Origin: a virus
Reading direction: 5' to 3' (one strand)
IMG/VR virus record: IMGVR_UViG_3300021560_000037
Coordinates: 1 to 37,581 of that record
Length of the DNA: 37,581 nt
In this document: positions 1 to 37,581 of the stretch, one piece after another
How the letters are laid out: the number at the start of each line of letters is the position of its first letter
Position numbering within the stretch: position 1 is the first letter of the stretch
The notes under the pieces: generated by a model
What the model was told of the DNA's origin: nothing
The model's input: only the letters and a program-made list of their open reading frames with translations
Databases searched by the model: none
Position numbers and translations under genes: made by a program

Positions 1-123
1 GCCGATCTGTGCGCTGCGGGCGTCGGCGCGCCGCACATCCGACAGCGGCTATACTGGGTGGCCGACGCCGACGCAGCGCGATCACAAGGACGGCGCGTCG
101 ACGCTGGAGAATACGCCGGTCAA
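1..123. repeat. Terminal direct repeat copy 1 (identical to 37459-37581): circular-assembly overlap
   Basis: Read directly: both copies run gccgatctgtgcgctgcggg ... gagaatacgccggtcaa; repeat lies inside the dcm reading frame and preserves phase (1 and 37459 are both 1 mod 3). Confidence 0.95.
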
Positions 124-429
124 CGCCCTGCTTGGGCGGATGGTGAGTTTGGCCGGATGGGGAACGCCGCGCTCAATGGGATTGGGCCAGGGCAGCGCTC
201 GACCAAAGGAAGCGGATTTCAAGAAGGGACGGCTCGAATGCCAGGCCCTTGGAGTAATGCCGTTTGGCTCCCCTGCCTCGACGGAAAAGCGCGGCGCGTT
301 GAACCCGGCATTTTCCCGTTGGCTCATGGGGTTCCCGCCCGAGTGGGACGCCTGCGCGCCTACGGCAACGCCGTCGTCCCGCAAGTCGCGGCCGCGTTCA
401 TCGCTGCCTGCGTTGAGGTGATGGCATGA
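1..429 (+). CDS. dcm: DNA (cytosine-5)-methyltransferase, 3' part (same gene as 37057..37581 joined across the circular junction)
   Basis: Frame +1 continues ...GAPHIRQRLYWVA (motif VIII) and ends ...DGKARRVEPGIFPLAHGVPARVGRLRAYGNAVVPQVAAAFI (motif X, GNxVP); stop 427-429 overlaps terL ATG (ATGA). Confidence 0.85.
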   Translation, partial: ADLCAAGVGAPHIRQRLYWVADADAARSQGRRVDAGEYAGQRPAWADGEFGRMGNAALNGIGPGQRSTKGSGFQEGTARMPGPWSNAVWLPCLDGKARRVEPGIFPLAHGVPARVGRLRAYGNAVVPQVAAAFIAACVEVMA

Positions 430-1709
430 CCGAGCGGCAGGCGCAGTTCCCCGGTGTTCTTGCGCCGCTGTTCCAGGCGAGCCGCTACAAGGTGCTGTAC
501 GGCGGCCGCGGCGGCGGCAAGTCGCACGGCATCGCCACCTATCTGCTCGCCGAGGCGGCCAGCCGGCCACTGCGCGTGCTGTGCTGCCGTGAGTTTCAGT
601 CGAGTATCCGGGAATCGGTGCACAAGCTGCTGTCGGACCTGATCCTGAAGCATAACCTTGGGGGTTTCGACGTTCAGGAAAAGGGGATCAAAGGGCCCAA
701 TGGCAGCGAATTCTTCTTCGAGGGGCTCAGGCACAACACCGGCAAGATCCGCTCGCTCGAGGGGATCGACCGGGTGTGGGTCGAGGAAGCCGCAAACGTC
801 ACCCGCGCCAGCTGGGAGATCCTCATCCCGACCATCCGCAAGGACGGCAGCGAGATCATCGTCTCGTTCAACCCCGAGCTCGACACCGACGAAACCTACC
901 AGCGCTTTGTCGCTAGCCCTCCCAGTAACGCCGTCGTGATCAAGATCAATTACACCGACAATCCCTGGTTTCCCGAGGTGCTGCGCATCGAAATGGAGCA
1001 GCTGCGGGCCCGCGATTGGGACGCCTACCAGCACGTCTATCTCGGGGAATGCCGGCTGACGCTCGACGGCGCGATCTATGCCCGCGAGTTGCGCGAGGCA
1101 ACCGACGAGGGCCGCATTACCGCGGTGCCGTACGATCCGACCAAGCCGGTGTCGCTCTATGTCGATCTCGGCTGGGCCGACATGACGGCGATCTGGTTTG
1201 CCCAGCACATCGCCGGCGAGGTGCGGCTCATCGATTACCTCGAGGACAGCCAGCGGCCGTTCAATGACTACCTCAAGGAACTGCAGGCAAAGCCCTATGT
1301 CTACAGCACCCTCTGGCTCCCCCACGACGCCCAGGCAAAGGCGCTTGGCACTGGACGCAGCATCGAGGAGATCGCTCGAAGCGCAGGCTGGCGCGTTCGG
1401 ATTGTGCCCCGTCTGTCAGTCGCCGATGGTGTTAATGCAGTTCGGACGCTCTTCGCTCAAATGTGGTTCGATCGAACTGCATGCTCAGACGGTTTGCAGG
1501 CGCTGCGGCACTACCGTTACGATCTCGACCCGACCGGACAATTCAGCCGCAACCCGCTCCACGATTCCGCCTCTCACGGAGCCGACGCGCTGCGCTACTG
1601 CGCCGTCGCCATGCAGGAGCAGCGCCGCGCCGCCTACCCGACCACGCCGCCGCGCCGGCGTATCCTCGAGCCCGGCCAGCGCGCCAATGTCGGATGGATG
1701 AGGGCATGA
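426..1709 (+). CDS. terL: Terminase large subunit
   Basis: 427 aa; Walker A GGRGGGKS near N-terminus, VLCCREFQSSIRESV and WVEEA patterns typical of PBSX-type large terminases; first gene of the head block. Confidence 0.9.
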   Translation: MTERQAQFPGVLAPLFQASRYKVLYGGRGGGKSHGIATYLLAEAASRPLRVLCCREFQSSIRESVHKLLSDLILKHNLGGFDVQEKGIKGPNGSEFFFEGLRHNTGKIRSLEGIDRVWVEEAANVTRASWEILIPTIRKDGSEIIVSFNPELDTDETYQRFVASPPSNAVVIKINYTDNPWFPEVLRIEMEQLRARDWDAYQHVYLGECRLTLDGAIYARELREATDEGRITAVPYDPTKPVSLYVDLGWADMTAIWFAQHIAGEVRLIDYLEDSQRPFNDYLKELQAKPYVYSTLWLPHDAQAKALGTGRSIEEIARSAGWRVRIVPRLSVADGVNAVRTLFAQMWFDRTACSDGLQALRHYRYDLDPTGQFSRNPLHDSASHGADALRYCAVAMQEQRRAAYPTTPPRRRILEPGQRANVGWMRA

Positions 1710-1894
1710 CGACCGCGACCGACAAGCCCCCCCGAGAAGCCAAAGTCGGTAGCCGAGGCGCTCGCGCTCAAAGCAGCCGCCAGGCGAGCGCGGCCGCCCC
1801 AAGAGCCCTGGCATTTCTGTCCGATCCGCATTTGCACCGAGCCCTGCAGGTTGTGCTGGCGGAAAGCATGACCAGCGGCCGACGTATCGCATAA
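1706..1894 (+). CDS. Hypothetical protein (62 aa)
   Basis: ATG 1706 overlaps terL stop (ATGA); in-frame distal part of track ORF 1463..1894. Confidence 0.5.
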   Translation: MTTATDKPPREAKVGSRGARAQSSRQASAAAPRALAFLSDPHLHRALQVVLAESMTSGRRIA

Positions 1895-1905
1895 AGGGGT
1901 GAGCC

Positions 1906-2124
1906 ATGTGGGAAGAGGTTTATTCCGAGCCGACCGATGTCATGGAGCGGCTGCGCGTCGAAGACGGCTGGCTCTACCGCAACCGTGTGGTCGTCGACGG
2001 CTCGGCGCAGAGCGCCGGCGGCTATTTGTGGACCGCGACGCTGGCTTATGTGCCGGACGCCGCCAAACCCGGTGACACCTTGCCGATCGGTGACGATAAG
2101 CCGATCGATCTGCCGAAATCATGA
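1906..2124 (+). CDS. Hypothetical protein (72 aa)
   Basis: Track ORF; GGGG-type SD just upstream of ATG; same orientation and tight spacing in late operon. Confidence 0.55.
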   Translation: MWEEVYSEPTDVMERLRVEDGWLYRNRVVVDGSAQSAGGYLWTATLAYVPDAAKPGDTLPIGDDKPIDLPKS

Positions 2125-2405
2125 ACGACCTGCGGCTCTACGCCCTCGATGAGTTCCGCCAGGCCGGTACGAGCGAGGCTGCGCTCGGGGCGATGCACAG
2201 CGGGTTGGTATGCCTGCTGTGTGATGCCCGGAGCAACCTCGAGCCCGGCTATCTCGTGGAGCTGCGCAGCGATACCCCGTGGGACATTTACAGCATTGCG
2301 ATGGTCTGCGGGGCCTGCAGCGCCGCAAAAACCCGGGCTGAGGTTGAGTGGGATGTGGTAGGAAAGACCGTGCTGCAGTGGTTTGAGGTTGCCGGCCATG
2401 CGTAG
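2121..2405 (+). CDS. Hypothetical protein with two CxxC pairs (possible zinc ribbon)
   Basis: ATGA start/stop overlap with previous ORF; CLLC ... CGAC cysteine pairs. Confidence 0.55.
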   Translation: MNDLRLYALDEFRQAGTSEAALGAMHSGLVCLLCDARSNLEPGYLVELRSDTPWDIYSIAMVCGACSAAKTRAEVEWDVVGKTVLQWFEVAGHA

Positions 2406-2414
2406 GGGGATCCG

Positions 2415-2789
2415 ATGACCGTTACGTATTCCAATGCCCTCAAGGACACCCGGATGAACGCGGTGATCACCGCGGTCGATGCCGGCGGTGCAGCGGGGTC
2501 GATGGAGATCTGCACCGCCGGCTATGCCGCTGTGCTGGGCGCGATCACGCTTCTTCGCCCGAGCTTTACCGAGGCCAGCCAGATGATCACGGTGGCAGGC
2601 GTGCCGCTCACCGGAACCGCTGGTGCCAGTGGCACGGCGGCGCTCGCCCGCGTCAAGGACAGCAGCGGCAATGTCGTGGTGTCGGGGCTCACGGTGGGCA
2701 CCACCGGCACCGACATCATCATCACCAACACGACCGTGTCCTCCGGCCAGCAGCTGACGCTCGCCTCCGGCACGATCACGCACGGCTGA
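2415..2789 (+). CDS. Hypothetical protein (124 aa, G/T/A-rich)
   Basis: Track ORF with GGGGGA SD 5 nt upstream of ATG. Confidence 0.6.
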   Translation: MTVTYSNALKDTRMNAVITAVDAGGAAGSMEICTAGYAAVLGAITLLRPSFTEASQMITVAGVPLTGTAGASGTAALARVKDSSGNVVVSGLTVGTTGTDIIITNTTVSSGQQLTLASGTITHG

Positions 2790-2793
2790 TGCG

Positions 2794-4131
2794 GTGGCGT
2801 GGTTTGGCAACACCAACAACGCCGGCACCGCTACCAACGCGCCGCCGGCCAACGACAAGGCCGTATCAAAATTTACGCCCGATTTTAGCGGCACGCTCAA
2901 TTCGATTACATTTTATGCCTCGAGCATCCGCTCGGCCGGCTCGCGGGCGCTGATCTACGACGCCAGCGGTTCCGGAGGCTTGCCCGGCAACCTCGTCGGC
3001 GTCAGCGTCGAAGTGCCGACGACAGCGCTGGCCTCCTGGAGCAAATACACGTTCACCCCAGCTCTCTCGCTCACGGCGGGCGTCCCCTACTGGATCGGCA
3101 TTTGGTCCGGCACACTGGTCAACACGCCCTGCCCCACCCTGACCAACGGCATCGCTTACAACGCCAACACCTATTCGAGCACCGGCAACCCCTCAAACCC
3201 GTTTGGTGCCAGCCCGACCATCGCCAACTTCGTCTATCCTGTTGCCGGCGTCTATGATCCGGCATTTATCACCGGTTCGCCTAATAGCTGGCGCGGCTAT
3301 CCCTCGGCCGCCGACCCGACTAACACCCTCTCAAACGCACCCCCCGCCAATTGGATGGTGGTGTCGCCGGTCAATGCCAACACAAGCGGCACGGTTAACA
3401 GCATCAGCTGGTACAGCGCCGCCGCTGCGACCGGTCATGTCAAGGCGATCATCTACGACTCGTCCGGCACCGGCGGTGCGCCTGGTGCGCGGCTGGGTGT
3501 GTCGAACGAGATCACCAACCCGGTGATGGGGCTAAACACCGCGACCTTTTCCTCGGGCATCCCTGTATCCGGCAATATTTATATCGGGCTGCATGCCGAT
3601 GTCGCGCTGCCGAGTTATGCCGGCTCGTTGGGCGGGCCCGGCAACGGCTACTCGATCGCAGCGACTTACGCGAGCGGGCCGCCAAGCACCTTTGGCAGCG
3701 GCTCGTCCGGTTCCACGACGATCAATATCTGGGCCAATGGCACGTTTACCACGGGCCAATCGCTGGCGCTGGCGGCAACCGACCCGACCGATCATGCCGC
3801 GTTCAATGTTCAGGTGTTTACGCGGCTGCAGCTCACGCTGGCGGCAACCGACCCGGTTGATCACGCCGCGTTTAACGTGTCGGTCCGGAACAACTGGATC
3901 CTCAATCTCGCGGCGACCGAGGCGGTCGACCATGCGGCCTTTGCGGTCACCGTCGTCCCGCTTCCGGTGGATACGCTGAACCTGGCCGCAACCGAGGCGC
4001 CGGACGCGATGACCAGTTCAATTGTTGCGGTTACGCCCGAGAACAGCTTGCAGTATCATGTCAAGGGTTCTTTTCTGCGGCCGCCGGTCGATCGTGACCC
4101 GGCACCGCGCCACGGACCGCGTAGGCGATAA
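2794..4131 (+). CDS. Repeat-containing protein, probably virion-associated (two tandem ~190-aa domains plus four C-terminal ~20-aa repeats)
   Basis: GTG start; NAPPANDKAVS..GTLNSITFY..ALIYDASGSGGLPG repeated as NAPPANWMVVS..GTVNSISWY..AIIYDSSGTGGAPG; C-terminal L.LAAT[DE]..DHAAF.V.V x4. Confidence 0.6.
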   Translation: MAWFGNTNNAGTATNAPPANDKAVSKFTPDFSGTLNSITFYASSIRSAGSRALIYDASGSGGLPGNLVGVSVEVPTTALASWSKYTFTPALSLTAGVPYWIGIWSGTLVNTPCPTLTNGIAYNANTYSSTGNPSNPFGASPTIANFVYPVAGVYDPAFITGSPNSWRGYPSAADPTNTLSNAPPANWMVVSPVNANTSGTVNSISWYSAAAATGHVKAIIYDSSGTGGAPGARLGVSNEITNPVMGLNTATFSSGIPVSGNIYIGLHADVALPSYAGSLGGPGNGYSIAATYASGPPSTFGSGSSGSTTINIWANGTFTTGQSLALAATDPTDHAAFNVQVFTRLQLTLAATDPVDHAAFNVSVRNNWILNLAATEAVDHAAFAVTVVPLPVDTLNLAATEAPDAMTSSIVAVTPENSLQYHVKGSFLRPPVDRDPAPRHGPRRR

Positions 4132-6456
4132 ATGCGCAGCACGCCAGGAGCAACTCGCGGATACCGCGATCCCTCGCGCAACGAAACCGCCGCCGAGATC
4201 CGCGGCGACGGTGACGAAACCGACGAGGATATCCTCTACGAGGCGCGCGAGCGGTTCCGCCGCGTCGTCGACTGGGAGACGGACTACCGGGCCCGCGCGA
4301 TCGATGACACGCGCTTTGTCCACGGCGATTCCGACAATCACTGGCAGTGGAGCGATAATCTTTATTCCGAGCGCGCCGAGCGGCCGAGCCTGACCATCAA
4401 CAAGACCCGGCAGCACTGCCTGCAGATCATCAACGACGCCAAACAGAACAAACCACAGGTGCGCATTAGCCCGGTGAGCGACGAAGCAACCAAAGCCTCG
4501 GCCGATATCTTCGAGGGCATCTGTCGTCACATCGAGTACGTCAGCAACGCCAGCGTTGCTTACGACACCGCGACCGAGCACCAGGTGCATGCCGGGATCG
4601 GCTGGTGGCGAGTCGTCCGCGAGTACGAGCGCGAGGACGGGTTCGAGATGGGATTGCGCATCCAGCGCATCCGCGATCCCATGTCAGTCTACATGGACCC
4701 CGACATCCAGGAGGTCGACGGCAGCGACGCGCGGTTCTGCTTTGTCGTCGACGACATCGCTCGCGATGAATTCGAATCGAAATACCCCGAATATCGCGAC
4801 CGCATCCCACAGGGCACCTTTGCTGGCGACGTGATCGAGGGCGGCTGGCTCGATGAATATCATGTCCGGGTCGCGGAGTATTTTCGCCGGGTCGATTACG
4901 ACGATACCCTCCACATGCTCCCTGACGGCTCTACAGTGCATGAAAGCGAATTGGGTGGGGACGATACCCTCGACAATCTTCGTGTGCTCAGCGTGCGCCA
5001 GAGGGACGTACAGCGGCAACGTATCGAGTGGATCAAGATCGTCGGCGGGGTGATCGTCGACGAGCACATCGAGCCGGGGAAATACATCCCGCTGATACGC
5101 GCGATCGGCGAGGAGGCGGTCATCGAGGGGCGCCTCGAGCGCAAGGGTCATGTCCGCGCGATGAAAGACCCGCAGCGGATGTACAATTACTGGAGCTCGA
5201 GTGCGGTCGAATCGGTGGCGCTGCAGAGCAAAACGCCGTGGGTCGCGCCGGCCGAGGCGATCGAGGCGTATCAGCGGTTCTGGGATACCGCGAACACCGA
5301 AAACCACAGCGTGTTGCCCTGGAACGCGCGCGACGACCAGGGGCAGCCACTGCCGCCGCCGACCCGCGCCGAGCCGCCGCAGATGCCGCAAGCCTATATC
5401 GCCGGGATGCAGGCCGCGGGGCAGGAACTGATGATGGCATCGGGCCAGTACCAGCCGACGTTGGGACAGCCGAGCCCGACACAGGAGACGAGCGGTAAAG
5501 CGATCGCGCTACGGCAGAGACAAGGTGACAATGCGACATATCACTACATCGACAACCTTGCTATTGCTATCCGATTTACTGGGCGTATTCTTCTGGATCT
5601 CATTCCTATTGTATATGATACACCTCGTGTCCTGAAGATTATGGCGGTTGACGGGACGGTCGACCAGGTCCAGTTGAACCCGCAGCAGCCGCAGGCACTG
5701 CAGACCCAGCCCAACCCGCAGCAGCAGCAGCAACCGCCCGGCGGCGTGGCGCCGACGCCGACGCAGCAGATGGCGCAGAGCGTGGTGCGGATCTTTAACC
5801 CGTCGGTCGGGCGGTATGAGGTGCAGGCCGATGTTGGGCCGGCTTATGCGACCAAGCGGCAGCAGGCGTTTGACGCGTTCTTGCAGATCACCACGACGGC
5901 GCCGCAGCTGCTCAATGTCGCCGGTGATTTGTTGTTCAAATCGGCCGATTTCCCCAATGCCGAGGATCTCGCCGAGCGGCTGCAGCGGCTCGTGCCGCCG
6001 AATGTCCTGGGGCAAGGCCCATCGCAACAGGAACAGCAGCTGCAGCAGCAACTGCAGGCATCGCAGGCGCATGTCGCGCTGCTTGCCGAGAAGCTCGCGG
6101 TCAGCGAGATGAAGCACAAGGTCGGGGCCGACAAGAGCGAGATCGAAGCCTACCGCGCGACGACCGAGCGCATGGGCAAGCTGCTCAGCATGAACAGCAC
6201 CGACGGTCCCTATGTCGACGGCACCGAGGTGCGCGCGCTCATCCAGACGATGGTGCGCGACGCGCTGCAACAGGCAGGGATGGCGCAGGTATCACAGGTG
6301 GCGTTGCGTGACACGCTGGAAACGGATCAGACCCTCAACGCGCTGGCGCCGCAGCAGAACCCGCAGACGGTGCCGTTTGGCCAGGTGCCGGGGCTCGCCA
6401 ATGGGCAGCTGGCGGCGCTGTCGTCCGTCAATCCGCCGAGGATGCCGGGAGGATAA
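4132..6456 (+). CDS. Portal protein (P22 gp1-like)
   Basis: 774 aa, largest head gene after terL; N-terminal RERFRRVVDWETDYRARAIDDTRFVHGD..QW...RPSLTINK pattern of P22-type portals; Q-rich helical C-terminal tail. Confidence 0.85.
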   Translation: MRSTPGATRGYRDPSRNETAAEIRGDGDETDEDILYEARERFRRVVDWETDYRARAIDDTRFVHGDSDNHWQWSDNLYSERAERPSLTINKTRQHCLQIINDAKQNKPQVRISPVSDEATKASADIFEGICRHIEYVSNASVAYDTATEHQVHAGIGWWRVVREYEREDGFEMGLRIQRIRDPMSVYMDPDIQEVDGSDARFCFVVDDIARDEFESKYPEYRDRIPQGTFAGDVIEGGWLDEYHVRVAEYFRRVDYDDTLHMLPDGSTVHESELGGDDTLDNLRVLSVRQRDVQRQRIEWIKIVGGVIVDEHIEPGKYIPLIRAIGEEAVIEGRLERKGHVRAMKDPQRMYNYWSSSAVESVALQSKTPWVAPAEAIEAYQRFWDTANTENHSVLPWNARDDQGQPLPPPTRAEPPQMPQAYIAGMQAAGQELMMASGQYQPTLGQPSPTQETSGKAIALRQRQGDNATYHYIDNLAIAIRFTGRILLDLIPIVYDTPRVLKIMAVDGTVDQVQLNPQQPQALQTQPNPQQQQQPPGGVAPTPTQQMAQSVVRIFNPSVGRYEVQADVGPAYATKRQQAFDAFLQITTTAPQLLNVAGDLLFKSADFPNAEDLAERLQRLVPPNVLGQGPSQQEQQLQQQLQASQAHVALLAEKLAVSEMKHKVGADKSEIEAYRATTERMGKLLSMNSTDGPYVDGTEVRALIQTMVRDALQQAGMAQVSQVALRDTLETDQTLNALAPQQNPQTVPFGQVPGLANGQLAALSSVNPPRMPGG

Positions 6457-6458
6457 CG

Positions 6459-6857
6459 ATGGCTCTTGCCGACCTTCTGCAGAATATGAACCCGGCGCAG
6501 CAGATGATGTTCCTGCAGATGCTCCGCGGGCAGATGGGTGGCGGGACGCCACAAGGCGGTATGGGAATGCCGGGTGCCGCGCCGCCGATTGCGCCGCAGA
6601 CTGCGCTCCTGGCGCAGCGGCTGGCGCAGCCGCCGTCGACAATGGAACAGGTGCTGCAGCAGCTCGCGGCCGTCCAGCAAGGCCAGCAACAGCTTCAGCA
6701 GGGGCAGCAGCAGACGCTGGGCGCGATCAGTCAGCCGAACCCGCTCCTGGCGCAGCTCTCGCCGCAGGTCGCCGCGATGTTTAAAATGCTGAGCGGTGGT
6801 AGTGCGATGCCGCCCGGCACGCTGCAGCCGCAATCCTCGGGCGTGGGAACGGCGTGA
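6459..6857 (+). CDS. Q/M/P-rich low-complexity protein (132 aa)
   Basis: GGAGGA SD before ATG; composition-biased (QQGQQQLQQGQQQ, MGMPGAAPP). Confidence 0.6.
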   Translation: MALADLLQNMNPAQQMMFLQMLRGQMGGGTPQGGMGMPGAAPPIAPQTALLAQRLAQPPSTMEQVLQQLAAVQQGQQQLQQGQQQTLGAISQPNPLLAQLSPQVAAMFKMLSGGSAMPPGTLQPQSSGVGTA

Positions 6858-7237
6858 TGCCGCTCTTACCCTTGCAATTGCCGATGCGCGGTCTTCAGGG
6901 ACCGGCCCCCGTGCAGGGATTGCCGGCGGTCGGCGGGGCGATGCAGCCGCCAAGCGTTACCGCGCAATATCCGACGATCGGCGGTGTCTCGAACATCATG
7001 CCGGGAACGGCCGGCACGAGCCCACAGGACTGGTGGCGCAGCTGGCTATCGCAACAGGCCGCGGCAATGCAGAACGCGACCCAGCAAGCGCATCAACTCG
7101 GGCCGTTTGCTAACCAGCTGACCAACCCCAACGCGATGGCGCAGGCGCATCAGCTGATGATGATGCAGTACCTGATGGGCGGCGGCGGTATGGGAGGGGG
7201 CAGCCTTGCCTCAGCACCGACCGACAGCGGCGTCTGA
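6857..7237 (+). CDS. Q/M/G-rich low-complexity protein (126 aa)
   Basis: ATG 6857 overlaps previous TGA (TGATG; GTG 6854 is an alternative start); MMMQYLMGGGGMGGG tail. Confidence 0.55.
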   Translation: MPLLPLQLPMRGLQGPAPVQGLPAVGGAMQPPSVTAQYPTIGGVSNIMPGTAGTSPQDWWRSWLSQQAAAMQNATQQAHQLGPFANQLTNPNAMAQAHQLMMMQYLMGGGGMGGGSLASAPTDSGV

Positions 7238-7421
7238 CATCGCGCTCAGCCTCACCTCGTATGAGGCGGCGACGCTTGAGCTATTGGCGGCGCTCGGACT
7301 CTCCGTTTACGAGGGGAATGAGATCAGCGAGATGACCCGCGACCTGCTCGACCGCATCCCGCCGGCGGTGCTGCGTAGCGTGGCGCACAAGATCGGCATG
7401 TGGTCGGCGGAGGAGCACTGA
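7206..7421 (+). CDS. Hypothetical protein (71 aa)
   Basis: TTG start preceded by GGGAGGGGG; 32-nt overlap with the previous ORF makes the start uncertain. Confidence 0.45.
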   Translation: MPQHRPTAASDIALSLTSYEAATLELLAALGLSVYEGNEISEMTRDLLDRIPPAVLRSVAHKIGMWSAEEH

Positions 7422-7882
7422 TGGCGTCGAATATGCCCAATAACGCGCTGATACCGCAGACGCCGGACAATCGGCTTATGCGGCCGACCATGGCCGATGC
7501 GCTGCGCGCCGGGCCGCCGCCTGAGCCACCATCGCTTGAATCGCAGATCCCGCCGGTTGCCCCGGGTTCCGAGATCTCCTCGCGCGTTCCCGTGCCACCC
7601 GACCACTTCCCCGAGGACGAGCACGACGGATTGCACGAGATGATGGGTGAGGCATTTGACAACCCCGTCGCGCAGCATTTTGTCCGGGTCGGCTACCAGG
7701 CGGCCAAAGGGCGGCATCCCAATGTTCATGCCAAGCATTTGCTGCACGCGGCCCGCGACGCTTATCATGCTGTGCAATACGGGTTTTCGCCGGTCGAGCA
7801 TGCGCTTGATTACATCGGGCAACACGCCCGCGCGCGGCATCTTGAGGAACAGGCACGCAAGGCCAATGGAGGAAACCCATGA
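7421..7882 (+). CDS. Hypothetical protein (153 aa)
   Basis: ATG 7421 with GGAGGAG 6 nt upstream and 1-nt overlap with previous stop; track ORF starts at an upstream GTG (7400). Confidence 0.6.
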   Translation: MASNMPNNALIPQTPDNRLMRPTMADALRAGPPPEPPSLESQIPPVAPGSEISSRVPVPPDHFPEDEHDGLHEMMGEAFDNPVAQHFVRVGYQAAKGRHPNVHAKHLLHAARDAYHAVQYGFSPVEHALDYIGQHARARHLEEQARKANGGNP

Positions 7883-8712
7883 GCGGACGCATCCGCGCCG
7901 AATCCGAGGGTGGCGGCCCCGGTGGCGGCCCGCCGCCGATCGAAGAGCCGGTATCCCCGCCGCCGCAGAATGATAATCCGCCGGCCGCCCCGCCACCTAG
8001 CGATCCGCCCGAGCCGGAACCGGAAGAAGCCGCCCGCGAGCGCGAACAGCGTGAACACAAGGAGCGCTTTGATCGGCTGACCCGCGAGAAATACGAGGCG
8101 CAGCGGCAGCGAGATGAATACGCCCAGGCGCTGCAGCAGATGCGCCAGATGCAGGCCAACACCAATCGGCCGCCAAACGGCAACGACAACCCGAGCCAGT
8201 GGCAGCAGCCGCAGGATCCGCGCGAGATGGGCCGGCAGCAGGGGCTGCAGGAAGCCCGTGAGGCCGAGGTCGCCCGGCGCTTTAACGACGACTGCAACAC
8301 GCTCTTTCGCCGCGGCCAGGACGAATTCGGCGATATGAGCGATGCGGTGGCGGCCCTCAACGCCGTCGGTTACGGCACTCGGCCGGACGCGCTGATGGCG
8401 CTGACCCAGCTGCCCGACGGGCACCGGGTCTATCGCGAGCTCGCCGGCAACCTCGACAACGCCGCACGCATCCTGCAGATGCCGCCGATGCAGATGGCGG
8501 TCGAACTGGCACGGATGAGCCGTGGCGCTGATGCGGCGGATGCGCCGCCGCCCGCGGCCGCCGTGCCGGTAAGCCGTGCGCCGGCTCCACTCCGCCGCGT
8601 CGGTGGCAATAGCGGGCAGGCCGAGCGGCCGCTGAGCGACCCTAATGTGCCAATGGCCGAATGGATCCGCCGCCGCGATCGCGAAGAGCGCCGCTCCCGC
8701 ATCATGCGCTAG
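7879..8712 (+). CDS. Scaffolding protein (putative)
   Basis: 277 aa between portal block and coat gene; Pro/Glu-rich N-terminus then charged coiled coil (EEAAREREQREHKERFDRLTREKYEAQRQRDEY); ATGA overlap with previous ORF. Confidence 0.6.
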   Translation: MSGRIRAESEGGGPGGGPPPIEEPVSPPPQNDNPPAAPPPSDPPEPEPEEAAREREQREHKERFDRLTREKYEAQRQRDEYAQALQQMRQMQANTNRPPNGNDNPSQWQQPQDPREMGRQQGLQEAREAEVARRFNDDCNTLFRRGQDEFGDMSDAVAALNAVGYGTRPDALMALTQLPDGHRVYRELAGNLDNAARILQMPPMQMAVELARMSRGADAADAPPPAAAVPVSRAPAPLRRVGGNSGQAERPLSDPNVPMAEWIRRRDREERRSRIMR

Positions 8713-9067
8713 GCCGGCTCTAGCCACAACACACGGTCGTTGACCATGTCGTAGCGGATCGGCCCTATCCAATGCCGGGGCGGGCGGGCGTCAAAGCGCA
8801 GCCAGCGGTGTGCGACCAACATCAGCTTCCCCTGAGCGCGGCGTTTCTTCGTTCAGCGTCCATATGGCTTGCCGCGGGGCCAAACCTGGCCGAGCACGCG
8901 CCCCTCGAGGCGCAGCGTCACCCATACTCTTTGGCGATAAAAAAGGCGGGCGGGGCCCATACGCAACATTGTGGGGGTCACGGGAGGTTGCCCCGCCCAG
9001 TCATCTCTAGGGGTTTGCGACCCGAACAGTCGCCCGCACCCTCTACCACATCCCGATATGCCAACCG

Positions 9068-9096
9068 TTGATATTTTTTATCAGCAGTGCTAATGC
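9068..9096 (+). promoter_or_regulatory. Candidate sigma70-type promoter for the coat/tail operon (TTGATA-N17-TAATGC)
   Basis: Hexamers read directly at 9068-9073 and 9091-9096 in an AT-richer patch; would give a ~210-nt leader before the coat GTG. Confidence 0.4.
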
Positions 9097-9306
9097 GGAT
9101 TTCTTCCCTTGTTGGATCTCCACGGGGGATGCGCCTTGAGCCGGCTAGAAAGCTCCGCGTCTTCACTGCGTCAGTGTGATGTGCCCTCCGGGGTGCGCCC
9201 GCATAGCCGATTCGCAACCGGCATCGATCCCAGCAACCCCTGATTGCTGCGCTCGGTGCGCTGTTTCGCTTGTCTCTCCCTGCGCACGGGCGCCGGGAGA
9301 GCATCC

Positions 9307-10521
9307 GTGGCGAATTCGCCCCTTACCATCTCGCAAATCACCCGGGAGGCGCTGCGCCTCTTCCGCAATTCCAACTGGTTTCTCAGGACGATCGGCCGCC
9401 AATTCGACGAGGAATTTGGCCGTAGCGGCGCCAAGATCGGCTCGCAGCTGCGCATCCGCCTGCCCAACGACTACACGCTGCGGCAAGGGCAGACCGCGAC
9501 CCCGCAAAACACCAACGAGCAGAACACGACCCTGGTGGTCGCCAACCAGTACGGCGTCGACGTGTCGTTCTCATCGTCCGAGCGGGCCCTCAGCTTGGAT
9601 GATTATTCGGCCCGCATCCTCGCTCCCGCCGTCAATATCCTGGCTGGCGGTGTCGCCACGCAGGTGATGTCCAACGTCGAGAGCGCGGCCAACCTGGTGT
9701 TTAACACCGACGCGTCCTCGAACATGATCAGCCCGACCGCGGGCACCTGGCTCGCCGCCGGCGCGAAGCTCGATCAGAACGGCGCCCCACGAAACGACCG
9801 GTTTATCGTGCTCGATCCGCTCACCCAGGCGCGCACGGTGACGAGCCTGACCGGTCTCTTCAACCCGCAGACCCGGATCTCCGATCAGTACATCCGCGGC
9901 ACCATGAGTGTGGATACCCTCGGCTTTGACTGGGGGATGGATCAGACCACGATCATGCATACGACCGGGGCGTACGGCACCGCCCCGACCGTCTCCGGCG
10001 CCAACCAGACCGGGTCGACCCTCACCATCTCGGCCCTTGCCGGACCGCTCAATGCGGGTGATGTGATCACCCTCGGCGGGGTCTTTGGCGTCAACCGGGT
10101 GACCAAGACGTCAACCGGCACGCTGCAGCAGTTCACACTCACTGCCCCGGCCAATACCGGCGCGACGTCGCTGTCGATCTACCCGCCGATCACACCGCCC
10201 TCGGGTGGTTTGCCGGTGCCGTTCCAGACCGTCACGGCGTCCCCCGCGGCGGGTGCACAGGTCACCGTCGGGACGGCCTCAGCATCCAACTACCGCGCGA
10301 ACTTTGCCTATTACGCAGAGGCCTTTACCCTCGCCACCGCGGAGCTGGAATTGCCCCGCGGGACACACGAGGCGGCGCGCGAGACGTATGACGGGATCAG
10401 TCTGCGTATGGTCACGGATTATGCGGTGCTGTCCGACCAATTTATCACGCGGCTTGATATCCTCTTTGGTAGTCTGTGTCTGAGACCCGAATGGGTGGTC
10501 AAGGTGGCTGATATCCCGTAA
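9307..10521 (+). CDS. Major capsid protein (P22 gp5 coat-like)
   Basis: GTG 9307 with GGGAGAG SD (track ORF begins upstream at 9244); MANSPLTISQITREALRLFRNSNWF..GAKIGSQLRIRLPN pattern of P22-coat family; position after scaffold. Confidence 0.8.
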   Translation: MANSPLTISQITREALRLFRNSNWFLRTIGRQFDEEFGRSGAKIGSQLRIRLPNDYTLRQGQTATPQNTNEQNTTLVVANQYGVDVSFSSSERALSLDDYSARILAPAVNILAGGVATQVMSNVESAANLVFNTDASSNMISPTAGTWLAAGAKLDQNGAPRNDRFIVLDPLTQARTVTSLTGLFNPQTRISDQYIRGTMSVDTLGFDWGMDQTTIMHTTGAYGTAPTVSGANQTGSTLTISALAGPLNAGDVITLGGVFGVNRVTKTSTGTLQQFTLTAPANTGATSLSIYPPITPPSGGLPVPFQTVTASPAAGAQVTVGTASASNYRANFAYYAEAFTLATAELELPRGTHEAARETYDGISLRMVTDYAVLSDQFITRLDILFGSLCLRPEWVVKVADIP

Positions 10522-10799
10522 TGGCGCAGGCGCAAATCATCCCCGGCAATGCCGGGCGCAACGACTATCCGCGGATGCTCTACCACGAGGATGGCCGCAC
10601 CATCATCGTGGAGAGCCCCGAGGAGCACGACAAACTGGCCCGTGACGGGTGGGAGCAGATGCCGCTGGAGATCCACCAGCAACGCCCGGCAACGCCCTCC
10701 CCGAGTATGTCCGGCGGCGATCCGCTGGCCATCCTGATCCGTGAAACCATGCAAAGCGTTCTCGAGGAATACGGGTTCAAACGTAAAGGAGCGAAGTGA
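10521..10799 (+). CDS. Hypothetical protein (92 aa)
   Basis: TAATG overlap with coat stop. Confidence 0.6.
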   Translation: MAQAQIIPGNAGRNDYPRMLYHEDGRTIIVESPEEHDKLARDGWEQMPLEIHQQRPATPSPSMSGGDPLAILIRETMQSVLEEYGFKRKGAK

Positions 10800-11047
10800 T
10801 GGCAAGAGATGTCCGCGGCGCGGCGCGTGTCGCCACCGGCCGAGATCCCCATACCGCCCCCAAGGAACGCGAGCGCATGGGCGGCGGCCGCTACGACGCG
10901 CGTCCCGGCACGAGCAGCATGCCCTCAGCCGCCGAGATGGACCGGCCGCCTTCCCCGTGCGGCACCTTTGGCCGGCATGGCGATGGCCGCGGCGGGATCA
11001 ACGCCGGCATCCGCAAGATCCAGGACGCGGACAAGAACGGGTATTAG
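10799..11047 (+). CDS. Hypothetical protein (82 aa, R/G-rich)
   Basis: GGAG 8 nt upstream of ATG 10799, overlaps previous TGA; high GC3 in this frame. Confidence 0.55.
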   Translation: MARDVRGAARVATGRDPHTAPKERERMGGGRYDARPGTSSMPSAAEMDRPPSPCGTFGRHGDGRGGINAGIRKIQDADKNGY

Positions 11048-11050
11048 CCC

Positions 11051-11857
11051 GTGCAGGTCGGCGATCTCATCAGCCTCTCGCTGCGCACGGCGGGGATCCT
11101 CGGCGTCGGGCAAACCGCGCTGCTGCAGGATCTCGCCGACGCGCAGCAAATGCTTGTGCTGTTGATGCAACAGTGGAGGCAGAAGAGGTGGCTGGTCTTT
11201 CGCCTGATGACCGACACGATCCCGCTGGTGACCGGGAAACCGATCTACACAGTGGGTCCGTCCTCGGCGTCACCGACCCCGGATTTTGTCACCGATGGCA
11301 ATTTCCGCCCGGCCAATGTGCAGAGCTGCTATCTGCGCCTGCAAACCGGCTCCGGGCCCAACAGCTACCCCGTCGATACGCCGATGCGCATTCTCGGGTC
11401 GCGTCAGGAATATGACCAGATCTCGTTGAAAAACCTGCAATCCTGGCCGAGCCTGATCTATTACGATCCGATCGTGCCGGTGGCGAATTTGTATGTGTGG
11501 CCGATCCCGGTGCAGACCAACTTTGCGCTCTACATCGCCTGGCAGCAGGCGATCGATCTCGCGGCCGAGGGTGCGCAGACCGTCGATCTTGAGACGATCG
11601 TCCCGGCCGAGACACAGATGGCGCTGATGTATCACCTCGCGGTGCTCACCGGCGTCAACTACAAGCTGCCCAAAGACGAGGACCTCGAGGCGGCGGCTCG
11701 CGGCGCGCTCAATGTGATGCGGCAGACCAACTACGCAATGCAGCCACTGAAGATGCCGGCCGGGCTGGTGCGCACCGGTATCCGGATGAAGAACCCGCTA
11801 GGCGGCTTCGTCTACCCCGAAACAAGCGCGAGTATTCCGACTACCGTGCTGTCGTAG
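11051..11857 (+). CDS. Virion structural protein, putative head-to-tail adaptor (gp4 position)
   Basis: GTG start; 268 aa; N-terminal LISLSLRTAGILGVGQTALLQDLADAQQMLVLLMQQW pattern seen in podovirus adaptor/tubular proteins; sits between coat and gp10-like gene. Confidence 0.4.
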   Translation: MQVGDLISLSLRTAGILGVGQTALLQDLADAQQMLVLLMQQWRQKRWLVFRLMTDTIPLVTGKPIYTVGPSSASPTPDFVTDGNFRPANVQSCYLRLQTGSGPNSYPVDTPMRILGSRQEYDQISLKNLQSWPSLIYYDPIVPVANLYVWPIPVQTNFALYIAWQQAIDLAAEGAQTVDLETIVPAETQMALMYHLAVLTGVNYKLPKDEDLEAAARGALNVMRQTNYAMQPLKMPAGLVRTGIRMKNPLGGFVYPETSASIPTTVLS

Positions 11858-11865
11858 GTGTTCTG

Positions 11866-12489
11866 ATGGGACATCTTGCGGACAACGGATTACTGGTCTG
11901 GGACCGCGGCGAACCGCTTGCCGCGGCTGACCTCAACGGCAATTTTGCGATCCTGCGGGAGTATGCCGAGCGGGCGCTGAGCCAAGCGCTGACGCCGGAT
12001 GCCGCGGTGGTCGCGCTCGAAATGCGGCTCGGCCGCCTCGAGGCTCGCCTCGACCGCGTTGAGCACATGCTGACCATGCATGAGCGGCAGCGCAACGAGC
12101 GCGAGTGGGCGCCGCTGTCTCATCTTGGGGGCGTTCTGCAGCGCGTCGACCGCCTGCAACAGAGCGTGGAGACAGCGGTCGCCCGCCTTGAACAGATGTT
12201 CGCGACGACCGACAAGATCCATAACGACCAACACCTCCGGCTCTCGCATCTCGAGCAGCAGCCCGAGGCGGCGACCCTGGAGCAATTCCAGACATTGGCG
12301 GCCGAGCACCACGACACCGCGCAAAAGGCTCATGTGTCGCTGGGCCAGGCGATCGGGCTGCGGGCCGAGGTGGCGCATGTCCGGCGCATCGCCGAGGGGC
12401 ACGATCGCGAAGCCAACCGCCGCGAATACGCGCCGCTCTCGACCGTGGCGCATCTCTATGAACGCATCCTCAAGCTGGAGGAGCGGTAA
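11866..12489 (+). CDS. Coiled-coil structural protein (207 aa)
   Basis: Heptad-rich; internal repeat ERQRNEREWAPLSHLGGVLQRVDRLQ / DREANRREYAPLSTVAHLYERILKLE. Confidence 0.55.
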   Translation: MGHLADNGLLVWDRGEPLAAADLNGNFAILREYAERALSQALTPDAAVVALEMRLGRLEARLDRVEHMLTMHERQRNEREWAPLSHLGGVLQRVDRLQQSVETAVARLEQMFATTDKIHNDQHLRLSHLEQQPEAATLEQFQTLAAEHHDTAQKAHVSLGQAIGLRAEVAHVRRIAEGHDREANRREYAPLSTVAHLYERILKLEER

Positions 12490-13934
12490 TGGCGCAGTTG
12501 CCGCTGATCCAGGGTTCATACGAGGCGCGCGGCGTCATCGCCAACGCACAAGCCTGCATCAATCTCTATCCCGAACCAAACTCCAAGGACGCGCCGTTCC
12601 CGGTGACGCATTACCCCGCGCCGGGGCTCAAGGTCGTCGAGGATTTTACCGGGACATACACCGGCGCCATCCGCGGGCTCTACAACGCGTCGGGCGGCCA
12701 GGTCTTTGTCGTCTTCGACACCGACGTCATCAGCTGGCACGGGATCGGCGCGGGCTGGACCCATCTCGGGACCATTGCCAATTCGGGCAACCCGGTATCG
12801 ATCTGCGACAACCAGACCGATGTCGTGTTCTGCGACGGCACGGCCAATGGCTGGACGCTTCCTCTGGCATCGCACGGGACGCCGGGGAGCCTTGTGGCGA
12901 TCACCGATCCGGCATGGTATGGCTCGACCCGGGTTGACTATATCGACTCGTTTTTTGTCTTTAACAAGCCGCACACGCCGACCTTTTACACCAGCACGGC
13001 GGGTGCGTTTCTGCCGCTCGATGCGACCTATGCGACACCCAAAGCCGGGTGGAACGACAATCTGGTGGCGTGCTGCGCGCTGCACGACAATGTCTGGCTG
13101 CTCGGCAATACCACGACCGAGATCTGGTTTAACGCCGGCGGGGCGACCTTCAGCTTTGCCCGCATGCCCAACAGCATTCTGCAGCAGGGGTGCGCGGCGC
13201 CGTATTCGCCGGTTGTGTCCGATAATGCCGTGTTCTGGATCAGTCAGGACCGCTGGGGTCGCAATATGTGTATGCGTGGCGAGGGCTATGCCGCCAAGCG
13301 CATCAGCACCTTCGCCGTCGAGGACGAGTGGTCGAAGTACTCGACACTGTTTGATGCGATCGGCATGTCGTATCAAATCGGTGGCCACGAGACTGTCGGG
13401 TTTTATTTCCCGACAGCCAATACCTGGTGGGGGTACGACGCGTCGACGGGGATGTGGCACAGCCGCACCTACAACGACCTGTCGACCGCATGGCTGCCGC
13501 GTTGCATGGCCGGCTGGGGATCGATCGGGTTTCCCGGGGGCGTCAACAGTATTCTCGCCGGTGATCGTACCGGGCCGCGCCTCCTTGAGTTGAGCCGGGA
13601 CCACTACGACGATTGCGGGACGCCGATCATCCGCCAGCGCTCCTGGCCGCATGTGCTCAACGACGGCAAGCGTGTCGCCCATACCCGGTTTGCCGCGGCC
13701 TTTGACGGCAGCGCCCTCGCCTCGCCATCACGCGTGACCTTGGATTGGAGCGATGACGCCGGCCACACCTTTGGCACGCCGTTGCCGCAGACGTTTCGTG
13801 ACGGCACCTATGGCCAGTATCAGTGGCAGCGGCTGGGGTATGCCCGCGACCGCGTCTATCGGCTGACTTGGTCCGAGGGCGGCGAATGCGCGCTCAACGG
13901 GGCGTGGATCGATGTCCTGCAGCAGGGGTCATGA
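12489..13934 (+). CDS. Tail hub / packaged-DNA stabilisation protein (P22 gp10-like)
   Basis: 481 aa; MAQLPLIQGSYEARG..INLYPE N-terminus and ...QWQRLGYARDRVYRLTWS C-terminus resemble the gp10 family; gene order as in P22. Confidence 0.65.
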   Translation: MAQLPLIQGSYEARGVIANAQACINLYPEPNSKDAPFPVTHYPAPGLKVVEDFTGTYTGAIRGLYNASGGQVFVVFDTDVISWHGIGAGWTHLGTIANSGNPVSICDNQTDVVFCDGTANGWTLPLASHGTPGSLVAITDPAWYGSTRVDYIDSFFVFNKPHTPTFYTSTAGAFLPLDATYATPKAGWNDNLVACCALHDNVWLLGNTTTEIWFNAGGATFSFARMPNSILQQGCAAPYSPVVSDNAVFWISQDRWGRNMCMRGEGYAAKRISTFAVEDEWSKYSTLFDAIGMSYQIGGHETVGFYFPTANTWWGYDASTGMWHSRTYNDLSTAWLPRCMAGWGSIGFPGGVNSILAGDRTGPRLLELSRDHYDDCGTPIIRQRSWPHVLNDGKRVAHTRFAAAFDGSALASPSRVTLDWSDDAGHTFGTPLPQTFRDGTYGQYQWQRLGYARDRVYRLTWSEGGECALNGAWIDVLQQGS

Positions 13935-13935
13935 G

Positions 13936-14208
13936 ATGATCCAGCGATCGCTCTCCCTCGAACGCGCCCTCGAGCGCGAGGTGGTGCGGTTTGCCGGGAG
14001 CCTGGCGTGCTTTGTCTTTTATGCCGGGGAGAAGCCGGTCGATTGCAATGGCATAGCGTTGGGCGAGCGGGTCGGCAAGCGCGAAGCGAGCGAATTTGCG
14101 GTGCGGCACCTGATGCGCGGGATGAGCCCGGGTATGCCTGATGACGCCACCTACTGGCGGCTCTATGACGCCAACGGCAATGTCGTGATGCAGGGAGACG
14201 GCACATGA
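13936..14208 (+). CDS. Hypothetical protein (90 aa)
   Basis: ATG 13936 just after gp10-like stop; in-frame part of track ORF 13912..14208. Confidence 0.5.
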   Translation: MIQRSLSLERALEREVVRFAGSLACFVFYAGEKPVDCNGIALGERVGKREASEFAVRHLMRGMSPGMPDDATYWRLYDANGNVVMQGDGT

Positions 14209-14429
14209 GAGGGATGTGCATCGGCGGCGAGCCACCCTGCTCGGCGCAGGGCATGATCGCGCCGCGTTACCAGTTCGTCGATCAGAGCGGGACGACGACG
14301 CCGAACGCGCACCGGTTCTTGTGGGGCCTGTTCAGCGCAATCTATGCGCTGGAGCAACGAGTGGGATTGGCGCAGACCCAGATCGCCGAGCTCCAGGCGC
14401 GCTTGGCGCAGCTCGAGGCGGCGGAATGA
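14205..14429 (+). CDS. Hypothetical protein with C-terminal coiled coil (74 aa)
   Basis: ATGA overlap; LEQRVGLAQTQIAELQARLAQLEAAE. Confidence 0.5.
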   Translation: MRGMCIGGEPPCSAQGMIAPRYQFVDQSGTTTPNAHRFLWGLFSAIYALEQRVGLAQTQIAELQARLAQLEAAE

Positions 14430-14986
14430 GGAATTTTCTCCCGATCGGGATGATCGACATGCTGCCGCTGCGCCTGGCGCTGCAGCGGCGTCCCGAGCTG
14501 TGGGATCAGAATGTCTACCGGACGACCTTCGAAAACACCCCGTTCCGCGGGATGAGCGACATTCTGCTGCGGTACAGCAAACCCGAGAAATGGTCCGGCA
14601 ACCGCGATTCCGAGGCGCTCGTCGACGACCTCGACCTGGTGATGTACCCGGCATGGGCGGCGCTGCCGGAGGCGCGCGAGGTCTGCTTTAACCTGATGGC
14701 CAAGTGCAAGGGGATCGCACTCGGCCGGGTGATCATCGCGCGGCTGCCGCCCGGCGGGGTGATCCTGCCGCATGCCGACGATTACGGTGCCTATGCGCTG
14801 CAGGACGGGCTGCGGCTGCATGTCGCCGTGCAGGCTCTCCCTGGATGCATCTTCAATTGCGGTGACGAGACGATCCAGATGCAGACCGACAGCGTGTGGT
14901 GGTTCAACCACAAAGCAACTCACTCTGCCCAGAACAACAGCGCCGACGACCGGGTCCACCTGCTTGTTGATATTCAGACGGGGTGA
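14426..14986 (+). CDS. Aspartyl/asparaginyl beta-hydroxylase-family Fe(II)/2OG dioxygenase (cupin)
   Basis: ATGA overlap start; GRVIIARLPPGGVILPHADD...LRLHVAV...VWWFNHKATHSAQNNSADDRVHLLVD matches the LpxO/Asp-hydroxylase core (HxD ... H, RvHL..D). Confidence 0.75.
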   Translation: MRNFLPIGMIDMLPLRLALQRRPELWDQNVYRTTFENTPFRGMSDILLRYSKPEKWSGNRDSEALVDDLDLVMYPAWAALPEAREVCFNLMAKCKGIALGRVIIARLPPGGVILPHADDYGAYALQDGLRLHVAVQALPGCIFNCGDETIQMQTDSVWWFNHKATHSAQNNSADDRVHLLVDIQTG

Positions 14987-14989
14987 GCC

Positions 14990-15457
14990 GTGGAGCACCT
15001 CTCAATCCAGCCCGAGGATACCGTCGCCGTCCTGCAGGAGGCGGAGGATACCGGCATGCTGCGCCGGCACTGGGACGAGCTCGCGCTCGATAAGAACGCG
15101 GTGAGCCTGGCGCCGGACTGGCGGCGCTATCGCCACCTCAATGATCAAGGTGTGCTGTCGACGATGGCGGTGCGCGAGCGCGGCAAGCTGGTCGGCTACT
15201 CGATCATGCTGCTGACGACGGGGCTGCATTACAAGCACTGCTACGAGGCGCGCATGGATGTTTTCTGGCTCGCCCCGGAAGTGCGCGGCCGCTACGGCGG
15301 GGTGCGGCTCTTTCGGGCGCATGAGAAGGAGCTCAAGCGGCGCGGCGTCAGGCGGATCTACACCGGCAGCAAGATGCACCGCGACAGCTCGAGGCTCTTC
15401 CTCGCGCTCGGCTACAAGCCGGTGGAGATCTGGTTCTCGAAGATGCTGGAGGACTGA
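14990..15457 (+). CDS. GNAT-family N-acetyltransferase
   Basis: GTG start; GKLVGYSIMLL...VFWLAPEVRGRYGGVRLFRAHEKELKRRGV (motif A R/Q-x-x-G-x-G/A) ...LALGYKP. Confidence 0.7.
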   Translation: MEHLSIQPEDTVAVLQEAEDTGMLRRHWDELALDKNAVSLAPDWRRYRHLNDQGVLSTMAVRERGKLVGYSIMLLTTGLHYKHCYEARMDVFWLAPEVRGRYGGVRLFRAHEKELKRRGVRRIYTGSKMHRDSSRLFLALGYKPVEIWFSKMLED

Positions 15458-15460
15458 GCG

Positions 15461-16807
15461 ATGGTCGCAGCGGCAATTATCGGCAGCTCGGTTATCGGCG
15501 CGGGCTCCAACCTGATCGGTGGTCTGACCTCCTCGAGTGCCGCGAGCAGCTCGGCCGCGGCGCAGCAGCGCCAGTTGAACCAGGTGCTGCAGTACCAGCA
15601 GGGCATTCTCAACGCCGCCATCCCGATGGCGCAGGATCTGCAAAACCAGAATGTCGCCGCGCTCTACGGCGGGCAGACCAATGCCGCCGAGGCGATCTCC
15701 AATGCGCTCGGCTATGGCGCTAACGCGCTCGGTCAGTATCTGCCGCAACAGGTCGGTGCGATCGGCGATTGGGCAAACCAAGGGCTCGATGCGCTGCGCG
15801 CGATCGCGGCCAATGTGCCGGGCGAGATCCGCGGCGGCGTCAATAGCGCGCTCGATCTGCTCAGCGGCGCCGGGACCAATATCACCAATCTGCTGCAGCC
15901 CTATGCGACCGCCGGCAGCAATGCGATCGGCGAATTGTGGTCCGAGATCAACGGCACCTCACCCGTGCCGGGTCAGACGGGGGCGCTCGGCGCCGTCCCG
16001 AACATCACCGACCCCTCGCAATTGCCGGGATACCAGTTTGCTTTGCAGCAGGGTGAGAACGCCGCCAAGAACCAGGGCAGTGCGTCCGGTTACGCCGGGG
16101 TCGGCGGCAACCTCTCGGGGCCGCTCGGCAAGTCGCTCGCCACCTTTGCCGAGGGGCTCGCCAACAGTAATTACACCCAATACCTACAGAATTACTGGGC
16201 GAACCAGAATAACCGCTACGGTATTCTTGCGGGGCTGGCCGGAACCGGGGGGCAGATCGGCAGCAATCTCGGGCAGATCCTCGCCGGGCTCGGCACGGCC
16301 GGGGCAAGTACGGCGCTTAGCGGCAGCGTGGACATGTCGCAGATCCTCACCGCCCTTGCCGGGAATATCGGCAACATCGCGTCGACCGCGGGCAGCAATA
16401 TCGGCGCGGCTTATGGCAATGTCGGCAATGCGCTGGCACAGCTGTTCCAGAATATCGGCACTAATCTGGGGAACGTCTATACCGGGACCGCGCAGAATGT
16501 GGTCGGGGGGTTGACCCAGCCGATGCAGATCCTCGGGCAGATCGCCAGCGGCACTTCCACGAATGTGGGAAATGCCGGTGTGACGGGTGCGGCCAATGTC
16601 GGCCAGGCAACGCAGAACGCGGGCAATCTGCTCGGCGGCAGCATCCAGGGCACGGGCGGCCTGCTCGGCAATGCGCTGCTGACCAATCAGCTGCTGAATA
16701 ACAGCGGGTCTACGATCGCGAACACCTACCCGAACCTGACCGCACAGAGCATCGCAAATGCGGGGGCTGGTTCGACGATCGGATTTAATCAGGCTATGGG
16801 ATTCTGA
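15461..16807 (+). CDS. Internal virion / ejection protein 1 (G/A/N/Q-rich, 448 aa)
   Basis: GGAGGA SD; strongly biased composition (GNIGNIASTAGSNIGAAYGNVGNALAQ); position equals P22 gp7/gp20/gp16 block. Confidence 0.55.
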   Translation: MVAAAIIGSSVIGAGSNLIGGLTSSSAASSSAAAQQRQLNQVLQYQQGILNAAIPMAQDLQNQNVAALYGGQTNAAEAISNALGYGANALGQYLPQQVGAIGDWANQGLDALRAIAANVPGEIRGGVNSALDLLSGAGTNITNLLQPYATAGSNAIGELWSEINGTSPVPGQTGALGAVPNITDPSQLPGYQFALQQGENAAKNQGSASGYAGVGGNLSGPLGKSLATFAEGLANSNYTQYLQNYWANQNNRYGILAGLAGTGGQIGSNLGQILAGLGTAGASTALSGSVDMSQILTALAGNIGNIASTAGSNIGAAYGNVGNALAQLFQNIGTNLGNVYTGTAQNVVGGLTQPMQILGQIASGTSTNVGNAGVTGAANVGQATQNAGNLLGGSIQGTGGLLGNALLTNQLLNNSGSTIANTYPNLTAQSIANAGAGSTIGFNQAMGF

Positions 16808-16809
16808 TC

Positions 16810-18525
16810 ATGCCTGACAGCACCGCAGCGTTGGTCAGCCAGCTGGCCAATCCACCAAACCCGATGGATCAGGTCACCAAGACGCTGGGCGGCGTCAATG
16901 CGCTGATGGACTTCCGCGCCAACCAGGCGGCGATGGATGCCTACCGGCAATCGATCGACGAAAACGGCAATTTTGACATCAACAAATTCAACGCGATCGC
17001 CAGCCAATTGCCCGGCGGTAGCTGGAAATTCGGCACGCAGATGCAGCAGTCCGGGCAGGGGCTGCAGGCACAGGGCGCGGGTACACGAGAACAGGTACAG
17101 GCGACGCTCGACCAGCTAGGTGCACAGTCACTCTACCTGCAGCCGTTGACAAAAATCGCGGTCAATGGCGGCACGGTGACCGCGCAACAGGTCAAGGATC
17201 TACTCGCGAGTATGCCGCCCGGGGTCGTGTCGCCGACGCGGTTGAACCAGATGCAGAGCCAGGTCGCCGGGATGACCGATGCGCAAGCGACCAACTGGGT
17301 GCTGGGTGCGTCATACGCCAACACACACGCGGCGAACATAGCGCAGTCGCTCTTGCCGGGGTACGCCTCACAGCCGCAGGGTGGCTATAACCTTGGGTAT
17401 CAGCCGAACCCGAGGGCGCCGGGATATAATCCGCCCTTTGGCGCAACCCCGCTTACGATGACACCGGGCGAGGTCACGCAGACCAATATTCAATTGACCA
17501 GCCCGGTGCAGGGCGGCTGGGTGCTGCCGGACGGCACGCAGCGCAGCGGCTCTGTCGGTCAGTGGATGCATGATTTTGGTCTCGACCCCGCAAAGGTTTA
17601 CTACAATCCCGGCGCAGGCACGGTCAGCGCGCCAGGTGCACCGACGATAACCGTGCTGCCGACGCAGGCGCCTCCACAGGCGCCCGCTCCAGCCTCTGGA
17701 GGTGGAGCAAGGCCCGCTCCGGCACCTGCCCCCGCTCCCGCGCCATCACGCGCTCCCACGCCTCCTACACCGGCCCCGTCCCCTTCCCCGTCCTCAACGT
17801 CCCCGCCCTCGCCCCCGCCACCAACGGTCAGCGGCGGCCCAACGACACAGGGCGGCGGAACCAGCACGATGTCCCCGCAGGAGATCCAGCAAGGGCGCGA
17901 CGCCTACACGGCGGCACAAGCCGAGCAACCCGCCATCCAGGGACGCATCGCGACGGCCGACCTGGCGCTGCAGGCGCTGCAAAACGCAAAGGTCGGAGGC
18001 GGCACGCAAACGGCTAACGAGGTGATGAACGTCCTTGGCTCCTATTCGCCGGACTTTCTCAAAAAGATCATCCCTGGCTATGACCCGGCGAAGGCCGCAG
18101 CGGATTATCAGACGGCCGCCAAATACATGCAGCAGATCACCAACGCCGGGGGCGGCCTACCAGGTGGTGCCAGCACCAGCGACAAGCTGAACGCGGCGGC
18201 GGCTGCCACACCGAATCCGCATATGCAGGATCAGGCGTCTGAAGAGGTTCTGCGTGTCCTAAAGGCGCAAAATCAGATCCAGCAATACATTATGACGCAG
18301 TTCGAAAAGAGCGGGCAGCCGGCCGCGCAGTATCAGAAGTTCCAGGCCGACTGGGCGCGCACGCATGATCCGCGGGCGTTCTTCCCGCTGACCGCGGACA
18401 TGCTCGGATATCTGAAAAAGAGCGTCACCGGCAACGAGCGGACGACATTTAACAACACGGTGCATGAGCTGGTGACGAACGGAGCGATCCCCGATCCACG
18501 CAAGCAGCCGGGGACCGCTGAATAA
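16810..18525 (+). CDS. Internal virion / ejection protein 2 (571 aa, central Pro/Ala/Ser-rich linker)
   Basis: Track ORF; PAPAPAPAPSRAPTPPTPAPSPSPSSTSPPSPPPP linker; position in ejection-protein block. Confidence 0.55.
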   Translation: MPDSTAALVSQLANPPNPMDQVTKTLGGVNALMDFRANQAAMDAYRQSIDENGNFDINKFNAIASQLPGGSWKFGTQMQQSGQGLQAQGAGTREQVQATLDQLGAQSLYLQPLTKIAVNGGTVTAQQVKDLLASMPPGVVSPTRLNQMQSQVAGMTDAQATNWVLGASYANTHAANIAQSLLPGYASQPQGGYNLGYQPNPRAPGYNPPFGATPLTMTPGEVTQTNIQLTSPVQGGWVLPDGTQRSGSVGQWMHDFGLDPAKVYYNPGAGTVSAPGAPTITVLPTQAPPQAPAPASGGGARPAPAPAPAPAPSRAPTPPTPAPSPSPSSTSPPSPPPPTVSGGPTTQGGGTSTMSPQEIQQGRDAYTAAQAEQPAIQGRIATADLALQALQNAKVGGGTQTANEVMNVLGSYSPDFLKKIIPGYDPAKAAADYQTAAKYMQQITNAGGGLPGGASTSDKLNAAAAATPNPHMQDQASEEVLRVLKAQNQIQQYIMTQFEKSGQPAAQYQKFQADWARTHDPRAFFPLTADMLGYLKKSVTGNERTTFNNTVHELVTNGAIPDPRKQPGTAE

Positions 18526-21293
18526 TGCTCGGGGTCGGCACCCTTGATCCTTACGGCGACCCGCCCAACCCGTTGTTGGTGCAGGCGCAGGTCGACACCG
18601 ACCCCTATTCGCCGACCTATGGCCAGCCGCTCTACAGGAAACTGAGCCCGAAAGAGACGGGGCCGGACTACCAGACTACCGAGAAGGGCAACCCTGGCCA
18701 GCCGGGCGCGGGTGTGCCGACAACAGCGCAGGGCAATACCGGCGCCACCTTTGAGATGGTGCCGCCTCCCGGCACTCCCCAGAAGACCCCGCCAGCGCCG
18801 CCTGCAAAACCAAAGGCTGAAGCCGCCCCCGATTATCTCGGCGATGCGGTGCCGCAGGCCGACAGCAAAGGGGCGCCGCTGGCGACGGCTCCAACGACCG
18901 AGCCTAAGGCAAACGAACCGCCGGATTATCTCAACGATGCGGTGCCGCAAGCGACCGAGAGCGGCGCCCCAATCGTGCCCGCCTATACCGGGCAGTATCT
19001 GACGGCAGCTAAGAGCCCCGGCGCGCAGGCGGTCGGCACGCCAATCGTCGATGATCCGGCGCGCATCCCCGGCTCCGATTTTCAGCGGCGGATCAATATC
19101 GCAGAAGATCCGGGGCAGAGAGCGGCGATCGCCGCGAATCTGCTCAACATTCCACTCGATCGCGTCATTGTCAGCGGCTCGGGTCGGCTAGCTGCGGTCG
19201 ACGAGAAGGGACAGCCCTACTACATCGAAACCGAGCATCCCTTTGTTAATCAGGAAGGGATAACCAGGGACGAGCCGGGAACGCCGTGGCGTCCGATGGG
19301 GACGTTTCAGTTTAGTCCCTATGCAACTCAATCACCGTTAACGCCAGCGACCCCGACCTCGACCAGCCCCGCCAACTTGGCGGCCGGCGGGGCGATTGCG
19401 CTGCAAAACTTGGGCTTTCAGCTTCCCGCGGTTGCGGGTGGCCTCATTGGGGAGGCGGGAACGCCGCTTGGGGCAGCGGCGGGCACGGGCGCAGGTACTT
19501 ATCTCAGCTCGACCGGGCGGCAGATGCTGGCAAATGCGCTTACCTCGCAGGCCGATCTGCGTCAGCCGGTCTTTACCCCGCAGCGCGCCAAGGAAGCGGG
19601 AGTCAACGCCCTTTTGGCAGGCGGTGGCAGCCTGCTCGGGGGCGGTAGCCTGCTTCCGGGCGGAAAGCTGCCGACTAGCCCGCTAAACCTGCCAGGCACG
19701 CTTGTCGAGCCCTACGGCCAGCACAATTTGCTGGCACCATGGGAGGCGCAGCCGCGCTGGGCAGGCGTGACGCAGCCGAGGTTGCCGCTGCCTGGTTCAG
19801 TTCCCGAGGCGTCCCCGCCATCGGCCTTTAATCCGCCGGGTGCGCCGCCGCCGGGTGTTCGCATCGAACCGCCTGCGGTCAGTACGGCCCCAACCTCGAC
19901 GGCGATCCCCTCTGAGCATCCGGCGTTTACGCCGCGGCCTGTCGAGGGAGCGGTTCTGCCTCCGGAAGCTGAGGGGGTACCGGGGCTGAAGACGCCCGAG
20001 CAGATAATGGCCGAGCAGCAGCAAGTGCCAAAGGATGTGCCGCCGCTTCGCTTTCCCATCATGTCGCAAGCGGGTGCCAGGGCACGCGCGGTGCAGCTGC
20101 TGCAGCATTACGCGCAAGGTGGCAACATCACACCCGAGGCCGGGGCTACCGGCACGCTCTCCGAGATCACCGGCAACCAGGGAATCGCAACGCTGGAGCG
20201 GGCGATGCGGGACAACGGCAACCCCGCAATCATCAACGATATCGCCAGCAAAATAGAAGAGACGCGCACCGCAAATCGCGCTGCCCTTGAGGCCGTGCGC
20301 GGGCACCCGGATGACCTGCTACCTGCCGAACAGGCCGTAAGCCGACAGATCGGGCAATTAAAGACCAACGTTTTTACCAATGCCCAACCGGCCGATCTCC
20401 AGGGCACGCTCAATGCGGTCGATGCTGCTTTAGCCAGTCCGGGAGCCGCGGGAAACCCAACCGTTGCGGCCGCCCTGCGCGATGTCCGCGCGCGGCTCTT
20501 TCAACGCGACCCGATAACAGGGCGCCTGCCGGTTGATGCCGATGGCAAGCCCATCGAGGAATTGATTACCGACCCTGAAACCGCATGGCGGGTCCGCTCC
20601 GGGGTCGGACACGATATGAGCAGCCGGGCACAGAGCGGCAGTACGGATATTCGCGCGGCCAGCCGCGAACTGGGCCCCGTCATTGCCGCGCTCGACAAGG
20701 ACATCACCGCGGCCGCGCCAAACTACGCGGGCTTCAATGCTGCGGTGAAGGAGCTCAACAAGCCGATCACGGCGATGAACTACCTGCAGGGACGCACTGG
20801 CCTTGTCGATGCCTACGGCAACCCCACCCTCAGCGGCGTGCAGCGGACGCTCGACGACATCTATAAGCAACGCACGCTCAAATACGGTTGGCAACCGGCA
20901 GACGATTTGACCGACGAGCAGATCAGCGGGCTTGAGGCGCTGCGGGATCAGCTGCGCCGGCAGCAGAACGTGTCGCGACCGATCGTGATCGGTTCGCCGA
21001 CCTATCAGAAATTCGGCACCGACCAGACGCTGAACCTGCTTACCGGGCAAGGCCCGATTGCGCGCAGTATCCGTCCAATGCTGGCGGGTTCTTTAGCTAC
21101 TCACGAATTCGGGCCGGTGGTGGGGCCGGTGCTAGGCACCGGGCATATGCTGTTCCAGGCTGGGGTGGCGGCGCGGAATATGAGTGTGCGGGACCAGATC
21201 AACGCAGAACTGACACGCCTCCTGCTCAATCGTAATGGGGAGGGGCTCGCGGCGCTCCGTGGCGCTGTTCCGATGCCCAACGCGCTTCAATGA
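18525..21293 (+). CDS. Internal virion / ejection protein 3 (922 aa)
   Basis: TAATG coupling; largest late gene; duplicated PDYL[GN]DAVPQA...GAP segment; position as P22 gp16-type pilot protein. Confidence 0.55.
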   Translation: MLGVGTLDPYGDPPNPLLVQAQVDTDPYSPTYGQPLYRKLSPKETGPDYQTTEKGNPGQPGAGVPTTAQGNTGATFEMVPPPGTPQKTPPAPPAKPKAEAAPDYLGDAVPQADSKGAPLATAPTTEPKANEPPDYLNDAVPQATESGAPIVPAYTGQYLTAAKSPGAQAVGTPIVDDPARIPGSDFQRRINIAEDPGQRAAIAANLLNIPLDRVIVSGSGRLAAVDEKGQPYYIETEHPFVNQEGITRDEPGTPWRPMGTFQFSPYATQSPLTPATPTSTSPANLAAGGAIALQNLGFQLPAVAGGLIGEAGTPLGAAAGTGAGTYLSSTGRQMLANALTSQADLRQPVFTPQRAKEAGVNALLAGGGSLLGGGSLLPGGKLPTSPLNLPGTLVEPYGQHNLLAPWEAQPRWAGVTQPRLPLPGSVPEASPPSAFNPPGAPPPGVRIEPPAVSTAPTSTAIPSEHPAFTPRPVEGAVLPPEAEGVPGLKTPEQIMAEQQQVPKDVPPLRFPIMSQAGARARAVQLLQHYAQGGNITPEAGATGTLSEITGNQGIATLERAMRDNGNPAIINDIASKIEETRTANRAALEAVRGHPDDLLPAEQAVSRQIGQLKTNVFTNAQPADLQGTLNAVDAALASPGAAGNPTVAAALRDVRARLFQRDPITGRLPVDADGKPIEELITDPETAWRVRSGVGHDMSSRAQSGSTDIRAASRELGPVIAALDKDITAAAPNYAGFNAAVKELNKPITAMNYLQGRTGLVDAYGNPTLSGVQRTLDDIYKQRTLKYGWQPADDLTDEQISGLEALRDQLRRQQNVSRPIVIGSPTYQKFGTDQTLNLLTGQGPIARSIRPMLAGSLATHEFGPVVGPVLGTGHMLFQAGVAARNMSVRDQINAELTRLLLNRNGEGLAALRGAVPMPNALQ

Positions 21294-21677
21294 TCAGCCG
21301 CGATAATCTGACCACGAAACTCGGCGCGGTAGACCGGAAGGTGCGGCTGCGGCTTGCTCTCGTTGTCCTTTGCGCATCTCGCGGTGGAGCTGCACGGTCA
21401 TGAGTCGGTGCGCGACATTGAGTGCTAACCAGGCATTCATGACCATAAGAACGGCGCAAAAGAGACAGAGCCAAATAAAGTTCCATCCGCTTTTGTCGCC
21501 GGGTCCAAGGCCGATCCCACTGACGACTAGCGTCAATAGTCCCATCAGGGCGGCGATGCAGAGAAAACCGCCCCCCATGGCAAGGATGTTACGAATCGCG
21601 CTGGGTATGCGCCAGAAGATCCGGATAACCCAGGATACGACGATAACCATAATGGCGATGCCGATGAGATGGGCCAT
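21294..21677 (-). CDS. Integral membrane protein (about 4 TM), moron
   Basis: Opposite strand to the late operon; hydrophobic segments IGIAIMVIVVSWVIRIF, GGGFLCIAALMGLLTLVVSGIGL, FIWLCLFCAVLMVMNAWLAL; local GC visibly lower. Confidence 0.7.
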   Translation of the reverse strand: MAHLIGIAIMVIVVSWVIRIFWRIPSAIRNILAMGGGFLCIAALMGLLTLVVSGIGLGPGDKSGWNFIWLCLFCAVLMVMNAWLALNVAHRLMTVQLHREMRKGQREQAAAAPSGLPRRVSWSDYRG

Positions 21678-21920
21678 CTATGGTTTCTCCGGCGCGATCT
21701 GCACCTGCAGCGGTGGACCGCCGAACTGCACCACAATTGGCTGTGGCGGTGTGGTGCCGATTTTCCAGCCTAAGAAGCCAAAGACCGCGGCGCAGGTGGC
21801 GACAATTAAGAGGATCGCGCGCGGCGTTTCCCAGAATGTTTGCTTTTTGTGCAGCAACACATCGAGCCGCAGTAGCTCGCTCTTTAAGAAGTCATCTGTG
21901 GTAGGATTGATCTCAGCCAT
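21678..21920 (-). CDS. Small single-pass membrane protein (80 aa), moron
   Basis: Start at internal ATG (MAEINPTTDDF...) of track ORF 21678..22001; TM AILLIVATCAAVFGFLGW; its TAG is directly followed by ATG of the next gene. Confidence 0.55.
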   Translation of the reverse strand: MAEINPTTDDFLKSELLRLDVLLHKKQTFWETPRAILLIVATCAAVFGFLGWKIGTTPPQPIVVQFGGPPLQVQIAPEKP

Positions 21921-21949
21921 CTCGCCATCCTCTCTTGGCGTTGTGGTCA

Positions 21950-21984
21950 GGAGCCGCAGGGGAGTTCGCGCTCCCCTTGGCTCC
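21950..21984. promoter_or_regulatory. Imperfect inverted repeat (6+7 bp stems) between divergent genes
   Basis: GGAGCC-gc-AGGGGAG ttcgcg CTCCCCT-t-GGCTCC read directly. Confidence 0.5.
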
Positions 21985-22003
21985 GCATCAGGGGATAGCA
22001 TAA

Positions 22004-22195
22004 ATGCCGGATATCCCGCCAGAACAAACCGTCACGCTGCCGGTGACCGACTGGCAGACCGTCCTCGCCGGGCTCTACGAGCTCCCCGGCAAATACGGCA
22101 TCCCCGTCATCAACCGGCTGCAGGCTGAGCTGACCAGACAACCGCCCGAACCCATCGAGGCGATCGTCGTTCCTTTCAGGGAAGGTGCCGAGTAA
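22004..22195 (+). CDS. Hypothetical protein (63 aa)
   Basis: Track ORF directly upstream of, and coupled (TAATG) to, the tail fibre gene. Confidence 0.5.
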   Translation: MPDIPPEQTVTLPVTDWQTVLAGLYELPGKYGIPVINRLQAELTRQPPEPIEAIVVPFREGAE

Positions 22196-23994
22196 TGGCA
22201 TCCCCAACCCCAGAAGCCGTGCCGCCAGGCGTACCGGTGGTTCCACAAGGACCGGTTCCGGCAATTGGTATTCCTAACAGCCAGGACTATCCGCGGCTGG
22301 TTGCCGGTCTTCCGTACTTCGAGCCGGTGGCGATCGCCGAGATCATCGAGCCGTCTGTGCTCGAAGCGGTCGAAGGCATGTTGCCAACGCTGGTGCCCCC
22401 TTATGTGACCGATGCGGCGAATACCGCAGTTAATAATCTGGCCGTTGTCAAGACCGGCAGCACGATGACCGGCCCGCTCAATCTCTCGCCGCTGATGCCG
22501 ACGGCGGATTCGATGGCGGCGACCAAGGCCTATGTCGACACGATGGTGGCCACCGGCAATGTGCCGGAAGTGCCGCCGGTGCCGGCTGGGCAAACCTGGG
22601 CCCGGCAGACCGGGCAATGGGTGCCGGCGGCCGGCGGCGGCACGATAACCGGCGTCAACGCCGGCAACGGGCTTACCGGCGGCGGCACGACTGGCACCGT
22701 GACGGTGGGCATTGCCGCGCCGGTATCGATCGCCAATGGCGGCACCAACGCGATAACCGCACCGGGCGCCCTCTCAAATCTCGGCGGTGCGCCGCTCGCC
22801 AATCCTAATTTCACCGGCGCGCCAACCGCGCCGACCGCGGCAACAGCGGACAATTCGACACGGATCGCCACGACAGCCTATGTGCAGGCGCAGAACTACC
22901 TGACGATTGGCGGTGCCGCAGGGAGCTATGCCCCGATTGCGTCGCCGGCGTTGACCGGCAACCCCACAGCGCCGACGCCCACGGCGGGCGACAACGACAC
23001 GTCGATTGCGACAACTGCCTTTGTGACGGGTGCGATTGCTACGGCTGGTGCCGGCTATCTTCCGATTTCCGGCGGAACGTTGACTGGCTTGCTGCAGGTG
23101 AACACCAGCGGCACCAAACGCATGCTGATGAATACCGGCATGGTGATCGGCAACACGGCACCCGATCCCGGCCAAGGCAGCTTGATCCTCAACGCCAACG
23201 CGGCGGCACCGCCTGCTGCACCGAGCGGGCGGAACGTACAATTTGATATTACGGGGGCGGATGCTAGCGCGGCACCAACCTTATTGATGGATGCTTTTGG
23301 CGGCGGCGTGCCTGTTCTGTCTATGCGAACGGGACGCGGTACGGCGGCGGCGCCAACCGCAAGCCAGAACACCGACAACCTTGCCTATTTTGAGGCGACG
23401 GGACGGGTATCGGCCACGGCTTTTTCGGCGGCCCCGACAGGGGTTCTCAATTTTGTCGCGGGGGAAAATTTCAGCGCGACGGCGACAGGGACATTTGGGC
23501 AGATCAGCGCAACCAAGCGCGGCACGACGACGGCGGCGCCCGTGGCGATTTTTGACGCTGATTTTGGGATGTCGGGCCTTGGCACCACGACCAACAACAA
23601 CGCTACGGCGGGCTGGATCGGGGAGGTCGTCCGCTCGCAGGTGCCGCAAGCAAGTGCCATAACTCTGAGTAGCGGCGTCAACACCAACGTCACATCAATC
23701 TCGCTAACCGCTGGCGATTGGGATGTCTACGGCAACGTCACCTTTCTGCCGGGCGGGACAACGACAATCTCAACCTCGTACACCTGGATCAATACCGTCT
23801 CGGCATCTGGGCCTGACAGTAGCCTGTCTCATCTTACCGGCTCGATGCCGACCGGGCTGGCGTTCAGCACCACCGCGCCGATGCAACGTCTGAGCCTAGC
23901 GGCAACGACGACGGTTTATCTCGGGGTCTATGTCGGGTTTGGTGTCTCGACGATGCAATGCGACGGTCAACTGTGGGCACGGCGAGCACGCTGA
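22195..23994 (+). CDS. Tail fibre protein
   Basis: 599 aa; repeated shaft motifs NPNFTGAPTAPTAATADNSTRIATTAYV / ALTGNPTAPTPTAGDNDTSIATTAFV typical of phage tail fibres. Confidence 0.8.
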   Translation: MASPTPEAVPPGVPVVPQGPVPAIGIPNSQDYPRLVAGLPYFEPVAIAEIIEPSVLEAVEGMLPTLVPPYVTDAANTAVNNLAVVKTGSTMTGPLNLSPLMPTADSMAATKAYVDTMVATGNVPEVPPVPAGQTWARQTGQWVPAAGGGTITGVNAGNGLTGGGTTGTVTVGIAAPVSIANGGTNAITAPGALSNLGGAPLANPNFTGAPTAPTAATADNSTRIATTAYVQAQNYLTIGGAAGSYAPIASPALTGNPTAPTPTAGDNDTSIATTAFVTGAIATAGAGYLPISGGTLTGLLQVNTSGTKRMLMNTGMVIGNTAPDPGQGSLILNANAAAPPAAPSGRNVQFDITGADASAAPTLLMDAFGGGVPVLSMRTGRGTAAAPTASQNTDNLAYFEATGRVSATAFSAAPTGVLNFVAGENFSATATGTFGQISATKRGTTTAAPVAIFDADFGMSGLGTTTNNNATAGWIGEVVRSQVPQASAITLSSGVNTNVTSISLTAGDWDVYGNVTFLPGGTTTISTSYTWINTVSASGPDSSLSHLTGSMPTGLAFSTTAPMQRLSLAATTTVYLGVYVGFGVSTMQCDGQLWARRAR

Positions 23995-24020
23995 GTAGTT
24001 CTTCAGAAGGAGGCTAAATC

Positions 24021-24182
24021 ATGCAGAGCCAACAGACCAAAGACGAACCCAGGGCAGCAGCCCCGGCGCATGAGGCCGCGCCAAAAAGGCCGCCGCTGCA
24101 GGAGCAGATCGACGCGATCAAAAAGGCGATTGAGCCCGTGGTCGGCGTGATCCCCGATCCGCCCGAACCGGCCGCCGGGTGA
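24021..24182 (+). CDS. Hypothetical protein (53 aa; below track cutoff)
   Basis: Strong SD AAGGAGG 7 nt before ATG 24021; translated by hand MQSQQTKDEPRAAAPAHEAAPKRPPLQEQIDAIKKAIEPVVGVIPDPPEPAAG. Confidence 0.55.
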   Translation: MQSQQTKDEPRAAAPAHEAAPKRPPLQEQIDAIKKAIEPVVGVIPDPPEPAAG

Positions 24183-24427
24183 TGGCGATCACCGCAGCCG
24201 AGCGCAGACGACTTCCCTCGAAGGATTTTGCGCTCCCCGGTAAAGGCACGGGGAGCGGGGGCAAGGGGCCGGGAAGCTACCCGATCGATACCAAGGGCAG
24301 AGCCAGGGCGGCGCTATCGCGAGGCGCGGCCAACGCGTCCCCGGCCGAGGATGCAAAGATTAAGCGCGCGGTCGAGCGGAAATACCCCTCAATCGCCGTC
24401 GGCGGCAAAAAGAAAGGCGGTAAGTAA
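24182..24427 (+). CDS. Hypothetical protein (81 aa)
   Basis: ATG overlaps previous TGA (TGATG); ...GSYPIDTKGRARAALSRGA... pattern recurs in small phage proteins. Confidence 0.55.
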   Translation: MAITAAERRRLPSKDFALPGKGTGSGGKGPGSYPIDTKGRARAALSRGAANASPAEDAKIKRAVERKYPSIAVGGKKKGGK

Positions 24428-24651
24428 TGCCCCTTGGACCCAACAAGCTATCCCGCGACGAGCGGGACGCCAGCGACATGGTCGACCGCAAGCTGCGCAA
24501 AGCCTGCGACATGGTCGAGCAAGGTTATAGCGATCGCTGGCCGGCGCGCGGCCAGGCGACGGTCCCAACCCGCGAATGGCGGCCGCTCGAGGACGTCAGC
24601 CGCGGCGGCAAGATCACCGAATATCTGAAGCGCCCCAGCGCGCCGCGCTAA
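24427..24651 (+). CDS. Hypothetical protein (74 aa)
   Basis: TAATG coupling to previous ORF. Confidence 0.5.
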   Translation: MPLGPNKLSRDERDASDMVDRKLRKACDMVEQGYSDRWPARGQATVPTREWRPLEDVSRGGKITEYLKRPSAPR

Positions 24652-24657
24652 GCGGCG

Positions 24658-24828
24658 ATGACCGACCGGGCCGCCTGCCTCACGACCTGGGCGCTGGCGG
24701 CCGGTTCATGGCTCGTGATCATCTGGTTCGCCCTATGGCTGATGGGGTGCACGCCGGAACCCTGCGTCGCCGGTGTGTTGGTTAATGCGACGGTGATCTG
24801 TCAGGAGCAGTCGAACCGTAGCCATTAG
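24658..24828 (+). CDS. Possible small membrane protein or lipoprotein (56 aa; below track cutoff)
   Basis: Hand translation MTDRAACLTTWALAAGSWLVIIWFALWLMGCTPEPC...; hydrophobic stretch then LMGC lipobox-like motif; high GC3 in first ~40 codons; 3' end overlaps a convergent ORF. Confidence 0.35.
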   Translation: MTDRAACLTTWALAAGSWLVIIWFALWLMGCTPEPCVAGVLVNATVICQEQSNRSH

Positions 24829-24979
24829 GTATCAGCTTCCCCTCGATGACGCAGGGCAGCGACGGATCAGCCATGAGCTGCGCGACCGCCTCACGCAGCT
24901 TGGCGTCCTGCCGCCGGCGATAAGCGGGGATCAGCCGCAGCAGCATCTGGTACGGGTTGGGGCGCTTGAAGGTGATCAT
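24782..24979 (-). CDS. Hypothetical protein (65 aa)
   Basis: Last gene of a four-gene minus-strand cassette; start overlaps upstream stop. Confidence 0.5.
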   Translation of the reverse strand: MITFKRPNPYQMLLRLIPAYRRRQDAKLREAVAQLMADPSLPCVIEGKLIPNGYGSTAPDRSPSH

Positions 24980-25170
24980 TCGGCCGCTCCTTGCCGCTGC
25001 ACGAGCGTGTGAAGTTCAGTAATGACCACCTCCGCCCAATAGGGCACCGAGACGCGTCCCCGTGCCCATCGATTGACGCTCACCGGCGATAGCTTGAAGC
25101 GCTCGGCAAAAGCGGCTTGGGTGATGCCGAGCCGCTCGAGCGCCGCCTTGAATTCGGCGCCGGTCATCAT
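24976..25170 (-). CDS. XRE-type helix-turn-helix DNA-binding protein (64 aa)
   Basis: FKAALERLGITQAAFAERFKLSPVSVNRWARGRVSVP is a classic Cro/C1-type HTH. Confidence 0.7.
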   Translation of the reverse strand: MMTGAEFKAALERLGITQAAFAERFKLSPVSVNRWARGRVSVPYWAEVVITELHTLVQRQGAAE

Positions 25171-25406
25171 TCTTTCTCCAACGCCGTGCGGATGGCGCGC
25201 AGATCCTCGCGGACTTCGGAGCGGAACCGGTCGAACTGGCTGCGCAGCGCCCGCAACTCGACAGCGATGTTGGTCATAGCGCCATCGTGCCGTTCAAGCA
25301 TGGCGACGATAACCGTTCGCTCATCGCGCATATCGGCAAGCTCGCGCTGGATCTCGCGCAGCAACCGATCGGTGAGGCTCGTTGGGTCGCCGGGTTGGGT
25401 CAGCAT
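25167..25406 (-). CDS. Hypothetical coiled-coil protein (79 aa)
   Basis: Track ORF; overlapping stop/start with neighbours. Confidence 0.5.
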   Translation of the reverse strand: MLTQPGDPTSLTDRLLREIQRELADMRDERTVIVAMLERHDGAMTNIAVELRALRSQFDRFRSEVREDLRAIRTALEKE

Positions 25407-25409
25407 CGC

Positions 25410-25583
25410 TCAGCCCTCCACGACGCGACTGGCTTCTTTGCGGACCAAGCCCGGGCGCGCCTTCGCTTTTGGCACATAGCCGGCTTTGGTGCGTTTGACT
25501 TCGATGCCCAGCCAGCATTGCGGGATATCGGCAAGCTCGCGGATGATGCGGTAGAGGCGGTTGTCTGTGGTTTCGATGATCAT
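25410..25583 (-). CDS. Hypothetical protein (57 aa)
   Basis: Start at internal ATG (MIIETTDNRLY...) with GGGAG upstream; track ORF 25410..25640 extends into the AT-rich promoter region. Confidence 0.45.
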   Translation of the reverse strand: MIIETTDNRLYRIIRELADIPQCWLGIEVKRTKAGYVPKAKARPGLVRKEASRVVEG

Positions 25584-25611
25584 AATGTGCTGCTCCCTCT
25601 CTGATGGACTA

Positions 25612-25640
25612 AACATAATGCTTAGTGACGGACTATGCAA
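25612..25640 (-). promoter_or_regulatory. Candidate promoter of the four-gene cassette (TTGCAT-N17-TATGTT on minus strand)
   Basis: Hexamers read directly in the most AT-rich patch of the window. Confidence 0.4.
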
Positions 25641-25664
25641 TATGTTTATTTATAAAGAGGAAGA

Positions 25665-25687
25665 TTTGCACCCCCGTTTGCACCCCC
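25665..25687 (+). repeat. Tandem TTTGCACCCCC x2: candidate integrase arm-type sites (one attP arm)
   Basis: tttgcacccccgtttgcaccccc; near-identical string at 25908-25929 on the other side of the tRNA-like core. Confidence 0.6.
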
Positions 25688-25790
25688 GCAGGGTGCGGAA
25701 AGTGTCCAAAGTTCGCGATTCGTGCGCGCCAACTGGTTCCTATATGCCTTTGATATATAACGTTTCCGGCGTTCTCGATGGGTTCGCGGA

Positions 25791-25855
25791 AGGGTTTGCT
25801 AAACCGTTATACGGTTAACCCCGTATCGTGGGTTCGAATCCCATCCCCTCCGCCA
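25791..25855 (+). other. attP core: 3' portion of a tRNA-Ser(GCU)-like sequence (anticodon arm, long variable arm, T arm, acceptor 3' strand, CCA)
   Basis: Loop TTGCTAA, variable arm ATACGG-ttaacc-CCGTAT, T arm GTGGG-TTCGAAT-CCCAT, CCCCTCC-G-CCA; no matching 5' acceptor strand or D arm upstream; integrase 80 nt away. Confidence 0.75.
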
Positions 25856-25907
25856 TTTCAATCACTTAGATAGGCGCACCAGCCGGCTTGAGCTTCCTTC
25901 CCAGAAC

Positions 25908-25929
25908 TTTGCACCCCCGTTTGCACCCC
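25908..25929 (+). repeat. Tandem TTTGCACCCC x2: candidate integrase arm-type sites (other attP arm)
   Basis: tttgcacccccgtttgcacccc, same orientation as 25665-25687. Confidence 0.6.
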
Positions 25930-25934
25930 GAGCC

Positions 25935-26945
25935 TTACTCTGATCCCACCGCGGCTGCCTCGTCCTCAGAGAGGTACCCGAGGTAAATCTCGGTCGTCTT
26001 GACGCTGCTATGACCGAGATGGCGGGACAGCGAATAGATACCCATACCCGCCTGCAGCGCGCGGATGGCGAACCCATGCCGCAGATCATGGATGCGAAAC
26101 CGGCGAAAGCTCGGATCCTCATCGGCCAGCCGCTTGACGATCGCGGCCGCCTGGCTGGCGAAGTTATGGTAGATGTCGCCGCCCGAGTGCTGGAAGACCG
26201 GACCCGTCAGCGGGGCATCCGCCAGCACCGTCGAGGCGTCGCCGCCGGGTGTCGTCATGTCGAGTGTCCGCGGCCGGTTGGTCTTCGTCCGTGTCAAAAG
26301 GATCTTGTTTCTGACACGGTCGATCTGCTGTCCCTCGAGCTGCACAGCTTCCTCTTCGCGCATTCCGGTCTGATCGAGCAGCGTCAAGATGCGTGCCAGC
26401 GCTGGCGGGGCTACAGCGATCAGCCGAGCGACGTCGCGCGAATCAGGAGGCTGGATGGGGTCGCGACGCTCGCGCAACAGCGAGCGATCGTAAGCCTGCA
26501 CCGGATTGTCGTCGCGGTGGCCCCACTGGACGCAGCACGCCATGAGGCGCGACAACGCCGTCAGGTCACGGCGGATCGTGGCGTTGGTGGCAGTGCGGCC
26601 GCGCATGCTGGCGTATTCGGAGAGCGTTCTGATGGTGATCGTGTCGACCGCCATATCGCCCAAGGTGCCAACAACCTGGCGCATCGACGACAGATACCGC
26701 TCGGCGACGTTGGGCTTTACGTTCTTGGGCAGCCACTCTTGCGCCCAACGCACAGTTACCGCTTTAAGCGTGGGGCAATCGGGATCACCGACGGCGGCGC
26801 GTTCGAGCTTTTCGCGCCATGCTTTGAGCCGCTTCTTCGCCTCTTTAATGTCACCTGTTCGAAGAGTTCGCCAATATTCTCGTCCGGCAATACGTAGACG
26901 TCCGTGGTAGTCCTGACCGCGTTTTTTAAGGTATCCGTCTGACAT
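25935..26945 (-). CDS. int: Tyrosine integrase
   Basis: 336 aa; ...RIHDLRHGFAIRAL... and ...LGHSSVKTTEIYLGY (R..HxxR..Y catalytic pattern); adjacent to tRNA-derived attP. Confidence 0.9.
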   Translation of the reverse strand: MSDGYLKKRGQDYHGRLRIAGREYWRTLRTGDIKEAKKRLKAWREKLERAAVGDPDCPTLKAVTVRWAQEWLPKNVKPNVAERYLSSMRQVVGTLGDMAVDTITIRTLSEYASMRGRTATNATIRRDLTALSRLMACCVQWGHRDDNPVQAYDRSLLRERRDPIQPPDSRDVARLIAVAPPALARILTLLDQTGMREEEAVQLEGQQIDRVRNKILLTRTKTNRPRTLDMTTPGGDASTVLADAPLTGPVFQHSGGDIYHNFASQAAAIVKRLADEDPSFRRFRIHDLRHGFAIRALQAGMGIYSLSRHLGHSSVKTTEIYLGYLSEDEAAAVGSE

Positions 26946-27130
26946 GCCGCCACCCTCTCTCGCTGGCGTATCCAGGCTTTGATCTGTACTGGGTCAAAGG
27001 TCCACACGCCATCAAACTTTGCCGCGCCGGGTATCTTGCCGGCGGCCGCCATCTCCTGGACCTTGCGCAACGACAGCGACGTAACGCGGGCAACCTCGGC
27101 GGGGCGAATCCGGGGGACGAGGTCGATCAT
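26756..27130 (-). CDS. xis: Excisionase-type (HTH_17/AlpA-like) DNA-binding protein; recognisable domain in 26945-27130, ORF runs on 190 nt into int
   Basis: MIDLVPRIRPAEVARVTSLSLRKVQEMAAAGKIPGAAKFDGVWTFDPVQIKAWI; ATGA overlap with upstream gene; immediately upstream of int. Confidence 0.65.
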   Translation of the reverse strand: MIDLVPRIRPAEVARVTSLSLRKVQEMAAAGKIPGAAKFDGVWTFDPVQIKAWIRQRERVAACQTDTLKNAVRTTTDVYVLPDENIGELFEQVTLKRRRSGSKHGAKSSNAPPSVIPIAPRLKR

Positions 27131-27444
27131 TGTTTGCGCACTCCCCCATTCAGGCCATTCAATTCATCGCGTATAACCGCTCGCAGTCGCGCTCGACGCC
27201 GCTTTTTAAAAGCCTTGTCGGCCGCAGCAATTGCTTGGGAAAACGACGAGGTGGCGGCCGGAGGGGTAAGGATCGGTGGACGCAGCGCCTCCTCCAGTTG
27301 CGCCAATGCAGATTGGTCAAAAACGATAGACCGTCCTGTCTTAATTGGTCGGATTTCGGGATGCTCGGCCAACCGACGGCGCACTGTCCACACGCTGGTG
27401 CGCAACCGGTCGGCAACTTCCTCAATCGTCAGATGTCGTTCCAT
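27127..27444 (-). CDS. Second HTH_17-type DNA-binding protein (105 aa)
   Basis: Internal ATG of track ORF 27127..27729: MERHLTIEEVADRLRTSVWTVRRRLAEHPEIRPIKTGRSIVFDQSAL. Confidence 0.6.
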   Translation of the reverse strand: MERHLTIEEVADRLRTSVWTVRRRLAEHPEIRPIKTGRSIVFDQSALAQLEEALRPPILTPPAATSSFSQAIAAADKAFKKRRRARLRAVIRDELNGLNGGVRKQ

Positions 27445-27790
27445 GGGCGGGGGCCTCCCATTGGCGAATCGTTGTTGTGTAGCAGCGGGCGTGGTGCTCG
27501 GGGCAGTAGGGGCTGTCGGGCACGGTGCGCTCGAGGCACCATTGCGGGTGCCGGGGATCCTTGTTGGCGATAAAACGGCACTCGAAGGGGCTCGGCCACG
27601 GCGCCGGCGGCGGGACGATCGGCTCCGGCTCGGACGGCCGCGGCTTGCGTGGCACGGCGAGCCCGTAGCGAAAGCGGGCTCCAGCGACCGCACCTTTACT
27701 GATCCCGAGCCGCTCGGCGATCTCCGCATTCGAGCGGCCGAGGGTGGCCATCTTGCGCAGGTATGTGACGAGCGGGTCGCTCCAGATCAT
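27422..27790 (-). CDS. GcrA-like cell-cycle regulator homologue (122 aa)
   Basis: MIWSDPLVTYLRKMATLGRSNAEIAERLGISKGAVAGARFRYGL (GcrA N-domain) and CRFIANKDPRHPQWCLERTVPDSPYCPEHHARCY (GcrA C-domain pattern C.WPiGDP...FC......PYC..H....Y). Confidence 0.75.
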   Translation of the reverse strand: MIWSDPLVTYLRKMATLGRSNAEIAERLGISKGAVAGARFRYGLAVPRKPRPSEPEPIVPPPAPWPSPFECRFIANKDPRHPQWCLERTVPDSPYCPEHHARCYTTTIRQWEAPAHGTTSDD

Positions 27791-28112
27791 ACGAATGCTT
27801 TCGGAGGCAGAGGAATGCCAAGCCTCTGTGGACGCCACCAATGCAGGCAATTAGGGTGGATGTTGATGTGGTCGGATGAAGGGAGATGCAGCTGCATCGC
27901 CGCTTCATCGTCGGCGAAAAACAACCGAGCGATCCCATTTCTGCCCAATTCGGGACGCGGTTCGCGCGCGAGACGCTGACGTGATCCCAGCCTTCGCCCC
28001 ACGAGGCGATGACCCGCAATGTCCGCTGATCGATGCAGCTCGGGATATTCCAGGCCCCGCCATCGCTGCCGAGGGTCAGGCAGTATTGGCGAATCGGCGC
28101 AAGATCTCTCAT
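27787..28112 (-). pseudogene. Conserved prophage protein split by a 1-nt frameshift (or sequencing error) at a G-run
   Basis: N-part MRDLAPIRQY...ASWGEGWDHVSVSRANRVPNWAEM in one frame, C-part IARLFFADDEAAMQLHLPSSDHINIHPNCLHWWRP in the -1 frame (track ORF 27787..28002); junction at CCC 27934-27936; C-part stop overlaps gcrA-like ATG. Confidence 0.6.
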
Positions 28113-28143
28113 CCGCTCCTCGCCTGGATGTAGCTGCTGCTGC

Positions 28144-28572
28144 TCATGCCGCGATCGCCTCGCCGCCGGTATGCGCGAGCAGATCGTCGAGGGCGATCCC
28201 GAGGTCGTCGGCAATGACCCGGAACGCCGCGTCATAAAACGCCTGCGCCTCGTCCTGGCTCATGCTGTCGAACGCGGTCGATTCCGGCACGAGCACGCGC
28301 CGGCCATCGATGAGGCGCACGACGTCGACATGGCCGGTGGCGACTTTTAACGCGGTATGCAACTGCTCAGCGGTGTTCCATTTTCCCGTTGCTTCGACGA
28401 CGCGATTGAGAATGGTCCAGTACAGTGAATTTTGCGCGATCGAGCGCTTGCGCAGCAGCTTGATGGCGATGCGTTGGCCATCCTCAATTTTAGCGAGCGC
28501 GTCGGCGGCTTCGCGACTGACCGCTCGGAGCGCGTTGCCGCGCTTTTCCATGATCAGCGGGTCGTGGTGCAT
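28144..28572 (-). CDS. NinB/Orf- or DUF1367-like phage protein (142 aa)
   Basis: ...RKRSIAQNSLYWTILNRVVEATGKW.. and ..ESTAFDSMSQDEAQAFY.. resemble the RSxxQN..W / sTs.m..ef pattern of lambda NinB-type proteins; AGGA SD. Confidence 0.4.
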   Translation of the reverse strand: MHHDPLIMEKRGNALRAVSREAADALAKIEDGQRIAIKLLRKRSIAQNSLYWTILNRVVEATGKWNTAEQLHTALKVATGHVDVVRLIDGRRVLVPESTAFDSMSQDEAQAFYDAAFRVIADDLGIALDDLLAHTGGEAIAA

Positions 28573-28580
28573 CTTACGGT

Positions 28581-29025
28581 CCTAACCTTGCCTTGCCATG
28601 CCCTGCTCCGCCGAGCCCGACCCGGCCCCGTCCCGCCCTGCGTAGCCACGCCTCACCCAGTCCTGCCGCTCCCGGCCGAACCGAACCATGCCCAGACCGA
28701 CCCAACATAGCCTTGCCGGGCCCCGCCATGCCTCGTCCTAGCCGACATCACCACGCCATACCGGAGCCCACATGGCCTCGCCACACATCGCCAGTCCTCG
28801 CCATACATCGCCACACCAAACCCCGCCCGACCAAACCGTGCTGCGCCTGTGCTCACCGGGCCATGCCGGACCTTGCCTGGCTGCGCCTGTGCTCACCGGG
28901 CCATGCCGGACCTTGCCTTGCCGCGCCCAGCCAGCCCCGCCCCATCTGGCCATGCCCCTGCCTGACCGAGCCGAACCTTGCCCACCCCTACCGCGCGCTG
29001 CCAAATCGTGCCGCGCCACACCGAG
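28581..29025. repeat. Array of 89 in-register degenerate pentanucleotide units, CCNNR on plus strand (YNNGG on the transcribed minus strand)
   Basis: Hand count: pos1 C 80/89, pos2 C 77/89, pos5 purine 79/89, no indel over 445 nt; about 48% C vs 23% G on plus strand; fills the gap between stop 29027 and the SD of the 28572 gene. Confidence 0.9.
28841..28920. repeat. 40-bp tandem duplication inside the pentamer array (39/40 identical)
   Basis: ctgcgcctgtgctcaccgggccatgccggaccttgcct[g/t]g twice in a row. Confidence 0.95.
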
Positions 29026-29026
29026 T

Positions 29027-29623
29027 TCATTCCGCTGCTTGCATCAGCTTTTGCTGCAATACGGCCCAGGAGGTGGCTTGGAACCGACCAAACGCCCCGC
29101 CTTTCTCCGGCCGGTAGTCGAGCAGACCAAGCTTGCGGCCGCCCTCCTGGATCAGTTGGTGAACGGTCGTCGGGTCGATCATCTCGTCATCGACCTCAAG
29201 CGTAAACTCGATGTTCCAGAGATTAAGGCGCGGCCGGTGACGCATCACCCGTCCCTTGGTCGATGGAATGACAACGGCGCGACTGTCGACCTCAAATTCT
29301 GTAAGAGGGTTTCCTTCAATATCGCGCAGCACGATCTGATCCTCGAGTACGAGGACCGCTGCGGGCATGATGTACTTTAGTGATTTGCGCGAGCCCCGCT
29401 GTTTGTGGGCGGCGCCGGCTTCGCGGAGCATGCGAGCAATGGCGCTTCCCGGCAGGAACAGGTGACCATCTGCGGTCCGATACGCGACTTTCTCTGCAGC
29501 CTCGCGCGGGTCGATACGCTGAATGTGCACTTTGCGGGTGGTTTGTTCGAGCTCGACCTCTTCATCAAACCGGTGCATCAAAAGCGGTGTCAGTCCCTGA
29601 CATACGCAGATGAAGGTCTTCAT
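29027..29623 (-). CDS. Hypothetical protein (198 aa) with RAMP/Cas7-like motif pattern (tentative)
   Basis: AGGAGG SD; MKTFICVCQGLTPLLMHRF..., LFLPGSAIARMLREAG, ...DYRPEKGGAFGRF; stop codon abuts the pentamer array. Confidence 0.7.
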   Translation of the reverse strand: MKTFICVCQGLTPLLMHRFDEEVELEQTTRKVHIQRIDPREAAEKVAYRTADGHLFLPGSAIARMLREAGAAHKQRGSRKSLKYIMPAAVLVLEDQIVLRDIEGNPLTEFEVDSRAVVIPSTKGRVMRHRPRLNLWNIEFTLEVDDEMIDPTTVHQLIQEGGRKLGLLDYRPEKGGAFGRFQATSWAVLQQKLMQAAE

Positions 29624-29638
29624 TGTTTTGCCTCCTGG

Positions 29639-29836
29639 TTAATCCTCTCCCCGGCGCTCATTGGCATGCATCCGGACGACCTGCGCGCCTAGCCGCCGGA
29701 GGTCGGCCAGCACCTCCTCGGCGACCTTCTCGGCGACCCGACGGGTGTTGAGGGCGGTATTTGTCGGCCGCCCGATCAACACCTCCTCGAGCTTATCCTC
29801 GATCAGCCGGCGCAGGAGATCGCTTTCATCGGTCAT
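29639..29836 (-). CDS. Hypothetical helical protein (65 aa)
   Basis: Track ORF in the early operon; start codon lies inside a 21-bp perfect palindrome. Confidence 0.5.
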   Translation of the reverse strand: MTDESDLLRRLIEDKLEEVLIGRPTNTALNTRRVAEKVAEEVLADLRRLGAQVVRMHANERRGED

Positions 29837-29873
29837 CGGCGCACTGCGCCGATGGCATGTTCGCTTCGCTCAC

Positions 29874-30053
29874 TCACTGCGCTGCCATAAGTTTGCGCCG
29901 GACCTCCCTTGCCCGTCCGACCAGTCCCTCACGTTTGGCCCGCTCTTTTGGGTCTGAGCGGCACAACTCATCGGCAATGCCCTGGTGATGCCGCTCCCAC
30001 CATTTCAACGCCTCCTCGGTCACAGCAATGTCGTCCGCTGTCAGTTGTTCCAT
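29874..30053 (-). CDS. Hypothetical protein (59 aa; below track cutoff)
   Basis: Hand translation MEQLTADDIAVTEEALKWWERHHQGIADELCRSDPKERAKREGLVGRAREVRRKLMAAQ; no clear SD. Confidence 0.4.
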   Translation of the reverse strand: MEQLTADDIAVTEEALKWWERHHQGIADELCRSDPKERAKREGLVGRAREVRRKLMAAQ

Positions 30054-30084
30054 TGTTGCATGCTTATCCGGTTATTACCCATCG

Positions 30085-30462
30085 CTACCGCCCCTTGATT
30101 TTGCGGTTGGGCGTGACCCCAGCGGCAGCGCCCGCGATGAACATGCCGCGTCCCCAGCCAATAGGGCCGTTCAGTTTCGTCGTCAGCTTTGGCTCTGGCG
30201 CGTTGTGAAAAGTCGTCCCTGGCTTCCAATTCTCGGTTGCTGTTCGACTTTTTACGTCCTCACCTTTAAGCATAGCGTCGATTTTTGCCCCCTCGGCTGC
30301 CGTCAGTTGCTTGTGACCGCTACGCCGAGAAATATGACCGTCAGACTTCACCCAAAAGGCGAAGCGTCGCCGCTCGTGCGAAACGTCGAGCCAAGGCAAG
30401 TGCTCAACTTCGACCTTTTGAGCGATTGTGAGGTCTTCGTAATCGACGTAGGGCATCAACAT
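30085..30462 (-). CDS. Hypothetical protein (125 aa)
   Basis: ACGGAG SD; locally lower GC. Confidence 0.55.
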   Translation of the reverse strand: MLMPYVDYEDLTIAQKVEVEHLPWLDVSHERRRFAFWVKSDGHISRRSGHKQLTAAEGAKIDAMLKGEDVKSRTATENWKPGTTFHNAPEPKLTTKLNGPIGWGRGMFIAGAAAGVTPNRKIKGR

Positions 30463-30516
30463 CTAGCTCCGTTGGGCATTAACCGGATAAGCATGCATTG
30501 TTGCCTCCCTCGCGTT

Positions 30517-31389
30517 TTATTGCGCCGCCATGAAATCGGGCAGCCGCTCGCGCATCTGCGCGATGTTGAGCTCCAGCTTCTTGTGCACGCCGGGATGCTC
30601 GTTCTGGCAGTCGTTGAGCAGCGCATCGTTCTCCAGCAGCCACGCCTCGCCGTCGGCGCGGGTCTGCGCCTGGCCGAGCGCCAGTGCAACCGCGCGCCCC
30701 CAGCTGATCCAGTCGTTGTTGTCGTTGGCGGTGCGGCCGACCGCAATCTCGTGCGGTGAGAGCTCGCCCGTCTCGGGATCGTAGATTTCGGCCGGCGGTG
30801 GTGGCGGCGGCAGCGGTTTGATCGGCGGGTTACCAGTAGACGAGCGGCCAGGGGAGGCGGCCGTGGATGTAGCAGCCGGCGCCTTCCCGACAGGCGCGGC
30901 AGCCTCTAAAGGGCGCGCCGCGGGGATCGTCTCGAGCTCGCTCTCATCGAGCATGCCGAGCCCGCACAGCGACAGGGTGGCGCGGCGCTTCGCTTTGGTT
31001 TCCGCCTTCATGATCGCATTGGCCAACGCCTCGCCCTTGAGATTGGCGATCGGCACAGCGCCTTTGGCCATATCGGTGCGACCGTCCTTATCCTTGACCT
31101 TGCAGGTCACGATAAAGACGCCGTCGCGTTCCGTCTCGGTCATGTCCTCGACCGAAACACCGCGGTTGGTGCGCAGCTGATCGGTGCAGCCGCGCAGCGC
31201 ATAAAGCACCATCTTGCCGTTCAGTGTGATGTAGGCAAAAGGCTGGGTCATCGGGTTGAGCCCGACCGAGCGGCAGACCTCGACGTAATAGCGCGTGCGA
31301 TCCTCGGCCGAGAGCGCCTGCAGATTGCCGGCAGTGATCACCTGCTCGATGATGTTGCCGGGCTCGAGGGGTGCGGGGGAATGTGCCAT
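30517..31389 (-). CDS. recT: RecT/Bet-type single-strand annealing protein
   Basis: Start at ATG 31389 (track ORF extends upstream); ...GEALANAIMKAETKAKRRATLSLCGLGMLDESE...; directly downstream of the exonuclease gene. Confidence 0.8.
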   Translation of the reverse strand: MAHSPAPLEPGNIIEQVITAGNLQALSAEDRTRYYVEVCRSVGLNPMTQPFAYITLNGKMVLYALRGCTDQLRTNRGVSVEDMTETERDGVFIVTCKVKDKDGRTDMAKGAVPIANLKGEALANAIMKAETKAKRRATLSLCGLGMLDESELETIPAARPLEAAAPVGKAPAATSTAASPGRSSTGNPPIKPLPPPPPPAEIYDPETGELSPHEIAVGRTANDNNDWISWGRAVALALGQAQTRADGEAWLLENDALLNDCQNEHPGVHKKLELNIAQMRERLPDFMAAQ

Positions 31390-31391
31390 GA

Positions 31392-32183
31392 TTACTTGCT
31401 TTCCTTGATGGTGATGCTGCCCGCCTTTGAGCGGCTGGCGCAGATACCGTGGCCAAAGGCGCGGGCGACATCGTCCTCGAGCATTGATTTGATGCCCTTG
31501 ACGGCCCCGTCGAAACACATCTTCGCCGCCTTGTTCTCGAGCCAGATCGCGGCAAAATCCGCCCAGCTATTATTCCCGCGCATATCAACGACGCGCACCG
31601 CATTGATCCGCGGCGCCTTGATCTCACCGATTGCCACCGGCGGCTCGAGGTTCTCGACGCAGGCCCAGAACCACCCGATCCGGTCCCACACCGCCGCCTC
31701 GTAATCCTCATCCCAGATGATCTCGAATTCGGCCGGCTCATCGCCACCGTGCACAATCAGCAGCGCGGCGCGTTCAGCGCCCGTGCACGCCTTCTGAACG
31801 ACCAGCTGGCCCGGGTAGTAGCCGAGGACGTTCTCCAGCGCGTTCCAGCGCCCCGGCGCCTTACAGTCGATGACCGAGGCATCGTCTTCGCGGAAGCAAT
31901 CGATCGTCGCGCCGATATAGCCGCAGGGATGGACGACCCATTCCTGCCGGCGGCTGAGCGGCCGGCCGGTCTTGCGCTGGTGCCAGTCGAGAGCGAACGG
32001 CTCGATGTACGATCCGAACATCGGCAGCCATTCGGCAGACAGATCCTCCTCGATATAATCCGGGTGCTCGACAAGCCGCATCCACTCCCGGCGGATGGCG
32101 TCGGCATTGCCGGCCATCAGTGAGGGGATAAAGCTGGCGCCGATCTTGCCGTGGCGCAGGGCTTTTTGTTCAGCGGTCAGCAT
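31392..32183 (-). CDS. YqaJ/lambda-Exo-type recombination exonuclease
   Basis: Start at ATG 32183 (track ORF extends upstream); PD-(D/E)XK-like ...GATIDCFREDDASVIDCKAP...; paired with recT. Confidence 0.75.
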   Translation of the reverse strand: MLTAEQKALRHGKIGASFIPSLMAGNADAIRREWMRLVEHPDYIEEDLSAEWLPMFGSYIEPFALDWHQRKTGRPLSRRQEWVVHPCGYIGATIDCFREDDASVIDCKAPGRWNALENVLGYYPGQLVVQKACTGAERAALLIVHGGDEPAEFEIIWDEDYEAAVWDRIGWFWACVENLEPPVAIGEIKAPRINAVRVVDMRGNNSWADFAAIWLENKAAKMCFDGAVKGIKSMLEDDVARAFGHGICASRSKAGSITIKESK

Positions 32184-32458
32184 GGCGGTAGATCCTCGAT
32201 CTCGATCGGGTCGACGGTGATGGTTTCGTATCCAGTGCCGTCGCAGCAGCCGCAGACGCCGTCGTACCAATTGCGCCCCGTGCCGTCGCAGGCATCGCAG
32301 AAGACGACGCGCTCGTTGTCGTCGCTGGCCTCGATAAACCATTGCGGCACGCGACCGTCGTAGTGCTCGGCTAGTTCGCGCAGGGTCGGCGGCCGGTCCA
32401 TCGCTGCGCCCGAGGCGCAATCGAGATCGCGCTGCTGCATATCAGTGTACGTGGCCAT
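32177..32458 (-). CDS. Small DnaJ-type zinc-finger protein (93 aa)
   Basis: CDACDGTG ... CGCCDGTG = two CxxCxGxG motifs. Confidence 0.6.
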   Translation of the reverse strand: MATYTDMQQRDLDCASGAAMDRPPTLRELAEHYDGRVPQWFIEASDDNERVVFCDACDGTGRNWYDGVCGCCDGTGYETITVDPIEIEDLPPC

Positions 32459-32787
32459 CAGCGTGACTCCTGAACATAAGCGATAATTGCATCAAACAGC
32501 GCGCCGCGAAAATCAGCGGCCCGATCGATGCGGGCATATTTTTCATCGTCCCATTCCCGAACGGCCATCTCGTGTTGCATCTCGGTGAGCAGATCGGTCA
32601 GCCGAAAAAACGCACTCACGCTGGCGTGAGCACGGTCAATAACCGATTGAGGAATTGGGCCCGTTTCCGCCTCGATAGCCCCATCCACAAGGCGCGTCAG
32701 ATTATTGCAAGCAACCCCGCTTGACGGCGCGGCCGGGTTGGTATGGACTTGGTCGTCAAGGGAGGTTTGAATATGCGTCGCAAGCAT
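32458..32787 (-). CDS. Hypothetical protein (109 aa), first gene of the early leftward operon
   Basis: GGAGAT SD; candidate promoter about 20 nt upstream. Confidence 0.55.
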   Translation of the reverse strand: MLATHIQTSLDDQVHTNPAAPSSGVACNNLTRLVDGAIEAETGPIPQSVIDRAHASVSAFFRLTDLLTEMQHEMAVREWDDEKYARIDRAADFRGALFDAIIAYVQESR

Positions 32788-32811
32788 GATGATCTCCGCG
32801 TTAACGGAGAC

Positions 32812-32840
32812 AATATAACTGCGGCTTATATTCCTGGCAA
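32812..32840 (-). promoter_or_regulatory. Candidate early leftward promoter (TTGCCA-N17-TATATT on minus strand)
   Basis: Hexamers read directly (plus-strand tggcaa 32835-32840, aatata 32812-32817) in an AT-rich gap between the repressor stop and the first early gene. Confidence 0.5.
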
Positions 32841-32923
32841 TGAAAAAATATCGTCTGCGATCATATTAAATGGGCAGGCGATATCGTGCACCTTAGCCGC
32901 GATGGCCGAGAGCCTGCCGACGA

Positions 32924-33277
32924 TCAGTCTGCGGAATGGTCGTCGGCGAGCAAGAATAGCACACCTGCAAGAACTATTTTGCGCTTACTCTCTCCTAGTT
33001 TCCAGTAGCTCTGCACTAATGTGCGCACCCCGGGATCGGCCAGGATCTCAGGCGGAAGGCTAGGTGGCATCCTATTGATAAACACATGAAGATCAACATT
33101 GAGGGCGAGCGCGAGGTTGATCCGATGCTTGTCTTCTGGCTCGGACTTGCCGCTTTCCCATTGGCTGATGGCGCTTTGCTGAACATTTAACAGCTTAGCG
33201 AGTTGGTTCTGGGTGTAGCCAGAGCGCTGCCGGGCGCGCCTGATTTGATCGCTGAGCGCCATGCCAAGATCGTGCAT
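32924..33277 (-). CDS. CI-like repressor (XRE HTH, no S24 peptidase domain)
   Basis: LSDQIRRARQRSGYTQNQLAKLLNVQQSAISQWESGKSEP; start placed at ATG 33277 because the longer track ORF (to 33520) is antisense to the Cro-like gene. Confidence 0.65.
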   Translation of the reverse strand: MHDLGMALSDQIRRARQRSGYTQNQLAKLLNVQQSAISQWESGKSEPEDKHRINLALALNVDLHVFINRMPPSLPPEILADPGVRTLVQSYWKLGESKRKIVLAGVLFLLADDHSAD

Positions 33278-33331
33278 CACCGGGGCGTCCGATGAATCGA
33301 TATTCAGCGGATCCGGATCGATATTCGCCCC

Positions 33332-33361
33332 TTGCGCGGCGTTATCGTCCGGAATTATATT
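33332..33361 (+). promoter_or_regulatory. Candidate rightward promoter (TTGCGC-N18-TATATT)
   Basis: Read directly; would give a very short or absent leader for the Cro-like gene. Confidence 0.3.
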
Positions 33362-33376
33362 GCCATCATGATCGGA

Positions 33377-33628
33377 ATGGACCTCCTCCGGGCTCAGCAT
33401 GGGCTGGTTTCGTGGCTTGCGCCGCGGCTTGGCTTGTCGCAGCCCGCTTTGTTCCAATGTCAGGTGATTCCGGCCGAACGCGCGGTCGAGATCGAACTCA
33501 TCACGGGCATTCCGCGCCATCTTCTCCGCCCTGATCTATGGACGCCCCCGTGGAAAGAAGAACCGGAAACAGCGGTCCAACGCAATAACATAAGGCAGAG
33601 TTATAAGCGGTCGCTGGCGGCTTTATGA
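33377..33628 (+). CDS. Cro/YdaS-like HTH protein
   Basis: LAPRLGLSQPALFQCQVIPAERAVEIELITGIPRHLLRPDLW matches the YdaS/Cro pattern (..vPaer...iE..T.G.v.r..LRPD.w); ATG 33368 is an alternative start. Confidence 0.65.
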   Translation: MDLLRAQHGLVSWLAPRLGLSQPALFQCQVIPAERAVEIELITGIPRHLLRPDLWTPPWKEEPETAVQRNNIRQSYKRSLAAL

Positions 33629-33755
33629 TCCGGCTAATATCGATAAAATAAGACGGTTTATGTTTCGTTCGGAATATTATCAGTGGGCATTTGATCAATT
33701 TGTCGCAGTACCAACGGCTGCAGTATGTCTGCGGCCGCAACCGTAGGGGGAAACG

Positions 33756-33902
33756 ATGCTGGATCACGCTCCCCTCCACACCCTGCAGCTGGAGATGCCG
33801 CATCGTCGCGGCGTGGGTCGCTGGGTGCGCTGCTCGGAGTGTTTTCTCTCCGGCATGGCCGGCGCCCTGGCGGTGCTTGGGCTGATCTGGTGGGCGACCT
33901 GA
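33756..33902 (+). CDS. Possible small protein (48 aa; below track cutoff)
   Basis: GGGGGA SD; MLDHAPLHTLQLEMPHRRGVGRWVRCSECFLSGMAGALAVLGLIWWAT; stop 1 nt before the next ATG. Confidence 0.4.
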   Translation: MLDHAPLHTLQLEMPHRRGVGRWVRCSECFLSGMAGALAVLGLIWWAT

Positions 33903-33903
33903 T

Positions 33904-34095
33904 ATGGCGCAGCTGTTCCCGCCCACGCTGCAAGAGGAGATTGCCTGCATCGAGCGGGAGCTAAAGCTGCGCTACCGGGTCTATCCCGATCGGGTGCAGC
34001 AGCGGGCGATGACACGGCAGCGCGCCGAGCGCGAGATCGAGACGATGCAGGCGGTGCATCGCCGGCTGGTGAAGCTCGCCGAGGGGGAGCCCTGA
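33904..34095 (+). CDS. Hypothetical protein (63 aa)
   Basis: Track ORF, tightly packed rightward operon. Confidence 0.55.
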   Translation: MAQLFPPTLQEEIACIERELKLRYRVYPDRVQQRAMTRQRAEREIETMQAVHRRLVKLAEGEP

Positions 34096-34316
34096 TGGTG
34101 GCGAAACCTGATTTCTCGCGGCTGGTGATGCTGGATCTGACACCGACCGAGGCGGCGACACTGGCGGTGTGGCTGGACAGCAAATTGTTCTTTATGGACG
34201 AGCGCCAAGAAGCGGATATGCGGTCGATCGTCACCGGCATGCTCGCCCGCATCAACCTGCAGCTCGATCAGCTGCACTGGCCCCGGGAGCGCCGCCAAGC
34301 TCCCTACCCGGTTTAA
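34095..34316 (+). CDS. Hypothetical protein (73 aa)
   Basis: TGATG coupling. Confidence 0.5.
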   Translation: MVAKPDFSRLVMLDLTPTEAATLAVWLDSKLFFMDERQEADMRSIVTGMLARINLQLDQLHWPRERRQAPYPV

Positions 34317-34317
34317 C

Positions 34318-34758
34318 ATGCGTTCAGCCGCGGCCAAAACCGCACGGAGTGCGCCAGCACTGCGCCTGACCGCGCCGGTGGTGCGCGAGGCCGTGCTGCA
34401 CAAGCAGATCGCCGACACGTTCCGCCTCGAGATCGCTCCGGCCGGGCGCGTCTCCAAAGCGGGTGTGGTGTGGTGGTCGGTCGACATGGCGGCTTATGCC
34501 GGCAACGTGCCCGGGATCCGCACCGGCCGCGGCTGTATCGCCGGCGTGCCGGACATGATCGTGCTCCACGAGGGACGGGCGTTCTTTCTCGAGCTGAAGG
34601 CCGAGGACGGGATCCTCTCACCGGCGCAGTGCACCGTCGGTGCGGCGATCCTGGTGTGCGGGGCGCGGTACGGCGTGGTGAGGGATGCGGCCGAGGCGGT
34701 TGCTCATCTCGACGCGTGGGAGATTCCGCGGGCGCATCGCGTGGTGGGGCTGCGGTGA
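34318..34758 (+). CDS. VRR-NUC domain nuclease
   Basis: ...GCIAGVPDMIVLHEGRAFFLELKAEDGILSPAQ... = PD-(D/E)XK core of VRR-NUC proteins. Confidence 0.7.
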   Translation: MRSAAAKTARSAPALRLTAPVVREAVLHKQIADTFRLEIAPAGRVSKAGVVWWSVDMAAYAGNVPGIRTGRGCIAGVPDMIVLHEGRAFFLELKAEDGILSPAQCTVGAAILVCGARYGVVRDAAEAVAHLDAWEIPRAHRVVGLR

Positions 34759-35525
34759 TGGCGAAGATCCCGTACATGCGTTGGTACCCCGCGGATTACG
34801 CTGGCGACACGACACATTTGACGCGGGATCAGGACGGCGGCTACCGACTTTTGCTCGATTCTATGTGGCTTCGCGATGGCAAATTGCCCGACGATGACGC
34901 GCAACTTGCTGTAATCACTAAATGTTCGACACTCGATGAGTGGCACCTGTTGCGCAAAATTTTAGCGCCGTTTTTTAAAATTTCGCATGGCATTTGGCGA
35001 CAGAAACGGCTCACCCGAGAGCTACGCGAAATGTATGACCTCCAGCAAGTCCGCAGAAACGCTGGGAAAAAAGGCGCTGTACAGAGATGGCAAACGCATA
35101 CTTTTGCCAATGGCAAAACAATGGCTTTGCCAACCCCCCCTACCCCTTCCCTTCTTCTTCCCCCCAAACCCCCTAATAATAACCCTTCCCTACCCCCTCC
35201 ATATCCAGATTCTCCGCCGCCTACGGCGGCGCGCGCCCCGAACGGGCGGGCGGCTTCGCCGGACAAGGATCTCGAGAGCGAGGGGGGTGCCCTTCTCGGC
35301 GAGCGCAAACGCGGGCTGATCCGCAAGATGGTGGTGCGGTATGGGCCCGAGGTGGTGCGCGGCGCCCTCGCCGCGGTCGCTCGCCGACAGCCTGCTGAGC
35401 CGATCCCCTACTTCCTCAGCTGCTGCGAGGAGCACCGGCCCGGACCCGATCCGCCGGCCGCGGCGGAAAGCAATCCTGGACCCCAAGGACCGCCGCCCAA
35501 GGTTTACGTCCCCCTGGAGGGCTGA
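34758..35525 (+). CDS. DUF1376 (YdaU-like) protein with Pro-rich linker; putative replication-associated
   Basis: ATG overlaps previous TGA; MAKIPYMRWYPADYAGDTTHLTRDQDGGYRLLLDSMW..GKLPDDD matches the DUF1376 N-terminal pattern. Confidence 0.65.
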   Translation: MAKIPYMRWYPADYAGDTTHLTRDQDGGYRLLLDSMWLRDGKLPDDDAQLAVITKCSTLDEWHLLRKILAPFFKISHGIWRQKRLTRELREMYDLQQVRRNAGKKGAVQRWQTHTFANGKTMALPTPPTPSLLLPPKPPNNNPSLPPPYPDSPPPTAARAPNGRAASPDKDLESEGGALLGERKRGLIRKMVVRYGPEVVRGALAAVARRQPAEPIPYFLSCCEEHRPGPDPPAAAESNPGPQGPPPKVYVPLEG

Positions 35526-35526
35526 C

Positions 35527-36039
35527 ATGCGCAAGTGGAGCGAATGCCTGACCGACGACGCCAAGTACCAGTACCACGCCGAGGTCTACGCTTGGCGGCG
35601 GGTGCGAGGCTTCGCTAGCGTCGACGAGAAGACCTCGCCGGTCGATCCCGAGGGTCGATGGTTCGACGAGTATCTCGTCCGCCAGGCCGCGGCTGCCTTG
35701 CAGGCAAAGCAGCGCCGACAGCCGAGCTTCACCTTCACCGACGAGGAGCTCGAGGAGCGCCGCGAATGGGCGCGGCTGAAAGGCTACGCTAGCTGGGAGT
35801 CCTTCCTCGACGCGGTCGAGGCGGGCACTGCCAGCATCCTGCCGTTCCTTGGCTGGGCCAACGCCCGGCGCGAGGAACGCGGACCGCCACAGGTCGGCAC
35901 GTTTGTGCGGATCGGCGCAGCCCTCGCCCCCAGAGCCGCCGCGCCCATCGAGGGTTTGCCGCCGCCACCTCCGCGCCGCGACCCCATCCACCAGACCCAT
36001 ACCGAGCTCGGCGTGAGCGTGTCGGAGGCCGCGGAATGA
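35527..36039 (+). CDS. Hypothetical protein (170 aa)
   Basis: ATG 35527 right after previous stop; in-frame part of track ORF 35341..36039. Confidence 0.5.
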   Translation: MRKWSECLTDDAKYQYHAEVYAWRRVRGFASVDEKTSPVDPEGRWFDEYLVRQAAAALQAKQRRQPSFTFTDEELEERREWARLKGYASWESFLDAVEAGTASILPFLGWANARREERGPPQVGTFVRIGAALAPRAAAPIEGLPPPPPRRDPIHQTHTELGVSVSEAAE

Positions 36040-36070
36040 GCGCAAATCTGCACCTCGCGGCGGGCGCGTA

Positions 36071-36181
36071 ATGCCGCTCTGGACGATCCTCATCCTCGGC
36101 TGGGTGCTCGCAAGCGCCATTGCAGCGCCGCTGATCGGGCGTAAAATATCCACGCCGGACCCGGGAGACTTCCCATGCTGA
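36071..36181 (+). CDS. Possible small membrane peptide (36 aa; below track cutoff)
   Basis: MPLWTILILGWVLASAIAAPLIGRKISTPDPGDFPC: one TM segment; overlaps next small ORF. Confidence 0.35.
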   Translation: MPLWTILILGWVLASAIAAPLIGRKISTPDPGDFPC

Positions 36182-36324
36182 CCCTGATCCTGCTGATCTT
36201 CGCGTTCGTCCTCTGCGTCGTCCAAGCCTTCCGGCCATGGACGCAACCCTTCCCTGTGCCGCATCTCGGCTGGCTCGGCGTGAGTTTGTATTTACTCACG
36301 CTGATCCTTGGCGGGCGAATTTGA
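36175..36324 (+). CDS. Possible small membrane peptide (49 aa, two hydrophobic segments; below track cutoff)
   Basis: MLTLILLIFAFVLCVVQAFRPWTQPFPVPHLGWLGVSLYLLTLILGGRI. Confidence 0.4.
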   Translation: MLTLILLIFAFVLCVVQAFRPWTQPFPVPHLGWLGVSLYLLTLILGGRI

Positions 36325-36337
36325 CTGTCTCAACGCT

Positions 36338-36748
36338 ATGAACGCCAACCCCACAACCGCGCACCTCAAACCGTGGAAACCCGGCGAAACCTCGTCACGA
36401 TCACGGTCCAAAGAAGTCGAACAGATGCTCCGGACCGCTCGGAAGAATGGCAACGAAGGCATGCTGTTTGCGGTGAAAGTTATGCGCGATGACGGTGTTG
36501 ATGTGCGTGTCAGACTGAAGGCGGCCGAGATGATCATCGAGCGCGCCATGCCCCGGAACCCCGACACCATTGCCGCCATGCTTGGTGACGGTTTCACCAG
36601 TCACCTCACCATCTCGTTTGTGAATGTGCCGCCGGCGGTGACGATCGACCAACCCGCGGGCACCAATCGCGACGACCAGGTGGCGCACACCAACGGTCAC
36701 GATCCGTCACCGCTCACGATCACCTTTGTCAACCCGGAGGAATGCTGA
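36338..36748 (+). CDS. Putative terminase small subunit (DUF5681-like N-terminus)
   Basis: MNANPTTAHLKPWKPGETSSRSRSKE...RVRLKAAEMIIERAMP resembles the ..L.pw.kGqSGNP.Gr.. / ..aae.ildR small-terminase-like pattern; located upstream of terL. Confidence 0.45.
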   Translation: MNANPTTAHLKPWKPGETSSRSRSKEVEQMLRTARKNGNEGMLFAVKVMRDDGVDVRVRLKAAEMIIERAMPRNPDTIAAMLGDGFTSHLTISFVNVPPAVTIDQPAGTNRDDQVAHTNGHDPSPLTITFVNPEEC

Positions 36749-37029
36749 TGGCAGACAACAACGCGTTGGCTGGCTACGTGTCCGAGCTCGAGGAGATCGC
36801 CGGCGAGCGGGAGACGCTCAACGAGCGCTCAAAGGACATCTACGACGCGCTGAGGGAGGCGGGCTACAACGCCAAGGCGGTGCGCCAGATCGTCCGCGAA
36901 CGGCGCATGGATGCCGACGCGCTCGAGGCTTACAACGACACCCTCGACGAATACCGCGAGGCGCTCGGGCAGCTCGCCGGCACGCCGCTCGGTGAAGCGG
37001 GAGCGCCGCGGATGCACGCGGTTTCGTGA
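36748..37029 (+). CDS. GapR/DUF2312-family DNA-binding protein homologue (93 aa)
   Basis: GGAGG 7 nt before ATG 36748; LAGYVSELEEIAGERETLNERSKDIYDALREAGYNAKAVRQIVRERRMDADALEAYNDTLDEYREALG parallels GapR (..ierierLe.E...i....kevyaeaK..GfD.K.l.kiv..Rk.d...r.e......lY..alG). Confidence 0.75.
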   Translation: MADNNALAGYVSELEEIAGERETLNERSKDIYDALREAGYNAKAVRQIVRERRMDADALEAYNDTLDEYREALGQLAGTPLGEAGAPRMHAVS

Positions 37030-37056
37030 CCGCCTGGTACAACGAGAACGACCCCT

Positions 37057-37581
37057 ATGGCCGCTCGATGGCTCAAAAACCTCGTGGATGCCCGACATCT
37101 ACCGGCCGGGGCCGTCGATGACCGTAGGATCCTCGATGTCGACCCAGATGATCTGGCCGGGTGTCGCCAGTGCCATTTCTTCGCCGGCATCGGCGGCTGG
37201 GCCTACGCGCTCGCCCTCGCCGGCTGGCCCGACGACCGCGAAGTCTGGACCGGATCATGTCCTTGTCAGCCGCTTTCGAGCGCGGGACAGCGGCGTGGTC
37301 ATGCCGACAAACGACACCTCTGGCCCGCTTTTTACGCACTCATCGCCGAGCGCCGCCCTGGAACGATCTTTGGAGAGCAGGTTGCGAGCAAGGATGGACG
37401 CGAATGGCTCGCCGGAGTACGCGCTGACCTGGAAGCATTGGGATATGCCGTCGGGGCCGCCGATCTGTGCGCTGCGGGCGTCGGCGCGCCGCACATCCGA
37501 CAGCGGCTATACTGGGTGGCCGACGCCGACGCAGCGCGATCACAAGGACGGCGCGTCGACGCTGGAGAATACGCCGGTCAA
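37057..37581 (+). CDS. dcm: DNA (cytosine-5)-methyltransferase, 5' part (continues at 1..429; 37459-37581 duplicates 1-123)
   Basis: Hand translation: ...QCHFFAGIGGW (motif I), GSCPCQPLSSAG (motif IV, PCQ), RHLWP, FGEQV (motif VI), AAGVGAPHIRQRLYWVA (motif VIII); see finding on the GTG 37026 start. Confidence 0.85.
   Translation, partial: MAARWLKNLVDARHLPAGAVDDRRILDVDPDDLAGCRQCHFFAGIGGWAYALALAGWPDDREVWTGSCPCQPLSSAGQRRGHADKRHLWPAFYALIAERRPGTIFGEQVASKDGREWLAGVRADLEALGYAVGAADLCAAGVGAPHIRQRLYWVADADAARSQGRRVDAGEYAGQ
37459..37581. repeat. Terminal direct repeat copy 2 (identical to 1-123)
   Basis: Same 123-nt string as the window start. Confidence 0.95.

Follow-up and report, generated by a model that had tools for sequence, protein, structure and literature searches.

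Codon-level comparison with related loci showed that the methyltransferase locus of this phage contains two overlapping reading frames which are both under selection, in zones that can be mapped along the gene. The two products, termed alpha (frame 0) and beta (+1 frame relative to alpha, same strand), are probably separately translated subunits that together form one DNA (cytosine-5) methyltransferase. Separate initiation, alpha-beta binding, the role of beta and the activity of the enzyme are what we infer from this and from the analyses described below.

Genetic organization of the locus

The window, i.e. the whole analyzed stretch of 37,581 nucleotides (IMG/VR record IMGVR_UViG_3300021560_000037; GC content 63%), begins and ends with the same 123 bases (exact identity), and the record is classed in IMG/VR as "direct terminal repeats". 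The window is thus a circular (or circularly permuted) phage genome (37458-bp circle), and the end identity together with the IMG/VR class indicates that the methyltransferase gene is continuous across the junction. The following features were distinguished.

37057..37458, + strand: alpha gene, 5′ part, codons 1-134 (ORF list, translation, PF00145)
1..429, + strand: alpha gene, 3′ part, codons 135-276, stop at 427-429
37301..37458, + strand, +1 relative to alpha: beta gene, 5′ part, N-terminal helix and hairpin; continues at 2
2..421, + strand: beta gene, 3′ part, repeats and motif-IX-like end, stop at 419-421
37459..37581, no strand: end overlap, an exact copy of window positions 1-123, lying inside the alpha/beta overlap

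The original prediction of two overlapping open frames, each with methyltransferase-like motifs, was borne out by the ORFs, translations and coordinates.

The alpha frame encodes a catalytic core

The alpha gene starts with ATG 37057, encodes 276 aa and ends with the stop at 427-429, which overlaps the terL start codon (ATGA at 426-429). It contains the C5-methyltransferase motifs I (FFAGIGG, 37177-37197), IV with the catalytic Cys (SCPCQP, 37255-37272), VI (FGEQV, 37369-37383), VIII (RQRLYW, 40-57, the same bases recurring at 37498-37515 in the end overlap) and X (GNAVVPQV, 364-387), whose columns are invariant or nearly so across 58 homologues. A hairpin block (W..DWL.C.DGK.R.VEP) and PLAHGVP are conserved upstream of motif X. 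The C-terminal conserved block begins at W218 (250 onward), and between it and motif VIII lies a spacer of ~55 codons (~79-249) without constraint of its own.

Alpha matches PF00145 with 53.5 bits against a cut-off of 22, the match covering only profile positions 61-160 of 324. The score with TIGR00675 (dcm; NCBIfam) was 36-42 bits, under the cut-off of 100.65. The alpha profile matched residues 71-177 of M.HhaI (E 6e-18). A structure model of the alpha homologue from locus L024 (pLDDT 75, pTM 0.69) superimposed on M.HhaI with a Z score of 13.9 and an rmsd of 2.9 Å over 166 aligned residues, and Foldseek gave an E value of 8e-8. The C-terminal helix of the homologue was modelled with high pLDDT; confidence was low (pLDDT <50) at residues 183-218 and 241-257, in the stretch after motif VIII that lacks its own constraint. 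By its motifs, its family-threshold score and its fold, alpha represents the catalytic core of a PF00145-superfamily C5 cytosine methyltransferase.

A second open frame nested within alpha

The +1 frame has no stops from upstream of ATG 36911 until the stop at 419-421. The beta gene lies wholly inside the alpha ORF, on the same strand and in the other frame (37301 or later, to 421), and when read from ATG 37301 it encodes 192 aa. Its 5′ part encodes SSPSAALERSLESRLRA...GSPEYALTWK, and its 3′ part holds PICALRASARRTS, GWPTP (56-70) and AGWGTP (152-169), followed by a motif-IX-like C-terminal element of 16 residues (299-346). The two GWPTP-type repeats found here compare with one to about a dozen in relatives. 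In the alignment of 58 homologues the C-terminal motif retains the invariant residues W, L, P, W, L, G and W.

Judged from the sequence, ATG 37301 is the most likely start of beta. GTG 37295 lies just upstream, and later candidates are TTG 37382, behind GGAG, and ATG 37394. Start codons across beta homologues do not fall at one fixed site, and most lie 40-45 codons ahead of the conserved TWK anchor; no clear Shine-Dalgarno sequence was found at ATG 37301 in the window. The start originally proposed, ATG 37394, lies ~21 codons inside the constrained part of the frame, and ATG 37301 fits better.

The +1 frame is open, over 190-342 codons, in 64/64 distinct viral loci found with alpha as seed (GC 46-69%), including those with 46-53% GC, and frame +2 carries 4-24 stops. 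The loss of the second frame in relatives, for which the original prediction had proposed to look, was absent from these 64 loci. In one relative, alpha has 776 aa and the nested beta 612 aa.

Synonymous codons were resampled with each gene's own codon usage and stops were counted within the overlap. When the alpha protein of the window was kept, 3.5 stops were expected in the +1 frame, with a probability of 0.005 for none; when beta was kept, 6.0 frame-0 stops were expected and 0/200 resamplings were stop-free. In the homologous loci, 3.8 stops were expected in the +1 frame (alpha kept) and 7.3 in frame 0 (beta kept), and none was observed in either. A null based on stop counts over the whole gene proved weak (3.3 observed vs 5.3 expected), because the observed +1 stops lay outside the overlap and the null came from the gene's own skewed codon usage. 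The openness of the second frame is beyond chance or GC bias.

A recount of GC at third codon positions (GC3) came close to the values by which the original prediction had favoured the second frame: 0.82 for the beta frame vs 0.66 for the alpha frame at 37394-57 (originally 0.84 vs 0.67), 0.83 vs 0.55 at 50-140 (0.78 vs 0.61) and 0.66 vs 0.59 at 140-300 (0.67 vs 0.52). GC3 of alpha was 0.81 in the last 80 nt; that of the whole terL gene is also 0.81, and the genes of this genome have a GC3 of about 0.8. Three of the FGEQV codons (TTT GGA GAG CAG GTT, read as LESRL in the beta frame) end in A/T. Such A/T-ending alpha codons sit exactly where beta needs them, which counts against codon bias or GC content as the source of the second frame.

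Zoned selection on both frames

Identity in the +1 frame among relatives equalled the null over alpha codons 1-90 and was far over it in alpha codons 91-165 and 226-262 (0.43-0.61 vs 0.24-0.28, z 29-59). Reciprocal resampling gave alpha-frame identity above null for beta residues 1-72 and 133-192 (z 26-60) and near null for beta residues 85-132 (z 1-4). Over alpha codons 1-80 the diversity of synonymous codons was 0.60-0.63; it was 0.32-0.36 in the overlaps and rose to 0.54 beyond codon 262, and the drop (0.60 to 0.42 to 0.34) began at codon ~92, near nt 37330. The same zoning is seen when diversity is taken by codon phase. As read from these alignments, synonymous sites of alpha are constrained only under the beta overlap, from alpha codon ~92, and the middle of alpha, beneath the GWPTP repeats of beta, merely stays open and has no constraint of its own. 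Within this zone of repeats, beta retains the GWPTP...D amino-acid modules even as its length varies, with the alpha frame at null. The proposed check for selection by frame thus came out in favour of two coding frames, synonymous diversity of alpha falling where beta overlaps, and dual coding, one of the explanations offered originally, is strongly supported by openness, resampling and zoned constraint.

These results bear on the view that the +1 frame is untranslated and that RNA structure or another constraint at the nucleotide level, a high GC content or codon bias accounts for its openness and conservation. At 63% GC, long alternative frames often occur, and conservation in the motif I region is partly a matter of codon choice, the +1 identity over the first 90 codons being at null. 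Nevertheless, the frame is open in relatives of only 46-53% GC, resampling predicts several stops, the repeat modules persist despite length variation, and alpha uses A/T-ending codons at the positions required by beta in a GC3-rich genome. On this sequence evidence the explanation is close to excluded.

Another of the original suggestions, isoforms produced by frame change, would have ribosomal frameshifting or transcriptional slippage fuse the N-terminal part of alpha (motifs I-VIII) to the C-terminal part of beta, in place of free beta or alongside it. The order of elements (I-VIII, then repeats and motif-IX-like element, then X, in frames 0, +1 and 0, respectively) resembles a single-chain enzyme broken twice, and a fusion of just this kind exists as one database protein, P0057. 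This protein is the only one with PF00145 among the 120 longer homologues listed, i.e. the only single-chain relative there with the catalytic domain and WPTP/WLMG in one frame. P0057 was nevertheless rejected as a natural fusion: its source is one scaffold of 2.8 kb on which the frames are exchanged by a single 1-nt change, motif X being left in a third frame, so that by its sequence P0057 is taken to be a mutant or an error. In a programmed frameshift the second frame is needed only past the shift site and the first is dispensable after it. Here, the +1 frame is constrained from alpha codon ~92 onward, some 60 codons ahead of where motif VIII ends and hence upstream of any possible junction after that motif; a fusion would not need this. 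In all relatives frame 0 remains free of stops across the unconstrained spacer as far as motif X, a property that only full-length alpha requires. The locus thus differs from a programmed frameshift. By eye, neither a stop nor an obvious slippery run is present in the window where the two frames would be joined. We consider a fused product improbable, and separate translation of alpha and beta the better explanation.

Distribution and annotation of the nested pair

A search seeded with beta in bacterial data comprising one genome per species returned 461 loci. Among the best 80 of these, from many phyla, alpha lies in frame -1 around beta in 80/80, alpha is uninterrupted in 78/80 and beta runs unbroken through the motif in 80/80. 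The beta product matches 9803 clusters (50% identity), as well as PHROGs phrog_1008 and phrog_31772, both filed as "DNA methyltransferase", the label that PHROGs applies to both products. In the original prediction the GWxTP/WLMGxPxxW ending was ascribed to another group of phage methyltransferases, and an evolutionary link between two C-terminal architectures was suggested. The resemblance stands and the link has to be recast, the "other group" being apparently this very locus in its second reading frame.

Every +1-frame match listed for cultured phages and plasmids sits at a methyltransferase locus. Most of these listed matches are labelled as the cytosine methyltransferase gene, and the rest are "hypothetical protein", carry another label or are unannotated. 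The weakest phage match, in Dunaliella viridis virus SI2, likewise lies in frame +1 relative to a short gene annotated as "cytosine methylase". Alpha alone is named in most GenBank phage and PGAP plasmid records among the matches listed, and metagenome proteins matching beta are, among the matches listed, mostly unnamed or "hypothetical protein". An insert in locus L008, read by eye as an HNH nuclease, was unconfirmed by Pfam.

Beta (the window pieces and all 58 aligned members) has no family match in Pfam to E = 10, no match in NCBIfam, and none among PDB sequences by profile search to E = 10. A feature search of the ESM Atlas with beta gave nothing besides viral "hypothetical protein" clusters. 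Since no profile links the end of beta to PF00145 or to a PDB chain, "motif IX" denotes a resemblance of pattern and a modelled position, not demonstrated homology.

Structure models of the alpha/beta pair

Beta modelled alone folds poorly (pLDDT 62.8, pTM 0.30). The L024 alpha and beta modelled as a complex scored 0.92 in three runs (best of 3 controls, 0.00), passing a mark reached by 58/80 solved complexes and 2/110 mismatched pairs, a pass that may reflect the likeness of the model to the solved single-chain C5-methyltransferase fold formed here by both chains. The runs had at least 75% of contacts in common and a partner pLDDT of at least 66. In the model, the beta motif (residues 144-169) contacts three parts of alpha: its N-terminal helix, motif I (54-59) and the residues leading up to and into motif X (240-264). 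Beta 10-60 contacts alpha 138-158. The alignment rows of alpha and beta derive from the same nucleotides, so that substitutions alter both proteins and could mimic co-evolution, an effect not covered by the controls. Shared bases encode 7 of the 25 best contact pairs (alpha 144-146 with beta 56-58, and alpha 240 with beta 150), and in the other 18 the bases differ.

Beta could also be a real, separately translated protein and yet no methyltransferase subunit, e.g. a regulator, an anti-restriction or DNA-binding protein, or another overprinted early protein. Its lack of a match to any curated family or solved structure and its largely unstructured model when alone would be in keeping with this, as would the presence in alpha, by eye, of its own R-x-V-E-P...PLAHGVP before motif X, which could serve as motif IX. 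Against this, beta was never found apart from alpha in the 80 best beta-seeded loci, and all listed matches from cultured phages and plasmids lie at a methyltransferase locus. The modelled interface is extensive, with the C-terminal motif set against motifs X and I, subject to the caveats given above, and the sole studied enzyme with this gene layout (M.EcoHK31I) needs beta for activity. A function outside the methyltransferase is therefore unlikely, though less so than a frameshifted fusion, and a subunit role for beta is preferred.

Comparison with known systems

To our knowledge, dsDNA phages and bacteria rarely have long same-strand overlaps with conservation of both proteins, and few such cases are established. 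The most likely counterpart of the phage locus is M.EcoHK31I, which has the same gene layout and by analogy with which alpha and beta would function as a heterodimer. The original prediction does not name this precedent. M.EcoHK31I and the phage pair both nest beta in alpha, on the same strand and in the other frame (as do 64 viral and the best 80 of 461 bacterial loci). The M.EcoHK31I subunits, reportedly of about 309 and 176 aa, would be similar in size to phage alpha and beta.

M.EcoHK31I of E. coli HK31, the enzyme of Lee, Kam and Shaw (1995), is a C5-methyltransferase with alpha and beta chains that recognizes YGGCCR; its beta is encoded wholly within the alpha gene in the other frame, both chains are required, and deletions in the N-terminal part of beta weaken alpha binding, with measured Kd values (PMC2836561, PMC3404938). 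A contribution of the beta N-terminal part to alpha binding has thus been measured in M.EcoHK31I and is modelled here. In the M.EcoHK31I-type split motif IX resides in beta; phage alpha has motifs I-VIII as well as X, and the end of phage beta is motif-IX-like by pattern and model. The systems also differ. The alpha of M.EcoHK31I is said to hold a predicted target recognition domain, whereas the phage alpha spacer is unconstrained (z 1-4) and the GWPTP modules reside in beta, which argues against strict sameness with M.EcoHK31I, not against the same working principle. No repeats are mentioned for M.EcoHK31I beta in the papers cited here. M.EcoHK31I belongs to a restriction-modification pair, whereas the phage gene sits directly upstream of terL. 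The likeness is drawn from the published description and the gene layout rather than from sequence alignment, and no match named EcoHK31I was present among the homologue matches listed.

In M.AquI, a two-subunit C5-methyltransferase that recognizes CYCGRG, motifs IX and X reside in the smaller subunit (PMC3404938). This too is a natural two-polypeptide C5-methyltransferase that must assemble, split in or near the variable region. In contrast to M.AquI, motif X of the phage enzyme stays in alpha and the genes overlap over almost all of beta.

The same two frames occur in a cultured phage, Escherichia phage K1H (GU196278), in which the depositors annotated both: ORF28, "putative Mte8-like protein" (230 aa), is nested in ORF29, "putative C-specific methylase" (274 aa). 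Window alpha and beta match K1H-type loci and PHROGs phrog_363 and phrog_1008/phrog_31772, respectively. The K1H annotation consists of labels, and neither GU196278 nor PMC5582158, the one phage paper in which "Mte8" is merely listed, says that both products form one enzyme. Literature searches found no paper on "MTE8_ECOLX" and, in the phage literature on overlapping or alternative-frame methyltransferase genes, no paper describing the nested alpha/beta layout. A search with the K1H nested protein for a named M.EcoHK31I beta gave only Kagunavirus-type relatives among the matches listed.

The products of the spanin genes Rz and Rz1 act as one complex, and Rz1 is much shorter than the ~192-codon alpha/beta overlap. 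In phage lambda one of these genes is embedded in the +1 frame of the other (PMC9409062). This is likewise a phage gene wholly inside another on the same strand, with an unrelated function. A further difference is that the alpha/beta overlap is preserved in phages and prophages from many bacterial phyla.

A proposed two-subunit methyltransferase

In the two-subunit reading, alpha would be the catalytic core, with motifs I, IV, VI, VIII and X, and the sequence of its spacer would be set entirely by the beta frame. Beta would be translated from its own start inside alpha, likeliest ATG 37301, and would comprise (i) an N-terminal helix and hairpin, (ii) the GWPTP-type repeats and (iii) the motif-IX-like C-terminal element. 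It would bind alpha, supply the motif-IX-like helix and probably also the DNA-recognition part, and the active enzyme would be an alpha/beta heterodimer, by analogy with M.EcoHK31I. Its likely role would be methylation of phage DNA against host restriction. Among the points against this proposal, the unconstrained alpha insert reaches about 400 residues in one relative, and so long an insert is unusual for an enzyme.

A more specific and tentative extension, which we regard as possible but rather less likely than its opposite, is that beta is the DNA-recognition subunit, in which the number and sequence of the GWPTP repeats set the target, and that the layout arose when two compensating frame changes disrupted an enzyme made of one chain. 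Rescue would then have come from a start newly gained in the second frame, and beta's first ~70 residues would constitute an alpha-binding domain that was newly overprinted. Specificity would evolve via gain and loss of beta repeats, with alpha carrying the same bases as an always-open spacer.

At this locus, about 190 codons are read in two frames, an arrangement retained by phages and prophages from many bacterial phyla. Gene callers retain one frame, and expression of the annotated gene in recoded or codon-optimised form would abolish beta unnoticed and could yield an inactive enzyme. The locus offers a natural case of two proteins in one sequence, with alpha-only, two doubly constrained and beta-only zones as internal controls. 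If beta sets specificity, changes in its repeats could retarget anti-restriction methylation, and if the recognition-subunit proposal is true, it would apply to a very large group of phage methyltransferases.

Organization of the methyltransferase locus

Translation of the window confirmed the two open frames and the motif strings quoted in the original prediction. Frame 0 encodes a C5 cytosine methyltransferase (termed α), and a second protein (termed β) is nested in the +1 frame of the same gene, whose strings include GWPTP, AGWGTP and [16 protein letters not shown]. A recount of GC3 agreed with the earlier hand-counted values within a few points. The identified features are as follows.

ATG 37057, across the junction, to stop 427–429, + strand: α, frame 0, 276 aa
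FFAGIGG, frame 0 translation: α motif I
SCPCQP, frame 0 translation: α motif IV
FGEQV, frame 0 translation: α motif VI
RQRLYW, frame 0 translation: α motif VIII
GNAVVPQV, frame 0 translation: α motif X
Upstream of 36911 to stop 419–421, + strand: stop-free β frame, +1 relative to α

The first 123 bases of the window (1–123) match the last 123 (37459–37581) exactly and IMG/VR classes the record under direct terminal repeats; the methyltransferase gene is therefore unbroken on a circle of 37458 bp. This 123-bp overlap of the ends falls within the α/β overlap, the genome being circular or circularly permuted, and neither α nor β corresponds to a single uninterrupted interval of window coordinates. 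The β stop lies 8 nt before that of α, and the TGA of α overlaps the ATG at which the terminase large subunit gene starts (426), in the sequence ATGA (426–429). The circular map thus places an early-type methyltransferase gene immediately next to those for packaging.

Conservation of the second open frame in related genes

Eighty α-seeded loci from IMG/VR yielded 64 distinct full genes. The +1 frame was open for 190–342 codons in all 64, including those with 46–53% GC, and the +2 frame contained 4–24 stops. When synonymous codons were resampled with each gene's own usage, 3.8 stops were expected in the +1 frame within the overlap with α kept, and 7.3 in frame 0 with β kept, compared to none observed in either case. 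The probability of no stop was below 0.005 at every individual low-GC locus, the loci being related, so that summed probabilities are not formal.

Both frames continue without a stop for over 600 codons at L085 (2374–4704), a relative found via its 612-aa β homologue, which is enclosed by a 776-aa α. This β has about a dozen GW(P/A/S)TP modules; the α frame carries approximately 400 Arg/Glu/Gly/Asp-rich residues and a further insert ahead of motif X. The gene immediately upstream encodes an N6/N4 methyltransferase.

The distribution of constraint was examined by the same kind of resampling. With α kept, identity in the +1 frame equalled the null in α codons 1–90, and reached 0.43–0.61 against a null of 0.24–0.28 (z 29–59) in codons 91–165 and 226–262. 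With β kept, identity in the α frame was far above the null at β residues 1–72 and 133–192 (z 26–60) and close to it at residues 85–132 (z 1–4), beneath the β repeats. Synonymous codon diversity of α, taken among sequences with its majority residue, was 0.60–0.63 in codons 1–80, 0.42 in codons 91–100, 0.32–0.36 in both overlap zones and 0.54 past codon 262. Diversity at the three codon positions agreed with these values (0.27/0.24/0.62 in the α-only zone; 0.31/0.27/0.42 and 0.29/0.24/0.38 in the overlaps). Taken together, the zoned identity and diversity divide the gene into four zones.

37057 to about 37329: α only
About 37330 to 78: both frames
About 79–249: β only, α just held open
About 250–384: both frames

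Motif VI of the window α is encoded by TTT GGA GAG CAG GTT, read as LESRL in β; three of these five codons have A or T in the third position, in a genome with high GC3. Dual coding, one of the readings offered originally, is upheld by the constraint on both frames (resampling, synonymous diversity) and by their openness in relatives: synonymous sites of α are constrained where the frames overlap, and the +1 frame is open in 64 of 64 genes.

The onset of constraint near nt 37330 lies closest downstream of two possible starts, ATG 37301 and GTG 37295. Most homologues have a start codon, often preceded by AAGG or AGGA, 40–45 codons ahead of the TWK anchor, and the shortest stop-to-stop β frames (GC 46%) begin just ahead of that point. 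On these three grounds, β probably starts at ATG 37301, giving a protein of 192 aa. The start proposed earlier, ATG 37394, fits less well; it would eliminate a helix that the model described below places in the interface.

Distribution of α and β

The last 140 residues encoded by each frame were used as tblastn queries against 50,697 phage records. Searched separately, α matched 251 records and β 216, at identical coordinates in the records common to both lists, with approximately 40–50% identity (phages of Escherichia, Klebsiella, Salmonella, Rhodobacter, Burkholderia, Xanthomonas, Pseudomonas, Vibrio and a cyanobacterium). Since an untranslated frame would lose all similarity at this level of identity, these matches by themselves indicate selection on both frames. 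With the comparative data taken as a whole, the possibility that the +1 frame is not translated is close to excluded. Both frames carry a depositor annotation in Escherichia phage K1H, with ORF29 (“C-specific methylase”, 274 aa) as the α frame and ORF28 (“Mte8-like protein”, 230 aa) nested within it.

PHROGs splits the products into phrog_363 (α) and phrog_1008 plus phrog_31772 (β), all labelled DNA methyltransferase. The other group of phage methyltransferases to which the motif pattern was originally assigned therefore appears to represent the present locus, translated in the +1 frame.

An exhaustive protein search matched β to 9803 clusters (clustered at 50% identity), and no Pfam domain was present in those examined. 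Among the matches listed, from strongest to weakest, all β-frame matches in cultured phages and plasmids lie at a methyltransferase locus, whose overlying gene is mostly annotated as a cytosine methyltransferase (in a minority, as a hypothetical protein, under another label or not at all). No β without α was seen among the loci and matches listed (phages, plasmids, genomes).

A pattern derived from the β alignment was also used to scan 185,579 species, each represented by a single genome, and gave 461 confirmed loci. The best 80 of these come from Alpha-, Beta- and Gammaproteobacteria, Desulfovibrio, Acidobacteriota, Verrucomicrobiota, Planctomycetota, Chloroflexota, Bacteroidota and others. 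In all 80, the N- and C-terminal parts of α flank β in frame −1 and β is intact through its C-terminal motif (four apparent stops are natural ends); α is uninterrupted in 78. A separate relative, L007 (1123–1971), has an in-frame stop at α codon 94 with β still open, possibly reflecting a pseudogene, a sequencing error or retention of β only.

The original prediction also allowed for two isoforms produced by frameshifting. A fusion of this type exists as the database protein P0057 (L086:306–1432), joining PF00145 to the WPTP/WLMG part; it represents a one-base frame swap in the repeat zone, originates from one 2.8-kb metagenome scaffold and leaves motif X in the third frame. This single swap, the openness of both frames in relatives and the zones of constraint speak against frameshift isoforms, which are unlikely, and favor two separately encoded proteins.

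Predicted structures of α, β and their complex

The α profile matches M.HhaI residues 71–177 (E 6e-18). A model of α from relative L024 (59% identical to the window α; pLDDT 75, pTM 0.69) is confident in the core and motif X helix, with pLDDT below 50 at 183–218 (spacer) and 241–257, and aligns with M.HhaI over 166 residues (Z 13.9, rmsd 2.9 Å; Foldseek E 8e-8), beginning at M.HhaI residue 35. The N-terminal part of α (residues 1–63; window 37057–37200; L024:1072–1260) lacks the M.HhaI 34–70 segment, bearing motifs II–III, between motifs I and IV, and has instead a strand-helix-strand ahead of motif I (YYNEfDP.AA.WL...VDERSI.DV in relatives). The missing segment and this additional unit suggest that the cofactor-binding half of the modelled α may follow the permuted order II-III-I-IV. 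In three relatives (L008, L057 and L062), an additional segment of approximately 280–530 nt interrupts the α match. In L008 (locus 514–1968), this segment measures approximately 180 codons, separates motif VI from motif VII and is open in both frames; its β frame, Cys-rich and then ...DRIDNSKGY..GN..., resembled an HNH-type nuclease by eye, which Pfam did not confirm.

No curated family or solved relative of β was found in Pfam, NCBIfam, a PDB sequence profile search or the ESM Atlas. Modelled alone (pLDDT 62.8, pTM 0.30), β is confident only in helix 16–35 and hairpin 40–62. Its alignment conserves the N-terminal helix and hairpin, the GWPTP...D modules (of which relatives carry between one and about a dozen) and the C-terminal [16 protein letters not shown].

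The L024 proteins were modelled together, using an alignment of α homologues (A2) and one of 58 β homologues (A1), in three runs with 3 controls. The complex scored 0.92 in three runs versus 0.00 for the best control, a level that 58 of 80 solved complexes and 2 of 110 mismatched pairs attained, although the α+β pair resembles a solved single-chain fold and the pass may reflect likeness to known structures. At least 75% of contacts were common to the runs, with partner pLDDT of at least 66. The β C-terminal motif (144–169) is placed against α 240–264, motif I (54–59) and the N-terminal helix, and β 10–60 against α 138–158. Changes in α and β are coupled, because A1 and A2 derive from the same nucleotides; 7 of the 25 best contact pairs share their coding bases, and the other 18 lie at least 5 codons apart, mostly far apart. 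The model supports predicted binding of β by α; alternatively, and less probably, β may be a real protein with another function.

Comparison with M.EcoHK31I

M.EcoHK31I of E. coli consists of α and β chains that must associate, β being encoded wholly inside α in another frame; α carries motifs I–VIII and X together with the predicted recognition domain, whereas motif IX is in β (PMC2836561; PMC3404938). Removal of the β start codons, silent in α, abolished activity, which was restored by β on a second plasmid, and N-terminal deletions of β raised the Kd for α (PMC2836561; PMC3404938).

The literature searched on overlapping or alternative-frame methyltransferase genes yielded no description of this layout in phages. 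The window locus shares the gene layout of M.EcoHK31I, as compared by published description, and is a real dual-coding locus of that kind, likened by layout; the family to which it belongs, found in phages and prophages, is large and uncurated. Judged from sequence, its division of labour differs from that described for M.EcoHK31I: the window α is unconstrained between motif VIII and the C-terminal block, and it is β that contains the conserved modules.

What the first reader, a model, noticed from the sequence alone, without database searches (positions are those of the whole stretch)
28581..29025. 445-nt array of 89 in-register degenerate pentanucleotide units, (CCNNR)n, filling an intergenic gap of the early operon
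From 28581 to 29025 every consecutive 5-mer stays in one register, with no indel. By hand count, position 1 is C in 80/89 units and position 2 is C in 77/89. Position 5 is a purine in 79/89 (G 51, A 28), and positions 3-4 are essentially free. The plus strand is about 48% C against 23% G. The minus-strand transcript, which is the sense strand of both flanking genes, would therefore be (YNNGG)n with a GG every 5 nt. The array begins 1 nt after the stop of the 198-aa ORF (29027) and ends at the Shine-Dalgarno of the NinB-like gene (ATG 28572), so it is co-transcribed with them. Five is not a multiple of three, so all frames give equivalent 5-residue-periodic, stop-poor pseudo-ORFs (28593..29117, 28772..29380, 28738..29019, 28653..28856). 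The constraint is on the nucleic acid, not on a protein. It is not a CRISPR array, a perfect microsatellite or normal-length iterons, and I know of no described phage element like it. Hypotheses:
- The G-rich non-template strand and transcript form a persistent R-loop. It could act as a replication primer or origin (no initiator, helicase or primase is visible in this genome) or as a recombination hotspot, by analogy with pentamer-based class-switch regions.
- Two-tier G-quadruplex RNA or DNA.
- A scaffold for a protein binding 5 nt per subunit; RecT, the NinB-like protein and the 198-aa protein are in the same operon.
- A Chi-like or nuclease-decoy tract, or a dense CC/GG target for the phage C5-methyltransferase.
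Basis: partly seen in the sequence, partly recalled or inferred. Interest (0 to 1): 0.92.

Follow-up and report, generated by a model that had tools for sequence, protein, structure and literature searches.

The report
Phage VIPR guide-RNA repeat array
The 445-nt pentamer array is real and is the guide-RNA array of a VIPR system, a phage-encoded, CRISPR-related RNA-guided DNA-silencing system first described in 2026 preprints; its first guide matches the ninB gene of related rival phages, so it is a new example of a recently described kind.

Summary
Window 28578-29025 holds 89 in-register pentamers that read (GGYNN)n on the minus-strand transcript. Period-5 power is 29.0, against 0.69 +/- 0.44 in shuffles.

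It is a VIPR locus (bioRxiv 10.64898/2026.04.26.720920 and .720927).
- **Protein.** The adjacent 198-aa ORF (29027-29623, minus) is a Vipr protein. A profile of it matches only the SUSP1 Vipr in PDB (E 2.5e-8). hhalign probability against a SUSP1-clade Vipr is 96.9%. The model has a Cas7/Csm3-like fold, and the residues that hold GGY in SUSP1 are conserved.
- **Relatives.** 87 of 90 loci encoding relatives carry GGYNN arrays beside the gene. GG stays 97-99% identical between close relatives while NN drops to about 50%.
- **Target.** Under VIPR's 1-nt-skip code, units 0-10 match ninB in 20 loci from related phages lacking vipr (the longer ones syntenic), at 19-21 of 22 bases with the skipped base at the codon wobble. 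The phage's own ninB scores 18/22, which is chance level.
- **Differences from the characterised type II.** There is no 3' tail, no vap1 homologue, and one uninterrupted 89-unit array.

No robust target was found for the other units. RNA expression and processing are untested. Verdict: a real feature and a new member of a known kind.

The parts
29027..29623 (-). vipr gene: 198-aa minimal RAMP (Cas7-like) protein, predicted to bind one GGYNN unit per protomer
   Evidence: PDB sequence search hits only 36pp 'SUSP1 Vipr protein' (E 1e-4 for the single sequence; E 2.5e-8 for profile A1). hhalign of A1 against the Alf5 (SUSP1-clade) Vipr gives probability 96.9%, E 1.5e-10, over 173 columns. It is 32% identical to the LESphi2 Vipr-like protein. 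The AF2 model has pLDDT 84.7. Foldseek top hits are type VII Cas7, Csm3 and Cas7-11 at E about 1e-6, and viral RAMP-like proteins at TM 0.66-0.69. H17, R130, D169, Y170 and R171 align with the SUSP1 GGY-contact residues H17, R138, D177, W178 and R179 and are conserved in A1. PHROG 4652, function unknown.
28578..29022 (-). vrRNA array: 89 GGYNN units (87 of 5 nt, one of 6 nt, one of 4 nt). It starts 4 nt after the vipr stop codon and ends 5 nt before the ninB ATG
   Evidence: Period-5 power is 29 against 0.69 +/- 0.44 in shuffles. G1 77/87, G2 77/87, Y3 81/87 (C 52, T 29). All 16 NN dinucleotides occur.
28968..29022 (-). Guide 1 (units 0-10). Its NN string is GT GC AC TT AG GC AG TG AA TC TC. 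Under the 1-nt-skip code it matches ninB of related phages
   Evidence: Exact 18-base pattern scan of IMG/VR and extension of the hits. 19-21 of 22 NN bases match in 20 ninB loci, with the skipped base at the codon wobble. Skip-rule control: 58 hits with skip 1, 0 with skip 0 and 1 with skip 2.
28933..28962 (-). Register anomaly: a 6-nt unit (28962-28957), four units in a +1 register (28956-28937) and a 4-nt unit (28936-28933). This may be punctuation between vrRNAs
   Evidence: Dynamic-programming parse. Relatives show 1-nt-overlap junctions between sub-arrays (L002, L037, L039). The VIPR paper describes 'staggered arrays' with 1-nt overlaps. A function as a boundary is inferred, not shown.
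28840..28927 (-). 40-nt (8-unit) tandem duplication inside the array, 2.2 copies
   Evidence: TRF: period 40, 95% matches, score 162. The NN strings of units 21-27 and 29-35 are identical. The Logan contig breaks here.
28144..28572 (-). ninB/orf-family gene immediately downstream. It is the homologue of the gene matched by guide 1 in related phages
   Evidence: Pfam NinB E 1.6e-5; PHROG 319, NinB/Orf recombination mediator, E 3.4e-18.
28337..28368 (+). The phage's own ninB site corresponding to guide 1. It matches 18/22 NN bases. The own allele is EQLHTALKVA, against EELH(L/I/V/N)ALKVA or QELHLALKVA in relatives
   Evidence: 18/22 is also reached in about one third of unit-order permutations, so it is not above chance.
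29639..29836 (-). 65-aa ORF that flanks the cassette on the upstream side. In relatives lacking vipr its homologue directly abuts ninB
   Evidence: tblastn synteny in L102, L111, L116, L117, L118 and L124.

Best explanation
The array and the 198-aa gene upstream of it form a VIPR (Viral Interference Programmable Repeat) cassette carried by a temperate phage.

Inferred from homology with the SUSP1 and P. fulva systems:
- The leftward early transcript carries vipr, then 89 GGYNN units, then ninB.
- Vipr protomers polymerise on the repeat RNA, one per unit. They sequester each GGY and expose the NN dinucleotides.
- The filament binds double-stranded DNA whose sequence reads NNxNNx... (the one-nucleotide-skip code), forms an R-loop triplex and blocks transcription.

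Shown here:
- The protein is a Vipr homologue with a RAMP fold and conserved GGY-contact residues.
- The RNA-sense repeat is GGY/NN.
- Relatives of the protein almost always carry such arrays, with conserved GG and hypervariable NN.
- The first 11 units spell, under the skip code and in wobble phase, a conserved segment of ninB in related phages that lack vipr (the longer loci are syntenic with the window). The phage's own ninB differs at three of those codons.

The most likely role is interference with competing related phages or prophages. Binding inside ninB would act as a roadblock in their early-left operon, upstream of the GcrA-like, Xis-like and integrase genes. The remaining roughly 75 units presumably encode further guides whose targets are not in the sequence I could search.
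For: **Periodicity.**

**Published description of VIPR.** GGY/NN vrRNA, one protomer per repeat, the 1-nt-skip rule, wobble-phased targets in competing phages, variable array architectures.

**Protein.**
- PDB hit only to SUSP1 Vipr.
- hhalign probability 96.9% over 173 columns against the Alf5 Vipr.
- Model pLDDT 84.7. Best structural matches are Cas7/Csm3 and viral RAMP-like proteins.
- H17, R130, D169, Y170 and R171 are conserved.

**Relatives.**
- 772 homologues.
- 87/90 loci have GGYNN arrays next to the gene.
- Positive controls Alf5 and LESphi2 are detected by the same scanner.
- The closest relatives (L094, 77% identity, 70 units; L095, 63 units) have the same tail-less architecture but share no NN strings with the window.
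- In pairs with 92-94% identical vipr, GG identity is 97-99% and NN identity 49-52%.

**Target.**
- The IMG/VR pattern scan hit a ninB homologue with 20/20 NN bases over units 1-10.
- 20 ninB loci match 19-21/22.
- Skip-rule control: 58 hits against 0 and 1.
- None of the target loci encodes vipr, and the VIPR cassette sits in the p65|ninB slot.

**Not an artefact.**
Against: - No RNA data exist. Expression, processing and ends of the vrRNAs are unknown.
- The array has no conserved 3' tail or pseudoknot and no vap1 homologue. The characterised type II systems have both.
- 24 of 87 units depart from GGY. GGY substitutions abolished silencing in SUSP1.
- Only one guide has a robust target. Three further exact-pattern scans and local scans gave only chance-like hits.
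- The phage's own ninB reaches 18/22 (82%), formally above the paper's 80% cut-off. Self-binding cannot be excluded, although 18/22 also arises by chance in this genome.
- An uninterrupted run of 71-89 units is far longer than the 9-16 (at most about 30) repeats reported for a single vrRNA.
Confidence: 0.92

Rival explanations
1. It is a VIPR-derived array that is largely decayed or non-functional. On this view it is a slippage-expanded simple-sequence tract kept by drift, with at most the first guide still active.
For: 24/87 units are degenerate. There is an 8-unit tandem duplication. No tail or vap gene is present. No target was found for units 11-88.
Against: Independent relatives keep equally long tail-less arrays (61-98 units) with strong GG conservation and different NN content. 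That pattern indicates selection on the repeat frame with turnover of NN. Guide 1 itself contains three degenerate units (GAT, CGC, GGG), yet its NN bases match the target perfectly. The searchable sequence space was small.
Confidence: 0.05
2. It is a structural nucleic-acid element acting in cis: a G-rich R-loop-forming origin or primer, a G-quadruplex tract, or a recombination hotspot. These are the first reader's leading hypotheses.
For: The strand asymmetry is strong, with GG every 5 nt on the transcript. No Rfam family matches.
Against: The RNA folds no better than shuffles (z 0.14). The variable positions carry target-matching information under a specific 1-nt-skip code. The array always travels with a Vipr gene, in varied genomic contexts. 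A DUF1376 protein is present at 34470-35525; from my own recollection, not tested here, such proteins accompany phage replication modules, which would weaken the 'no initiator' premise.
Confidence: 0.02
3. It is a protein-coding low-complexity repeat or an assembly artefact.
For: Stop-poor ORFs overlap the array in several frames.
Against: A 5-nt period with no period-3 or period-15 power is incompatible with one reading frame. An independent assembly reproduces the first 134 nt exactly. Dozens of independent contigs show the same architecture.
Confidence: 0.01

Closest known systems
VIPR type II systems (Escherichia phage SUSP1/Felixounavirus and the P. fulva prophage clade; bioRxiv 10.64898/2026.04.26.720920 and .720927)
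   Same: - A roughly 200-aa Vipr RAMP protein with conserved GGY-contact residues.
- A same-strand YNNGG/GGYNN repeat RNA beside the gene.
- Conserved GGY and hypervariable NN.
- The 1-nt-skip code with the skipped base at the codon wobble.
- A target in a competing related phage, and a phage or prophage context.
   Different: - The protein is only 25-32% identical.
- There is one uninterrupted 89-unit array instead of 9-16-unit vrRNAs, each capped by a conserved tail or pseudoknot.
- No vap1 homologue is present.
- The array is wedged between vipr and ninB inside an operon, with no free intergenic space.
- Many units are degenerate.
VIPR 'staggered arrays' and other array architectures (types I, III-VII of the same paper)
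   Same: Contiguous repeat tracts without long linkers. Junctions shift register by one nucleotide: a 6-nt/4-nt unit pair in the window and 1-nt overlaps in L002, L037 and L039.
   Different: I could not see the figures, the phylogeny or the data tables. The type assignment, and whether this clade was in the authors' NCBI-based set, are therefore unknown. The window has only one such +1/-1 pair and then 71 units with no shift.
Class 1 CRISPR-Cas backbone (Cas7/Csm3 filament on crRNA)
   Same: RAMP fold (Foldseek E about 1e-6). In those systems protomers polymerise on the guide RNA at a fixed pitch and a thumb flips bases periodically (established knowledge).
   Different: The RNA period is 5 nt, with three bases sequestered, against 6 nt with one base flipped. 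The guide is non-contiguous. There is no repeat-spacer array and no cas1/cas2, Cas6 or other cas genes.
TRAP binding to (G/U)AG repeats, and CsrA/RsmA sponge RNAs with GGA repeats (analogy from my own knowledge, not tested)
   Same: Short purine-rich motifs repeated at about 5-nt spacing serve as a multimeric protein-binding platform on an RNA.
   Different: Those RNAs carry no guide information in their spacers. The proteins are unrelated and there is no DNA targeting.

Membership tests
VIPR system | A Vipr protein: a small single-RRM RAMP with a G-loop and a thumb, homologous to characterised Viprs | tested here: met
   (sequence and profile homology to SUSP1/Alf5 Vipr). (confident model with a Cas7/Csm3-like fold). 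The G-rich loop GLLDYRPEKGGAFGRF lies before the last strand. The thumb hairpin carries the invariant IPSTKGRxMRHRPR motif.
VIPR system | Residues that read GGY in SUSP1 (H17, R138, D177, W178, R179) are conserved | tested here: met
   They align with H17, R130, D169, Y170 (aromatic in place of W) and R171. All are invariant or nearly invariant in 39 homologues, except Y170, which is an aromatic substitution. E71/M72 align with S60/A61, so they are not conserved.
VIPR system | A tandem YNNGG (GGY/NN) repeat tract of at least 4 units next to vipr on the same strand | tested here: met
   89 units starting 4 nt after the vipr stop codon. 87/90 related loci have such tracts.
VIPR system | GGY is conserved and NN is hypervariable among related loci | tested here: met
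   No NN strings are shared with any relative. In pairs with 92-94% identical vipr, GG is 97-99% identical, Y 83-96% and NN 49-52%.
VIPR system | NN dinucleotides specify DNA targets by the 1-nt-skip rule, mostly wobble-phased in coding sequence of competing elements | tested here: met
   Met for guide 1 only: ninB of 20 related loci at 19-21/22, in wobble phase. Controls gave 58 hits with skip 1, 0 with skip 0 and 1 with skip 2. No robust targets were found for the other units.
VIPR system | vrRNAs are expressed, processed and co-purify with Vipr; the complex represses transcription | not testable with these tools
   Needs small-RNA sequencing, pull-down and reporter assays.
VIPR type II (SUSP1/P. 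fulva) | Each vrRNA of 9-16 repeats ends in a conserved structured 3' tail (a pseudoknot in the SUSP1 clade) | tested here: not met
   No linker or tail lies within or after the array. The last unit overlaps the ninB ribosome-binding region. Folding is no better than shuffles and there is no Rfam match. Tails are evident in the controls Alf5 and LESphi2 and in more distant relatives.
VIPR type II (SUSP1/P. fulva) | The accessory gene vap1 lies next to vipr | tested here: not met
   No window ORF resembles the Alf5 or LESphi2 neighbour gene. No neighbour gene is conserved across the 90 loci.
CRISPR-Cas | A repeat-spacer array with cas genes (an adaptation module and several RAMPs) | tested here: not met
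   There are no direct repeats separated by spacers and only one RAMP gene. The neighbours are ordinary phage early genes.

The most novel reading that the evidence does not exclude
The tail-less, uninterrupted array is up to about three times longer than any single vrRNA reported: 89 units here and up to 97-98 in relatives L037 and L039. It may represent a distinct way of making or using VIPR guides. One possibility is a single very long Vipr filament whose segments address different targets. Another is processing at +/-1 register shifts or by Vipr itself, rather than at structured tails. In addition, the 82% match of guide 1 to the phage's own downstream ninB could give weak autoregulation as well as exclusion of relatives.
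Probability: 0.2. Interest if true: 0.6.

Novelty: new member of a known kind. Interest (0 to 1): 0.42.

Why it matters
VIPR is a very recently described RNA-guided DNA-recognition system, proposed to be ancestral to CRISPR RAMP effectors.

- This locus adds an uncultivated temperate phage, apparently from soil to judge by the soil-metagenome relatives. Its cassette is the bare minimum: one protein and one repeat tract.
- The cassette sits in a cargo slot between conserved early genes.
- Its first guide is directed at the allele that related phages lacking vipr carry at the neighbouring gene.
- That gives a concrete, testable pair for competition experiments: the guide with the relatives' ninB allele, against the self allele with three codon changes.
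- It also shows that long tail-less arrays are the norm in a whole Vipr clade known mostly from metagenomes. This bears on how vrRNAs are processed.
- For the genome scan, it shows that a tool-free reader can pick out this class of element from sequence alone.

Tried and rejected
- **Rfam.** Gathering thresholds over the whole window and an E-value scan of 27800-30000 found nothing. There is no hammerhead or other known RNA.
- **blastn of 27500-30500 against GenBank phages.** No match.
- **Single-sequence AF2 model.** Unusable, pLDDT 41. It was replaced by the alignment-based model.
- **Self-targets.** The best matches within the window (17/20, 18/22, 19/24) do not exceed the other skip rules or unit-order permutations. 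Two of the 18/22 self hits lie in or near the terminase gene (865-896) and at 25466-25497. The terminase hit is not wobble-phased. Both were treated as chance.
- **Targets among the 90 Vipr loci.** None.
- **Exact-pattern IMG/VR scans for units 47-54, 23-30 and 29-36.** They gave 11, 17 and 9 hits in unrelated contexts, consistent with chance.
- **Two ambiguous leads from those scans.**
  - Two in-frame sites (17/18 NN bases, and 16/16 over 8 units) in one 415-aa methyltransferase-like ORF of a 42-kb phage contig (L131/L155/L166).
  - A 16/20 match of units 27-36 to the 5' part of the L101 ninB.
- **Structural half of the closest relative (L171, L172).** No hits.
- **Conserved accessory (vap) gene.** No vap1 homologue was found, and no neighbour gene is conserved.
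- **Protein-coding reading of the array.** Rejected, because there is no period-3 signal.
- **VIPR type (I-VII).** Could not be assigned, because the paper's supplementary tables and figures are not held.

Full report
**Observation.**
I reread 28300-29700 and recounted. From 28581 to 29025 there are 89 consecutive 5-mers. Position 1 is C in 80, position 2 is C in 77, and position 5 is a purine in 79 (G 51, A 28). Positions 3-4 are near-uniform.

Fourier power at period 5 is 28.99. In 1000 dinucleotide-preserving shuffles the mean is 0.69, the sd 0.44 and the maximum 3.35. No other period from 2 to 20 exceeds 0.8, so there is no codon periodicity. The 17 strongest sliding windows in the 37.6-kb sequence all overlap this array.

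Read on the minus strand, which is the sense strand of both flanking genes, the units are GGYNN. They run from 29022 to 28578. A dynamic-programming parse finds 89 units. One is a 6-nt unit (28962-28957) and one is a 4-nt unit (28936-28933). Together they put four units into a +1 register and then restore it. 63 of the 87 five-nt units are perfect GGY.

TRF reports a 40-nt (8-unit) tandem duplication at 28840-28927. An independent Logan assembly reproduces 2235/2235 bases, including the first 134 nt of the array, and stops inside that duplication. The feature is real, highly non-random and not an assembly artefact.

**What it is.**
The 198-aa ORF immediately upstream (29027-29623, minus) has no Pfam family. 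It belongs to PHROG 4652, of unknown function. Against all PDB sequences it hits one entry only, 36pp 'SUSP1 Vipr protein'. The E-value is 1e-4 for the single sequence and 2.5e-8 for a profile of 39 homologues.

[quoted passage not shown] They report the following.
- A roughly 20-kDa phage-encoded RAMP protein (Vipr) polymerises on a vrRNA made of YNNGG repeats, one protomer per repeat.
- It sequesters each GGY and presents the NN dinucleotides.
- The NN bases pair with double-stranded DNA whose sequence reads NNx NNx ... [quoted passage not shown] - The complex represses transcription of competing phages, satellites or prophages.

The minus-strand transcript of the array is exactly this kind of RNA.

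**Tests of membership.**
- **Protein homology.** hhalign of the family profile against the Vipr of Escherichia phage Alf5 (SUSP1 clade, fetched) gives probability 96.9% and E 1.5e-10 over 173 columns. The window protein is 32% identical to the Vipr-like protein of Pseudomonas phage LESphi2.
- **Contact residues.** The SUSP1 residues that contact GGY are H17, R138, D177, W178 and R179. They align with H17, R130, D169, Y170 and R171, which are invariant or nearly so in the family, with Y replacing W.
- **Fold.** An alignment-based AlphaFold model (pLDDT 84.7) matches Cas7 of type VII, Csm3 of type III-A and Cas7-11 (Foldseek E about 1e-6, TM about 0.5). It also matches uncharacterised viral proteins and a viral 'RAMP superfamily protein' (TM 0.57-0.69).
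- **Relatives.** The protein has 772 homologues in metagenomes. I fetched 90 loci encoding relatives from IMG/VR and GTDB MAGs. A simple GGYNN scanner finds arrays next to the gene in 87 of them, nearly always on the same strand. The same scanner finds nothing else in the window and detects the published-type vrRNAs of Alf5 and LESphi2.
- **Architecture in close relatives.** The closest relatives share the window's layout: a long tail-less array directly after vipr that runs into the next gene's ribosome-binding site. Examples are L094 (77% identity, 70 units), L095 (63 units) and L004 (65 units). L037 and L039 reach 97-98 units.
- **NN turnover.** No NN string is shared between the window and any relative. 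In pairs whose vipr genes are 92-94% identical, GG positions are 97-99% identical and NN positions only 49-52%.

**Target of the first guide.**
I converted units 1-9 to a 1-nt-skip pattern and scanned IMG/VR. That gave three hits. One lies in a ninB homologue of a related phage (L098/L104), where units 1-10 match 20/20 NN bases. Every skipped base falls on the codon wobble position of ...EELHLALKVA....

I then fetched ninB relatives from IMG/VR and JGI metagenomes. Units 0-10 match 19-21 of 22 NN bases at the homologous site in 20 loci.

As a control I scanned 278 kb of these loci with 9-unit windows and a threshold of 16/18. The 1-nt-skip rule gave 58 hits, against 0 for no skip and 1 for a 2-nt skip.

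The longer of these target-carrying contigs are syntenic with the window: cI-like, RecE-like exonuclease, p333, p65, ninB, GcrA-like, HTH and integrase. Several of the 20 are short fragments holding little more than ninB. None of them encodes vipr. In most that carry a p65 homologue, p65 abuts ninB. The 1.05-kb cassette of vipr plus array is therefore an insertion in that slot. L101 carries a different two-gene cargo in the same place.

The phage's own ninB has EQLHTALKVA at the site and matches 18/22. Matches of 18/22 occur by chance in about one third of unit-order permutations against this genome. The self site is therefore not a significant target, although binding cannot be excluded.

**Other guides.**
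No robust targets were found.
- Three further exact-pattern scans gave 9-17 unrelated hits each.
- The structural half of the closest relative has no match.
- Two leads remain ambiguous. One is two in-frame sites in a methyltransferase-like ORF of a 42-kb phage contig. The other is a 16/20 match of units 27-36 to the 5' part of one ninB allele.

**How it most likely works.**
- **Shown:** the components, the code-consistent target, and the evolutionary pattern.
- **Inferred by homology:** Vipr coats the repeat RNA. The complex binds the relatives' ninB DNA as a gapped R-loop triplex. It blocks their leftward early transcription upstream of the regulator, excisionase-like and integrase genes.
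- **Unknown:** how an 89-unit tract is cut into guides. There are no tails, no ribozymes and no vap1 homologue. The +1/-1 register pair at 28962-28933 resembles the 1-nt-overlap junctions of the 'staggered arrays' mentioned in the preprint and seen in L002, L037 and L039. However, 71 units follow without any shift. The companion preprint cites up to about 30 repeats per vrRNA.

**Comparison and novelty.**
The locus meets every sequence-testable defining feature of a VIPR system. It fails two features specific to the characterised type II: the structured 3' tail and vap1. I could not assign it to one of the seven published types because the supplementary data are not held.

It is a new member of a known, very recently described kind. 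Its clade-typical long tail-less array may be a processing variant.

The origin/R-loop, G-quadruplex, Chi-decoy and methylation-target ideas are not supported.

Noticed in passing
L101 8288-9907 (IMGVR_UViG_3300012971_000052): In the closest syntenic relative, the slot between the p65 homologue and ninB holds a different two-gene cargo instead of VIPR: a 344-aa ORF that looked ParB/Srx-like to my eye, and a 192-aa ORF. The slot therefore looks like a hotspot for variable cargo.
   Followed up: partly
The 42-kb phage contig carries its own vipr. This could be a second target or chance.
   Followed up: partly
window 28889 / L170 end: The independent Logan contig for the same phage ends inside the first copy of the 40-nt tandem duplication. 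The copy number of that duplication (2.2) is therefore supported by one assembly only.
   Followed up: yes
window 34470-35525 (+): A 351-aa ORF has a DUF1376 domain (E 8e-19). As I recall, such proteins accompany phage replication modules (not tested here).
   Followed up: no
window 27422-27850 (-) and 27127-27729 (-): A GcrA-like regulator ORF (Pfam GcrA, E 1e-6) overlaps a 200-aa HTH_17 ORF in another frame, so gene calls in this GC-rich stretch are ambiguous. From my own knowledge GcrA is typical of Alphaproteobacteria, which hints at such a host.
   Followed up: no
L075 5-7568 (IMGVR_UViG_3300012971_000018, 112-kb contig): Thirteen separate GGYNN arrays (10-47 units) are spread over 7.5 kb on both sides of one vipr homologue. 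This is far more than in other loci and may be a multi-array or multi-vipr VIPR island.
   Followed up: no
L089 4001-4714 (Candidatus Woesearchaeota MAG) and L023 3798-3912: An archaeal MAG encodes a 35%-identical Vipr with GGYNN arrays downstream. In L023 the only array lies on the strand opposite to vipr.
   Followed up: no
L153, L159, L161, L162, L163, L169 (sites listed): Six unrelated-looking viral contigs share a conserved short element. It translates as ..CCIPDQAHKPLPINPNHKFNGKMF.. in a 46-codon open frame. It matches units 23-32 at 19/20 NN bases. Its nature is unknown and the match may be chance.
   Followed up: no
L048/L074, L064/L066, L049/L053 downstream of vipr: More distant members of the same Vipr family (43-46% identity) have modular arrays of 10-30 units. 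These are separated by conserved 22-60-nt linkers that include short hairpins, for example GGTTTCTCTGGCGAGAAA. Tail-bearing and tail-less architectures therefore coexist within one protein family.
   Followed up: partly
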